Made by a program: the position numbers and the translations under genes. This document shows positions 1 through 64,000 of a stretch of DNA of 64,000 nucleotides, piece after piece. The DNA comes from Octopus vulgaris (Eukaryota). Location of the stretch: the NCBI GenBank assembly GCA_951406725.2, contig CATOCA020000001.1, positions 6,448,001-6,512,000 of the forward strand. Direction: 5' to 3'. The number at the start of each line of letters is the position of its first letter. Position 1 is the first letter of the stretch. The notes beneath the pieces were generated by a model that saw nothing but the letters and a program-made list of their open reading frames with translations, did no database searches and was not told where the DNA came from.

Positions 1-103
1 TTTGGAGGCTATAGTAGAAGAGACCCAAGTTTGCCACGAGGTGGCACTGAACCTGAAACACTGTGGATAGTAAGCAACGTATTTACCACAACCACACCTG
101 CAC
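1..103 (-). mobile_element. tRNA-derived SINE head (family A), degenerate, cut by window edge
   Basis: Matches the 5' head of the fuller copies at 6563-6958 and 21368-21750 (ggctatagtagaag...gccacg...actgaacc...accacac..cctgc). Confidence 0.8.
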
Positions 104-116
104 TTATATGAGTGAG

Positions 117-147
<31 letters not shown>

Positions 148-340
148 GGAGAAAGAGAGACAGGGTGAGAGAGGAGGGGGAGCAAGTTATAAATTCTTGG
201 TATTAATAAAATACATCCCAAATTTCCCAGTTTAGACAAATTGAGGACACAACATAAACATAGTAATTATATCTTTAATTACTTCAAATTAGCTGTAATT
301 ATGCAATTTCAATGTGCTTTACTGCTCACAGGCTTAATTT

Positions 341-800
341 CAGCCTGTTCATATTTGAAAACTATTCTTTATTTCATTTACGGGATTATTATATATCTGG
401 AAAGGTATTATTACCCTCTCATCTCATTCATCATCTCACCTTGTATTCTCCCGTTTAGAGGTGCCATGATCAACTGCATTTTATATTTCATATATATTTA
501 GGGGAACAGGACAATCGAAGGAGACTTTTGGTATCGCTAAGCCTAACAGAAATAGCAGTTGACAAATATGCCAGGAAAAGATCGTTTGGAATTCGTATTA
601 AAGATTTAGGACGAGAAATAGGGAAAGGGTTAGAATATAAGTTGTAGCTATGGGTGAGATTTAAGGGATACATTATACAGGTTATGTTTACATACATATG
701 GAGAGAGTAAGAGAGAAGAATAATATGAATAATATTAATGTTGAAGTGGTGCCTTTTTAATATCCAATGATTAAAATAGAGAAATGTGAAAAGAAATGTG
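341..800. repeat. Dispersed repeat, copy 1 (paralogue of 5377-6130)
   Basis: cagcctgttcatatttgaaaactattc...gttgtagctatgggt is near-identical to 5377-5691, with weaker similarity continuing beyond. Confidence 0.85.
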
Positions 801-901
801 TAAATAAAATTAGAAGATAATCTTTACTTGTAATATATGTGGTATATTCATATGTGTGTGTGAATAAACAGAGAAATAAAGCGTTAGATGTGCGCATATA
901 T

Positions 902-940
<39 letters not shown>

Positions 941-943
<3 letters not shown>

Positions 944-1171
944 GTATACGTGTGTGAACATCTATTTGTATGCATTCATGTATGAATTTATGTACACTAA
1001 TTACACACACACACACACATATTTATAGTTAGGGGTGGACTGGTGGAGCGGTGGTGGTGATGTTTGAGATGACATCATTCTTACGGATGATGTCATCTCC
1101 AACACCATAAATTATTCTCTCAAAGCACTAGAATGCTGGCTAATATTACAAAAGATCGATAACTGTAATCA

Positions 1172-1218
<47 letters not shown>

Positions 1219-2222
1219 TGTGTGTGTGTGTATACACACACACATGTATATGCAGGTGTGTGTGTCTGTCTGTGTTGCTACAGAGATTAGAAAATGTAAA
1301 TGCATAGATATATTGACGTTAATGAATTCCTTTCTAAACGAAAAATTATTGAAGAAAGCTTATGATACTGAGCACGAAAGGAAAATTTACTATAATTAAA
1401 AGATCGCTGACGTAGACGTTGGCGAAATTTCAGCTCAGAATGTAGAAACAGACGAAATACCGCTATTCGATCCGTTAATTTCCCTCTTAACAGTTTTGAC
1501 ATATTTATAACCAAACTATATATTTCATTTTGTAAATGTAAATGAAACATTTTGCTCGTAATGTAACATTGTAAAAGGTAACATTTTCTTGTCTATATGC
1601 CCGGACATAGAACAATATAAAAGAATATTTATGCTTGAAATAGTTCAAATGGATGCTTTTACAATGTAAATATGTTAATTAAAATAATTAAAGCAACAAT
1701 ATTTACCTAGTTAAGATTAAGATGTCGAATTCAGCGTTGGGTGTTTGTGTCTCAGAAATTCAAGTTGTGCTCGTTCGAACAGTCAGCAAATTGTGAGGTT
1801 TCGATTTTATTACATACCCGGAAGTAGTTTATAGATAAGTGGGTGTTAACTTGGCATTTGTGTGTATATATGTGTGACACTTTGTTTAAATGTCTCTCTA
1901 CGCAATTATGCTGTAGTGTCCGTGTGTGTGTGTTGCCTTGTGTAAATATCTCTGTGTATGTATATTGTAGTGTGTGTCTGTGGGTGCGTATATTTGATTA
2001 CAGTTATCGATTTTTTGTAATGTTAGCCATTATTCTAGCGCCTTGAGCGAATAATTTATGGTGTTGGAGATGACATCATCCGTAAGGATGATGTCATCTC
2101 CAACATCACCACCACCGCTCCACCAGTCGACCCCTAACTATAAATATGTGTGTGTGTGTGTAATTAGTGTACATAAATTCATACATGAATGCATACAAAT
2201 AGATGTTCACACACGTATACGT
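941..2222. mobile_element. Fold-back/MITE-like element with ~235-bp inverted arms (941-1175 and 1989-2222), each containing a 20-bp hairpin
   Basis: Arms are reverse complements (tacgtatacgtgtgtgaacatc...aactgtaatcaa vs ttgattacagtt...gatgttcacacacgtatacgta); no coding capacity between them. Confidence 0.65.
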
Positions 2223-2389
2223 AGACACATACAAATATACTTACACAAACAGGTATCTCTGAAATATTTGAACAATATGATGTTAGAAAGATTTTTTCTA
2301 GACATAAAAGAATCGTATTTGATGCATTAAATAAATTAATACTTTAAACTAGGATTCTGTAGACAGATGTAGACATTTATATGCACACA

Positions 2390-2425
<36 letters not shown>

Positions 2426-2524
2426 TGTAACGGTTAAGGATTTTATTTTTGGTATAGTTACCAATTCTAACGGGTAAGGAATACAACCCAGTTGTACAAA
2501 CGTGGATCATTCCATTTTCTTTAA

Positions 2525-2704
2525 AGGCGGTGAGCTGGCAAAAATGTTAGCACGCCGGGCGAAATGCGTAGCCGTATTTCGTCTGCCATTACGTTCTGAG
2601 TTCACATTCGGCCGAGGTGCAACTTTGCCCTTCATCCTTTCAGGGTCGATAAATTAAGTACCAGTTACGCACTGGGGTCGATGTAAACAACTTAATCCGT
2701 TTGT
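2525..2704 (+). mobile_element. tRNA-derived SINE (family B, Meta-domain-like core), 3'-truncated
   Basis: ggcggtgagctggc head, gagttcacattc B-box-like, core ccttcatcctttcagggtcgataaattaagtaccag; fuller reverse copy at 23628-23858. Confidence 0.8.
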
Positions 2705-3444
2705 GCGTTGTTAAAAATAACATTGTTAAGGGTAAGATTGATTGGTAAACATTATTATGAAAATATCGGAGTCCGCAGATGCAACGATTAAAAATTTGTT
2801 GTTCTAATCGCATACCGTAGGATGTGAAAGATGAACAATGCAGGAAGTTTTAAGGAAATCTTTATTTACCGTTACGTTACAATACCTTGCCTCGATGAAC
2901 AGGTTATAATAGATCAAAAAGCATGCGAAGTAAAGTTTGATGGGGTAGACCGCTTCTTTACATAGTTTGGCGTATACGAATAGTTAGTAGTAATCCGCAG
3001 ATAGCGACAGAAGGATGTTGTAAGAGAAGAGAATTAGAGCTGGTGAGATGTGTAGGGTATGGGACGTTGTCTCACAGTTGCTGACAGTAAACTTCATTTC
3101 TTCCTCTGACCAAGGCTGGTCAGCCAGACCTCATTGAGTCGTCACCGACTGTGACTAACTGATTTTTGCTTGGGGTATTTTTGCCGAGGGATAGACATAC
3201 CATTGAGAACAATATATTTAGTTGGTGGTCTTGTTATTTCTATACTAGCTTTTGTTGATGTAGAATAGGTTAGAAAAAGTCAAGGGAGAAGATATTATTT
3301 CGGCCGAGCGAAAGGGCATCTGGAAAATGTAAAAACTGCTGTTAGAGAAAAACCATTGTTTCACCGTGGGAAAAGTTCTGCTGCAGTTTTAATTTAAATT
3401 TGACTGTGATGGATCGAAACCACTTCATGCTTGCAAGATCCACT

Positions 3445-3518
<74 letters not shown>

Positions 3519-3559
3519 ACGGCTGACCACCGAGTGGTTTTTGCCCTTTAAATATACAA

Positions 3560-3604
<45 letters not shown>

Positions 3605-4479
3605 GAGTGAGATAAATAGACAGATAGAGGGACAGATAGATAGAGAGAGCGAGAAAGAGAGACAGACAGACATAGAAGCATAGGGAGATAGAGATATGAA
3701 GAAAGAGAGAGACAAGCTTTCAATTTGGAATATAATTGTCATCACATATCAGTATATTGTACTTCTATACATTTAGATATCTTTATATCTATTTATCGAA
3801 GCGGATGCCTGTGAAAATGCAGTGATCTGGCAGAATGATTGTCACGATGGTCGAAAATGCTTAGTGACATTTCATCCAACTGTTTTTAGTCCCAGATATC
3901 GTGATCACTTGTAGAGTTTGAATGAAAGATTTCTATTCTTTCCCCAATATTCCACATTTGGACATGATTTTGCTCCAGGCGGGTCGGTATGTATTCTGTT
4001 GCTACAATAATAACAGGTTTGCAGCTGGAATGTGTATTTTGGGTAATGGCCTTGCAAATTCCTTATCAATGGTCAATAAACGTCCTCTTTTTCTTACATT
4101 TTTCTAACCACATTGGTGTCGGGAGGTCAGTTGATTTCGATAACCTAACATATATTTTCCTTGTGGTCCTACACAACAATATCTGTCCGTTTCTGTTTTT
4201 AACTTGATGACTTAAGTTTTAATTTCTGCTTGACTGCCTGTATGATTGTTTGTCTGTCTGTCCGGTTTGTTTCTCTGTGATATGACTGTGCATATCCGGT
4301 GGTGCTGCGTGGTGAGAAAACGGACATCAGACCAACACTTACAAAGGTGGGTGTAATAAGATGAGGCACTGAACAAGGTCGACTCTGGCACAGTGGAAAA
4401 CTAATGCACGGGGACAGAAGTATGTAGAGGAGCGTGATGGTTGGCACTGATTCCCCTTGTAAATATACATAATGATATA

Positions 4480-5240
4480 TGCGCATGGTATCGATAAGGT
4501 TATGTATACTTTTCGATGCCTCATAACTTAATGGAAAAAAATTAATAGAGCGCATATCGATGTGCAATTCACTAATCAGACGAAACAAAGATTATCCATT
4601 TCTGAAACGAATGATCACGTGTGATTATTTACAACATAAAATGGAAAAGCTCCTGGCGAAAGCGATATGAGCCGTCTTCTATCTCTCCAAAAGCTGGTCT
4701 GTATCCGTAGAAGGTGATGTCCTGTATCTGCTGAGCCTGAAAGGGCATTGTTTATTATGAGCTACTTCCATGAAGTCAGTCATTAAAATTCAAACTATTA
4801 TTGTCCCCGATTTCATCAATTGAAGGATGTAACTTATGAAAAACGTCCAGAACTGACTTACCGAAAGGACAACGCTAGACTGTACATTTCTTTGCAGACT
4901 CAGCAGAAATTGGTGCAGCTTGGGTGGGATGTCTTACCCCCACACCGTACTAACCTGACCTTGCACGTTCGGATTATCATTTATTGGGATCCTTGCAGAA
5001 TTCTCTTAATGGGAAGAACTTTGATTGTTTAAAAGAGTGTAGAAGCCACTTAGACAAGTTAATGACCCAGAAAGATACCAAGTTCTGGAAGGACAGGGTC
5101 ATGAAGCTGCCTCAAAGATGGCGAAAGATAGGGGAACAAAATGGGAAATATTTGGTTTGAGTAAAGCTATGCACGGCAATCTAAAGACTATTAAAAAATT
5201 TTACTTACAAAATGCTAGAAAGTTTTTTGCAAACCGAACA
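4480..5240 (+). mobile_element. Decayed mariner (Tc1/mariner) transposase fragment
   Basis: Piecewise translation with stops/frameshifts: MPHNL..ERISMCNSLIRRNKDYPFLKRMITCD, GIVYYELLP, DNAR, LGWDVLP, PY*PDLARSDYHL, matching mariner WVPHEL, ITGDE, HDNARPH and YSPDLAPSDY motifs. Confidence 0.9.
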
Positions 5241-5376
5241 AACACAGACATACATAATATAACGGTATTCATGACACACACACACACATATATATATATA
5301 CACACATACACAAATACACACACATACACAAACACATACACATACAAATACACACACATACTCACATACATACACA

Positions 5377-5983
5377 CAGCCTGTTCATATTTGAAAACTA
5401 TTCTTTATTTCATTTACGGGATTATTATATATCCGGAAAGGCATTATTACCCTCTCATCTCATTCATCATCTCACCTTGTATTCTCCCATTTAGAGGTGC
5501 CATAATCAACTGCATTTTATATTTCATTTATATTTAGGGGAACAGGACAATCGAAGGAGACTTTTGGTATCGCTAAGCCTAACAGAAATAGCAGTTGACA
5601 AATATGCCAGGAAAAGATCGTTTGGAATTCGTATGAAAGATTTAGGACGAGAAATAGGGAAAGGGTTAGAATATAAGTTGTAGCTATGGGTATTCTCACA
5701 TTTACAGGTTCCATAATCAACTGCATTTGAAACTTATTTTAATAAAGTTTAGGGGAACAGGACAAACGAAGGGACATTTGATATGGCTAAACCTAAAGAA
5801 ACAGCAGTTGACAAATGTATCAGGAAAAATTCTTTTATTAGGGATTCAGAACGAGAGAAGGGTTTAAAAGAGAGGCCAAGTGTTTGAGTTTTTAGGTTAG
5901 GGTTTAAGTTGTAGGTATTGGTTAGGTTTAAGGGTTACGGTATACAGGTTATGTTTAGAAATACGTGGGGAAACTGAGAGAGA

Positions 5984-6023
<40 letters not shown>

Positions 6024-6130
6024 GTGAACATATGAGAAAAAAAATAAGGTTTTTTAAAAATAAAAAATAAAGTATTTTTGTAATATCCAATGAGTAAAAT
6101 GTAGAATTGTGAAACGAATTGTGTGAATAA
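5377..6130. repeat. Dispersed repeat, copy 2, with an internal diverged tandem re-duplication (~5705-5830)
   Basis: Near-identical to 341-655; ccataatcaactgcattt...ttaggggaacaggacaa..gaagg occurs twice in tandem. Confidence 0.8.
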
Positions 6131-6261
6131 GATACAGCTTTTCTTCCACCCCCCCCATATATATATATACACATATATATATATACACATATATGTATAT
6201 ATGTATGTATGCATGTATATAGTATATGTATGTGTGTGTGTTTATATATAGGTATGTATGT

Positions 6262-6505
6262 ATACTCTTTTACTTGACCGCGGCCATGATGGAGCGGTGT
6301 CTTTTGGTGAAACAAATCGACACCAGAAATTATTCTGTACTGGTGCAGTACTTATTTTATCGGTTCCTTTTGTCGAACCGCTAATTTACGGGGACACAAA
6401 CACACCAACATCGGTTGCCAAGCGATGATGTGAGGACAAACACAGACACACAAACAAGGATTTGGTCATCCCGAGGCTATAGTAGAAGAGTTTTGGCCAA
6501 ATTGA
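6262..6505 (-). mobile_element. SINE family A, degenerate, internally deleted copy
   Basis: tactcttttactt..cggccatg..gaaccgctaa..acaccaacatcggttg..gaggctatagtagaag. Confidence 0.75.
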
Positions 6506-6518
6506 ACCCCGAACCATA

Positions 6519-6562
<44 letters not shown>

Positions 6563-6564
<2 letters not shown>

Positions 6565-6958
6565 CTCTTTTACTCCTTTACTCTTTTACATGTTTCAGTC
6601 ATTTGATTGTGCCATGCTGGAGCACCGCCTTTAGTCGAGCAAATCGACCCCGGGACTTATTCTTTGTAAGCCCAGTACTTATTCTATCGGTCTCTTTTGC
6701 TGAACCGCTAAGTGACGGGGACGTAAACACACCAGCATCGGTTGTCAAGCAATGCTAGCGGGACAAACACAGACACACAAGCATATACATATATACAACA
6801 GGCTTCTTTCGGTTTCCGTCTATCAAATCCACTCACAAGGCATTGGTCGGCCCGGGGCTATAGCAGAAGACACTTGCCCAAGATGCCACGCAGTGGGACT
6901 GAACCCGGAACCATGTGGTTGGTTAGCAAGCTATTTACCACACAGCCACTCCTGCGCC
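6563..6958 (-). mobile_element. tRNA-derived SINE family A, full length (~395 bp)
   Basis: Minus strand starts ggcgcaggagtggctgtgtgg (A box), ggttcagtccc (B box), central CA-rich spacer, LINE-like 3' tail ending in (aaagagta)-type repeats. Confidence 0.9.
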
Positions 6959-6975
6959 TATATATATATATATAT

Positions 6976-8000
6976 TGTTACGGAATCCCCCGAAAGCTGC
7001 TACAGAATCCCACCTGCCGTCGCTCGAACTCGAACCCGGGATCCCAACAACAACAGCAGCAGGAAGAGACACAGAGGCAATCGGCTTGCATTTAACTTAC
7101 TAGTTTATAACACTTTATAATTGTTACAACATCAAATAAATCAAGATACATATCAGGTACATCAAAGAGGAAATACATGCAAGAACAACACCTCAAAGCA
7201 TTCGGATACAATAACGGTTCAGATTGATGCAATATACAGTCCGGAGACAACAGTTCTGTTTCAAATCACATTAACGTTACAGTTCAGAGGACAATTAACA
7301 CATATACGTTCAATGTTCATTAAATTCTTTTCAGACAACAACAGAGTCTTTCTTGTCTTTTTCCTTCTTTCTCTTTTTTTTGTAACACGTATCAATACAA
7401 TTCTTTTTACATAATTCACATATCAACACAATTCACAATGTTCGATTGTTTAACATAATGTCTTTATACTGTCTCATTTCTTTTCACATTAAGTCATTAA
7501 CACATCAACAAGTCCTTTACTCCGCACAACAACTCTTTTACATTTCCTTAATTCACAATGTCTTTATACATTTCTTTAGCCTTTTCTTTATAACACATTA
7601 ACAATATAAACAAAACATATACCGTAAGTTCTTCGTTTACAAACTCTCACTACAAATAGCCATGCCTTCTCGCCGTAATCTCTCCCAGTCCCTTAATCTT
7701 CTCTGTCTGTCTTCCTCTGCCACAGCAGAACAAACCATTACTAACTCGCTGTATCATCCCAACTGTTGCCTGTCTCTCACAAACTCCCAACTGCCGACTG
7801 CTTGCCTTGAATCCCAAATGCCGACTGCCTCTCACAAACTGAACTGCTCACTTAAAGGGGTAGCCCTCAAATGAACCTTAATTCACCTGAAAGGGTCGGG
7901 GGGTTTCCCCAGAGCTAATTATCAACCCGCATCTGGCAGAACAATGGATTCATTCCCAAAAGTAGGTCGCCAGCTCTGTCCTTAAGTTGAACTCACAACA
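6976..8000. mobile_element. Candidate solo LTR (1025 bp) inserted in (TA)n
   Basis: Unique-complexity block bounded by TGTT...AACA, flanked by ATAT on both sides; no long ORF. Confidence 0.55.
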
Positions 8001-8508
<508 letters not shown>

Positions 8509-8583
8509 AATCCTTAAATCCTTAAAAATGTTTTAGCCCGAAGGCCGCGGCCATGCTGGGGCACCACCGCTGAATGAGCTACA

Positions 8584-10605
8584 CTAGTTTGTGAATCCAC
8601 CTCTGATACGTGGCACTTGATCAACAAGGGAGTTCGATGCTGCTGCCCGCATCCGTGTCTCCTGTCGTGAGGTAGGTTCATCTGGGACTCCCAACAAGAA
8701 GAGATCCAGTTTAGTTTTAAAGAAACCCACATCCACACCATGTAAGTCTCTCAGGCATTTAGGGAGGATGTTAAAGAGCTGTGGTCCTCTGAAACCCAAG
8801 CTGTTGCAGTATCTGGACCTGTATTTTGATGGTGATGTTGGAATCCTTGGCACCACGCAGCGGCGCCCCGTTCTGCGGTTGGAGTAACTTTGAATGCCAA
8901 AGTTTGGGACAAGACCCTCCAGGATTTTCCAGATGTATATCACTGCATATCTCTCCCGCCTCCGCTCCAGGGAGAAGAGGTTTAATACCTTCAGTCTTTC
9001 CCAGTAGCTGACATTTTGCATTGAGACGATTTTCTTTGTGTAGCTTCTCTGAGTTGCTTCGAGTTCTGCTGTTTGTTTTATATTGTGTGGTGACCAAAGT
9101 TGGGAGCAGTAGTCCAAGCGGCTGAGGACAAATGTTTTCCATAGGACCATCAGTGTCTCCTTCTCTCTTGTTCTGAAAGTTCGGAGAATCCATCCAGCTA
9201 GCCGTCTGCATTTTATCACCAGATTAGCAATATGCATTTGGAAAGATGCATCATTGCTCATGTCAATGCCCAGGTCACGCACTGATTTTGACTCAGGGAT
9301 TGCAATTCTTCCTGGGCCAGTGTATCCAGTCTTCACGTCATTTACCTTTGTGTGCCAGTAGCGCAGGGCCTGGAACTTACCTGCATTAAACTGCATGTTG
9401 TTGTCCTCAGCCCACCTGTATATTGTGTCCAGCTCATGTTGCAGATGCGCAATATTTTCAGGGTTTTGTATTGCGTGGGAGACTTTTGTGTCATCTGCAT
9501 AGCTAGCAAGGGTGGTCATCGTAGCAACTGAAGGCATGTCTGAAAGGGCCACTATGAACATCAGTGGCCCCAAGACAGTGCCCTGTGGGACACCGCTTGT
9601 TATTTGCGTTTCCCTGGAGGTGGCTCCATTGCTCACAACTGCCTGTTTTCTGTCTTTTAGGAAGTTGTGCAGCCACTCTCCAAGTTTCCCGCCTATGCCG
9701 AGACCACGCAGTTTGTGACAGATCATACCATGGTCGACTTTATCAAAGGCTTTTGCAAAGTCAAGATATATTACATCCACATTTGAGCCATTTAGTAGCT
9801 GTTTCAACACCCAGTCATAGTGTTGCAGGAGCTGTGTTAGGCAGCCTCTACCTGGTCGAAATCCATGCTGGGTGTCAGACAGTAAGTCATTTTCTTCAAG
9901 GAACATGATTAGTTTCTTGCGGACTATTCGTTCCATGACTTTGCTGATGTGTGAGGTCAGAGAGATAGGCCTATAATTTTTAGCATCTGCTCTGCTACCT
10001 CCCTTATGGATAGGGCATATTACCCCCTCTTTCAGTTTGACTGGGAGCTTACCACTTGCAAGAAAGCTCTGAAAAAGAAGCTGTAGCGGTTTTGCAAGGG
10101 CTCGTTTGCACGATTTGAGAAGGATCGCTGGGAATCCATCAGGTCCAGCAGCTGAGTTTGTGTCAATCTCATCAATGGCTAGTGTGATATCATCTTCTTC
10201 GATGTTGATGTACTCAATTTTTGTCTCTTTGGCCGCTGGTAAAGTGGCAAAGAATTCTTCTGGGTTGTTTACTTGCCTGTGTCCTAGAGGTGTAGTGAAC
10301 ACACTTTGGAACTGTTCGTTCAGTATTTCACTTATCCTCGTGGGATTTCCTGTGAGAGAGCCATCTTTTTGGAAGAGAGGTCCTATTCTCTGGTGCACTG
10401 TGGCTGTCTCTTTGGCAAACTTAAAGAAAGCTTTAGGGTTTGATTTTATATTTTCTATTACCCAAGCTTCTTTATCTGCTCTCTCCTTTTCATGGGACTG
10501 ATGTAGACTTTTCTCAGTTTCCATTAGCATTCTTTCGAGCCGAGACTTCTCACCACTTTTGGTGTGCTTGCTCAGGCGGTTTGCAATCCTTGTCCGTCGT
10601 CTCAT
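8584..10605 (-). CDS. LINE ORF2 reverse transcriptase portion (673 aa)
   Basis: NYRPISLTS, QHGFR, YLDFAKAFDKVDH, SGVPQGTVLGPLMF, YADD, SRLDYCSQLWSP. Confidence 0.95.
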   Translation of the reverse strand: MRRRTRIANRLSKHTKSGEKSRLERMLMETEKSLHQSHEKERADKEAWVIENIKSNPKAFFKFAKETATVHQRIGPLFQKDGSLTGNPTRISEILNEQFQSVFTTPLGHRQVNNPEEFFATLPAAKETKIEYINIEEDDITLAIDEIDTNSAAGPDGFPAILLKSCKRALAKPLQLLFQSFLASGKLPVKLKEGVICPIHKGGSRADAKNYRPISLTSHISKVMERIVRKKLIMFLEENDLLSDTQHGFRPGRGCLTQLLQHYDWVLKQLLNGSNVDVIYLDFAKAFDKVDHGMICHKLRGLGIGGKLGEWLHNFLKDRKQAVVSNGATSRETQITSGVPQGTVLGPLMFIVALSDMPSVATMTTLASYADDTKVSHAIQNPENIAHLQHELDTIYRWAEDNNMQFNAGKFQALRYWHTKVNDVKTGYTGPGRIAIPESKSVRDLGIDMSNDASFQMHIANLVIKCRRLAGWILRTFRTREKETLMVLWKTFVLSRLDYCSQLWSPHNIKQTAELEATQRSYTKKIVSMQNVSYWERLKVLNLFSLERRRERYAVIYIWKILEGLVPNFGIQSYSNRRTGRRCVVPRIPTSPSKYRSRYCNSLGFRGPQLFNILPKCLRDLHGVDVGFFKTKLDLFLLGVPDEPTSRQETRMRAAASNSLVDQVPRIRGGFTN

Positions 10606-11425
10606 AAGAATCCTCCTTCTCTAGGGATCCTGTTTTTATTCTTGTGTGTGCTGGCCCTGCACATTGGGACATATTTGTCACATATGGCTTGTATTATGGA
10701 CATGAAGTGTTTGTGTTTCATGTTTATGTCCGGTGTGGAGAGACATTCAGGCCAATCCTGTTTGAGGATCTCTTTCTCAATCGACTTCCAGTTGGCTTTA
10801 TGAAAGTTTAAGTTGGAGAGATGGTGGGTGCTTCGTATAGGCTGTGTGTCTGCGGGGGCTTTTGTTCCATACATAGACAGCTCTATTATGTTGTGATCCG
10901 AGATCATTGTCGGCATCACATTAACATTATGGATAATATCCATATTGTTTGTAAAGCAGAGATCCAGTATATTATCTGCCCTTGTTGGTTGCAGAACTAT
11001 TTGCTCCATGAAAGAGGTATTTGTGAGATGGAGCAGGGACTCCACCTGTGCCTGCTGATGGTGTGTCATCCCTGGGAGCATCTGCCCCCAAGGCCATTCC
11101 ACATTGGGGAGGTTAAAGTCACCCATGAAGAATACACTGTTGTGCTGTTCAAGGTTGGTGAGGACTTCTCCTATTTTTGTTAGGCAGTCTTCAAACATGC
11201 CTGAGTGTTTTGGGGCGTCTGGTGGGCGATATGTAGTGCATATGACGATATTCAGTTGTCTTATGTGTACAATTTGAGTTTCACATACTGAGTTTGAATA
11301 TGACAGCAGGACCTGGGGCGTGAGGTCATCTCGGATGTACATTGCAACTCCACCATGGCTCCTCCCTTTTCTATCTGTGCGTATGACTGCATATTGCGGC
11401 ATGTGTATTTCTGCATCACCTATAT
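10602..11425 (-). CDS. LINE ORF2 apurinic-like endonuclease portion, frameshifted from the RT part
   Basis: GGVAMYIR, YRPP, MGDFNLP, PTR..NILDL, SDHN motifs; the listed ORF start at 11456 lies in unrelated flanking sequence. Confidence 0.9.
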
Positions 11426-11597
11426 CGGGAGAGTTTACGAAAAAAACAAAAGACAAAGACAGGTGGTGTAGAAAACAAACAGATGTATTAGTATAACGCT
11501 TAGGAATAAAAAAAAAGTGTTTTACGTTTCGAGCCTACGCTCTTCTACAGAAAGGGAGACAGAAAAAAAGGAGAGAAACAAGGGGAGAAAAAATGTG
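11426..11597. mobile_element. Short non-coding repeat, probably Penelope-like terminal fragment; inverse paralogue of 18780-18952
   Basis: gagagtttacgaaaaaaacaaaagac..ggtggtgtagaaaacaaacagatgtattagtataac..tttcgagcctacgctcttc is the reverse complement of 18830-18950. Confidence 0.55.
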
Positions 11598-11639
11598 AGG
11601 CGCAGGAGTGGCTGAAATCAAATGGATTTATGGATTTCA

Positions 11640-11990
11640 TCAGATAATTGCTTTTTCCCATTGTAACTTATATCAACACTGGTTACTCCCTCCACTTTAA
11701 TGGCGCTTTTCTCTGAAGCATATGTATATTACGTTGTAAGATCGGGTTAGTAGTATTGCTATTCCTAAGCGAAATAAGAAAATATGTATCGCAAATGACA
11801 ATAATGTGGTTGATCTGTTCAGTCTTGCTTTTGTACGGCCTACATTTGTTGTGTGTCAGTGTGTTTTGCCTTCTATTCTGTAGGTAGTTGGCGGAGATGT
11901 CTTGATTTTGAATTGCAAGGAGATAGCTTTCAAAGTGGGATGTCATAAATTAATCGCTCCTCCATGCCTAACTTCTGACATGATCAATCC
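11640..11990 (-). pseudogene. Fragment of an RLE-type non-LTR retrotransposon (R4/Dong/NeSL-like), zinc-knuckle region
   Basis: FESYLLAIQNQDI..NY..CRPY..TEQINHIIVIC resembles the E-x-x-L-x-A-x-Q-D-Q...CRxC...ET..HI...C block upstream of RLE endonucleases. Confidence 0.7.
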
Positions 11991-12774
11991 CTTCTATGGT
12001 TTGTGCGGAGCGGGCTTTTTCTTCTAGTCTTAATAAGGAACCTACCTTTTCTCTGAAAATGGTCCTTTCTAATATTTCTTTCCACACCACAGCTAACTCA
12101 GTCTTTGCTGGGTTAAGCAATCTACACTAAGGTTTATTCTCTAAGTTTACTTTATGGTCCTTCACCGTTGGAAAAGAGGGTCGTGCGTGCCAGATAGTCT
12201 ATCCTATCATCTATTTGTAGTTTTGTTGCAAACACTTTGGTTTCTAGATTAATAGATATATAAGCTCCATTTCTAGATTTCTTATAAATAAAGGAAGCCC
12301 TTTTATATATACAAACCCCTTGACTATGTATATTCTTTATTTTATCGTAGGAAACATGTAACTGATATGATTTGTGTCAATATATGAATTGTTCGTTCAT
12401 CTTACATTGGAAGCTATTTGGCATCTGATGAAACATGAATCTTTTTTAAGATATTTAAAACACATTCTTTCACTTTCCCAACATCCATTTGTTATTCAGT
12501 TGGTATCATATTCTGAAGTCACATTTCTTCATCTTTATATCACCCAGGCACTCCGCTTTCAAAACAATGAACACGCCAGCTCAATCGTCTTATAAAGCAT
12601 TCCGTTTTTTGCCAACGTACATTTCACGTAATAATTCGTCTTGAAATTGGAAGGTCCTTGGTCGAGAAATCGAATTGATGTTTATTCCTGATCAGACCGA
12701 TTATATTGATCCGTCTTTGTTAAGTGCAAAGCAGCAACTAAAGAAAGCTGAACATTTCATATATTATATTATTC

Positions 12775-12954
12775 GTTTACTCTTTTACTTGTTTCAGTCA
12801 TTTGACTGCGGCCATGCTGGAACACCACCTTAAAGTGTGTTAGTCGAAGGAATCGACCCCAGGACTTATTCTTTGTAAGCGTAGTGCTTACTCTATCGTT
12901 TGTTTTACCGAACTGCTAAGTTAGTTACAGTGACTAAAACGCACCAACTTCGGT
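12775..12954 (-). mobile_element. SINE family A, 3' half
   Basis: tactcttttacttgtttcagtcatttgactgcggccatgctgg...gcaccaacttcggtt; stops abruptly. Confidence 0.85.
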
Positions 12955-13199
12955 TTTTATAAATGTTCTCTTTTATAAACATTCTCTTTATAAATGTTCT
13001 GAAATCTTTCATAGCCTTGGATTTTTTTTTATCTCATTCTGTGATCTTTTTTATATATACACATGCTGATATATGACCTACGTTGGAACCTCATTCCTAT
13101 AATCATCGAACCTGGAGCTTCACTATAGTCTGTCCATACCATTTACTCAGCATTACCTGACACCTTTGGGTCTTCTTGACACCATTACCTCTCATAACC

Positions 13200-13240
<41 letters not shown>

Positions 13241-13415
13241 CCACTTATGTATATCAGGTTCGAAAGAAAGACCTTCATTTGAATTTCAAGATGACAAAGA
13301 AACAGTGCCTGAAATAAATAGCAGCATTAATCAGCAGCAGCGCTACCGCCGCATAGAATGCCTGCTGCCTATGACGTAATAGCCTGCAACATCCTAGCAG
13401 TCGTCAGTCAGCATT

Positions 13416-14162
13416 ATGCTGTACAGGAGACGCCCACGCATTATAGGCAGGCGAAAGAGTTTTTTAGGAAGAGGAATGTATTACGTAATCGGAGACGTTA
13501 TCGACGCCGTCGGCAGTATCGTCGTCGCCGTAATGGAAGATACACTATTTATCCTCTACCCCCCCCCCCGTGTTAGACAATCATCAGTTCAATCTTTTTT
13601 TAAAGTGGAACAACTAAAAATTAAAGATGAAAAAACTCCTATGACAATATCATGTACATGGGCACAAATGAATGATTCAATTGAGAATGTAAAAGCTAAC
13701 ATATGGAGAACGCTATTCGATCAGTGGCAGGTTCTACGTTTCCGATATGTATTTGAAGTATATAAAAAACAAAAAGCTGGTGCAATTATCCCAAGACTAT
13801 ATTACACTTACGATCGAGATATTCAAGGCAAACATATAGATGACTCAGAAATATTTAACATCCTAAATATTAAGATATTAAGAGAAGACAGAAGAGTTAA
13901 AGTTTCCTATCGTCCAAGATGGACTTGGATTACACACGATAAAAGTTATGATGAAGGTGACCCTAACCAATATCCTAATACGATCATTAGAGGTTCACAA
14001 CGATGGGATATGGCACAAGCTCCTTTCGGTGAAAATCCAAACAAAGCATTTCCTCAACATAGTTATAACGGTATGGCTATGGTTCTTCATGCTCAGCCTA
14101 ACTCCAGTATACTTCTACGTAAATTTATTGGTCGAAGAGATACCCAAATTTACAAAAATTGA
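13416..14162 (+). pseudogene. Endogenous CRESS-DNA (circovirus-like) capsid protein gene; Arg-rich arm partly in an alternative frame
   Basis: MLYRRRPRIIGRRK plus overlapping-frame RNRRRYRRRRQYRRRRNGR; LFDQWQVLRFRYVF resembles the circoviral capsid FxxYRIxKVKVxF strand; VSYRPRW and HSYNGMAM resemble RYFTPKP and HxGL; ~250 aa, intronless, AATAAA at 14336-14341. Confidence 0.75.
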
Positions 14163-14371
14163 CTAGTCTCATCGAGATGGGAAGACAATTATGGTTCAGT
14201 TGGAGAAATTGAATGTGAAGAAGAAAGAGATCCTGAGAGGAAAAGAGACTGAATATTATTTCAACTTACCGTTTACACGTGAAGAATGAACTAGAAACAA
14301 TTTTCTCGCTGTAACCGATCTTCAGTTTTAAATTTAATAAAGCAAGCGCATGCGAATTTTGGGTTAGAAAG

Positions 14372-14541
14372 ATAGACACACATAGATATGTAGATGTATA
14401 CGATGGTCTTCGCCCCGTTTCCATCTAGCAAATCCACTTACAAGACTTTGGCCCGAGGCTAGAGTAGTAGACACTTGCCGAACATGCCACGCAGTGGGAC
14501 TGAACTCGGAACCATGTGGTTGGAAAGCCACACCTGCGCCT
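14372..14541 (-). mobile_element. SINE family A, 5' half
   Basis: agacacaca..aaatccactt acaag..cccgaggcta..gacacttgcc..gccacgcagtgggactgaac..cctgcgcc. Confidence 0.85.
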
Positions 14542-14849
14542 ATAAATCATCTGTTTGGAAGCTAGTTTGTGAGGGAAAGCCTCTTGCTTTGTTAATCATC
14601 GTTTGTAATCATACAAATGTCTTACAAATTTTATAGTTCCGGATAATGGGTCTGAAAGAAAGATTTACATTCTCTCTTTAAGATTTCCAGTTCAGCCAAA
14701 ATTCACTCCAGACTGGTCGGTACACATCCTCTTGCTCCAATAATACAAAGCTGAAAGTGTAACTTGGGGACTGGATTTGCAAACACCTTATCAATGTTTC
14801 ATGAATGTCCGCTTTCTTTTCTATTTTTTATACGCATAATGATGTCGTT

Positions 14850-15535
14850 TATGTATGTATGTATGTATGTATGTATGTGTGTATGTATGTGTGTGTGTAT
14901 GTATGTATGTATGTATGTACGTATGTGTGTATGTATGTGTGTGTATGCATGCATGTATGTATGTGTGTATGTATGTATGTATGTATGTATGTATGTATGT
15001 ATGTATGTATGTATGTATGTATGTATGTATGTATGTATGTATGTATGTATGTATGTATGTATGTATGTATGTATGTATGTATGTATGTATGTATGTAGGT
15101 ATGTATGTATGTATGTGTGTATGTATGTGTGTATGTATGTATGTGTGTATGTATGTGTGTGTATGTATGTATGTGTGTATGTGTGTATGTATGTATGTAT
15201 GTGTGTGTATGTATGTATGTATTTATGTATGTATGTGTGTATGTATGTGTGTATGTGTGTGTGTATGTATGTATGTGTGTATGTATGTGTGTATGTGTGT
15301 ATGTATGTGTGTGTGTGTGTATGTGTGTGTATGTATGTATGTATGTATGTGTATGTATGTATGTATGTATGTGTGTGTGTGTATGTATGTATGTGTGTAT
15401 GTATGTATGTATGTATGTGTGTATGTATGTGTATGTATGTATGTGTGTGTGTATGTATGCGTGTATGTATGTATGTATGTGTGTGTATGTATGTGTGTAT
15501 GTATGTATGTATGTATGCAATTATGTATGTATGCA
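14850..15535. repeat. (TATG)n/(TG)n compound microsatellite
   Basis: Direct observation. Confidence 0.98.
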
Positions 15536-15544
15536 TATTTCGAG

Positions 15545-16015
15545 TGCTACTGGTAACATGTAATCCAGTACAACCTGTTGTATGGTCGGGTCGTCAGCGA
15601 CTAAACCGGCAACCCCACCAAGCTCGCTTGGTGAGGAGGGTGTTTATTGGACACCCTGCAGGATGATAAACAAAACCCGTCAAAGGGCGGAGGAACTCTT
15701 GTGAGTCAACGGCCATCCGATAAATGTCTTAAGGCTGTATCATGCGTGGGGACATAGAAATAATCGGATTGAATACCCGATTGCGCAGTTAAACCATTGG
15801 GAGTGAAGGACTTCTAGCCATTGTTAGGGTATCCTTCTAGGAGAAGGTAATTCAGGTAACTGGGATAACTCCCACATAAAACCTGCGACACAGTGGTTAC
15901 CGATGATGTTGACTTGTTCTTCTTTTCGGATTATGGCTGCTGTTGCTTAGTGAGTGGGATTGACTCAGTGCACAGCCTTTCCTCACTTTAAAAAAAAATC
16001 TTCTTGCACAGGCAG
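15545..16015 (+). mobile_element. GC-richer non-coding block, possibly a LINE 5' UTR
   Basis: Abuts the RTE coding fragment; composition differs from flanks; no ORF. Assignment is inference only. Confidence 0.3.
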
Positions 16016-16029
16016 TGTACGATAACAAC

Positions 16030-17678
16030 ATTTATTAAGGTGAGGGTTGGCATCGAGTACAGTGAAGAATTCCGGGTAGAGGTTGGGGTCCACCAAGGTT
16101 CAGTCCTCAGTCCCCTCCTATTTATCATAGTCCTCCAGGCAATAACGGAGGAATTCAAGACAAGATGCCCCTGGGAGCTCCTCTATGCTGATGACCTTGC
16201 TGTAATTGCTGAGTCTCTATCAGAACTGGAGGGGAAGTTTCAGGTGTGGAAGCAAGGTTTAGAATCAAAGGGCCTTAGAATCAATCTAGCCAAAACCAAA
16301 GTCTTAATAAGTTGGAAGGTAGACAAATCACAAACGCCTTCAGCTAGATGGCCCTGCTCGATCTGTAAAAAAGGCGTAGGTAGAAACTCTATAAGATGCA
16401 TCAAGTGTAAGCTATGGACACATAAGAGATGTAGTAATGTCAAAGGAAGACTAACTAGGAAAATAGTTTTTATCTGTGGCAGATGCTCAGGAGCAATAAA
16501 CACTGAAAATGCACAGAGACCAACTTCCGCCACATTCCAGGGAGAAAGACTAGAAGTTGTTGATATCTTCCGTTACCTAGGTGACCAAGTCAGTAGCGGG
16601 GCGGGTGTGCTGAAAGTGTAACTGCTAGAGTAAGAATAGCCTGGGCAAAGTTCAGAGAGCTCTTACATCTGCTGGTGACAAAAGGCCTCTCGCTCAGAGT
16701 AAAAGGCAGACTGTATGATGCATGTGTACGTACAGCCATGCTACATGGTAGTGAAACATGAGCTGTGACTGCTGAGGATATGTGTAAGCTCGCAAGAAAT
16801 GAAGCCAGTATGCTCCAATGGATGTGTAATGTCAGTGTTCATACTCGACAGAGTGTAAGTACCTTGAGAGAAAAGTTGGACCTAAGCAGCATCAGTTGTG
16901 GTGTGCAAGAGAGACATTTGCACTGGTATGGTCATGTGGCAAGAATGGATGAAGATAGTTGTGTGAAAAAGTGCCACACCCTAGCGGTTGAGGGAACCTG
17001 TGGAAGAGGTAGACCCAGGAAAACCTGGGATGAGGTGGTGAAGCACAACCTTCGAACATTAGGTCTCACCGAGGAAATGACTAGAGACCGAGACCTATGG
17101 AAGTATGCTGTGCATGAGAAGACCCGGCAGGACAAGTGAGACCATAACCCGTGGCCTCTACCTGGGATGTTGCCAGTCCACTTGTGCATGCCTTTCCTTC
17201 TTGGGACACAAAACTCTACTTGTGAGGACCTGTTGAGGCAAGTGAAAATCAAAATCAATCAACATAAATGGAAATTGTAGTTGTGATACCAGTGCCAGTG
17301 GCATGTAAGAGAACCATCTGAACGTGGCTGTTGCCAGCGCCCCCCCCCCCCCGACTAGCCTCCATGCCGGTGGCATGTAAAATGCACCATCCGATTGGGG
17401 CCGTGGCCAGCCTCTTCTAGCCCCTGTGCCGGTGGCAAGTAAAAAGCACCATCTGTTCGTGGCCGTTTGCCAGCCTCATCTGGCACCTGTGCTGGTGGCA
17501 CGTAAAAAGAACACACTACACTCATGGAGTGGTTGGCGTTAGGAAGGGCATCCAGCTGTAGAAACAATGCCAGATCAGACTGAGTCTGGTGCAGCCTTCT
17601 GGCTTCCCAAACCCCAGTTGAACCGTCCAGCCCATGCTAGCATGGAAAGCGGACGTTAAACGATGATGATGATGATGA
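16030..17678 (+). mobile_element. RTE-clade LINE, 5'-truncated: RT C-half, PHD-like finger, long 3' UTR and (GAT)n tail
   Basis: GVHQGSVLSPLLF, LLYADD, FRYLG, frameshift near 16600, [16 protein letters not shown]; stop at 17139; tail ggacgttaaac(gat)n. Confidence 0.92.
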
Positions 17679-17739
17679 TATATATATATATATATATATA
17701 CATATATACATATGTATATACATATATACATATACATAT

Positions 17740-18055
17740 ATGTACACTACAACATAATTTCTTTTCCTCAACAGGCCCTGCCCTATTTAACATTGTCCCG
17801 AAAGAGATCAAAGAAGAACAGGATCCCATCAACTTTAAACGGAGTCTGGATAGATTCCTTCAAGGAATACCAGATAAGCCACCCATAATTGGATACAACT
17901 CACCCAACAAAAACTCACTACTTGAATGGACCATAAACAAAACTTGACGTAAACAGGATTCAAATAATCCTATCAGGTGGTGCTATTAAGTTAGACATGG
18001 CCTGGACCAACCATTGGTCGAAACACATCTAAGTTTATCAAAGTTTATCTAAGTT

Positions 18056-18058
<3 letters not shown>
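17740..18058 (+). mobile_element. 3' end of a second CR1-like LINE family
   Basis: GPALFNIVPKEIK..FKRSLDRFLQGIPDKP..NSLLEW parallels GPQLFNILPKCLR..FKTKLDLFLLGVPDEP..NSLVD of the 8.5-kb LINE; tail (aagtttatc[ta])n. Confidence 0.85.
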
Positions 18059-18090
<32 letters not shown>

Positions 18091-18154
18091 ATATATATAT
18101 ATGTATATATATACACATATATATATATACATATACATACATACATATACATAC

Positions 18155-18185
<31 letters not shown>

Positions 18186-18266
18186 TATATATACATACAT
18201 ACATACATATACATACATATATATATATATATACACACACACACATATATATATACATACATACAT

Positions 18267-18313
<47 letters not shown>

Positions 18314-18322
18314 ATACATATA

Positions 18323-18367
<45 letters not shown>

Positions 18368-18779
18368 GTCATCATCGACTTAGGTCCACAATTGGTTCCA
18401 ACTGACTGGTCATAAGTCAATTTGGTTGTAAGTATAGGCCCATACATAGCTTTGTTTCATAGTTTTACATTCTTAAGGTACATTCTAGGTAAAAGCAACA
18501 CACAGCATTCTGTATTATACTATTATACTCGCATTAGTAAAACATTTCGAAGGTTGCCTTACGAGGTTGCCTTGATGTTCTGCAACAGGATATTCATCCA
18601 ACACTTGCGATAACCACAGTGGCAACTGATAACCAAACCTAGCGTTTGTTAGCTGACATCATATGTAGATGGGTTGATTTCAACTGGACTATTTATTATT
18701 GCTGCCAGGAGCTGGCATGCCAATCATCGTAAAGTCAATCGGTGTAAGTAGTAGAGGTCATAAGCTGACATGATAGATC

Positions 18780-18950
18780 TAGCCACTACACATTCTATAT
18801 TTTCCCTCCTTGTTTCTTTCTGTTTTCCTTTCTGTGGAAGAGCGTAGGCTTGAACCGTTAAAGACTTTTTCACTTCCCAAGAGTTATACGAATACATTTG
18901 TTTGTTGTCTACACCACCAGTCTTCGTCTTTTGTTTTTTGTGAACTCTCC

Positions 18951-18952
<2 letters not shown>
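18780..18952. mobile_element. Short non-coding repeat, paralogue of 11426-11597, abutting (TA)n
   Basis: Reverse-complement similarity to 11426-11597. Confidence 0.55.
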
Positions 18953-18998
<46 letters not shown>

Positions 18999-19000
<2 letters not shown>

Positions 19001-19314
19001 AGATGTACTCGCATAGCAAGTAATTTGATCTGAGATCGTGTGCTGAAACGAAAACAATTGCAGCGTGGAAGGTGTTTATAAGCCATTTAAGAAACACACA
19101 AAAGCCGTTCGATTCACTTCAACATTTAAGTTTAATTTGTCAAAATATTTTCGTCACTAAAATCCAGATGCAGCACGGATTTTTGTCAGTGAACAGGTCG
19201 CGGATTTTAGCGACGAAAATATTTTAACAAATTAAACTTAAATGTTGAAGTGAATCGAACGGCTTTTGTGTGTTTCTTAAATGGCTTATAAACACCTTCC
19301 ACGCTGCAATTGTT
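18999..19314. repeat. Long palindrome between (TA)n tracts; ~115-bp arms 19052-19166 and 19202-19314
   Basis: aacaattgcagcgtggaaggtg...ttttcgtcactaaaatcc / ggattttagcgacgaaaa...caccttccacgctgcaattgtt. Confidence 0.9.
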
Positions 19315-19330
19315 ATATATATATATATAT

Positions 19331-19703
19331 AATATTAATTAAGGGTAGAAATTGATATTTATCAATTAAGACCAGTGGTCTAGCATATTAAAAAAGAATC
19401 CGAAGATTAAAATATTTATATATACCAATTAAGGACTGAACACGAAAAGTGGACAGTCAACATGCTAGATATAGACGTCAAAATAACGGACCATGCTGAT
19501 GATGGCTGCAGTTTTCCTTGCGGAAAATAACAGCTGAAACTAAGTTAGTACATGGGTAATTATTTTATTTCGTATATTTTTCACTTGTTTATTGCTATGG
19601 TTTTGTGTTGAGTTTGATCTGAGAACATAATCTTTTGTGGTGAATGGCGATTTGACGTCTATATCTAGCATGTTGACTGTCCACTTTTCGTGTTCAGTCC
19701 TTA

Positions 19704-19707
<4 letters not shown>
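19331..19707. mobile_element. Penelope/retrozyme-like non-coding element with ~57-bp inverted repeats (19427-19483 / 19650-19707) in (TA)n
   Basis: Inverted arms caattaaggactgaacacg...gacgtcaaa; shares aagggta.aaatt..atcaatt..acca motif with the 45- and 60-kb elements; contains a hammerhead fold. Confidence 0.7.
19491..19555 (+). ncRNA. Type I hammerhead ribozyme motif
   Basis: Stem I CCATG/CATGG; core CTGATGA (19496-19502) plus one extra T; stem II GGCTG/CAGCT with inner TTTTCC/GGAAAA; GAAA; stem III ACTAA-G-TTAGT; predicted cleavage after GTA (19550). Confidence 0.75.
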
Positions 19708-19781
<74 letters not shown>

Positions 19782-20064
19782 TGTATGTATGTATGTATGT
19801 ATGCTAGTATTGCGTCTAGTACAGTGGATCTGTGTATTGCACCTATACTGTAATACTGTGGTATTGCAGCCAATCACTACAACACTACAGCATGATGACT
19901 ACTTCATCGAATTTTCCACTGCCAGCACCATCAAGCAAACTGTATTGCAATATTGACCACTATACCAATAAACTATATCATCACTACCACTTCTACTACT
20001 ACCACTACTAATATACTAATATTACCACCGCAGCATCTTAACTCAGTAATGTAAACATAGCATC

Positions 20065-20099
<35 letters not shown>

Positions 20100-21367
20100 T
20101 CTCTCTCTCTTTATTTCCCCCCCTCTATCTTTTTCACTCTCTTTAATGACATCATCCTCCATTACCAATAAATGAATATATAAAATTCTTACATCTTTCC
20201 CCAAGAACAAAATGTTCCATCAACTGATAAAGCTGTGTGGAAACAGAAAACTTGCAGAATGGCGCTAGGAAACAATAATTACAGCATCCCAGTCCTGAGT
20301 TGCCAAGGCAACTTAGAACATGAGACAAAAATACAATTATCCAGTAGTAAAAATTACTAGATGTTGCTTTATGACAAATCAATGAATATTAGCTGCATTA
20401 TGTAATGTCTGTTTTATTATAATCAACACAATATAAATACATACACATACATATAAATAGATATATATAATTTTTGTGTGTACACATATATATATATATA
20501 TGATGTATACACACATATTTGTATGTATATGTATATATACATACACACATGCACATGTGTGTGTGTATGTGGTAGTTTACATTAGTGTGTTTGTGAAGCT
20601 GTATCTACAGGCCTACTATTGCAGTTATTGCTGATTATAAAAGTATTAATCTTAGTCATGTGAATTTATGAGTATAAACTTCACTATAAAACTTTGCTTG
20701 CAAAAGCCATCTAAGTTACATCATGAAACTAGGAAATGTCGTGCTGGTAAGAAATTATGTAAATTACGCCAGAGGATAGAGCAGGTCTTTTTATATATGA
20801 GTGAAATTTATTGTAATTGATTTAAGAACTAAGTAAGCTATGCCATAAGGTTAGTTTTGAAATTGTGCATTGGTGCAAAATCAATGCCCTCCCAATACGT
20901 AAACATAATTATATACAATTATTTTGTATCAATGAAGCTTACAAACTTCATTCATTTTGTGAACTCAAAGTAGAACTACATTTTCTTTTCTTTTTTCAAA
21001 TACTTTGTTAATGACACCAATCTCAAGCTTCCACTTCGAACCTTCTGAGAAGGAATCTATAAAAAGGTTACACTTTATTATCTCACTTTTCAGTTGGAAA
21101 TTTAACTATGCAGGTCTTTAATTCTTTTTTTTTTTTTGCTTTTCATCTTTTAGTGTGGAAAGAATGCAGTACCCACGTTCGTCTAGATACCGTCCAATTA
21201 GTGGTGGGAGGAAGAAGGTATTTTCAACCAAAGATATGAGATGTTTTGGCACAGCTGTTTTGGTACTGCCCATATTACATCACTAATTCAATACTGGCTT
21301 AGTTGACATCAGACCTTTCAATGTCCCCCATTCTGTCTCTCTCTTTGTGTGTGTGTGTGTATATATA

Positions 21368-21750
21368 TACTCTTTGACTCTTTTACTTGTTTCAGTCATT
21401 TGACTGCGGCCATGCTGGAGCACCGCCTTTAGTCGAGCAAATCGATCCCGGGACTTATTCTATTGGTCTCTTTTGCCGAACCGCTAGGTGACGGGGACGT
21501 AAACACACCAGCATCGGTTGTCAAGCAATGCTAGGGGGACAGACACAGATACACAAACACACACACACATATATATATACATATATACGACAGGCTTCTT
21601 TCAGTTTCCATCTACCAAATCCACTCACAAGGCATTGGTCAGCCTGGGGCTATAGCAGAAGACACTTGCCCAAGATGCCACGCAGTGGGACTGAACCCGG
21701 AACCGTGTGGTTGGTTAGCAAGCTACTTACCACACAGCCACTCCTGCGCC
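21368..21750 (-). mobile_element. SINE family A, full length
   Basis: Highly similar to 6563-6958. Confidence 0.92.
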
Positions 21751-22486
21751 TATATATATATATGTATACCTATACATACATATCATCACATACACACATG
21801 CACACGTGTGTATTCAGAACGGTAAAGACAATTTATGTTTGTAATGTGAAACAAAAACAAAATTAAACCAATCACTACTATTTATCACCGACATCTCATT
21901 CCTTCATGCCCCCCCCCAACCCTGCCAGCCAACCCTTCATTCACACTCAATGTCTGCAAATATATGGACAAATTTATTTTGGTGAGCTGAAAGACATCAC
22001 CCTCTCTGAATTAAGCAGCTATCTCACAGATTGGGACCCATCTCCACTGAATTATTCTATAACAACTAGCTTAATTGTGGCTTTACAATCAAAGGAGATA
22101 TAATTCTAATTTTCTTTTTCCTTCCATATTTGCATCTATCTTTTCATCTTTTTCTTGAAACTTCTCTTGTACCAGCGTCCTGGTTTGCAAATTGAATAGA
22201 GCATGAGTTCAGAGCTTGCAGATTATTTGGAGATATTTAGCATGTTATAAAAACTTTCCTAGACCAGCCTCTCCAAGCAAAAAATTATTAGTAGCTCATA
22301 TCTATGTACTACTTACGTTAAATGATATTTAACAACACACACACACACACACACACATACATACACATATATAAATCAACACATATATAGAGACATATAT
22401 ATAAAACACACACAGACACACATATTCAAACACACACGCATGCACACACATATACACATGCACATACATGCATACACACAGATACT

Positions 22487-22517
<31 letters not shown>

Positions 22518-22736
22518 GCACACTCAATATGAGGCATGGGAAACCTTTTTCAAGAAGCAGGTCACATGAGACAAGGCTCATCATCAACCAAGCTACACAA
22601 CTATTGAGATTCAAAGTAAATCCTTATTAAGCATACCATTCAGAAAGTCCAGTGGGACACAGGGAGCCTGTGACTGCTCTATATAATGTATTAAGTTCAG
22701 GTCTCAAAAGAATAACAAAGGTTAAACTGGCATAAT

Positions 22737-23050
22737 ATCATCATCATCATCATCATTTAGGGTCTGCTTTCCATGCTGGCATGGATTGGATGGTTTGACT
22801 GAAACCGGTAAGTTGGAGAGCTGCACCAGGTTCCAACCTGTTTTGGCATGGTTTCCATGGCTGGATGCCCCCTTCTAACACCAACCACTCCAAGAGTGTA
22901 ATGGGTGCTTTTTACATGCCACCAGCATGAAGTGCCAATTACATGGCACTGACATTACCACAGCTATGATTTCACTTGAGCCTGATGAGTCTTCTCAAGC
23001 ACAGCATATCGACAATGATCTTGGTCATTTATCACCTATGTGAGGCCCAA
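22737..23050 (-). mobile_element. Diverged RTE 3' UTR fragment with (CAT)n tail
   Basis: (cat)n..gctttccatgctggcatgg..ggctggatgccc..accaaccactc..gggtgcttttta resembles the reverse of 17500-17678. Confidence 0.75.
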
Positions 23051-23319
23051 CGTTCCCAAGAATTCAAAGAGAAGTAATGGCTATGTGTATGATAAAGTGT
23101 TTGGCTGAATTGTTAAGCTATTTGGTTCATGATCACATCATATTTTTGTGTCTAACTACCAACCCTGCTGCTTCCATACCAAGGCGTCCAGGCTACCGAT
23201 GTCCAGAGATGAAATGTTTATTCAGGCGAAATGAATTATTATTATTATTTGTTCGGAGAGATCTTGTCCTCGCCTTTTCCTTCCATGAACTATGTATGGA
23301 CTTGTGAAGCACCCATCCA

Positions 23320-23601
23320 GTGCCAACTCATTTCCTACAAGTTCAATTCCCACCAGCTCATTGCGTCCTTCAACAAGACACTTTATTACATGTTGCACCA
23401 ATCAAAAGTGAGTTGTACCTGTAAGTAATTCAAAGGGCCAGCTGTGTCATGTTCTGTATCATGCTGAATCTCTCTGAGAACCATGTTGGGAGTATGCCCG
23501 TCTGTAGAATGCTCAGCCACTTGTACATTAATTTCACAAGCAGGCTGTTGTGTTGATTGGATCAATTGGAACCTATATCGTCATAACTGAAGAAGTGCCA
23601 G
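23320..23601 (+). mobile_element. Old degenerate SINE (third family)
   Basis: gttcaattccc B-box-like, caagacacttta, tail gattggatcaattggaacc..gtcataactga.g.agtgccag. Confidence 0.5.
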
Positions 23602-23627
23602 TTAGTTAGATACCACACTACCACTAC

Positions 23628-23858
23628 CTATTTCTTTACTACCCACAAGGGGCTAAACACAGAGGGGACAAACAAGGACAGACAAACGGATTAAGTCGAT
23701 TATATCGACACCAGTGCATAACTGGTACTTATTTAATCGACCCTGAAAATGATGAAAGGCAAAGTTGACCTCGGCGGAATTTGAACTCAGAGCGTAACGG
23801 CAGACGAAATACCACTAAGCATTTCATCCGGCGTGCTAACATCTCTGCCAGCTCACCG
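23628..23858 (-). mobile_element. SINE family B, near full length
   Basis: Reverse complement of 2525-2704 plus tail tgtgtttagccccttgtgggtagtaaagaaatagg. Confidence 0.88.
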
Positions 23859-23859
23859 T

Positions 23860-24903
23860 CTACCACTACCACTACCACCACAACCACCACCACAACCACC
23901 ACCACTACATTCGGTACAACTACTACTACCACTACCATTACCACCACAACCACCACCACCACAATAGATACCACTGCTACTACTACTACCACCACCACCA
24001 CCACCACAATAGATACCACTGCTACCACCACTACAATCACCACCACCACCACCACAATAGATACCACTGCTACCACCACTACAATCACCACCACCACCAC
24101 CACTACAATAGATACCACTGCTACCACCACTACAATCACCACCACCACCACCACTACAATAGATACCACTGCTACCGCCACTACAATCACCACCACCACC
24201 ACCACCACAATAGATACCACTGATACCACCACTACAATCACCACAACCACTACAATAGATACCACTGCTACCGCCAATACAACCACCACCACCACCACTA
24301 CAATAGATACCACTGCTACCGCCACTACAATCCCCACAACAACTACAATAGATACCACTGCTACCACCACTACTCACCACCACCACCACCACCACAATAG
24401 ATACCACTGATACCACCACTACAATCACCACCACCACCACCACCACAATAGATACCACTGATACCACCACTACAATCACCACCACCACCACCACCACAAT
24501 AGATACCACTGATACCACCACTACAATCACCACCACCACCACTACAATAGATACCACTGATACCACCACTACAATCACCACACCACCACCACCACCACAA
24601 TAGATACCACTGATACCACCACTCACCACCACCACCACCACCACAATAGATACCACTGCTACCGCCACTACAATCACCACCACCACTACAATAGATACCA
24701 CTGCTACCGCCACTACAATCACCACAACCACTACAATAGATACCACTGCTACCGCCACTACAATCACCACCACCACTACAATAGATACCACTGCTACCGC
24801 CACTACAATCACCACCACCACCACCACTACAATAGATACCACTGCTACCGCCACTACAATCACCACCACCACTACAATAGATACCACTGCTACCGCCACT
24901 ACA
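23860..24903. repeat. Minisatellite ACAATAGATACCACTG(C/A)TACC(A/G)CCACTACAATC(ACC)n running into the gap
   Basis: About 20 repeats of a fixed core separated by variable ACC runs. Confidence 0.95.
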
Positions 24904-25003
24904 NNNNNNNNNNNNNNNNNNNNNNNNNNNNNNNNNNNNNNNNNNNNNNNNNNNNNNNNNNNNNNNNNNNNNNNNNNNNNNNNNNNNNNNNNNNNNNNNN
25001 NNN
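24904..25003. other. Assembly gap (100 N)
   Basis: Run of exactly 100 N. Confidence 1.
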
Positions 25004-27706
25004 ATATATATGTGCATATATATATAATCATATTTCAATTCTATCATGATATTATAGCATTGAAATTATAACATAAGTTTTGATTTTAAGACAAAATTAC
25101 TTAAACATTACTTTAAGAAGGGGCAACTTCACTGTTCTAATGTGTCGAACCTATCTTCCTAAACTTAATTACGTTTTTTTCTAAACAAAATGAACATCTT
25201 GCCACAAATCAAACCCTTTAATTGGACTTTATTTATGAAATTTATCATGGCCTTTCTTTTTGTCTTTATCTCCTACCACAACACTTCCTAGTCAATATGA
25301 TTATTATTGATTTGGTCTCACCACTCTGTTCAATACATTGATATTTTGCTTCTGTTGATGTCATTTGTAATGTATTCAGTATTGCACGGTAACTAAGGAT
25401 TTCAGAGGGGGTTGGAAGGTGATATTTGCACATACATACCTACATACATATATACATACATATATACATACATACACACATACACATACATACATACATA
25501 CATACATACATACATACATACATGCATACATACATATACAGAGACGTACACACATACATATATTTTATGGTCCCTTCAGTCATTGAATAAAAGTTTTGAA
25601 TTAGGGCTTAGTTTTGATGTTTAGGGAACCACAAAAATGTGCATTAGCTGGGATTAATTAGCTAGCGAAATCTGTTTATACGTAATTTTCTAAATGTTTT
25701 ATCTGCGACGGTAAATAACAAAATTAAATTCCTGAAGGAAAATAAAAGCAATATCCTAATTTTGAAAAAGACAATACAACATTTTGGAGTGAAAACTCAA
25801 AAATGAATGTTTAAAATGTAGTTATATAGTAGCTTTGCTTGTTACTATGGAAACAGGTACGCATGTGTCTGCGTCTAACCATTTCTGACAATGACCTTCT
25901 GTTCGAAGTTTCAATGTTATATAGATAATAACATACACACTCTTTCACACATATACATAAACATATGTACATATATCTCTCTATACATGCATAAATATAT
26001 ATAAATTCCTATATACACACAGGCAAACACACACACACATATAAATATGTATATAGATATATGTATATATGGGTATAAATATATATATGTGTATGTATAT
26101 AAACACATACATATTATGCATATTTATATGTATATATACATATTATTATATATATATGCATGTATTTATATACACCTATATATTATATATATATATATAT
26201 ATATATTACATTTCATTATATAACAATGTTATCATGAGATAACCCCTTTGAGATTATAAAATAAGTGTCCATCTTAAGAGAAAAATCATTTAACATTACC
26301 TTTACAAAGTTCAAGTTCACTGTTTAGATGTTTTGATTCGGCAGTTTTCTCTAGAAATGAATAACCTATCTTCCTATACTTAATTATGTATTTTGCAAAC
26401 ACAATGAAAGTTTTTCAGCCAATCAAATCGTTTTCCTGGACATTATTTATCTAATTTATCATGGCTCTTATTTCTGCCTTTTTCTCCTACTACAATATTT
26501 CTTAGTCAATATTTTTAAGATTGATTTTTCGGTTGTCACTATTTTGTTCAATACATTGACATTTTGCTTTTGTTGATGGAGTCTGTAATGTATTCAGTAT
26601 TGCAGCGTAACTAAGGACTTCAGATGGAGTCGGAAAATGATATGCATACATAAATACATACATACATACATAACGACATACATACATACATACATACATG
26701 CATGCAACCATGCTTGCGTGCATGCATGCATATATACATACATACATATATACATACATAAATGCATACATGTATACATACATATATACATACATACATT
26801 AATACTTACATACATACATTCATACTTACATGCTTAAAACATGCGTACGTACATACATTAGCTGGGATTAATTAATTAGTGAAATATTTTATATATATTT
26901 TCCTAGATATTTCTCTGCAAAAATTGATATCTTTTTGTGTGTGGGTGTGTTTGTGTGTGTGTGTCTGTCTGTCTGTCTGTCTGTCTGTGTGTGTGTACTT
27001 GGGCATGGCAACAAGCCAACAAGTGCAATGAATCGGATACAAAAGGCGTGTTTGTGAACGAGAGAGAGAGTGAGAGTGTGAAAGAGAGAGTGAAAGTGAG
27101 AGAGAGAAAGAGAGTGAGAGAGAGAGTGTGAGAGTGAGAGAGTGTGTGAGAGTGAGAGACAGGGACAGACAGACAGACAGTATCTTCCAGGCAGTTTATA
27201 GATTATAGTAATGGATTCAAAATAACAAGTGTTATAATTTCATGTTACGCTATGAAGAGTTGTGTTGAAAACATTTACAGTCAAAACATTTGACTACATT
27301 TGACAACATTGTAACCCTCTTCTGTTTTCAAATACTCAGGAAGTGTAAATGCGAAACAAGCATATGTTCTAGCTTCCGTTTGTCATTCTCCAAAATACAT
27401 AATTATAAAGGGTATAGTTTGTATATAACAGAGTATTACTGTATCATAATAGCGAAAAACCTGATGTTCATTCGATTAAATTTCTCTTTCCACTTCGAGA
27501 CAATAGGACAATTGGGGGCGGGGCCCGAAAAAATTTCAACACAGCCGAACTTTAACATACGGAGATTTTACTGCACGCTCTCACAAAAATATATATACTC
27601 ATATATACATATATATCTATAGATACATAAACACATATATAAATTCATATACACACACCAAAGTATATATGTGTATATATATATACATATACACATATAT
27701 GCATAT

Positions 27707-27754
<48 letters not shown>

Positions 27755-27809
27755 CTGGGAACCAAAGTATATATGTGTATATATATATACATATACACAT
27801 ATATGCATA

Positions 27810-27861
<52 letters not shown>

Positions 27862-27863
<2 letters not shown>

Positions 27864-28608
27864 TCATCATCATCATCATCATCGTTTAACGTCCGTTTTC
27901 CATGCTAGCATGGGTTGGACGGTTCGACCGGGGATCTGGGAAGCCAGAAGGCTGCCCCAGGCTCCGGTCTTATCCGGCAATGTTTCTAAAGCTAGATGCC
28001 CTTCCTAACGCCAACCACTCCGTGAGTGTAGTGGGTGCTTTTTACGTGCCACCTGCACTGGAGCCAGGCGAGGCTGGCATCGGCCACGATTCGGATGGTG
28101 CTTTTTACGTATCTCCAGTCCAGTGGTCCTGGCATTTGCCAGGTGCCAGTCATAGGATTGGTTCAATTTCGATTCCGATTTCGATTTCGATTTCACTTGC
28201 CACAACAGGTCTTCGCAAGCAAAGGGGGTAGGCATAGGTGCCTGTCGTCGGATAAGGTTTGATATCGACATCGCTTGCCTCAACAGGCCTTTGTGTGTCC
28301 AAGGGAGGAAAGGCAGACATAAATGGGCTGGAATCACTTGTCCTGCCTGGTCTTTTCACGCACAGCATATTTCCAAAGTTCTCGGTCTCAGGTCATTTCC
28401 TCGGTGAGACCTAAAGTTCGAAGGTCGTGCTTCAACACCGGGTCCTAGGTTTTCCTGGGTCTACCTCTTCCACGGGTTCCCTCCACGGCTAGGGATTGGC
28501 ACTTTTTCACACACCTATCTTCATCCATTCTCGCCACATGACCATACCAGCGCAAACGTCTCTTGCACACCACAACTGATGCTCCTTAAGTCTAACATTT
28601 CTCTCAGG
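27862..28608 (-). mobile_element. RTE 3' fragment inside array unit 1
   Basis: (CAT)n tail, 3' UTR and [25 protein letters not shown], related to 16860-17678. Confidence 0.9.
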
Positions 28609-28667
28609 GTATATATATATATATATATATATACATACATGTATACACACACGCACACACACAAATA

Positions 28668-28712
<45 letters not shown>

Positions 28713-28975
28713 TATTTCATACGTAAATATAATTGGGACATTTTTACCACTATGTGGAAACCCTTACGCTAGTAGGAGATTCGCCACTAAGAATTGTTCT
28801 GGAGAAAATTTAGAACACCAGAAACGTAAGCGAGCAAGACAAATGAAAATAACAAAAATATAGATTAATCATAAGCAATTGTTTCACTATTAACAAATTA
28901 CGTAATTCTAATTACATAATAAATTCTATATTGTTGGATAGATAGACAGACAGACAGACGGATAGACAAGTAAGT

Positions 28976-29270
<295 letters not shown>

Positions 29271-29654
29271 CCGACAGGCGGGCGGAGAGATCGATAGACA
29301 GATATATTATTTGTAATGTTGATCAGTATCTAGGAAATAAAACGTTTCCTGTTTTCAGAGCTCGATATATTATTGATTATAATTTGACGTAACATTCGTC
29401 TTTCATTGCACCTTCAACGACACACACAAACACACACACACACACACGCACACACGAACCATTTAATGTTTTCATAATACAGGTACGATAAAAGCTCAGA
29501 AGTTTACTCTGGTTCATGTCATGACACGTTACAAAGAAGGCGGAGGGAGAGACAAGGAGAAGCAAGGAATCGACACAGTCACTGACGCAACACAAAATTA
29601 TCAACAATGCATACATCGCTCCCCCCAAAACCTCCCTCTCCCTCCCTCCCTCTT

Positions 29655-29685
<31 letters not shown>

Positions 29686-29954
29686 GTCACTATATTAAAT
29701 ATATATTTTATTGTGTGTGTGTTTGTGTGAGTGTGTGTGTGTGCGCGTGGGTGAATTTGCCATGAAAGACGAAGGTTGCGTCAAATCATTATCATCAATG
29801 AGGTATTGAGTGTTTTGCTGTTTCCTAAAAACTGATAAACAACAGAATGTCTCTATCTGCCCAGCTCTCTGTTTCTCTCTCTCTTTCTCTCTTTCTTTCT
29901 CTCTCTCTCTCTCGCACGCGCCCGCGCATACAGAGACACGCATAACATATACAT

Positions 29955-30090
29955 ATTGCTTGCCAACCAGATGATTCCCGGTTCAGTCCCAGTGCGTGGC
30001 ACCATGGGCAAGTGATTTCTACTTTAACCTCGGGCTACCTAAAGTCTTCTCAGTGAATTCGGTTGACAGAAACTGAAAGAAGTCCGTCGA
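29955..30090 (+). mobile_element. SINE family A head inside the array unit (present in all seven units)
   Basis: tgcttgccaacc..ggttcagtcccagtgcgtggcacc.tgggcaagtg..gaaactgaaagaag. Confidence 0.8.
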
Positions 30091-30119
30091 ATACACACAC
30101 ACACACACACACACACACA

Positions 30120-30390
30120 TCTATGTATGTATGAAAACCTGGACTCATGAGTCATCTTCGTATTCATAAAACGAGACAGATGAGTGACAACCTAACCACT
30201 GGTGGTGGTGTAACACACCATTCTAATCATATCTGTCGGGCATATGCAAGTGAGTGTAATACGGCAGGAGGACTTAAACGACATGCAAAGGTACATGAAG
30301 CCCAGATACGACTACAGCCGGCTATTACCAGTAAATGATTTTGTTGCCAATTTTGTACAAGACATTGTAGATTCGGCAGTTTTCTTTAGA
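30120..30390 (+). pseudogene. Degenerate C2H2 zinc-finger fragment repeated in every unit (also ~36893, 43563, 51765, 55283, 58822, 63215)
   Basis: GLMSHLRIH, CRAYASECNTAGGLKRHAKVH, then after a stop FCCQFCTRHC; style fits the C-terminal fingers of RTE-like LINE ORFs. Confidence 0.6.
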
Positions 30391-31632
30391 AACGAATGAC
30401 CCAGGTTCCTGTAATTCATTGCCTTTAATTCTTTTATTTTTTCAGTCATTTGACTGCCGCAATGCTGGAGCATCGTCTTACACACACACAAACACACACG
30501 CACACACACACACATGTGTGTGTGTATGTGTGTGTGCATGATTGGGAAGAAACCAAGACATGTAAACAATTTCAAAAGATCCGATGCAAAAGGCTGCTCA
30601 GAGAGTGAGAGACAAAGACAGAGAGAGACAGAAAGTGAGAGAGAGAGAGAGAGAGTAAGAGAGACCCTATCTGAGGGAGAGTTTATAAATTATATGAAAG
30701 GAATTAAAATATTAACATTGTTATAATTTAATGTAATGCAATGAAGAGTTGTGATACTGTGAACAATTTAATACCAAAACGTATGACTACTACACATTGT
30801 AATCTTTTCATAATCATATAAATATCAGGCTTTTCTACTCATTTCTGGTTTCAAATACTCCTGAACAGTAAATGCGAATTTCGTTTACTAACTTTCGTTT
30901 GTGATTCTCCAAAATACATACTTATGAACTGTATAGTTTGTATGTAACAGAGTATTACTATAAATATAATAGCAAAAAATTCTGAAGTGTATTCGACTAA
31001 AGTTCCCTTTTCATTTCGAGACGGTAGGAGTAAATGTAAAGTATTATTATATTAATAGAAGCCACTTTTACTTGGCCTTAAGTGAATGTTCGACTTCGTT
31101 CGAATTAGGCGTTGCTTTTAACATATAAAACTGTCTTGGGGTCGGGCACAGAAAATGTTCGACGGAACCGTGTGGTGGACTTATCCGACTTAAAGACAAC
31201 GGGATTTTAATGTAATATGAATGACTACATACCCACTCTTACAAACATATATATATACACATATATACATATACAACTGTATATATACACACGCGCAATC
31301 ATATAAACATATATATATATGTATACATATATATGTATATTCAAACACGTATGTATATATACACGTATATATGTATATATATATATATGATTATATATGT
31401 ATATATGTATACACATATACGTATATATATATATCAATATGTATATATATATATATATATATACAGACACGCAAACATATAAACATGTATATATATGTAT
31501 ACACATATACGTATATTTATAAATATGTGTATGTATATATATATATATATATATATACATATGTATGTATATATGTATATATATATAGTTATATATATAT
31601 ATACGTATATGTATATATATATAGTTACATAT

Positions 31633-31695
<63 letters not shown>

Positions 31696-31768
31696 CATAT
31701 GTATGTATATATGTATATATATATATTATATATATATATACATATATGTATATAATATATAGTTACAT

Positions 31769-31854
<86 letters not shown>

Positions 31855-33040
31855 TATGTGCATATATATATAATCATATATAAATTCTATCATGATATTA
31901 CAGCATTGAAATTATAACATAAGTTTTGATTTTAAGACAAAATTACTTAAACATTACTTTAAGAAGGGGCAACTTCACTGTTCTAAGGTGTCGAACCTAT
32001 CTTCCTAAACTTAATTACATTTTTTTCTAAACAAAATGAACATCTTGCCACAAATCAAACCCTTTAATTGGACTTTATTTATGAAATTTATCATCGCCTT
32101 TCTTTTTGTCTTTAACTCCTACCACAACACTTCCTAGTTAATATGATTATTATTGATTTGGTCTCACTAGTGTGTTCAATACATTGATATTTAGCTTCTG
32201 TTGATGTCATTTGTAATGTATTCAGTATTGCACGGTAACTAAGGATTTCAGAGGGAGTTGGAAGGTGATACTTGCACATACGTACATACATACATACATA
32301 TATACATACATATATACATACATACACACATACACACATACATACATACATACATACACACATACATACACACATACATACATACATGCATATATACATA
32401 TACAGATACGTACACATATACATATATTTTATGGTCCCTTCAGTCATTGCATAAAAGTTGTGAATTAGGGCTTAGTTTTGATGTTTAGGGAACCACAAAA
32501 CTGTGCATTAGCTGGGATTAATTAGCTAGCGAAATCTGTTTATACGTAATTTTCTAGATGTTTTATCTGCGACGGTAAATAACAAATTTAGATTCCGGAA
32601 GGAAAATTAAAGCAATATCCTAATTTTGAAAAAGACAATACAATATTTTGGAGTGAAAACTCAAAAATGAATGTTTAAAATGTAGTTATATAGTAGCTTC
32701 GCTTGTTACTATGGAAACAGGTACCTATGTGACTGCGTCTAACCATTTCTGACAATGACCTTCTTTTCGAATTTTCAACGTTATATAGATAATTACATAC
32801 ACACTCTTTCACACATATACATAAACATATGTACACATATCTATCTATACATGCATAAATATATATAAATTCCTATATACACACAGGCAAACACACACAC
32901 ACATATAAATATGTATATAGATATATGTATATATGGGTATAAATATATATATGTGTATGTATATAAACACATACATATTATGCATATTTATATGTATATA
33001 TACCTATTATTATATATATATCCATGTATTTATATACACC

Positions 33041-33110
<70 letters not shown>

Positions 33111-34741
33111 CATTTCATTATATACAATGTTATCTTGAGATAACCCCTTTGAGATTATAACATAAGTGTCCATCTTAAGAGAAAAATCATTTAACATTAC
33201 CTTTACAAAGTTCAACTTCACTGTTTAGATGTTTCGATTCGGCAGTTTTCTCTAGAAATGAATAACCTATCTTCCTATACTTAATTATGTATTTTTGAAA
33301 CACAATGAAAGTTTTTCAGCCAATCAAATCGTTTTCCTGGACATTATATATCTAATTTATCATGGCTCTTATTTCTACCTTTTTCTCCTACTACAATATT
33401 TCTTAGTCAATATTTTTAAGATTGATTTTTCGGTTGTCACTATTTTGTTCAATACATTGACATTTTGCTTTTGTTGATGAAGTCTGTAATGTATTCAGTA
33501 TTGAGCGTAACTAAGGACTTCAGATGGAGTCGGAAAATGATATGCATACATACATACATACATACATACATACATACATACATACATACATACATACATA
33601 CATCAATACGTACATACATGCATTCAACCATGCTTGCGTGCATGCATGCATATATATATATACATACATACATACATAAATACATACATGTATACATACA
33701 TATATACATACATACATTAATACGTACATACATACAAACGTACATACATGCTTAAAACATGCGTACGTACATACATTAGCTGGGATTAATTAATTAGTGA
33801 CATATTTTATATATATTTTCCTAGATATTTCTCTGCAACAATTGATATCTTTTTGTGTGTGGGTGTGTTTGTGTGTGTGTGTGTCTGTCTGTCTGTCTGT
33901 GTGTGTGTACTTGTGCATGGCAACAAGCCAACAAGTACAATGAATCAGATACAAAAGGCGTGTTTGTGAGCGAGAGAGTGAGAGAGTGAAAGAGAGAATG
34001 AAAGTGAGAGAGAGAAAGAGAGTGAGAGAGAGAGTGTGAGAGTGAGAGAGTGTGTGAGAGTGAGAGACAGGGACAGACAGACAGACAGTATCTTCCAGGC
34101 AGTTTATTGATTATAGTAATGGATTCAAAATAACAAGTGTTATAATTTCATGTAACGCTATGAAGTGTTGTGTTGAAAACATTTACAGTCAAAACATTTG
34201 ACTACATTTGACAACATTGTAATCCTCTTCTGTTTTCAAATACTCAGGAAGTGTAAATGCGAAACAAGCATATGTTCTAGCTTCCGTTTGTGATTCTCCA
34301 AAATACATAATTATAAAGTGTATAGTTTGTATGTAACAGAGTATTACTGTATTATAATAGCGAAAATCCTGATGTTCATTCGATTAAATTTCTCTTTCCA
34401 CTTCGAGACAATAGGACCAACTTTATAGTATTATTAATTGATACAAACCCAATGTATTTCGAGTTACGCGAATGTTCGACTTATCCGACTTGGAGTTAAG
34501 TGTGGCTTTTAACAAATATAATTGTGTCTTGGGGGCGGGGCCCGAAAAAATTTCAACACAGCCGAACTTTAACATACGGAGATTTTACTGCACGCTCTCA
34601 CAAAAATATATATACTCATATATACATATATATCTATAGATACATAAACACATATATAAATTCATATACACACACCAAAGTATATATGTGTATATATATA
34701 TACATATACACATATATGCATATATATATATATATATATAT

Positions 34742-35488
34742 ATCATCATCATCATCATCATCGTTTAACGTCCGTTTTCCATGCTAGCATGGGTTGGACG
34801 GTTCGTCCGGGGATCTGGGAAGCCAGAAGGCTGCCCCAGGCTCCGGCCTTATCCGGCAATGTTTCTACAGCTGGCTGCCCTTCCTAACGCCAACCACTCC
34901 GTGAGTGTAGTGGGTGCTTTTTACGTGCCACCTGCACTGGAGCCAGGCGAGGCTGGCATCGGCCACGATTCGGATGGTGCTTTTTACGTATCTCCAGTGC
35001 AGTGGTCCTGGCATTTGCCAGGTGCCAGTCATAGGATTGGTTCAATTTCGATTCCGATTTCGATTTCGATTTCACTTGGCCCAACAGGTCTTCGCAAGCA
35101 GAGGGGGTAGGCATAGGTGCCTGTCGTCGGATGAGGTTCGATATCGACTCCGCTTGCCTCAACAGGTCTTTGTGTGTCCAAGGGAGGAAAGGCAGGCATA
35201 AATGGGCTGGACTCACTTGTCCTGCCTGGTCTTTTCACGCACAGCATATTTCCAAAGTTCTCGGTCGCAGGTCATTTCCTCGGTGAGACCTAAAGTTCGA
35301 AGGTCATGCTTTACCACCTCGTCCTAGGTTTTCCTGGGTCTACCTCTTCCACGGGTTCCCTCCACTGCTAGGGATTGGCACTTTTTCACACACCTATCTT
35401 CATCCATTCTCGCCACATGACCATACCAGCGCAAACGTCTCTCTTGCACACCATAACTGATGCTCCTTAAGTCCAACATTTCTCTCAG

Positions 35489-35490
<2 letters not shown>
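34742..35490 (-). mobile_element. RTE 3' fragment, unit 2
   Basis: Colinear with 27862-28608. Confidence 0.9.
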
Positions 35491-35536
<46 letters not shown>

Positions 35537-35860
35537 CATGTATACACACACGCACACACACAAATATATATGTATATATATATATATATATATATACTAT
35601 TTCATACGTAAATATAATTGGGACATTTTCCCCACTATGTGGAAACCCTTACGCTAGTAGAAGATTCGCCACTAAGAATTGTTCTGGAGAAAATTTAGAA
35701 CTCCAGAAACGTAAGCGAGCAAGACAAATGAAAATAACAAAAATATAGATTAAACATAAACAATTGTTTCACTATTAACAAATTACGTAATTCTAATTAC
35801 ATAAGAAATTCTATATTGTTGGATAGATAGACTGACAGACAGACGGATAGACAAGTAAGT

Positions 35861-35981
<121 letters not shown>

Positions 35982-36148
35982 CAGAGATAGATAGATAGAC
36001 CGACAGGCGGGCGGAGAGATCGATAGACAGATATATTATTTGTGATGTTGATCAGTACCTAGGAAACAAAACCTTTCCTGTTTTCAGAGCTCGATATATT
36101 ATTGATTATAATTTGACGTAACATTTGTCTTTCATTGAACCTTCAACG

Positions 36149-36181
<33 letters not shown>

Positions 36182-36808
36182 CGAACCATTTAATGATTAC
36201 ATAATACAGGTACGAGAAAAGCTCAGAAGTTTACTCTGGTTCATGTCATGACACGTTACAAAGAAGGCGGAGGAAAGGATAAGGAGAATCAAGGAATCGA
36301 TACAGTCCCTGACGCAACAGAAAACTATCAACAATGCATACATCGGTCTCTCCAAACCCTCCCTCTCCCTCCTCCCTCTTTCTCTCTCTCTCTCTCTTTC
36401 TCTGTCACTATATTAAATATATATTATATTGTGTGTGTGTTTGTGTGAGTGTGTGTGTGTGCGCGTGGGTGAATTTGCCATGAAAGACGAAGGTTGCGTC
36501 AAATCATTATCATCAATGAGGTATTGAGTGCTTTGCTGTTTCCTAGAAACTGATAAACAACAGAATGTCTCTATCTGCCCATCTCTCTCTTTCTTTCTCT
36601 CTCTCTCTCTTTCTTTCTCTCTCTCTCTCTCGCACGCGCCCGCGCATACAGAGACACGCATAACATATACATATTGCTTGCCAACCGTATGGTTCCCGGT
36701 TCAGTCCCAGTGCGTGCTACCATGGGCAAGTGATTTCTACTTTAACCTCGGGCAACCTAAAGTCTTCTCAGTGAATTCGGTTGACAGAAACTGAAAGAAG
36801 CCCGTCGA

Positions 36809-36854
<46 letters not shown>

Positions 36855-37221
36855 ACTCACACACATCTATGTATGTATGAAAAGCTGGACTCATGAGTCA
36901 TCTTCGTATTCATAAAACGAGACAGATGAGTCACAACCTAACCACTGGTGGTGGTGTAACACACCATACTAATCATATCTGTCGGGCATATGCAAGTGAG
37001 TGTAATACGGCAGGAGGACTTAAACGACATGCAAAGGTACATGAAGCCCAGATACGACTACAGCCGGCTATTACCAGTAAATGATTTTGTTGCCAATTTT
37101 GTACAAGACATTGTAGATTCGGCAGTTTTCTTTAAAAACGAATGACCCAGGTTCCTGTAATTCATTGCCTTTTATTCTTTTATTTTTTCAGTCATTTGAC
37201 TGCCGCAATGCTGGAACATCG

Positions 37222-37333
<112 letters not shown>

Positions 37334-38159
37334 ATGATTGGGAAGAAACCAAGACATGTCAACAATTTCAAAAGATCCGATGCAAAAGGCTGCTCAGAGA
37401 GTGAGAGACAAAGACAGAGAGAGAGACAGAAAGTGAGAGAGAGAGAGAGAGAGAGTAAGAGAGAGTCTATCCGAGGGAGAGTTTATAGATTATATGAAAG
37501 GAATTAAAATATTAACATTGTTATAATTTAATGTAATGCAATGAAGTGTCGTGATACTGTGAACACTTTAATACCAAAACGTATGACTACTACACATTGT
37601 AATCTTTTCATAATCAAATAAATATCAGGCTTTTTTACTCATTTCTGGTTTCAAATACTCCTGAACAGTAAATGCGAATTTCGTTTACTAACTTTCGTTT
37701 GTGATTCCCCAAAACACATACTTATAAACTGTATAGTTTGTATATAACAGAGTATTACTATAAATATAATAGCGAAAAATTCTGAAGTGCATTCGACTAA
37801 AGTTCCCTTTTCATTTCGAGACGGTAGGAGTAAATGTAAAGTATTATTATATTAATAGAATCCACCTTTACATGGCATTAAGTGAATGTTAAGCGTTCGA
37901 GTTAAGCGTTGCTTTTAAAATGTAAAAATGTGTCTTGGGGTCGGGCACAGAACATGTTCGACGGAACCGTGTGGTGGACTTATCCGACTTCCAGACAACG
38001 GGATTTTAATGTAATATGAAAGACTACATACACGCTCCTACAATCATATGTATATACACATATATATACATATACAACTGTATATATACACACGCGCAAA
38101 CATATAAACATATATATATATATACATATATACGTATATTCAAACACGTATGTATATAT

Positions 38160-38206
<47 letters not shown>

Positions 38207-38338
38207 TATATATGTATATATGTATACTCATATACGTATATATATAAATATGTATATATATATATATACACACACACAAACATATAAACATGTATTTATA
38301 TGTATACACATGTACGTATATTTATAAATATGTGTATG

Positions 38339-38370
<32 letters not shown>

Positions 38371-38453
38371 CATATGTATGTATATATGTATATATATATA
38401 GTTATATATATATACATATATGTATATATATATAGTTACATATAGATATACAT

Positions 38454-38493
<40 letters not shown>

Positions 38494-39679
38494 CTATATA
38501 TATATATATACATATATGTATACATATATATGTGCATATATATATAATCATATTTCAATTCTATCATGAGATTACACCATTGAAATTATAACATAAGTTT
38601 TGATTTTAAGACAAAATTACTTAAACATTACTTTAAGAAGGGGCAACTTCACTGTTCTAGTGTGTCGAACCTATCTTCCTAAACTTAATTACGTTTTTTT
38701 CTAAACAACATGAACATCTTGCCACAAATCAAACCCTTTAATTGGACTTTATTTATGAAATTTATCATGGCCGTTCTTTCTTTCTTTATCTCCTAACACA
38801 ACACTTCCTAGTCAATGTGATTATTATTGATTTGGTCTCACCATTGTGTTCAATGCATTGATATTTTGCTTTTGTTGATGTCATTTGTAATGTATTCAGT
38901 ATTGCACGGTAACCAAGGATTTCGGAGGGAGTTGGAAGGTGATATTTGCATATATGCCTATATACATATATACATACATATATATATACACATATTTATA
39001 CATACATACATTCAAAGATACGTACACACATACTTTCAGTCATTGCATGAATGTTTTGAATTGGGGCTTAGTGTTGATGTTTAGGGCCCCACAAAACTGT
39101 GCATTAGCTGGGATTAATTAGCTAGCGAAATCTGTTTATACGTAATATTCTAAAAGTTTTTTCTGCGACGGTAAATAACAAAATTAGATTCCGGAAGGAA
39201 AATTAAAGCAATATCCTAATTTTGAAAAAGACAATACAATGTTTTGGAATTAAAACTCAAAAATGAATGTTTAAAATGTAGTTATATAGTAGCTTTGCTT
39301 GTTACTATGGAAACAGGTACGCATGTGTCTGCGTCTAACCATTTCTGACAATGACCTTCTGTTCGAAGTTTCAATGTTATATAGATAATTACATAAACAC
39401 TCTTTCACACATATACATTAACATATGTACACATATCTATCTATACATGCATAAATATATATAAATTCCTATATACACCGGCAAACACACAAACACATAT
39501 AAATATGTATATACATATATATATATATATGTATAATATATATATATACATATATATGTATGTATATAACACACATACATATATATGTATATATACATAT
39601 GTATATATATATTGTATACATGTGTGTGTGTTTATATATACATATATATAAGTGTATATATATGCATATATATACATAC

Positions 39680-39717
<38 letters not shown>

Positions 39718-41411
39718 CTATATATATATACATATATATAAACACACACACATACATACATATATATATATACACATCTATATATATATATATATCATTT
39801 CATTATATAACAATTTTATCATGAGATAACCCCTTTGAGATTATAACATAAGAGTCCATTTTAAGAGAAAAATCATTTTACATTACCGTTACAAAGTTCA
39901 ACTTCACTGTTTAGATGTTTCGATTCGGCAGTTTTCTCTAGAAATGAATAACCAATCTTCCTACACTTAATTATGTATTTTCCAAACACAATGAAAGTTT
40001 TTCAGCCAATCAAATCGTTTTCCTGGACATTATTTATCTAATTTATCATGGCTCTTATTTCTGCCTTTTTCTCCTACTACAATATTTCTTAGTCAATATT
40101 TTTAAGATTGATTTTTCGGTTGTCACCATTTTGTTCAATACATTGACATTTTGCTTTTGTTGATGGAGTCTGTAATGTATTCAGTATTGCAGCGTAACTA
40201 AGGACTTCAGATGGAGTCGGAGAATGATATGCATACATAAATACATACATACATACGTACATAAAACATACATACATACATACATGCATGCAACCATGCT
40301 TGCGTGCATGCATGCATATATACATACATACATATATACATAAATGCATACATGTATACATACATATATACATACATACATTAATACTTACATACATACA
40401 TTCATACTTACATGCTTAAAACATGCGTACGTACATACATTAGCTGGGATTAATTAATTAGTGACATATTTTATATATATTTTCCTAGATATTTCTCTGC
40501 AACAATTGATATCTTTTTGTGTGTGGGTGTGTTTGTGTGGGTGTGTTTGTGTGTGTGTGTGTCTGTCTGTCTGTCTGTGTGTGTGTACTTGTGCATGGCA
40601 ACAAGCCAACAAGTACAATGAATCGGATACAAAAGGCGTGTTTGTGAGCGAGAGAGAGAGTGAGAGAGTGAAAGAGAGAGTAAAGAGAAAGAGAGTGAGA
40701 GAGAGAGTGTGAGAGTGATATAGTGTGTGAGAGTGAGAGACAGGGACAGACAGACAGACAGTATCTTCCAGGCAGTTTATAGATTATAGGAATGGATTCA
40801 AAATAACAAGTGTTATAATTTCATGTTACGCTATGAAGAGTTGTGTTGAAAACATTTACAGTCAAAACATTTGACAACATTTGACAACATTGTAATCCTC
40901 TTCTGTTTTCAAATACTCAGGAAGTGTAAATGCGAAACAAGCATATGTTCTAGCTTCCGTTTGTGATTCTCCAAAATACATAATTATAAAGTGTATAGTT
41001 TGTATATAACAGAGTATTACTGTATTATAATAGCGAAAAACCTGATGTTCATTCGATTAAATTTCTCTTTCCACTTGGAGACAATAGGACCAACTTTATA
41101 GTATTATTAATTGATACAAACCCAATGTATTTCGAGTTTCCCGAATGTTCGACTTATCCGACTTGGAGTTAAGTGTGGCTTTTAACAAATATAACTGTGT
41201 CTTGAGGGCGGGGCCCGAAAAATTTCAACACAGCCGAACTTTAACATACGGAGATTTTACTGCACGCTCTCACAAAAATATATATACTCATATATACATA
41301 TATATCTATAGATACATAAACACATATATAAATTCATATACACACACCAAAGTATATATGTGTATATATATATACGTATACACATATATGCATATATATA
41401 TATATATATAT

Positions 41412-42160
41412 ATCATCATCATCATCATCATCGTTTAACGTCCGTTTTCCATGCTAGCATGGGTTGGACGGTTCGACCGGGGATCTGGGAAGCCAGAAGG
41501 CTGCCCCAGGCTCCGGTCTTATCTGGCAATGTTTCTACAGCTGGATGCCCTTCCTAACGCCAACCACTCCGTGAGTGTAGTGGGTGCTTTTTACGTGCCA
41601 CCTGCACTGGAGCCAGGCGAGGCTGGCATCGGCCACGATTCGGATGGTGCTTTTTACGTATCTCCAGTCCAGGGGTCCTGGCATCTGCCAAGTGCCAGTC
41701 ATAGGATTGGTTCAATTTCGATTCCGATTTCGATTTCGATTTCACATGCCCCAACAGGTCTTCGCAAGCAGAGGGGGTAGGCATAGGTGCCTGTCGTCGG
41801 ATGAGGTTCGATATCGACTCCGCTTGCCTCAACAGGTCTTTGTGTGTCCAAGGGAGGAAAGGCAGGCATAAATGGGCTGGACTCACTTGTCCTGCCTGGT
41901 CTTTTCACGCACAGCATATTTCCAAATTTCTCGGTCGCAGGTCATTTCCTCGGTGAGACCTAAAGTTCGAAGGTCGTGCTTCACCACCGGGTCCTAGGTT
42001 TTCCTGAGACTACCTCTTCCACGGGTTCCCTCCACTGCTAGGGATTGGCACTTTTTCACACACCTATCTTCATCCATTCTCGCCCCATGACCATACCAGC
42101 GCAAACGTCTCTCTTGCACATCACAACTGATGCTCCTTAAGTCCAACATTTCTCGCAGGG
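41412..42160 (-). mobile_element. RTE 3' fragment, unit 3
   Basis: Colinear with 27862-28608. Confidence 0.9.
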
Positions 42161-42210
42161 TATATATATATATATATATATACATACATGTATACACACA
42201 CGCACACACA

Positions 42211-42243
<33 letters not shown>

Positions 42244-42507
42244 CTATTTCATACGTAAATATAATTGGGACATTTTCCCCACTATGTGGAAACCCTTACG
42301 CTAGTAGAAGATTCGCCACTAAGAATTGTTCAGGAGAAAATTTAGAACACCAGAAACGTAAGCGAGCAAGACAAATGAAAATAACAAAAATATAGATTAA
42401 ACATAAACAATTGTTTCACTATTAACAAATTACGTAATTCTAATTACATAATAAATTCTATATTGTTGGATAGATAGACAGACAGACAGACGGATAGACA
42501 AGTAAGT

Positions 42508-42608
<101 letters not shown>

Positions 42609-43466
42609 GAGATAGATAGATAGATAGAGAGATAGATAGACCGACAGGCGGGCGGAGAGATCGATAGACAGATATATTATTTGTGATGTTGATCAGTACC
42701 TAGGAAACAAAACCTTTCCTGTTTTCAGAGCTCGATATATTATTGATTATAATTTGACGTAACATTTGTCTTTCATTGCACCTTCAACGACACACACAAA
42801 CACACACACACACACACACACACCCACGCACACACGAACCATTTAATGATTTCATAATACAGGTACGAGAAAAGCTCAGAAGTTTACTCTGGTTCATGTC
42901 ATGACACGTTACAAAGAAGGCGGAGGGAGGGATAACGAGAAGCAAGGAATCGACAGTCACTGACGCAACACAAAATTATCAACAATGCATACATCGCTCT
43001 CCCCAAATCCTCCCTCTCCCTCCCTCCCTCTTTCTCTCTCTCTCTCTCTCTTTCTCTGTCACTATATTAAATATATATTATATTGTGTGTGTGTTTGTGT
43101 GAGTGTGTGTGTGTGCGCGTGGGTGAATTTGCCATGAAAGACGACGGTTGCGTCAAATCATTATCATCAATGAGGTATTGAGTGCTTTGCTGTTTCCTAG
43201 AAACTGATAAACAACAGAATGTCTCTATCTGCCCATCTCTCTCTTTCTTTCTCTCTCTTTCGCTCTTTCTTTCTCTCTCTCTCTCTCTCGCACGCGCCCG
43301 CGCATACAGAGACACGCATAACATATACATATTGCTTGCCAACCATATGGTTCCCGGTTCAGTCCCAGTGCGTGCCACCATGGGAAAGTGATTTCTACTT
43401 TAACCTCGGGCTACCTAAAGTCTTCTCAGTGAATTCGGTTGACAGAAACTGAAAGAAGCCCGTCGA

Positions 43467-43514
<48 letters not shown>

Positions 43515-43914
43515 ACAAACACACACACACACATATCTATGTATGTATGAAAAGCTGGACTCATGAGTCATCTTCGTATTCATAAAACGAGACAGATGAG
43601 TGACAACCTGGCCACTGGTGGTGGTGTAACACACCGTACTAATCATATCTGGCGGGCATATGCAAGTGAGTGTAATACGGCAGGAGGACTTAAACGACAT
43701 GCAAAGGTACATGAAGCCCAGATACGACTACAGCCGGCTATTACCAGTAAATGATTTTGTTGCCAATTTTGTACAAGACATTGTAGATTCGGCAGTTTTC
43801 TTTAGAAACGAATGACCCAGGTTCCTGTAATTCATTGCCTTTTATTCTTTTATTTTTTCAGTCATTTGACTGCCGCATTGCTGGAGCATCGTCTTACAAA
43901 CACACACACGCACA

Positions 43915-43967
<53 letters not shown>

Positions 43968-45031
43968 GTGTGTGTGTGTATGTGTGTGTGCATGATTGGG
44001 AAGAAACCAAGACATGTCAACAATTTCAAAAGATCCGATGCAAAACGCAGCTCAGAGAGTGAGAGACAAAGACAGAGAGATACAGAAATTGAGAGAGAGA
44101 GAGAGAGAGTAAGAGAGAGTCTATCTGAGGGAGAGTTTATAGATTATATGAAAGGAATTAAAATATTAACATTGTTATAATTTAATGTAATGCAATGAAG
44201 AGTTGTGATACTGTGAACACTTTAATACCAAAACGTATGACTACTACACATTGTAATCTTTTCATAATCAAATAAATATCAGGCTTTTTTACTCATTTCT
44301 GGTTTCAAATACTCCTGAACAGTAAATGCGAATTTCGTTTACTAACTTTCGTTTGTGATTCTCCAAAATACATACTTATAAACTGTATAGTTTGTATATA
44401 ACAGAGTATTATTATAAATATAATAGCAAAAAATTCTGAAGTGTATTCGACTAAAGTTCCCTTTTCATTTCGAGAGGGTAGGAGTAAATGTAAAGTATTA
44501 TTATATTAATAGAAGCCACTTTTACCTGGCCTTAAGTGAATGTTCGACTTCGTTCGAGTTAGGCGTTGCTTTTAACATATAAAACTGTGTCTTGGGGTCG
44601 GGCACAGAAAATGTTCGACGGAACCGTGTGGTGGACTCATCCAACTTAAAGACAACGGGATTTTAATGTAATATGAAAGACTACATACACACTCTTACAA
44701 ACATATATATATATACACATATATACATATACAACTGTATATATACACACGCGCAAACATATAAACATATATATATGTATACATATATGTATATATTCAA
44801 ACACGTATGTATATATACACATATATATGTATATATATATATATATATATATGATTATATATGTATATATGTATACACATATACGTATATATATATAAAT
44901 ATGTATATATATATACACACACACAAACATATAAACATGTATATATATGTATACACATATACGTATATTTATAAATATGTGTATGTATATATATATATAT
45001 ATATATGTATGTATATATGTATATATATATA

Positions 45032-45161
<130 letters not shown>

Positions 45162-45344
45162 AAAGGGCTTAGTAAAATAAATTACTTTGCCGCATACTGA
45201 ACTCGTTAGAAATAGCAGCTAAAAAAACTTTTTATAAAACTATTTCTAACACTTAAAGAAAACCTCTCTCATATAGTGTTTGCTCAATTCAACCCAAGAA
45301 AGTATGAGGGTAGAGACATTAAAAAATCAAATGCAAAGATTATT

Positions 45345-45397
45345 TGAGTACGTACGTTTCAAGATTAGTCAAAATCGACCCTTCTCTCATCAGCTCA
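45345..45397 (-). ncRNA. Type I hammerhead ribozyme motif
   Basis: Exact reverse complement of 46271-46323. Confidence 0.85.
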
Positions 45398-46270
45398 GAA
45401 TGCCCTTGTTTGAATTTGAAAACACTGAAAATGGGAGCATACCCTTTCGGCTTGTTATCGCTTCTGAAGATCTGTTCCAAACTAACAGTGCCAACAAACT
45501 CAAATATGCAAGCGAAGAATTTCTGTTCTCCCCTTTCCACCAGCGTGGGTTAAAATCAGCAAACACTATGCTTTTTTCGGTAAAATCCGAGACAATTAAG
45601 TAGAGAGAGATGAATTATAATTTCAACAATTGAGGGTAAAATTAATTAATTAATTAATCAATTTCACCAAGTATTCAGTATGCAAAGTGACAATTTAAGG
45701 CAAATTCAAATTATTACATTATATAAAAGGGCTTAGTAAAATAAATTACTTTGCCGCATACTGAACTCGTTAGAAATAGCATTTAATGTCTCTACCCTCA
45801 TACTTTCTTGAGTTGAATTGAGCAAACACTATATGAGAGAGGTTTTCTTTAAGTGTTAGAAATAGTTTTATAAAAAGTTTTTTTAGCTGCTATTTCTAAG
45901 GAGTTCAGTATGCGGCAAAGTAATTTATTTTACTAAGCCCTTTTATATAATGTAATAATTTGAATTTGCCTTAAATGGTCCCTTTGCATACTGAATACTT
46001 GGTGAAATTGATTAATTAATTAATTAATTTTACCCTCAATTGTTGAAATTATAATTCATCTCTCTCTACTTAATGTCTCGGATTTTACCGAAAAAAGCAT
46101 AGTGTTTGCTGATTTTAACCCACGCTGGTGGAAAGGGGAGAACAGAAATTCTTCGCTTGCATATTTGAGTTTGTTGGCACTGTTAGTTTGGAACAGATCT
46201 TCAGAAGCGATAACAAGCCGAAAGGGTATGCTCCCATTTTCAGTGTTTTCAAATTCAAACAAGGGCATTC

Positions 46271-46323
46271 TGAGCTGATGAGAGAAGGGTCGATTTTGAC
46301 TAATCTTGAAACGTACGTACTCA
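46271..46323 (+). ncRNA. Type I hammerhead ribozyme motif
   Basis: Stem I TGAG/CTCA; core CTGATGA (46275-46281); stem II GAGA/TCTT with inner GTCG/TGAC; GAAA; palindromic stem III ACGTACGT; predicted cleavage after GTA (46319). Confidence 0.85.
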
Positions 46324-46455
46324 AATAACCTTTGCATTTGATTTTTTAATGTCTCTACCCTCATAATTACTTGGGTTGAATTGAGCAAACACTATATGAG
46401 AGAGGTTTTCTTTAAGTGTTAGAAATAGTGAAATTGATTAATTAATTAATTGTTG

Positions 46456-46506
<51 letters not shown>

Positions 46507-49500
46507 TAATATATATGTGCATATATATATAATCATATATCAATTCTATCATGAGATTACAGCATTGAAATTATAACATAAGTTTTGATTTTAAGATAAA
46601 ATTACTTAAACATTACTTTAAGAAGGGGCAACTTCACTGTTCTAATGTGTCGAACCTATCTTCCTAAACTTAATTACGTTTTATTCTAAACAAAATGAAC
46701 ATCTTGCCACTAATCAAACCCTTTAATTGGACTTTATTTATGAAATTTATCATGGCCTTTCTTTTTGTCTTTATCTCCTACCACAACACTTCCTAGTCAA
46801 TATGATTATTATTGATTTGGTCTAACCATTGTGTTCAATACGTTGATATTTTGCTTTTGTTGATGTCATTTGTAATGTATTCAGTATTGCACGGTAACCA
46901 AGGATTTCAGAGGGAGTTGGAAGGTGATAATTGCACATACATACCTACATACATATATATATATACATACATATATACATACAAACATACCTACATACAC
47001 ATACATACATACATACATACATATATACATACATACATACCTACATACATATATACATACATACATACATACATATATACATACATACATATATACATAC
47101 ATACATACATACATATATACATACATACATACCTACATACATATATACATATATACATATATACATACATACATACACACATACATACCTACATACCTTC
47201 ATACATACATACATACATACATACATACATACATACATACATACATACATACATACATACACAGATACGTACACACATACGTATATTTTATGGTCCCTTC
47301 AGTCATTGCATAACAGTTTTGAATTAGGGCTTGGTTTTGATGTTTAGGCCCCCACAAAACTGTGCATTAGCTGGGATTAATTAGCTAGCGAAATCTGTTT
47401 ATACGTAATTTTCTAAAAGTTTTTTCTGCGACGGTAAATAACAAAATTAGATTCCGGAAGGAAAATTAAAGCAATATCCTAATTTTGAAAAAGACAATAC
47501 AATATTTTGGAGTGAAAACTCAAAAATGAATGTTTAAAATGTAGTTATATAGTAGCTTTGCTTGTTACTATGGAAACAGGTACGCATGTGTCTGCGTCTA
47601 ACCATTTCTGACAATGACCTTCTGTTCGAAGTTTCAATGTTATATAGATAATTACATACACACTCTTTCACACATATACATAAACATATGTACACCTATC
47701 TATACATGCATAAATATATATAAATTCCTATATACACACAGGCAAACACACACACACATATAAATATGTATATAGAAATATGTATATATGGGTATAAATA
47801 TATATATGTGTATGTATATAAACACATACATATTATGCATATTTATATGTATATATACATATTATTATATATATATGCATGTATTTATATACACGTATAT
47901 ATTATATATATATATATATACATATATATGTTTTTCATTTCATTATATAACAATGTTATCATGAGATAGCTCCATTGAGATTATAACATAAGTGTCCATC
48001 TTAAGAGAAAAATCATTTAACATTACCTTTAAAAAGTTTAACTTCACTGTTTAAATGTTTCGATTCGGCAGTTTTCTCTAGAAATGAATAACCTATCTTC
48101 CTATACTTAATTATGTATTTTGCAAACACAATGAAAGTTTTTCAGCCAATCAAATCGTTTTCCTGGACATTAATTATCTACTTTATCATGGCTCTTATTT
48201 CTGCCTTTTTCTCCTACTACAATATTTCTTAGTCAATATTTTTATGATTGATTTTTCGGTTGTCACTATTTTGTTCAATACATTGACATTTTGCTTTTCT
48301 TGATGAAGTCTGTAATGTATTCAGTATTGAGCGTAACTAAGGACTTCAGATGGAGTCGGAAAATGATATGCATACATAAATACATACATACATACATACA
48401 TAAAGACATACATACATACATACATACATGCATGCAACCATGCTTGCGTGCATGCATGCATATATACATACATACATACATACATACATAAATGCATACA
48501 TGTATACATACATATATACATACATACATTAATAATTACATACATACATTCATACTTACATGCTTAAAACATGCGTACATACATACATTAGCTGGGATTA
48601 ATTAATTAGTGAAATATTTTATATATATTTTCCTAGATATTTCTCTGCAACAATTGATGTCTTTTTGTGTGTGGGTGTGTTTGTGTGTGTGTGTGTGTGT
48701 GTGTCTGTCTGTCTGTGTGTGTGTACTTGTGCATGGCAACAAGCCAACAAGTACAATGAATCGGATACAAAAGGCGTGTTTGTGAGCGAGAGAGAGAGTG
48801 AGAGAGTGAAAGTGAGAGGGAGAAAGAGAGTGAGAGAGAGAGTGTGAGAATGAGAGAGTGTGTGAGAGTGAGAGACAGTGACAGACAGACAGACAGTATC
48901 TTCCAGGCAGTTTATAGGTTATAGGAATTGATTCAAAATAACAACAGTGATATAAGTTAACGTAAGAGTTGTGATGAAAACGCTTACAGTCAAAACATTT
49001 GACTACATTTGACAACATTGTAATCCTCTTCTGTTTTCAAATACTCAGGAAGTGTAAATGCGAAACAAGCATATGTTCTAGCTTCCGTTTGTTATTCTCC
49101 AAAATACATAATTATAAAGTGTATAGTTTGTATATAACAGAGTATTACTGTATTATAATAGCGAAAAACCTGATGTTCATTCGATTAAATTTCTCTTTCC
49201 ACTTGGAGACAATAGGACCAACTTTATAGTATTATTAATTGATACAAACCCAATGTATTTCGAGTTTCCCGAATGTTCGACTTATCCGACTTGGAGTTAA
49301 GTGTGGCTTTTAACAAATATAATTGTGTCTTGGGGGCGGGGCCCGAAAAATTTCAACACAGCCGAACTTTAACATACGGAGATTTTACTGCACGCTCTCA
49401 CAAAAATATATATACTCATATATACATATATATCTATAGATACATAAACACATATATAAATTCATATACACACACCAAAGTATATATGTGTATATATATA

Positions 49501-49516
49501 TACATAAACACATATA

Positions 49517-49546
<30 letters not shown>

Positions 49547-49547
<1 letters not shown>

Positions 49548-50292
49548 CATCATCATCATCATCATCGTTTAACGTCCGTTTTCCATGCTAGCATGGGTTG
49601 GACGGTTCGACCGGGGATCTGGGAAGCCAGAAGGCTGCCCCAGGCTCCGGTCTTATCTGGCAATGTTTCTACAGCTGGATGCCCTTCCTAACGCCAAACA
49701 CTCCGTGAGTGTAGTGGGTGCTTTTTACGTGCCACCTGCACTGGAGCCAGGCGAGGCTGGCATCGGCTACGATTCGGATGGTGCTTTTTACGTATCTCCA
49801 GTCCAGTGGTCCTGGCATTTGCCAGGTGCCAGTCATAGGATTGGTTCAATTTCGATTCCGATTTCGATTTCGATTTCACTTGGCCCAACAGGTCTTCGCA
49901 AGCAGAGGGGGTAGGCATAGGTGCCTGTCGTCGGATGAGGTTCGATATCGACTCCGCTTGCCTCAACAGGTCTTTGTGTGTCCAAGGGAGGAAAGGCAGG
50001 CATAAATGGGCTGGACTCACTTGTCCTGCCTGGTCTTTTCACGCACAGCATATTTCCAAAGTTCTCGGTCGCAGGTCATTTCCTCGGTGAGACCTAAAGT
50101 TCGAAGGTCATGGTTTACCACCTCGTCCTAGGTTTTCCTGGGTCTACCTCTTCCACGGGTTCCCTCCACTGCTAGGGATTGGCACTTTTTCACACACCTA
50201 TCTTCATCCATTCTCGCCACATGACCATACCAGCGCAAACGTCTCTCTTGCACACCACAACTGATTCTCCTTAAGTCCAACATTTCTCTCAG

Positions 50293-50294
<2 letters not shown>
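49547..50294 (-). mobile_element. RTE 3' fragment, unit 4
   Basis: Colinear with 27862-28608. Confidence 0.9.
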
Positions 50295-50338
<44 letters not shown>

Positions 50339-50366
50339 CATACATGTATACACACACGCACACACA

Positions 50367-50416
<50 letters not shown>

Positions 50417-50681
50417 TATTTCATACGTAAATATAATTGGGACATTTTCCCCACTATGTGGAAACCCTTACGCTAGTAGAAGATTCGCCAGTAAGAATTG
50501 TTCTGGAGAAAATTTAGAACACCAGAAACGTAAGCGAGCAAGACAAATGAAAATAACAAAAATATAGATTAAACATAAACAATTGTTTCACTATTAACAA
50601 CTTACGTAATTCTAATTACATAAGAAATTCTATATTGTTGGATAGATAGACAGACAGACAGACGGATAGACAAGTAAGTTG

Positions 50682-50816
<135 letters not shown>

Positions 50817-50982
50817 TATAGAGAGATAGATAGACCGACAGGCGGGCGGAGAGATCGATAGACAGATATATTATTTGTGATGTTGATCAGTACCTAGGAA
50901 ACAAAACCTTTCCTGTTTTCAGAGCTCGATATATTATTGATTATAATTTGACGTAACATTTGTGTTTCATTGCACCTTCAAC

Positions 50983-51027
<45 letters not shown>

Positions 51028-51670
51028 AGCCACGCACACACGAACCATTTAATGATTTCATAATACAGGTACGAGAAAAGCTCAGAAGTTTACTCTGGTT
51101 CATGTCATGACACGTTACAAAGAAGGCGGAGGGAGGGACAAGGAGAAGCAAGGAATCGACACAATCCCTGACGCAACAGAAAACTATCAACAATGCATAC
51201 ATCGCTCTCCCCAAACCCTCCCTCCCCCTCCCTCCCTCTTTCTCTCTCTCTCTCTCTTTCTCTGTCACTATATTAAATATATATTATATTGTGTGTGTGT
51301 TTGTGTGAGTGTGTGTGTGTGCGCGTGGGTGAATTTGCCATGAAAGACGAAGGTTGCGTCAAATCATTATCATCAATGAGGTATTGAGTGCTTTGCTGTT
51401 TCCTAGAAACTGATAAACAACAGAATGTCTCTATCTGCCCATCTCTCTCTTTCTTTCTCTCTCTTTCTCTCTTTCTTTCTCTCTCTCTCTCTCGCACGCG
51501 CCCGCGCATACAGAGACACGCATAACATATACATATTGCTTGCCAACCGTATGGTTCCCGGTTCAGTCCCAGTGCGTGGCACCATGGGCAAGTGATTTCT
51601 ACTTTAACCTCGGGCTACCTAAAGTCTTCTCAGTGAATTCGGTTGACAGAAACTGAAAGAAGCCCGTCGA

Positions 51671-51726
<56 letters not shown>

Positions 51727-52107
51727 ACTCACACACATCTATGTATGTATGAAAAGCTGGACTCATGAGTCATCTTCGTATTCATAAAACGAGACAGATG
51801 AGTGACAACCTAACCACTGGTGGTGGTGTAACACACCATACTAATCATATCTGTCGGGCATATGCAAGTGAGTGTAATACGGCAGGAGGACTTAAACGAC
51901 ATGCAAAGGTACATGAAGCCCAGATACGACTACAGCCGGCTATTACCAGTAAATGATTTTGTTGCCAATTTTGTACAAGACATTGTAGATTCGGCAGTTT
52001 TCTTTAGAAACGAATGACCCAGGTTCCTGTAATTCATTGCCTTTTATTCTTTTATTTTTTCAGTCATTTGACTGCCGCAATGCTGGAGCATCGTCTTACA
52101 CACACAC

Positions 52108-52147
<40 letters not shown>

Positions 52148-53017
52148 ACACACACACACACGTGTGTGTGTGTATGTGTGTGTGCATGATTGGGAAGAAA
52201 CCAAGACATGTCAACAATTTCAAAAATTCCGATGAAAAAGGCTGCTCAGAGAGTGAGAGACAAAGACAGAGAGAGACAGAAAGTTCGAGAGAGAGAGAGA
52301 GAGAGTAAGAGAGAGTCTATCTGAGGGAGAGTTTATAGATTATATGAAAGGAATTAAAATATTAACATTGTTATAATTTAATGTAATGCAATGAAGTGTT
52401 GGGATACTGTGAACACTTTAATACCAAAACGTATGACTACTACACATTGTAATATTTTCATAATCAAATAAATATCAGGCTTTTTTACTCATTTCTGGTT
52501 TCAAATACTCCAGAACAGTAAATGCGAATTTCGTTTACTAACTTTCGTTTGTGATTCTCCAAAATACATTCTTATAAACTGTATAGTTTGTACTTAACAG
52601 AGTATTACTATAAATATAATAGCAAAAAATTCTGAAGCGTATTCGACTAAAGTTCCCTTTTCATTTCGAGACGGTAGGAGTAAATGTAAAGTATTATTAT
52701 ATTAATAGAAGCCACTTTTACTTGGCCTTAAGTGAATGTTCGACTTCGTTCGAGTTAGGCGTTGCTTTTAACATATAAAACTGTCTTGGGGTCGGGCACA
52801 GAAAATGTTCGACGGAACCGTGTGGTGGACTTATCCGACTTAAAGACAACGGGATTTTAATGTAATATGAATGACTACAAACACACTCCTACAAACATAT
52901 ATATATATACACATATATACATATACAACTGTATATATACACACGCGCAAACATATAAACATATATATATGTATACATATATATGTATATTCAAACACGT
53001 ATGTATATATACACGTA

Positions 53018-53050
<33 letters not shown>

Positions 53051-53083
53051 GATTATATATGTATATATGTATACACATATACG

Positions 53084-53130
<47 letters not shown>

Positions 53131-53284
53131 GCAAACATATAAACATGTATATATATGTATACACATATACGTATATTTATAAATATGTGTATGTATATAT
53201 ATATATATATATACATATGTATGTATATATGTATATATACATATTTATATATATATATATACGTATATGTATATATATATAGTT

Positions 53285-53441
<157 letters not shown>

Positions 53442-53944
53442 TATGTGCATATATATATAATCATATATCAATTCTATCATGAGATTACAGCATTGAAATT
53501 ATAACATAAGTTTTGATTTTAAGACAAAATTACTTAAACATTACTTTAAGAAGGGGCAACTTCACTGTTCTAAGGTGTCGAACCTATCTTCCTAAACTTA
53601 ATTACGTTTTTTCTAAACAAAATGAACATCTTGCCACAAATCAAACCCTTTAATTGGACTTTATTTATGAAATTTATCATGGCCTTTCTTTTTGTCTTTA
53701 TCTCCTACCACAACACTTCCTAGTCAATATGATTATTATCGATTTGGTCTCACCATTGTGTTCAATACATTGATATTTTGCTTCTGTTGATGTCATTTGT
53801 AATGTATTCAGTTTTGCACGGTAACTAAGGATTTCAGAGGGAGTTGGAAGGTGATATTTGCACATACATACCTACATACATATATACATACATATATACA
53901 TACATACACACATACACACACACATACATACATACATACATACA

Positions 53945-53978
<34 letters not shown>

Positions 53979-56516
53979 CATGCATACATACATATACAGA
54001 TACGTACACACATACATATATTTTATGGTCCCTTCAGTCATTGCAAAAAAGTTTTGAATTAGGGCTTAGTTTTGATGTTTAGGGAACCACAAAACTGTGC
54101 ATTAGCTGAGATTAATTAGCTAGCGAAATCTGTTTATACGTAATTTTCTAAATGTTTTATCTGCGACGGTAAATAACAAAATTAGATTCCGGAAGGAAAA
54201 TTAAAGCAATATCCTAATTTTGAAAAAGACAACACAATATTTTGGAGTGAAAACTGAAAAATGAATGTTTAAAATGTAGTTATATAGTAGCTTTGCTTGT
54301 TACTATGGAAACAGGTACGTATGTGACTGCGGCTAACCATTTCTGAAAATGACCTTCCGTTCGAAGTTTCAACGTTATATAGATAATTACATACACACTC
54401 TTACACACATATACATAAACATATGTACACATATCTATCTATACATGCATAAATATATATAAATTCCAATATACACAGAGGCAAACACACACACACATAT
54501 AAATATGTATATAGATATGTGTATATATGGGTATAAATATATATATGTGTATGTATATAAACACATACATATTATGCATATTTATATGTATATATACATA
54601 TTATTATATATATATCCATGTATTTATATACACCTATATATTATATATATATATATATTTCATTTCATTATATAACAATGTTATCATGAGATTACCCCTT
54701 TGTGATTATAACATAAGTGTCCATCTTAAAACTATCAACAATGCATACATCGCTCTCCCCAAACCCACCCTCTCCCTCCCTCCCTCCCTCTTTCTCCCTC
54801 TCTCTCTCTCTCTCTTTCTCTGTCACTATATTAAATATATATTATATTGTGTGTGTGTTTGTGTGAGTGTGTGTGTGTGCGCGTGGGTGAATTTGCCATG
54901 AATGACGAAGGTTGCGTCAAATCATTATCATCAATGAGGTATTGAGTGTTTTGCTGTTTCCTAGAAACTGATAAACAACAGAATGTCTCTATCTGCTCAT
55001 CTCTCGGTTTCTCTCTCTCTCTTTCTCTCTTTCTTTCTCTCTCTCTCTCTCTCTCTCGCCCGCGCCGGCGCATACAGAGACGCGCATAACATATACATAT
55101 TGCTTGCCAACCATATGGTTCCCGGTTCAGTCCCAGTGCGTGCCACCATGGGCAAGTTATTTCTACTTTAAACTCGGGCTACCTAAAGTCTTCTCAGTGA
55201 ATTCGGTAGATAGAAACTGAAAGAAGCCCGTCGAATACACACACACACACACACATCTATGTATGTATGAAAAGCTGGACTCATGAGTCATCTTCGTATT
55301 CATAAAACGAGACAGATGAGTGACAACCTAACCAATGGTGGTGGTGTAACACACCATACTAATCATATCTGTCGGGCATATGCAAGTGAGTGTAATACGG
55401 CAGGAGGACTTAAGCGACATGCAAAGGTACATGAAGCCCAGATACGACTACAGCCGGCTATTACCAGTAAATGATTTTGTTGCCAATTTTGTACAAGACA
55501 TTGTAGATTCGGCAGTTTTCTTTAGAAACGAATGACACAGGTTCCTGTAATTCATTGCCTTTTATTCTTTTATTTTTTCAGTCATTTGACTGCCGCAATG
55601 CTGGAGCATCGTCTTACACACACACACACGCACACACACAAACACACAGACACACATGTCTGTGTGTGTGTGTGTGTGTGCATGATTGGGAAGAAACCAA
55701 GACAACATGTCAACAATTTCAAAAGATCCGATGCAAAAGGCAGCTCAGAGAGTGAGAGACAAAGACAGAGAGAGACAGAAAGTGAGAGAGAGAGAGAGAG
55801 AGTAAGAGAGAGTCTATCCGAGGGAGAGTTTATAGATTATATGAAAGGAATTAAAATATTAACATTGTTATAATTTAATGTAATGCAATGAAGAGTTGTG
55901 ATACTGTGAACACTTTAATACCAAAACGTATGTCTACTACACATTGTAATCTTTTCATAATCATATAAATATCAGGCTTTTTTACTCATTTCTGTTTTCA
56001 AATACTCCTGAACAGTAAATGCGAATTTCGTTTACTAACTTTCGTTTGTGATTCTCCAAAATACATACTTATAAACTGTATAGTTTGTATATAACAGAGT
56101 ATTACTCTAAATATAATAGCAAAAAAGTCTGGAGTGTATTCGACTAAAGTTCCCTTTTCATTTCGAGACGGTAGGAGTAAATGTAAAGTATTATTATATT
56201 AATAGAAGCCACTTTTACTTGGCCTTAAGTGAATGTTCGACTTCGTTCGAGTTAGGCGTTGCTTTTAACTTATAAAACTGTCTTGGGGTCGGGCACAGAA
56301 AATGTTCGACGGAACCGTGTGGTGGACTTATCCAACTTAAAGTCAACGGGAATTTAATGTAATATGAATGACTACAAACACACTCCTACAAACATATATA
56401 TATACACATATATACATATACAACTGTATATATACACACGCGCAAACATATAAACATATATATATATGTATACATATATATGTATATTCACACACGTATG
56501 TATATATACACATATA

Positions 56517-56554
<38 letters not shown>

Positions 56555-56814
56555 TATATATGTATATATGTATACACATATACGTATATATATATAAATA
56601 TGTATATATATATATACACGCAAACATATAAACATGTATATATATGTATACACATATACGTATATTTTTAAATATGTGTATGTATATATATATATATGTA
56701 TACATATGTATGTATATATGTATATATACATAGTTATATATATATATATACGTATATGTATATATATATAGTTACATATAGTTATATATATATATATATA
56801 TATACATATAGTTA

Positions 56815-56933
<119 letters not shown>

Positions 56934-58287
56934 TATGTGCATATATATATAATCATATATTAATTCTATCATGAGATTACAGCATTGAAATTATAACATA
57001 GGTTTTGATTTTAAGACAAAATTACTTAAACATTACTTTAAGAAGGGGCAACTTCACTGTTCTAAGGTGTCGAACCTATCTTCCTAAACTTAATTACGTT
57101 TTTTTCTAAACGAAATGAACAACTTGTCACAAATCAAACCCTTTAATTGGACTTTATTTATGAAATTTATCATGGCTGTTCTTTCTGTCTTTATCTCCTA
57201 CCACAACACTTCCTAGTCAATATTATTATTATTGATTTTGTCTAACCACTGTGTTCAATACATTGATATTTTGCTTCTGTTGATGTCATTTATAATGTAT
57301 TCAGTATCGCACGGTAACTAAGGATTTCAGAGGGAGTTGGAAGGTGATATTTGCACATACATACCTACATACATATATACATACATATATACATACAAAC
57401 ACACATACACACACACATACATACATACATACATACATACATACATACATACATACATACATACATACATACATGCATACATACATATACAGATACGTAC
57501 ACACATACATATATTTTATGGTCCCTTCAGTCATTGCAAAAAAGTTTTGAATTAGGGCTTAGTTTTGATGTTTAGGGAACCACAAAACTATGCATTAGCT
57601 GGGATTAATTAGCTAGCGAAATCTGTTTATGCGTAATTTTCTAAATGTTTTATCTGCGACGGTAAATAACAAAATTAGATTCCGGAAGGAAAATTAAAGC
57701 AATATCCTAATTTTGAAAAAGACAATACAATATTTTGGAGTGAAAACTCAAAAATGAATGTTTAACATGTAGTTATATAGTAGCTTTGCTTGTTACTATG
57801 GAAACAGGTACGTATGTGACTGCGGCTAACCATTTCTGAAAATGACCTTCTGTTCGAAGTTTCAACGTTATATAGATAATTACATACACACTCTTACACA
57901 CATATACATAAACATATGTACACATATCTATCTATACATGCATAAATATATATAAATTCCAATATACACACAGGCAAACACACACACACATATAAATATG
58001 TATATAGATATATGTATATATGGGTATAAATATATATATGTTTATGTATATAAACACATACATATTATGCATATTTATATGTATATATACATATTATTAT
58101 ATATATATCCATGTATTTATATACACCTATATATTATATATATATATATATTTCATTTCATTATATAACAATGTTATCATGAGATTACCCCTTTGAGATT
58201 ATAACATAAGTGTCCATCTTAAAACTATCAACAATGCATACATCGCTCTCCCCAAACCCACCCTCTCCCTCCCTCCATCCCTCCCTA

Positions 58288-58318
<31 letters not shown>

Positions 58319-60049
58319 GTCACTATATTAAATATATATTATATTGTGTGTGTGTTTGTGTGAGTGTGTGTGTTTGTGTGAGTGTGTGTGTGTGCGCGTG
58401 GGTGAATTTGCCATGAAAGACGAAGGTTGCGTCAAATCATTACCATCAATGAGGTATTGAGTGATTTGCTGTTTCCTAGAAACTGATAAACAACAGAATG
58501 TCTCTATCTGCCCATCTCTCTGTTTCTCTCTCTCTTTCTCTCTTTCTTTCTCTCTCTCTCTCGCCAGCGCCCGCGCATACAGAGACACGCATAACATATA
58601 AATATTGCTTGCCAACCATATGGTTCCCGGTTCAGTCCCAGTGCGTGCCACCATGGGGAAGTGATTTCTACTTTAATCTTGGGCTACCTAAAGTCTTCTC
58701 AGTGAATTCGGTAGACAGAAACTGAAAGAAGACCGTCGAATACACACACACACACACACATACACACACACACACAAACACACACTCAAACACATCTATG
58801 TATGTATGAAAAGCTGGACTCATGAGTCATCTTCGTAGTCATAAAACGAGACAGATGAGTGACAACCTGGCCACTGGTGGTGGTGTAACACACCATACTA
58901 ATCATATCTGTCGGGCATATGCAAGTGAGTGTAATACGGCAGGAGGACTTAAACGACATGCAAAGGTACATGAAGCCCAGATACGACTACAGCCGGCTAT
59001 TACCAGTAAATGATTTTGTTGCCAATTTTGTACAAGACATTGTAGATTCGGCAGTTTTCTTTAGAAACAAATGGCCCAGGTTCCTGTAATTCATTGCCTT
59101 TTATTCTTTTATTTTTTCAGTCATTTGACTGCCGCAATGCTGGAGCATCGTCTTACACACACACACACACGCACACACACACACACACACAGACACACAT
59201 GTGTGTGTGTGTGTGTGTGTGCATGATTGGGAAGAAACCAAGACATGTCAACAATTTCAAAAGATCCGATGCAAAAGGCTGCTCAGAGAGTGAGAGACAA
59301 AGGCAGAGAGAGACAGAAAGTGTGAGAGAGAGAGAGAGAGTAAGAGAGAGTCTATCTGAGGGAGAGTTTATAGATTATATGAAAGGAATTAAAATATTAA
59401 CATTGTTATAATTTAATGTAATGCAATTAAGAGTTGTGATACTGTGAACACTTTAATACCAAAACGTATGACTACTACACATTGTAATCTTTACATAATC
59501 AAATAAATATCAGGCTTTTTTACTCATTTCTGGTTTCAAATACTCCTGAACAGTAAATGCGAATTTCGTTTACTAACTTTCGTTTGTGATTCTCCAAAAT
59601 ACATTCTTATAAACTGTATAGTTTGTACTTAACAGAGTATTACTATAAATATAATAGCAAAAAATTCGGAAGTGTATTCGACTAACGTTCCCTTTTCATT
59701 TCGAGACGGTAGGAGTAAATGTAAAGTATTATTATATTGATAGAAGCCACTTTTACTTGGCCTTAAGTGAATGTTCGACTTCGTTCGAGTTAGGCGTTGC
59801 TTTTAACATATAAAACTGTGTCTTGGGTTCGGGTACAGAAAATGTTCGACGGAACCGTGTGGTGGACGTATCCAACTTAAAGACAACGGGATTTTAATGT
59901 AATATGAAAGACTACATACACACTCTTACAAACATATATATATACACATATATACATATACAACTGTATATATACACACGCGCAAACATATAAACATATA
60001 TATATGTATACATATATATGTATATTCAAACACGTATGTATATATACAC

Positions 60050-60096
<47 letters not shown>

Positions 60097-60340
60097 TATA
60101 TATGTATATATGTATACACATATACGTATATATATATAAATATGTATATATATATATATATACACGCAAACATATAAACATGTATATATATGTATACACA
60201 TATACGTATATTTATAAATATGTGTATGTACATATATATATATATATATGTATACATATGTATGTATATATGTATATATACATAGTTATATATATATATA
60301 TATATATATACGTATATGTATATATATATAGTTACATATA

Positions 60341-60378
<38 letters not shown>

Positions 60379-60381
<3 letters not shown>

Positions 60382-61181
60382 TAATACTAAGTAATTAAGG
60401 GTTTAGCAACGAATTGCCTCACCAACATACCGAATTTAGAAATAGCAGTCAAAGAGATATAGCTATTCCTTCTACTAAAAGGGGGATCTCAGTAAAAACA
60501 CAGCACTTAAAAGGCAAACACAGACAGGTAAGAAAGAAAGAATGAAATGACGGCAATCCATCATGCAATTTTAAGTTATCTACGGACGTACGTTTCGAGA
60601 TCAAGTTTTAGGATATCATAAGAATTAGAAAATTCTACTTTACCCAGATTTCTTCTCTCATCGGCGCAGGATACTACAATTGTGAATAATTGTATATTAA
60701 ATTTTGAGATACTAGAATGCGTCATCTCAACTCAGTGTCAGAGCGAGCCAAAGCATGACCAGTACCACGAAATTCAAAGTTTGAATGAAAGTTTGTGTCA
60801 CCAGCCCCCTTCCACCCGCGTGCAGCCAAGACAAAATGCTGTGGTCATTTACTGGGATAAAATATGGTTATCAGTAATAATAAAAGGGTGAAATTAATTA
60901 ATTAGGGATAATTATCAATTACACCAAGTAGATTTCGGTATGTAAAAGCCCCATTCGAGGAAAATTTAAGTAATACTAAGTAATTAAGGGTTTAGCAACG
61001 AATTGCCTAACCAACACACCGAATTTAGAAATAGCAGTCAAAGAGATATAGCTATTCCTTCTACTAAAAGGGGGATCTCAGTAAAAACACAGCACTTAAA
61101 AGGCAAACACAGACAGGTAAGAAAGATAGAATGAAATGAGGGCAATCCATATCCCTAATTAATTTCACCCTTTTATTATTA

Positions 61182-61187
<6 letters not shown>
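60379..61187. mobile_element. Penelope/retrozyme-like insertion: 589-bp monomer, ~180-bp direct repeat, short inverted end
   Basis: gtaatactaagtaattaagggtttagc at 60381 and 60970; 61151-61187 inverts ~60869-60909; flanked by (TA)n. Confidence 0.85.
60580..60669 (-). ncRNA. Type I hammerhead ribozyme motif with U4C core variant and long stem II insert
   Basis: Minus strand: CTGCG-CCGATGA-GAGA..TCTC-GAAA-CGTACG-TC-CGTAG; stem I CTGCG/CGTAG; stem III ACGTACGT; cleavage triplet GTC. Confidence 0.75.
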
Positions 61188-61279
<92 letters not shown>

Positions 61280-61286
61280 CATATAG

Positions 61287-61323
<37 letters not shown>

Positions 61324-62536
61324 TATGTGCATATATATATAATCATATATAAATTCTATCATGAGATTACAGCATTGAAATTATAACATAAGTTTTGATT
61401 TTAAGACAAAATTACTTAAACATTACTTTAAGAGGGGGCAACTTCACTGTTCTAATGTGTCGAACCTATCTTCCTAAACTTAATTAGGTTTTTTTCTAAA
61501 CGAAATGAACAACTTTTCACAAATCAAACCCTTTAATTGGACTTTATTTATGAAATTTATCATGGCTGTTCTTTCTGTCTTTATCTCCTACCACAACACT
61601 TCCTAGTCAATATGATTATTATTGATTTGGTCTAACCATTGTGTTCAATACATTGATATTTTGCTTCTGTTGATGTCATTTGTAATGTATTCAGTATCGC
61701 ACCGTAACTAAGGATTTCAGAGGGAGTTGGAAGGTGATATTTGCACATACATACCTACATACATATATACTTACATATATACATACATACACACATACAC
61801 ACACACATACATACATACATACATACATACATACATACATACATAGATACATACATACATACATACATACATACATACATGCATACATACATATACAGAT
61901 ACGTACACACATACATATATTTTATGGTTCCTTCAGTCATTGCATAAAAGTTTTGAATTAGGGCTTAGTTTTGATGTTTAGGGAACCACAAAACTGTGCA
62001 TTAGCTGGGATTAATTAGCTAGCGAAATCTGTTTATACGTAACTTTCTAAATGTTTTATCTGCGACGGTAAATAACAAAATTAGATTCCGGAAGGAAAAT
62101 TAAAGCAATATCCTAATTTTGAAAAAGACAATACAACATTTTGGAGTGAAAACTCAAAAAATGAATGTTTAAAATGTAGTTATATAGTAGCTTTGCTTGT
62201 TACTATGGAAACAGGTACGTATGTGACTGCGGCTAACCATTTCTGAAAATGACCTTCTGTTCGGAGTTTCAACGTTATATAGATAATTACATACACACTC
62301 TTACACACATATACATAAACATATGTACACATATCTATCTATACATGCATAAATATATATAAATTCCAATATACACACAGGCAAACACACACACACATAT
62401 AAATATGTATATAGATATATGTATATATGGGTATAAATATATATATATGTGTATGTATATAAACACATACATATTATGCATATTTATATGTATATATACA
62501 TATTATTATATATATATCCATGTATTTATATACACC

Positions 62537-62568
<32 letters not shown>

Positions 62569-62713
62569 TTCATTTCATTATATAACAATGTTATCATGAG
62601 ATTACCCCTTTGAGATTATAACATAAGTGTCCATCTGAAAACTATCAACAATGCATACATCGCTCTCCCCAAACCCACCCTCTCCCTCCCTCTCTCCCTC
62701 CCTCTCTCCCTCC

Positions 62714-62751
<38 letters not shown>

Positions 62752-63156
62752 GTCACTATATTAAATATATATTATATTGTGTGTGTGTTTGTGTGAGTGT
62801 GTGTGTGTGCGCGTGGGTGAATTTGCCATGAAAGACGAAGGTTGCATCAAATAATTATCATCAATGAGGTATTGAGTGCTTTGCTGTTTCCTAGAAACTG
62901 ATAAACAACAGAATGTCTCTATCTGCCCATCTCTCTGTTTCTCTCTCTCTTTCTCTCTTTCTTTCTCTCTCTCCCTCTCGCACGCGCCCGCGCATACAGA
63001 GACACGCATAACATATACATATTGCTTGCCAACCATATGGTTCCCGGTTCAGTCCCAGTGCGTGCCACCATGGGCAAGTGATTTCTACTTTAACCTCGGG
63101 CTACCTAAAGTCTTCTCAGTGAATTCGGTTGACAGAAACTGAAAGAAGACCGTCGA

Positions 63157-63188
<32 letters not shown>

Positions 63189-64000
63189 CTATGTATGTAT
63201 GAAAAGCTGGACTCATGAGTCATCTTCGTATTCATAAAACGAGACAGATGAGTGACAACCTAACCACTGGTGGTGGTGTAACACACCATACTAATCATAT
63301 CTGTCGGGCATATGCAAGTGAGTGTAATACGGCAGGAGGACTTAAACGACATGCAAAGGTACATGAAGCCCAGATACGACTACAGCCGGCTATTACCAGT
63401 AAATGATTTTGTTGCCAATTTTGTACAAGACATTGTAGATTCGGCAGTTTTCTTTAGAAACGAATGACCCAGGTTCCTGTAATTCATTGCCTTTTATTCT
63501 TTTATTTTTTCAGTCATTTGACTGCCGCAATGCTGGAGCATCGTCTTACACACACACACACACACACACGCACACACGCACACACACAGACACACATGTG
63601 TGTGTGTGTGTGTGTGTGTGTGCATGATTGGGAAGAAACCAAGACATGTCAACAATTTCAAAAGATCCGATGCAAAAGGCTGCTCAGAGAGTGAGAGACA
63701 AAGACAGAGAGAGACAGAAAGTGAGAGAGAGAGAGAGTAAGAGAGAGTCTATCTGAGGGAGAGTTTATAGATTATATGAAAGGAATTAAAATATTAACAT
63801 TGTTATAATTTAATGTAATGCAATGAAGAGTTGTGATACTGTGAACACTTTAATACCAAAACGTATGACTACCACACATAGTAATCTTTTCATAATCAAA
63901 TAAATATCAGGCTTTTTTACTCATTTCTGGTTTCAAATACTCCTGAACAGTAAATGCGAATTTCGTTTACTAACTTTCGTTTGTGATTCTCCAAAATACA

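Follow-up and report, generated by a model that had tools for sequence, protein, structure and literature searches.

The window, a 64,000-nucleotide stretch of Octopus vulgaris DNA, is AT-rich and microsatellite-rich, contains LINE reverse transcriptases (RT) and yielded no tRNA. Near 19 kb it holds a short insertion with a hammerhead motif, whose flanks are single-copy within the window (Table 1). The copy is non-coding over the part present here, with no RT plus GIY-YIG frame inside it, and the 5 long frames of the window that were scanned, out of 87, gave no protein of a Penelope-like element (PLE).

Table 1 Features of the 19-kb insertion and of its hammerhead motif (coordinates are positions in the window).
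Feature	Position	Strand	Basis or remark
Left (TA)n target remnant, common to the neighbouring element	19315–19330		Seen in sequence
One-sided tail, ~92–95 nt, only on the inverted copy	19331–19425	-	Contig of run X1, motif search, alignment
Inverted copy of the element 3' end, containing the left 57-bp repeat arm	19426–19484	-	Repeat search, contigs
Head-to-head inversion junction, 5' truncation point of the sense copy	19483–19484		Contig matches
Type I hammerhead	19491–19555	+	Descriptor scan, folds
Stem I, 5' strand (CCAUG)	19491–19495	+	Descriptor scan
Core (CUGAUGA)	19496–19502	+	Descriptor scan
Extra U between A9 and G10.1	19503	+	Descriptor scan; no variant listed in four runs
Outer stem II	19504–19508 with 19531–19535	+	5 bp, then a 2x2 internal loop
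Inner stem II hairpin, 7 bp	19511–19517 with 19522–19528	+	Beyond the 2x2 internal loop
GAA	19536–19538	+	Core strand
Palindromic stem III (ACUAA-G-UUAGU), putative dimer interface	19539–19549	+	Homodimer fold; family variants keep self-complementarity
A19550, end of the GUA site	Predicted cut after 19550	+	
Stem I, 3' strand (CAUGG)	19551–19555	+	5 bp with CCAUG
Non-coding 3' region up to the main insertion end, includes the right arm (19651–19707)	19556–19707	+	No open stretch above 28 codons
Right (TA)n, then (TATG)n microsatellite	19708–19803		Seen in sequence

The motif is a real type I hammerhead with a complete core and one extra letter, U19503. The first-pass annotation had proposed its parts from CCAUG to CAUGG, and all of them were recovered. 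The elements required of a type I core (CUGANGA, G12-A14, A15.1-U16.1 and an NUH site) are present as CUGAUGA, GAAA and GUA. With stems of 5/5/5 and the inserted U it was the top match of a descriptor scan over both strands of the window, scoring 15 with a descriptor composed after the motif had been seen. The strict core gave four matches in 100 block-wise dinucleotide shuffles of the window, all scoring 12 or less, and the relaxed core gave 12, one of them with a score of at least 15. The fold of the motif has a z-score of -3.14, and 1 of 200 shuffles folded equally well. Rfam reported no hammerhead family here at E values up to 10, and it also missed the motif at 46 kb despite its canonical core, which indicates that its models do not cover such long-stem-II forms. 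Over the whole window, the 150 of 433 Rfam matches listed included only microsatellite-driven miRNA matches.

Two related elements in the window also carry hammerheads, one with a canonical core in two copies (45397–45345 on the reverse strand and 46271–46323 on the forward strand) and one with a CCGAUGA core, in which position 4 is C, and with a very long stem II (60669–60580, reverse strand). The descriptor scan bore out the earlier statement that all three stems of the 19-kb motif differ in sequence from those of these two and still pair. The first stem II pair (10.1–11.1) is G-U in the 19-kb copy and at 45 kb, and G-C at 60 kb; position 11.1 is C or G in single contigs of the 19-kb family.

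Stem III, as drawn in the first-pass annotation, would have a 1-nt loop and cannot fold within one molecule. In the predicted monomer, helices I and II were well formed with the structure open at helix I, helix III had a pair probability of 0.02, and the core mispaired with the helix III strand at ~0.9. The homodimer reached a minimum of -48.2 kcal/mol, against 2 x -21.0 kcal/mol for the monomers, and this minimum is the active double-hammerhead arrangement; helix III was thus predicted to form between two molecules only. The 45- and 60-kb motifs were likewise predicted to favour dimers, via palindromes of their own. These folds point to a dimer-dependent hammerhead at 19 kb that would cleave as a pair. 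The 7-bp extension that the window fold gives to stem I was not taken as conserved structure, as it is partly built from junction letters; on visual inspection, the upstream sequence of native copies can pair with 19556–19561 instead.

The hammerhead was described earlier as lying between ~57-bp inverted repeats in (TA)n. A perfect inverted repeat of 57 nt exists (19426–19482 and 19651–19707, 100% identical), but only its right arm touches (TA)n. Nor is the element bounded by terminal inverted repeats, since the left arm lies 95 nt inside, and the repeat was probably made at insertion as a by-product of inversion. The native order is preserved in a 535-nt contig of run X1, the longest contig and open at both ends, which passes from 19483–19707 directly into the reverse complement of 19425–19334 with 0 differences and carries 112 and 106 further letters at its ends. 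The tail is therefore native sequence downstream of the main 3' end. From this continuity we conclude that the insertion consists of a 5'-truncated sense piece, cut off 13 nt ahead of the core, joined head-to-head to an inverted 3' end that extends 92–95 nt further on its left. Sense matches begin at 19483 and inverted matches stop at 19484, with ~2 nt compatible with either side. The native continuation is seen in 17 and 10 contigs that have loose ends behind 19484, and the native sequence before 19483 was identical in all four runs compared and different from the window.

Other copies have (TA)-rich loose ends at both the main end and the tail end, in 16 contigs before 19334 and 8 before 19431 in run X2, and in 7 before 19412 in run X19. 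Five further joints of the inverted part to other breakpoints in the sense part were found, each in a single contig, and four are unreliable, with fewer than 30 letters on the short side; the window's own 19483/19484 junction was not among the joints listed in the four runs. These observations bear on whether the element is a MITE, a miniature DNA transposon, that has captured a hammerhead, inserts at TA and is bounded by terminal inverted repeats of 57 bp. The perfect repeat, small size, TA flanks and high copy number would suit such an element; its left arm, however, is internal, with 95 nt between it and the end, the part that is inverted in the window is colinear in the native element, and other contigs suggest different breakpoints. 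This explanation is largely refuted and we consider it highly improbable.

To profile the family, we compared the contigs of 4 of 24 listed runs at 80% likeness with a 3% listing threshold. At least half of the sampled words were contained in 20 of the 24 runs (9 studies, 4 organism labels), and the four runs compared gave 3, 1,536, 828 and 26 contigs matching the 19-kb family, which extends at least 112 nt upstream and at least 106 nt downstream of the part in the window. The contig counts indicate a high-copy family, where contig depth is not taken as copy number and copies below 80% identity are invisible. The suggestion that hammerhead motifs may be abundant in this genome agrees with the 1,536 and 828 contigs in two runs and with the four intact-looking and two decayed motifs of the window. 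One contig of run X3 spans the motif and, with X3 only guessed to be RNA, was set aside as uninformative on expression or cleavage. An 18-nt pattern matched 120 metagenome loci, but the best of their alignments to the element covered 35 nt and was attributed to chance; a 22-nt pattern had no match in prokaryote and viral contigs.

The variants listed over the element comprise 11 substitutions and 10 indels. Three of the 21 fall within the motif, which makes up 17% of the length, so variation in the motif is not depleted overall. All three lie in the middle of stem III (its central G changed to U, the same G deleted, an A added) and keep its self-complementarity; none was listed in the core or at U19503 in the four runs. 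The added A and the G-to-U change are equal in depth and contig count in run X2 and, if linked, would make a perfect 12-nt palindrome. One further contig has a 10-nt palindrome with a double compensatory change, on both sides. In one X2 contig, the inner stem II hairpin seemed to carry a compensatory change; we discounted it, as its 5' side looks like the tail at another inversion junction.

The conservation pattern bears on whether the hammerhead is a dead relic or a chance arrangement passively carried by a real element. That view could draw on the missing Rfam match, the misfolding monomer, the G-U pair at 10.1–11.1 and the finding that ribozyme activity is dispensable for anole PLE insertion in vitro (PMC11167929). 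Yet the core is complete and stands out in the shuffle control, no core variant was listed in the four runs, the stem III variants preserve the palindrome, and two related families retain the motif with different stems. We therefore regard a relic as improbable.

The claim that the 19-kb element represents a third, distinct hammerhead-bearing family related to those at 45 and 60 kb was supported. The latter two are colinear and can be aligned from end to end; they repeat every 564 and 589 nt, respectively, contain no sense frame longer than 74 codons, and have one 111-aa antisense frame without a Pfam match. Their common order is hammerhead, 160–210 nt, main end, about 90–95 nt, and tail end. 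A tail motif occurs four times in the window, always within the 19-, 45- and 60-kb elements. The shared terminal motif reported earlier is real but modest for the 19-kb element: 33/1000 and 27/1000 shuffles scored as well as its tail against those at 45 and 60 kb, whereas none of 1000 did so for the 45-kb tail against the 60-kb tail. Against the 45-kb element, the region 3' of the cut site aligned no better than shuffles (478/500). The 45- and 60-kb elements occupy the same microsatellite of a tandem array, and four of six paralogous sites examined are empty, which indicates recent, independent, (TA)n-directed insertion of these two families.

Several structural details accompany these relatives. 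In the span 45151–46460, a non-coding hammerhead unit of 564 nt is present as two copies arranged head-to-head; both are partial tandems, and a rearranged piece of the tail motif lies at the right end of the span. The CCGAUGA-core hammerhead belongs to a 589-nt unit that, with a partial tandem and a short inverted tail copy, occupies 60379–61187. The array itself (25000–64000) is built of units of several kb with 91–98% identity in the tested flanks, and the two elements sit in different units.

We compared the insertion with published systems on the basis of the available portions of the papers cited. PLE hammerheads belong to type I and have a nucleotide between 9 and 10.1, a helix I of 4–5 bp and an enlarged helix II, and they occur as dispersed single motifs and as opposite-strand pairs 100–700 bp apart (PMC4209133). 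They include min-HHR variants and others with a palindromic helix III, and are dimer-dependent (Cervera and de la Pena 2014; PMC4209133). The 19-kb motif shares the extra nucleotide, a 5-bp helix I, the enlarged helix II and the palindromic helix III. It differs in its longer palindrome (11 nt), a helix II interrupted as 5+7 bp, G-U in place of the highly conserved G10.1-C11.1, and no PLE reading frame seen beside it. The inserted core nucleotide, presented earlier as unusual, is a published hallmark of PLE hammerheads (PMC4209133) and also occurs in a viroid: the CChMVd (+) hammerhead has a natural extra A between A9 and G10.1, where a U gives 3–4-fold faster trans-cleavage (PMC3705267). That extra nucleotide is at the same place, but in a viroid RNA, which is unrelated to this element. 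The available text of PMC2632901 does not address an extra core nucleotide.

The insertion geometry also has a precedent. PLE insertions show an inverted 5'-truncated copy, a one-sided tail of 30–40 nt and a bias to microsatellites and (TA)n (PMC8557442, PMC3846280). The 19-kb insertion resembles those of EN+ PLEs in its head-to-head inverted 5'-truncated copy, one-sided tail, (TA)n target, present here and in other copies, and microhomology junction; its tail is longer (~92–95 nt), and the related units in the window are non-coding and shorter than 600 nt. The element thus works like a PLE pseudo-LTR insertion with a ribozyme of PLE type, for which the extra core letter and the inverted ends are already known.

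Non-LTR retrozymes (PMC7229834, 10.64898/2026.07.22.740005) are likewise AT-rich and non-coding, as is the part in the window, and bear type I hammerheads. The 19-kb copy differs in having one motif rather than a tandem array of two, and a unit of at least 535 nt against ~300 nt typically (51–972 nt reported). We therefore withhold the strict label of retrozyme, which would call for a tandem motif pair or a demonstrated circular RNA. PLEs have been proposed as mobilisers of retrozymes (PMC7229834), and a preprint makes the case that the retrozymes of animals derive from PLEs, are non-autonomous and often occur as monomers, and reports that only one of nine Xenopus retrozyme dimers cleaved in vitro (10.64898/2026.07.22.740005).

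Taken together, we interpret the 19-kb element as an insertion, truncated at its 5' end and inverted head-to-head, of a PLE-mobilised, retrozyme-like element that is high-copy and probably non-autonomous, a reading to which we give a probability of about 0.6. The main rival invokes the same insertion mechanism for a truncated pseudo-LTR of an ordinary, autonomous, protein-coding PLE, and differs only over the part of the unit that is unseen. In its favour, the majority of PLE insertions are truncated at the 5' end and PLE hammerheads mostly occur as single motifs (PMC8557442, PMC4209133), and the family runs on by at least 112 and 106 nt beyond the part in the window. Moreover, A9-U19503-G10.1 reads AUG, and the anole PLE frame opens where stem II begins (PMC11167929); the frame opened by this AUG closes after 11 codons. 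Anole and rotifer PLE frames cross the pseudo-LTR end and tail (PMC11167929, PMC3846280), whereas all frames at 19 kb are closed within 28 codons, and both related families in the window are closed non-coding units. As the full unit of the 19-kb family is unseen, non-autonomy is borrowed from these sister families, whose similarity to it is modest. We consider an autonomous source the less likely of the two. The single truncated copy at 19 kb cannot propagate by itself.

For the PLE-mobilised, probably non-autonomous element, the following route may be envisaged. A tandem or partial-tandem source copy would give a longer-than-unit RNA, in which two hammerheads could pair via the palindromic stem III, as in the computed fold, and cut after GUA (19550), slowly or with the help of protein. 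The PLE protein of anole cuts and extends both strands of AT-rich DNA in vitro, initiates reverse transcription internally at two places, which mark the limits of the tail, and is required for the activity of the hammerhead, which is dispensable for insertion (PMC11167929). By analogy, a PLE RT/GIY-YIG protein would nick both strands of the (TA)n target and start inside the RNA at two sites separated by ~92–95 nt, at 19707 (main end) and ~19334 (tail end). Two incomplete cDNAs would then join at their 5' truncation points by short microhomology, leaving the apparent inverted repeat and the one-sided tail; the geometry of this joint is shown by the sequence and the contigs, and its chemistry is presumed.

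More tentatively, the three families together may represent a recently active superfamily of non-coding, 550–600-nt mini-PLEs, whose RNAs would be processed by hammerheads, possibly into circles, and inserted into (TA)n from two internal priming sites ~95 nt apart. The tail motif would be a candidate protein-binding signal, and the ribozyme would have diversified (extra U, G-U closing pair, U4C core, and 8–12-nt palindromes that could confine dimer partners to their own family). Within this scheme the extra U may be the leftover middle of an ancestral PLE start codon, A9-U-G10.1; the three supplementary text files of PMC11167929 gave no match to this idea. If the superfamily holds, it would form a dispersed link between PLE pseudo-LTRs and tandem retrozymes and a minimal natural template for PLE insertion assays.

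In the literature outside subscription papers and Repbase, we found no paper describing such hammerhead elements in octopus or cephalopods. A high-copy hammerhead family is here missed by Rfam and would be misannotated as a MITE. Three related families within 64 kb, with recent insertions, offer short natural substrates for open PLE questions on the tail, the inversion and the role of the ribozyme; the longer tail, the non-coding units of less than 600 nt and the core variants are the parts that deserve attention.

The surroundings hold further elements. A neighbour in the same (TA)n (18999–19314) has an inverted repeat of 113 nt and extends by 55 nt on one side only, a geometry that it shares with the 19-kb insertion; the descriptor scan found no hammerhead in it, and its 55-nt tail has no similarity to the hammerhead elements of the window. 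A fourth family has two copies with a decayed minimal hammerhead, at 18828–18863 (forward) and about 11553–11519 (reverse), both with an extra A after position 9, a 4-bp stem II, a 4-nt palindrome and U at core position 6, and with a TA-type end ~90 nt downstream. The first of these adjoins the same microsatellite cluster as the 19-kb element (fold z-score 0.17), and the second adjoins the upstream end of a LINE on the reverse strand (8584–11534), whose frames for endonuclease (310 aa) and reverse transcriptase (678 aa) are almost uninterrupted. A 254-aa open frame on the forward strand (13398–14162) has no Pfam match and is not low-complexity. At 23860–24903, a 45/51-bp tandem repeat of ~20 copies, threonine-rich in one frame, stops at a 100-N gap.
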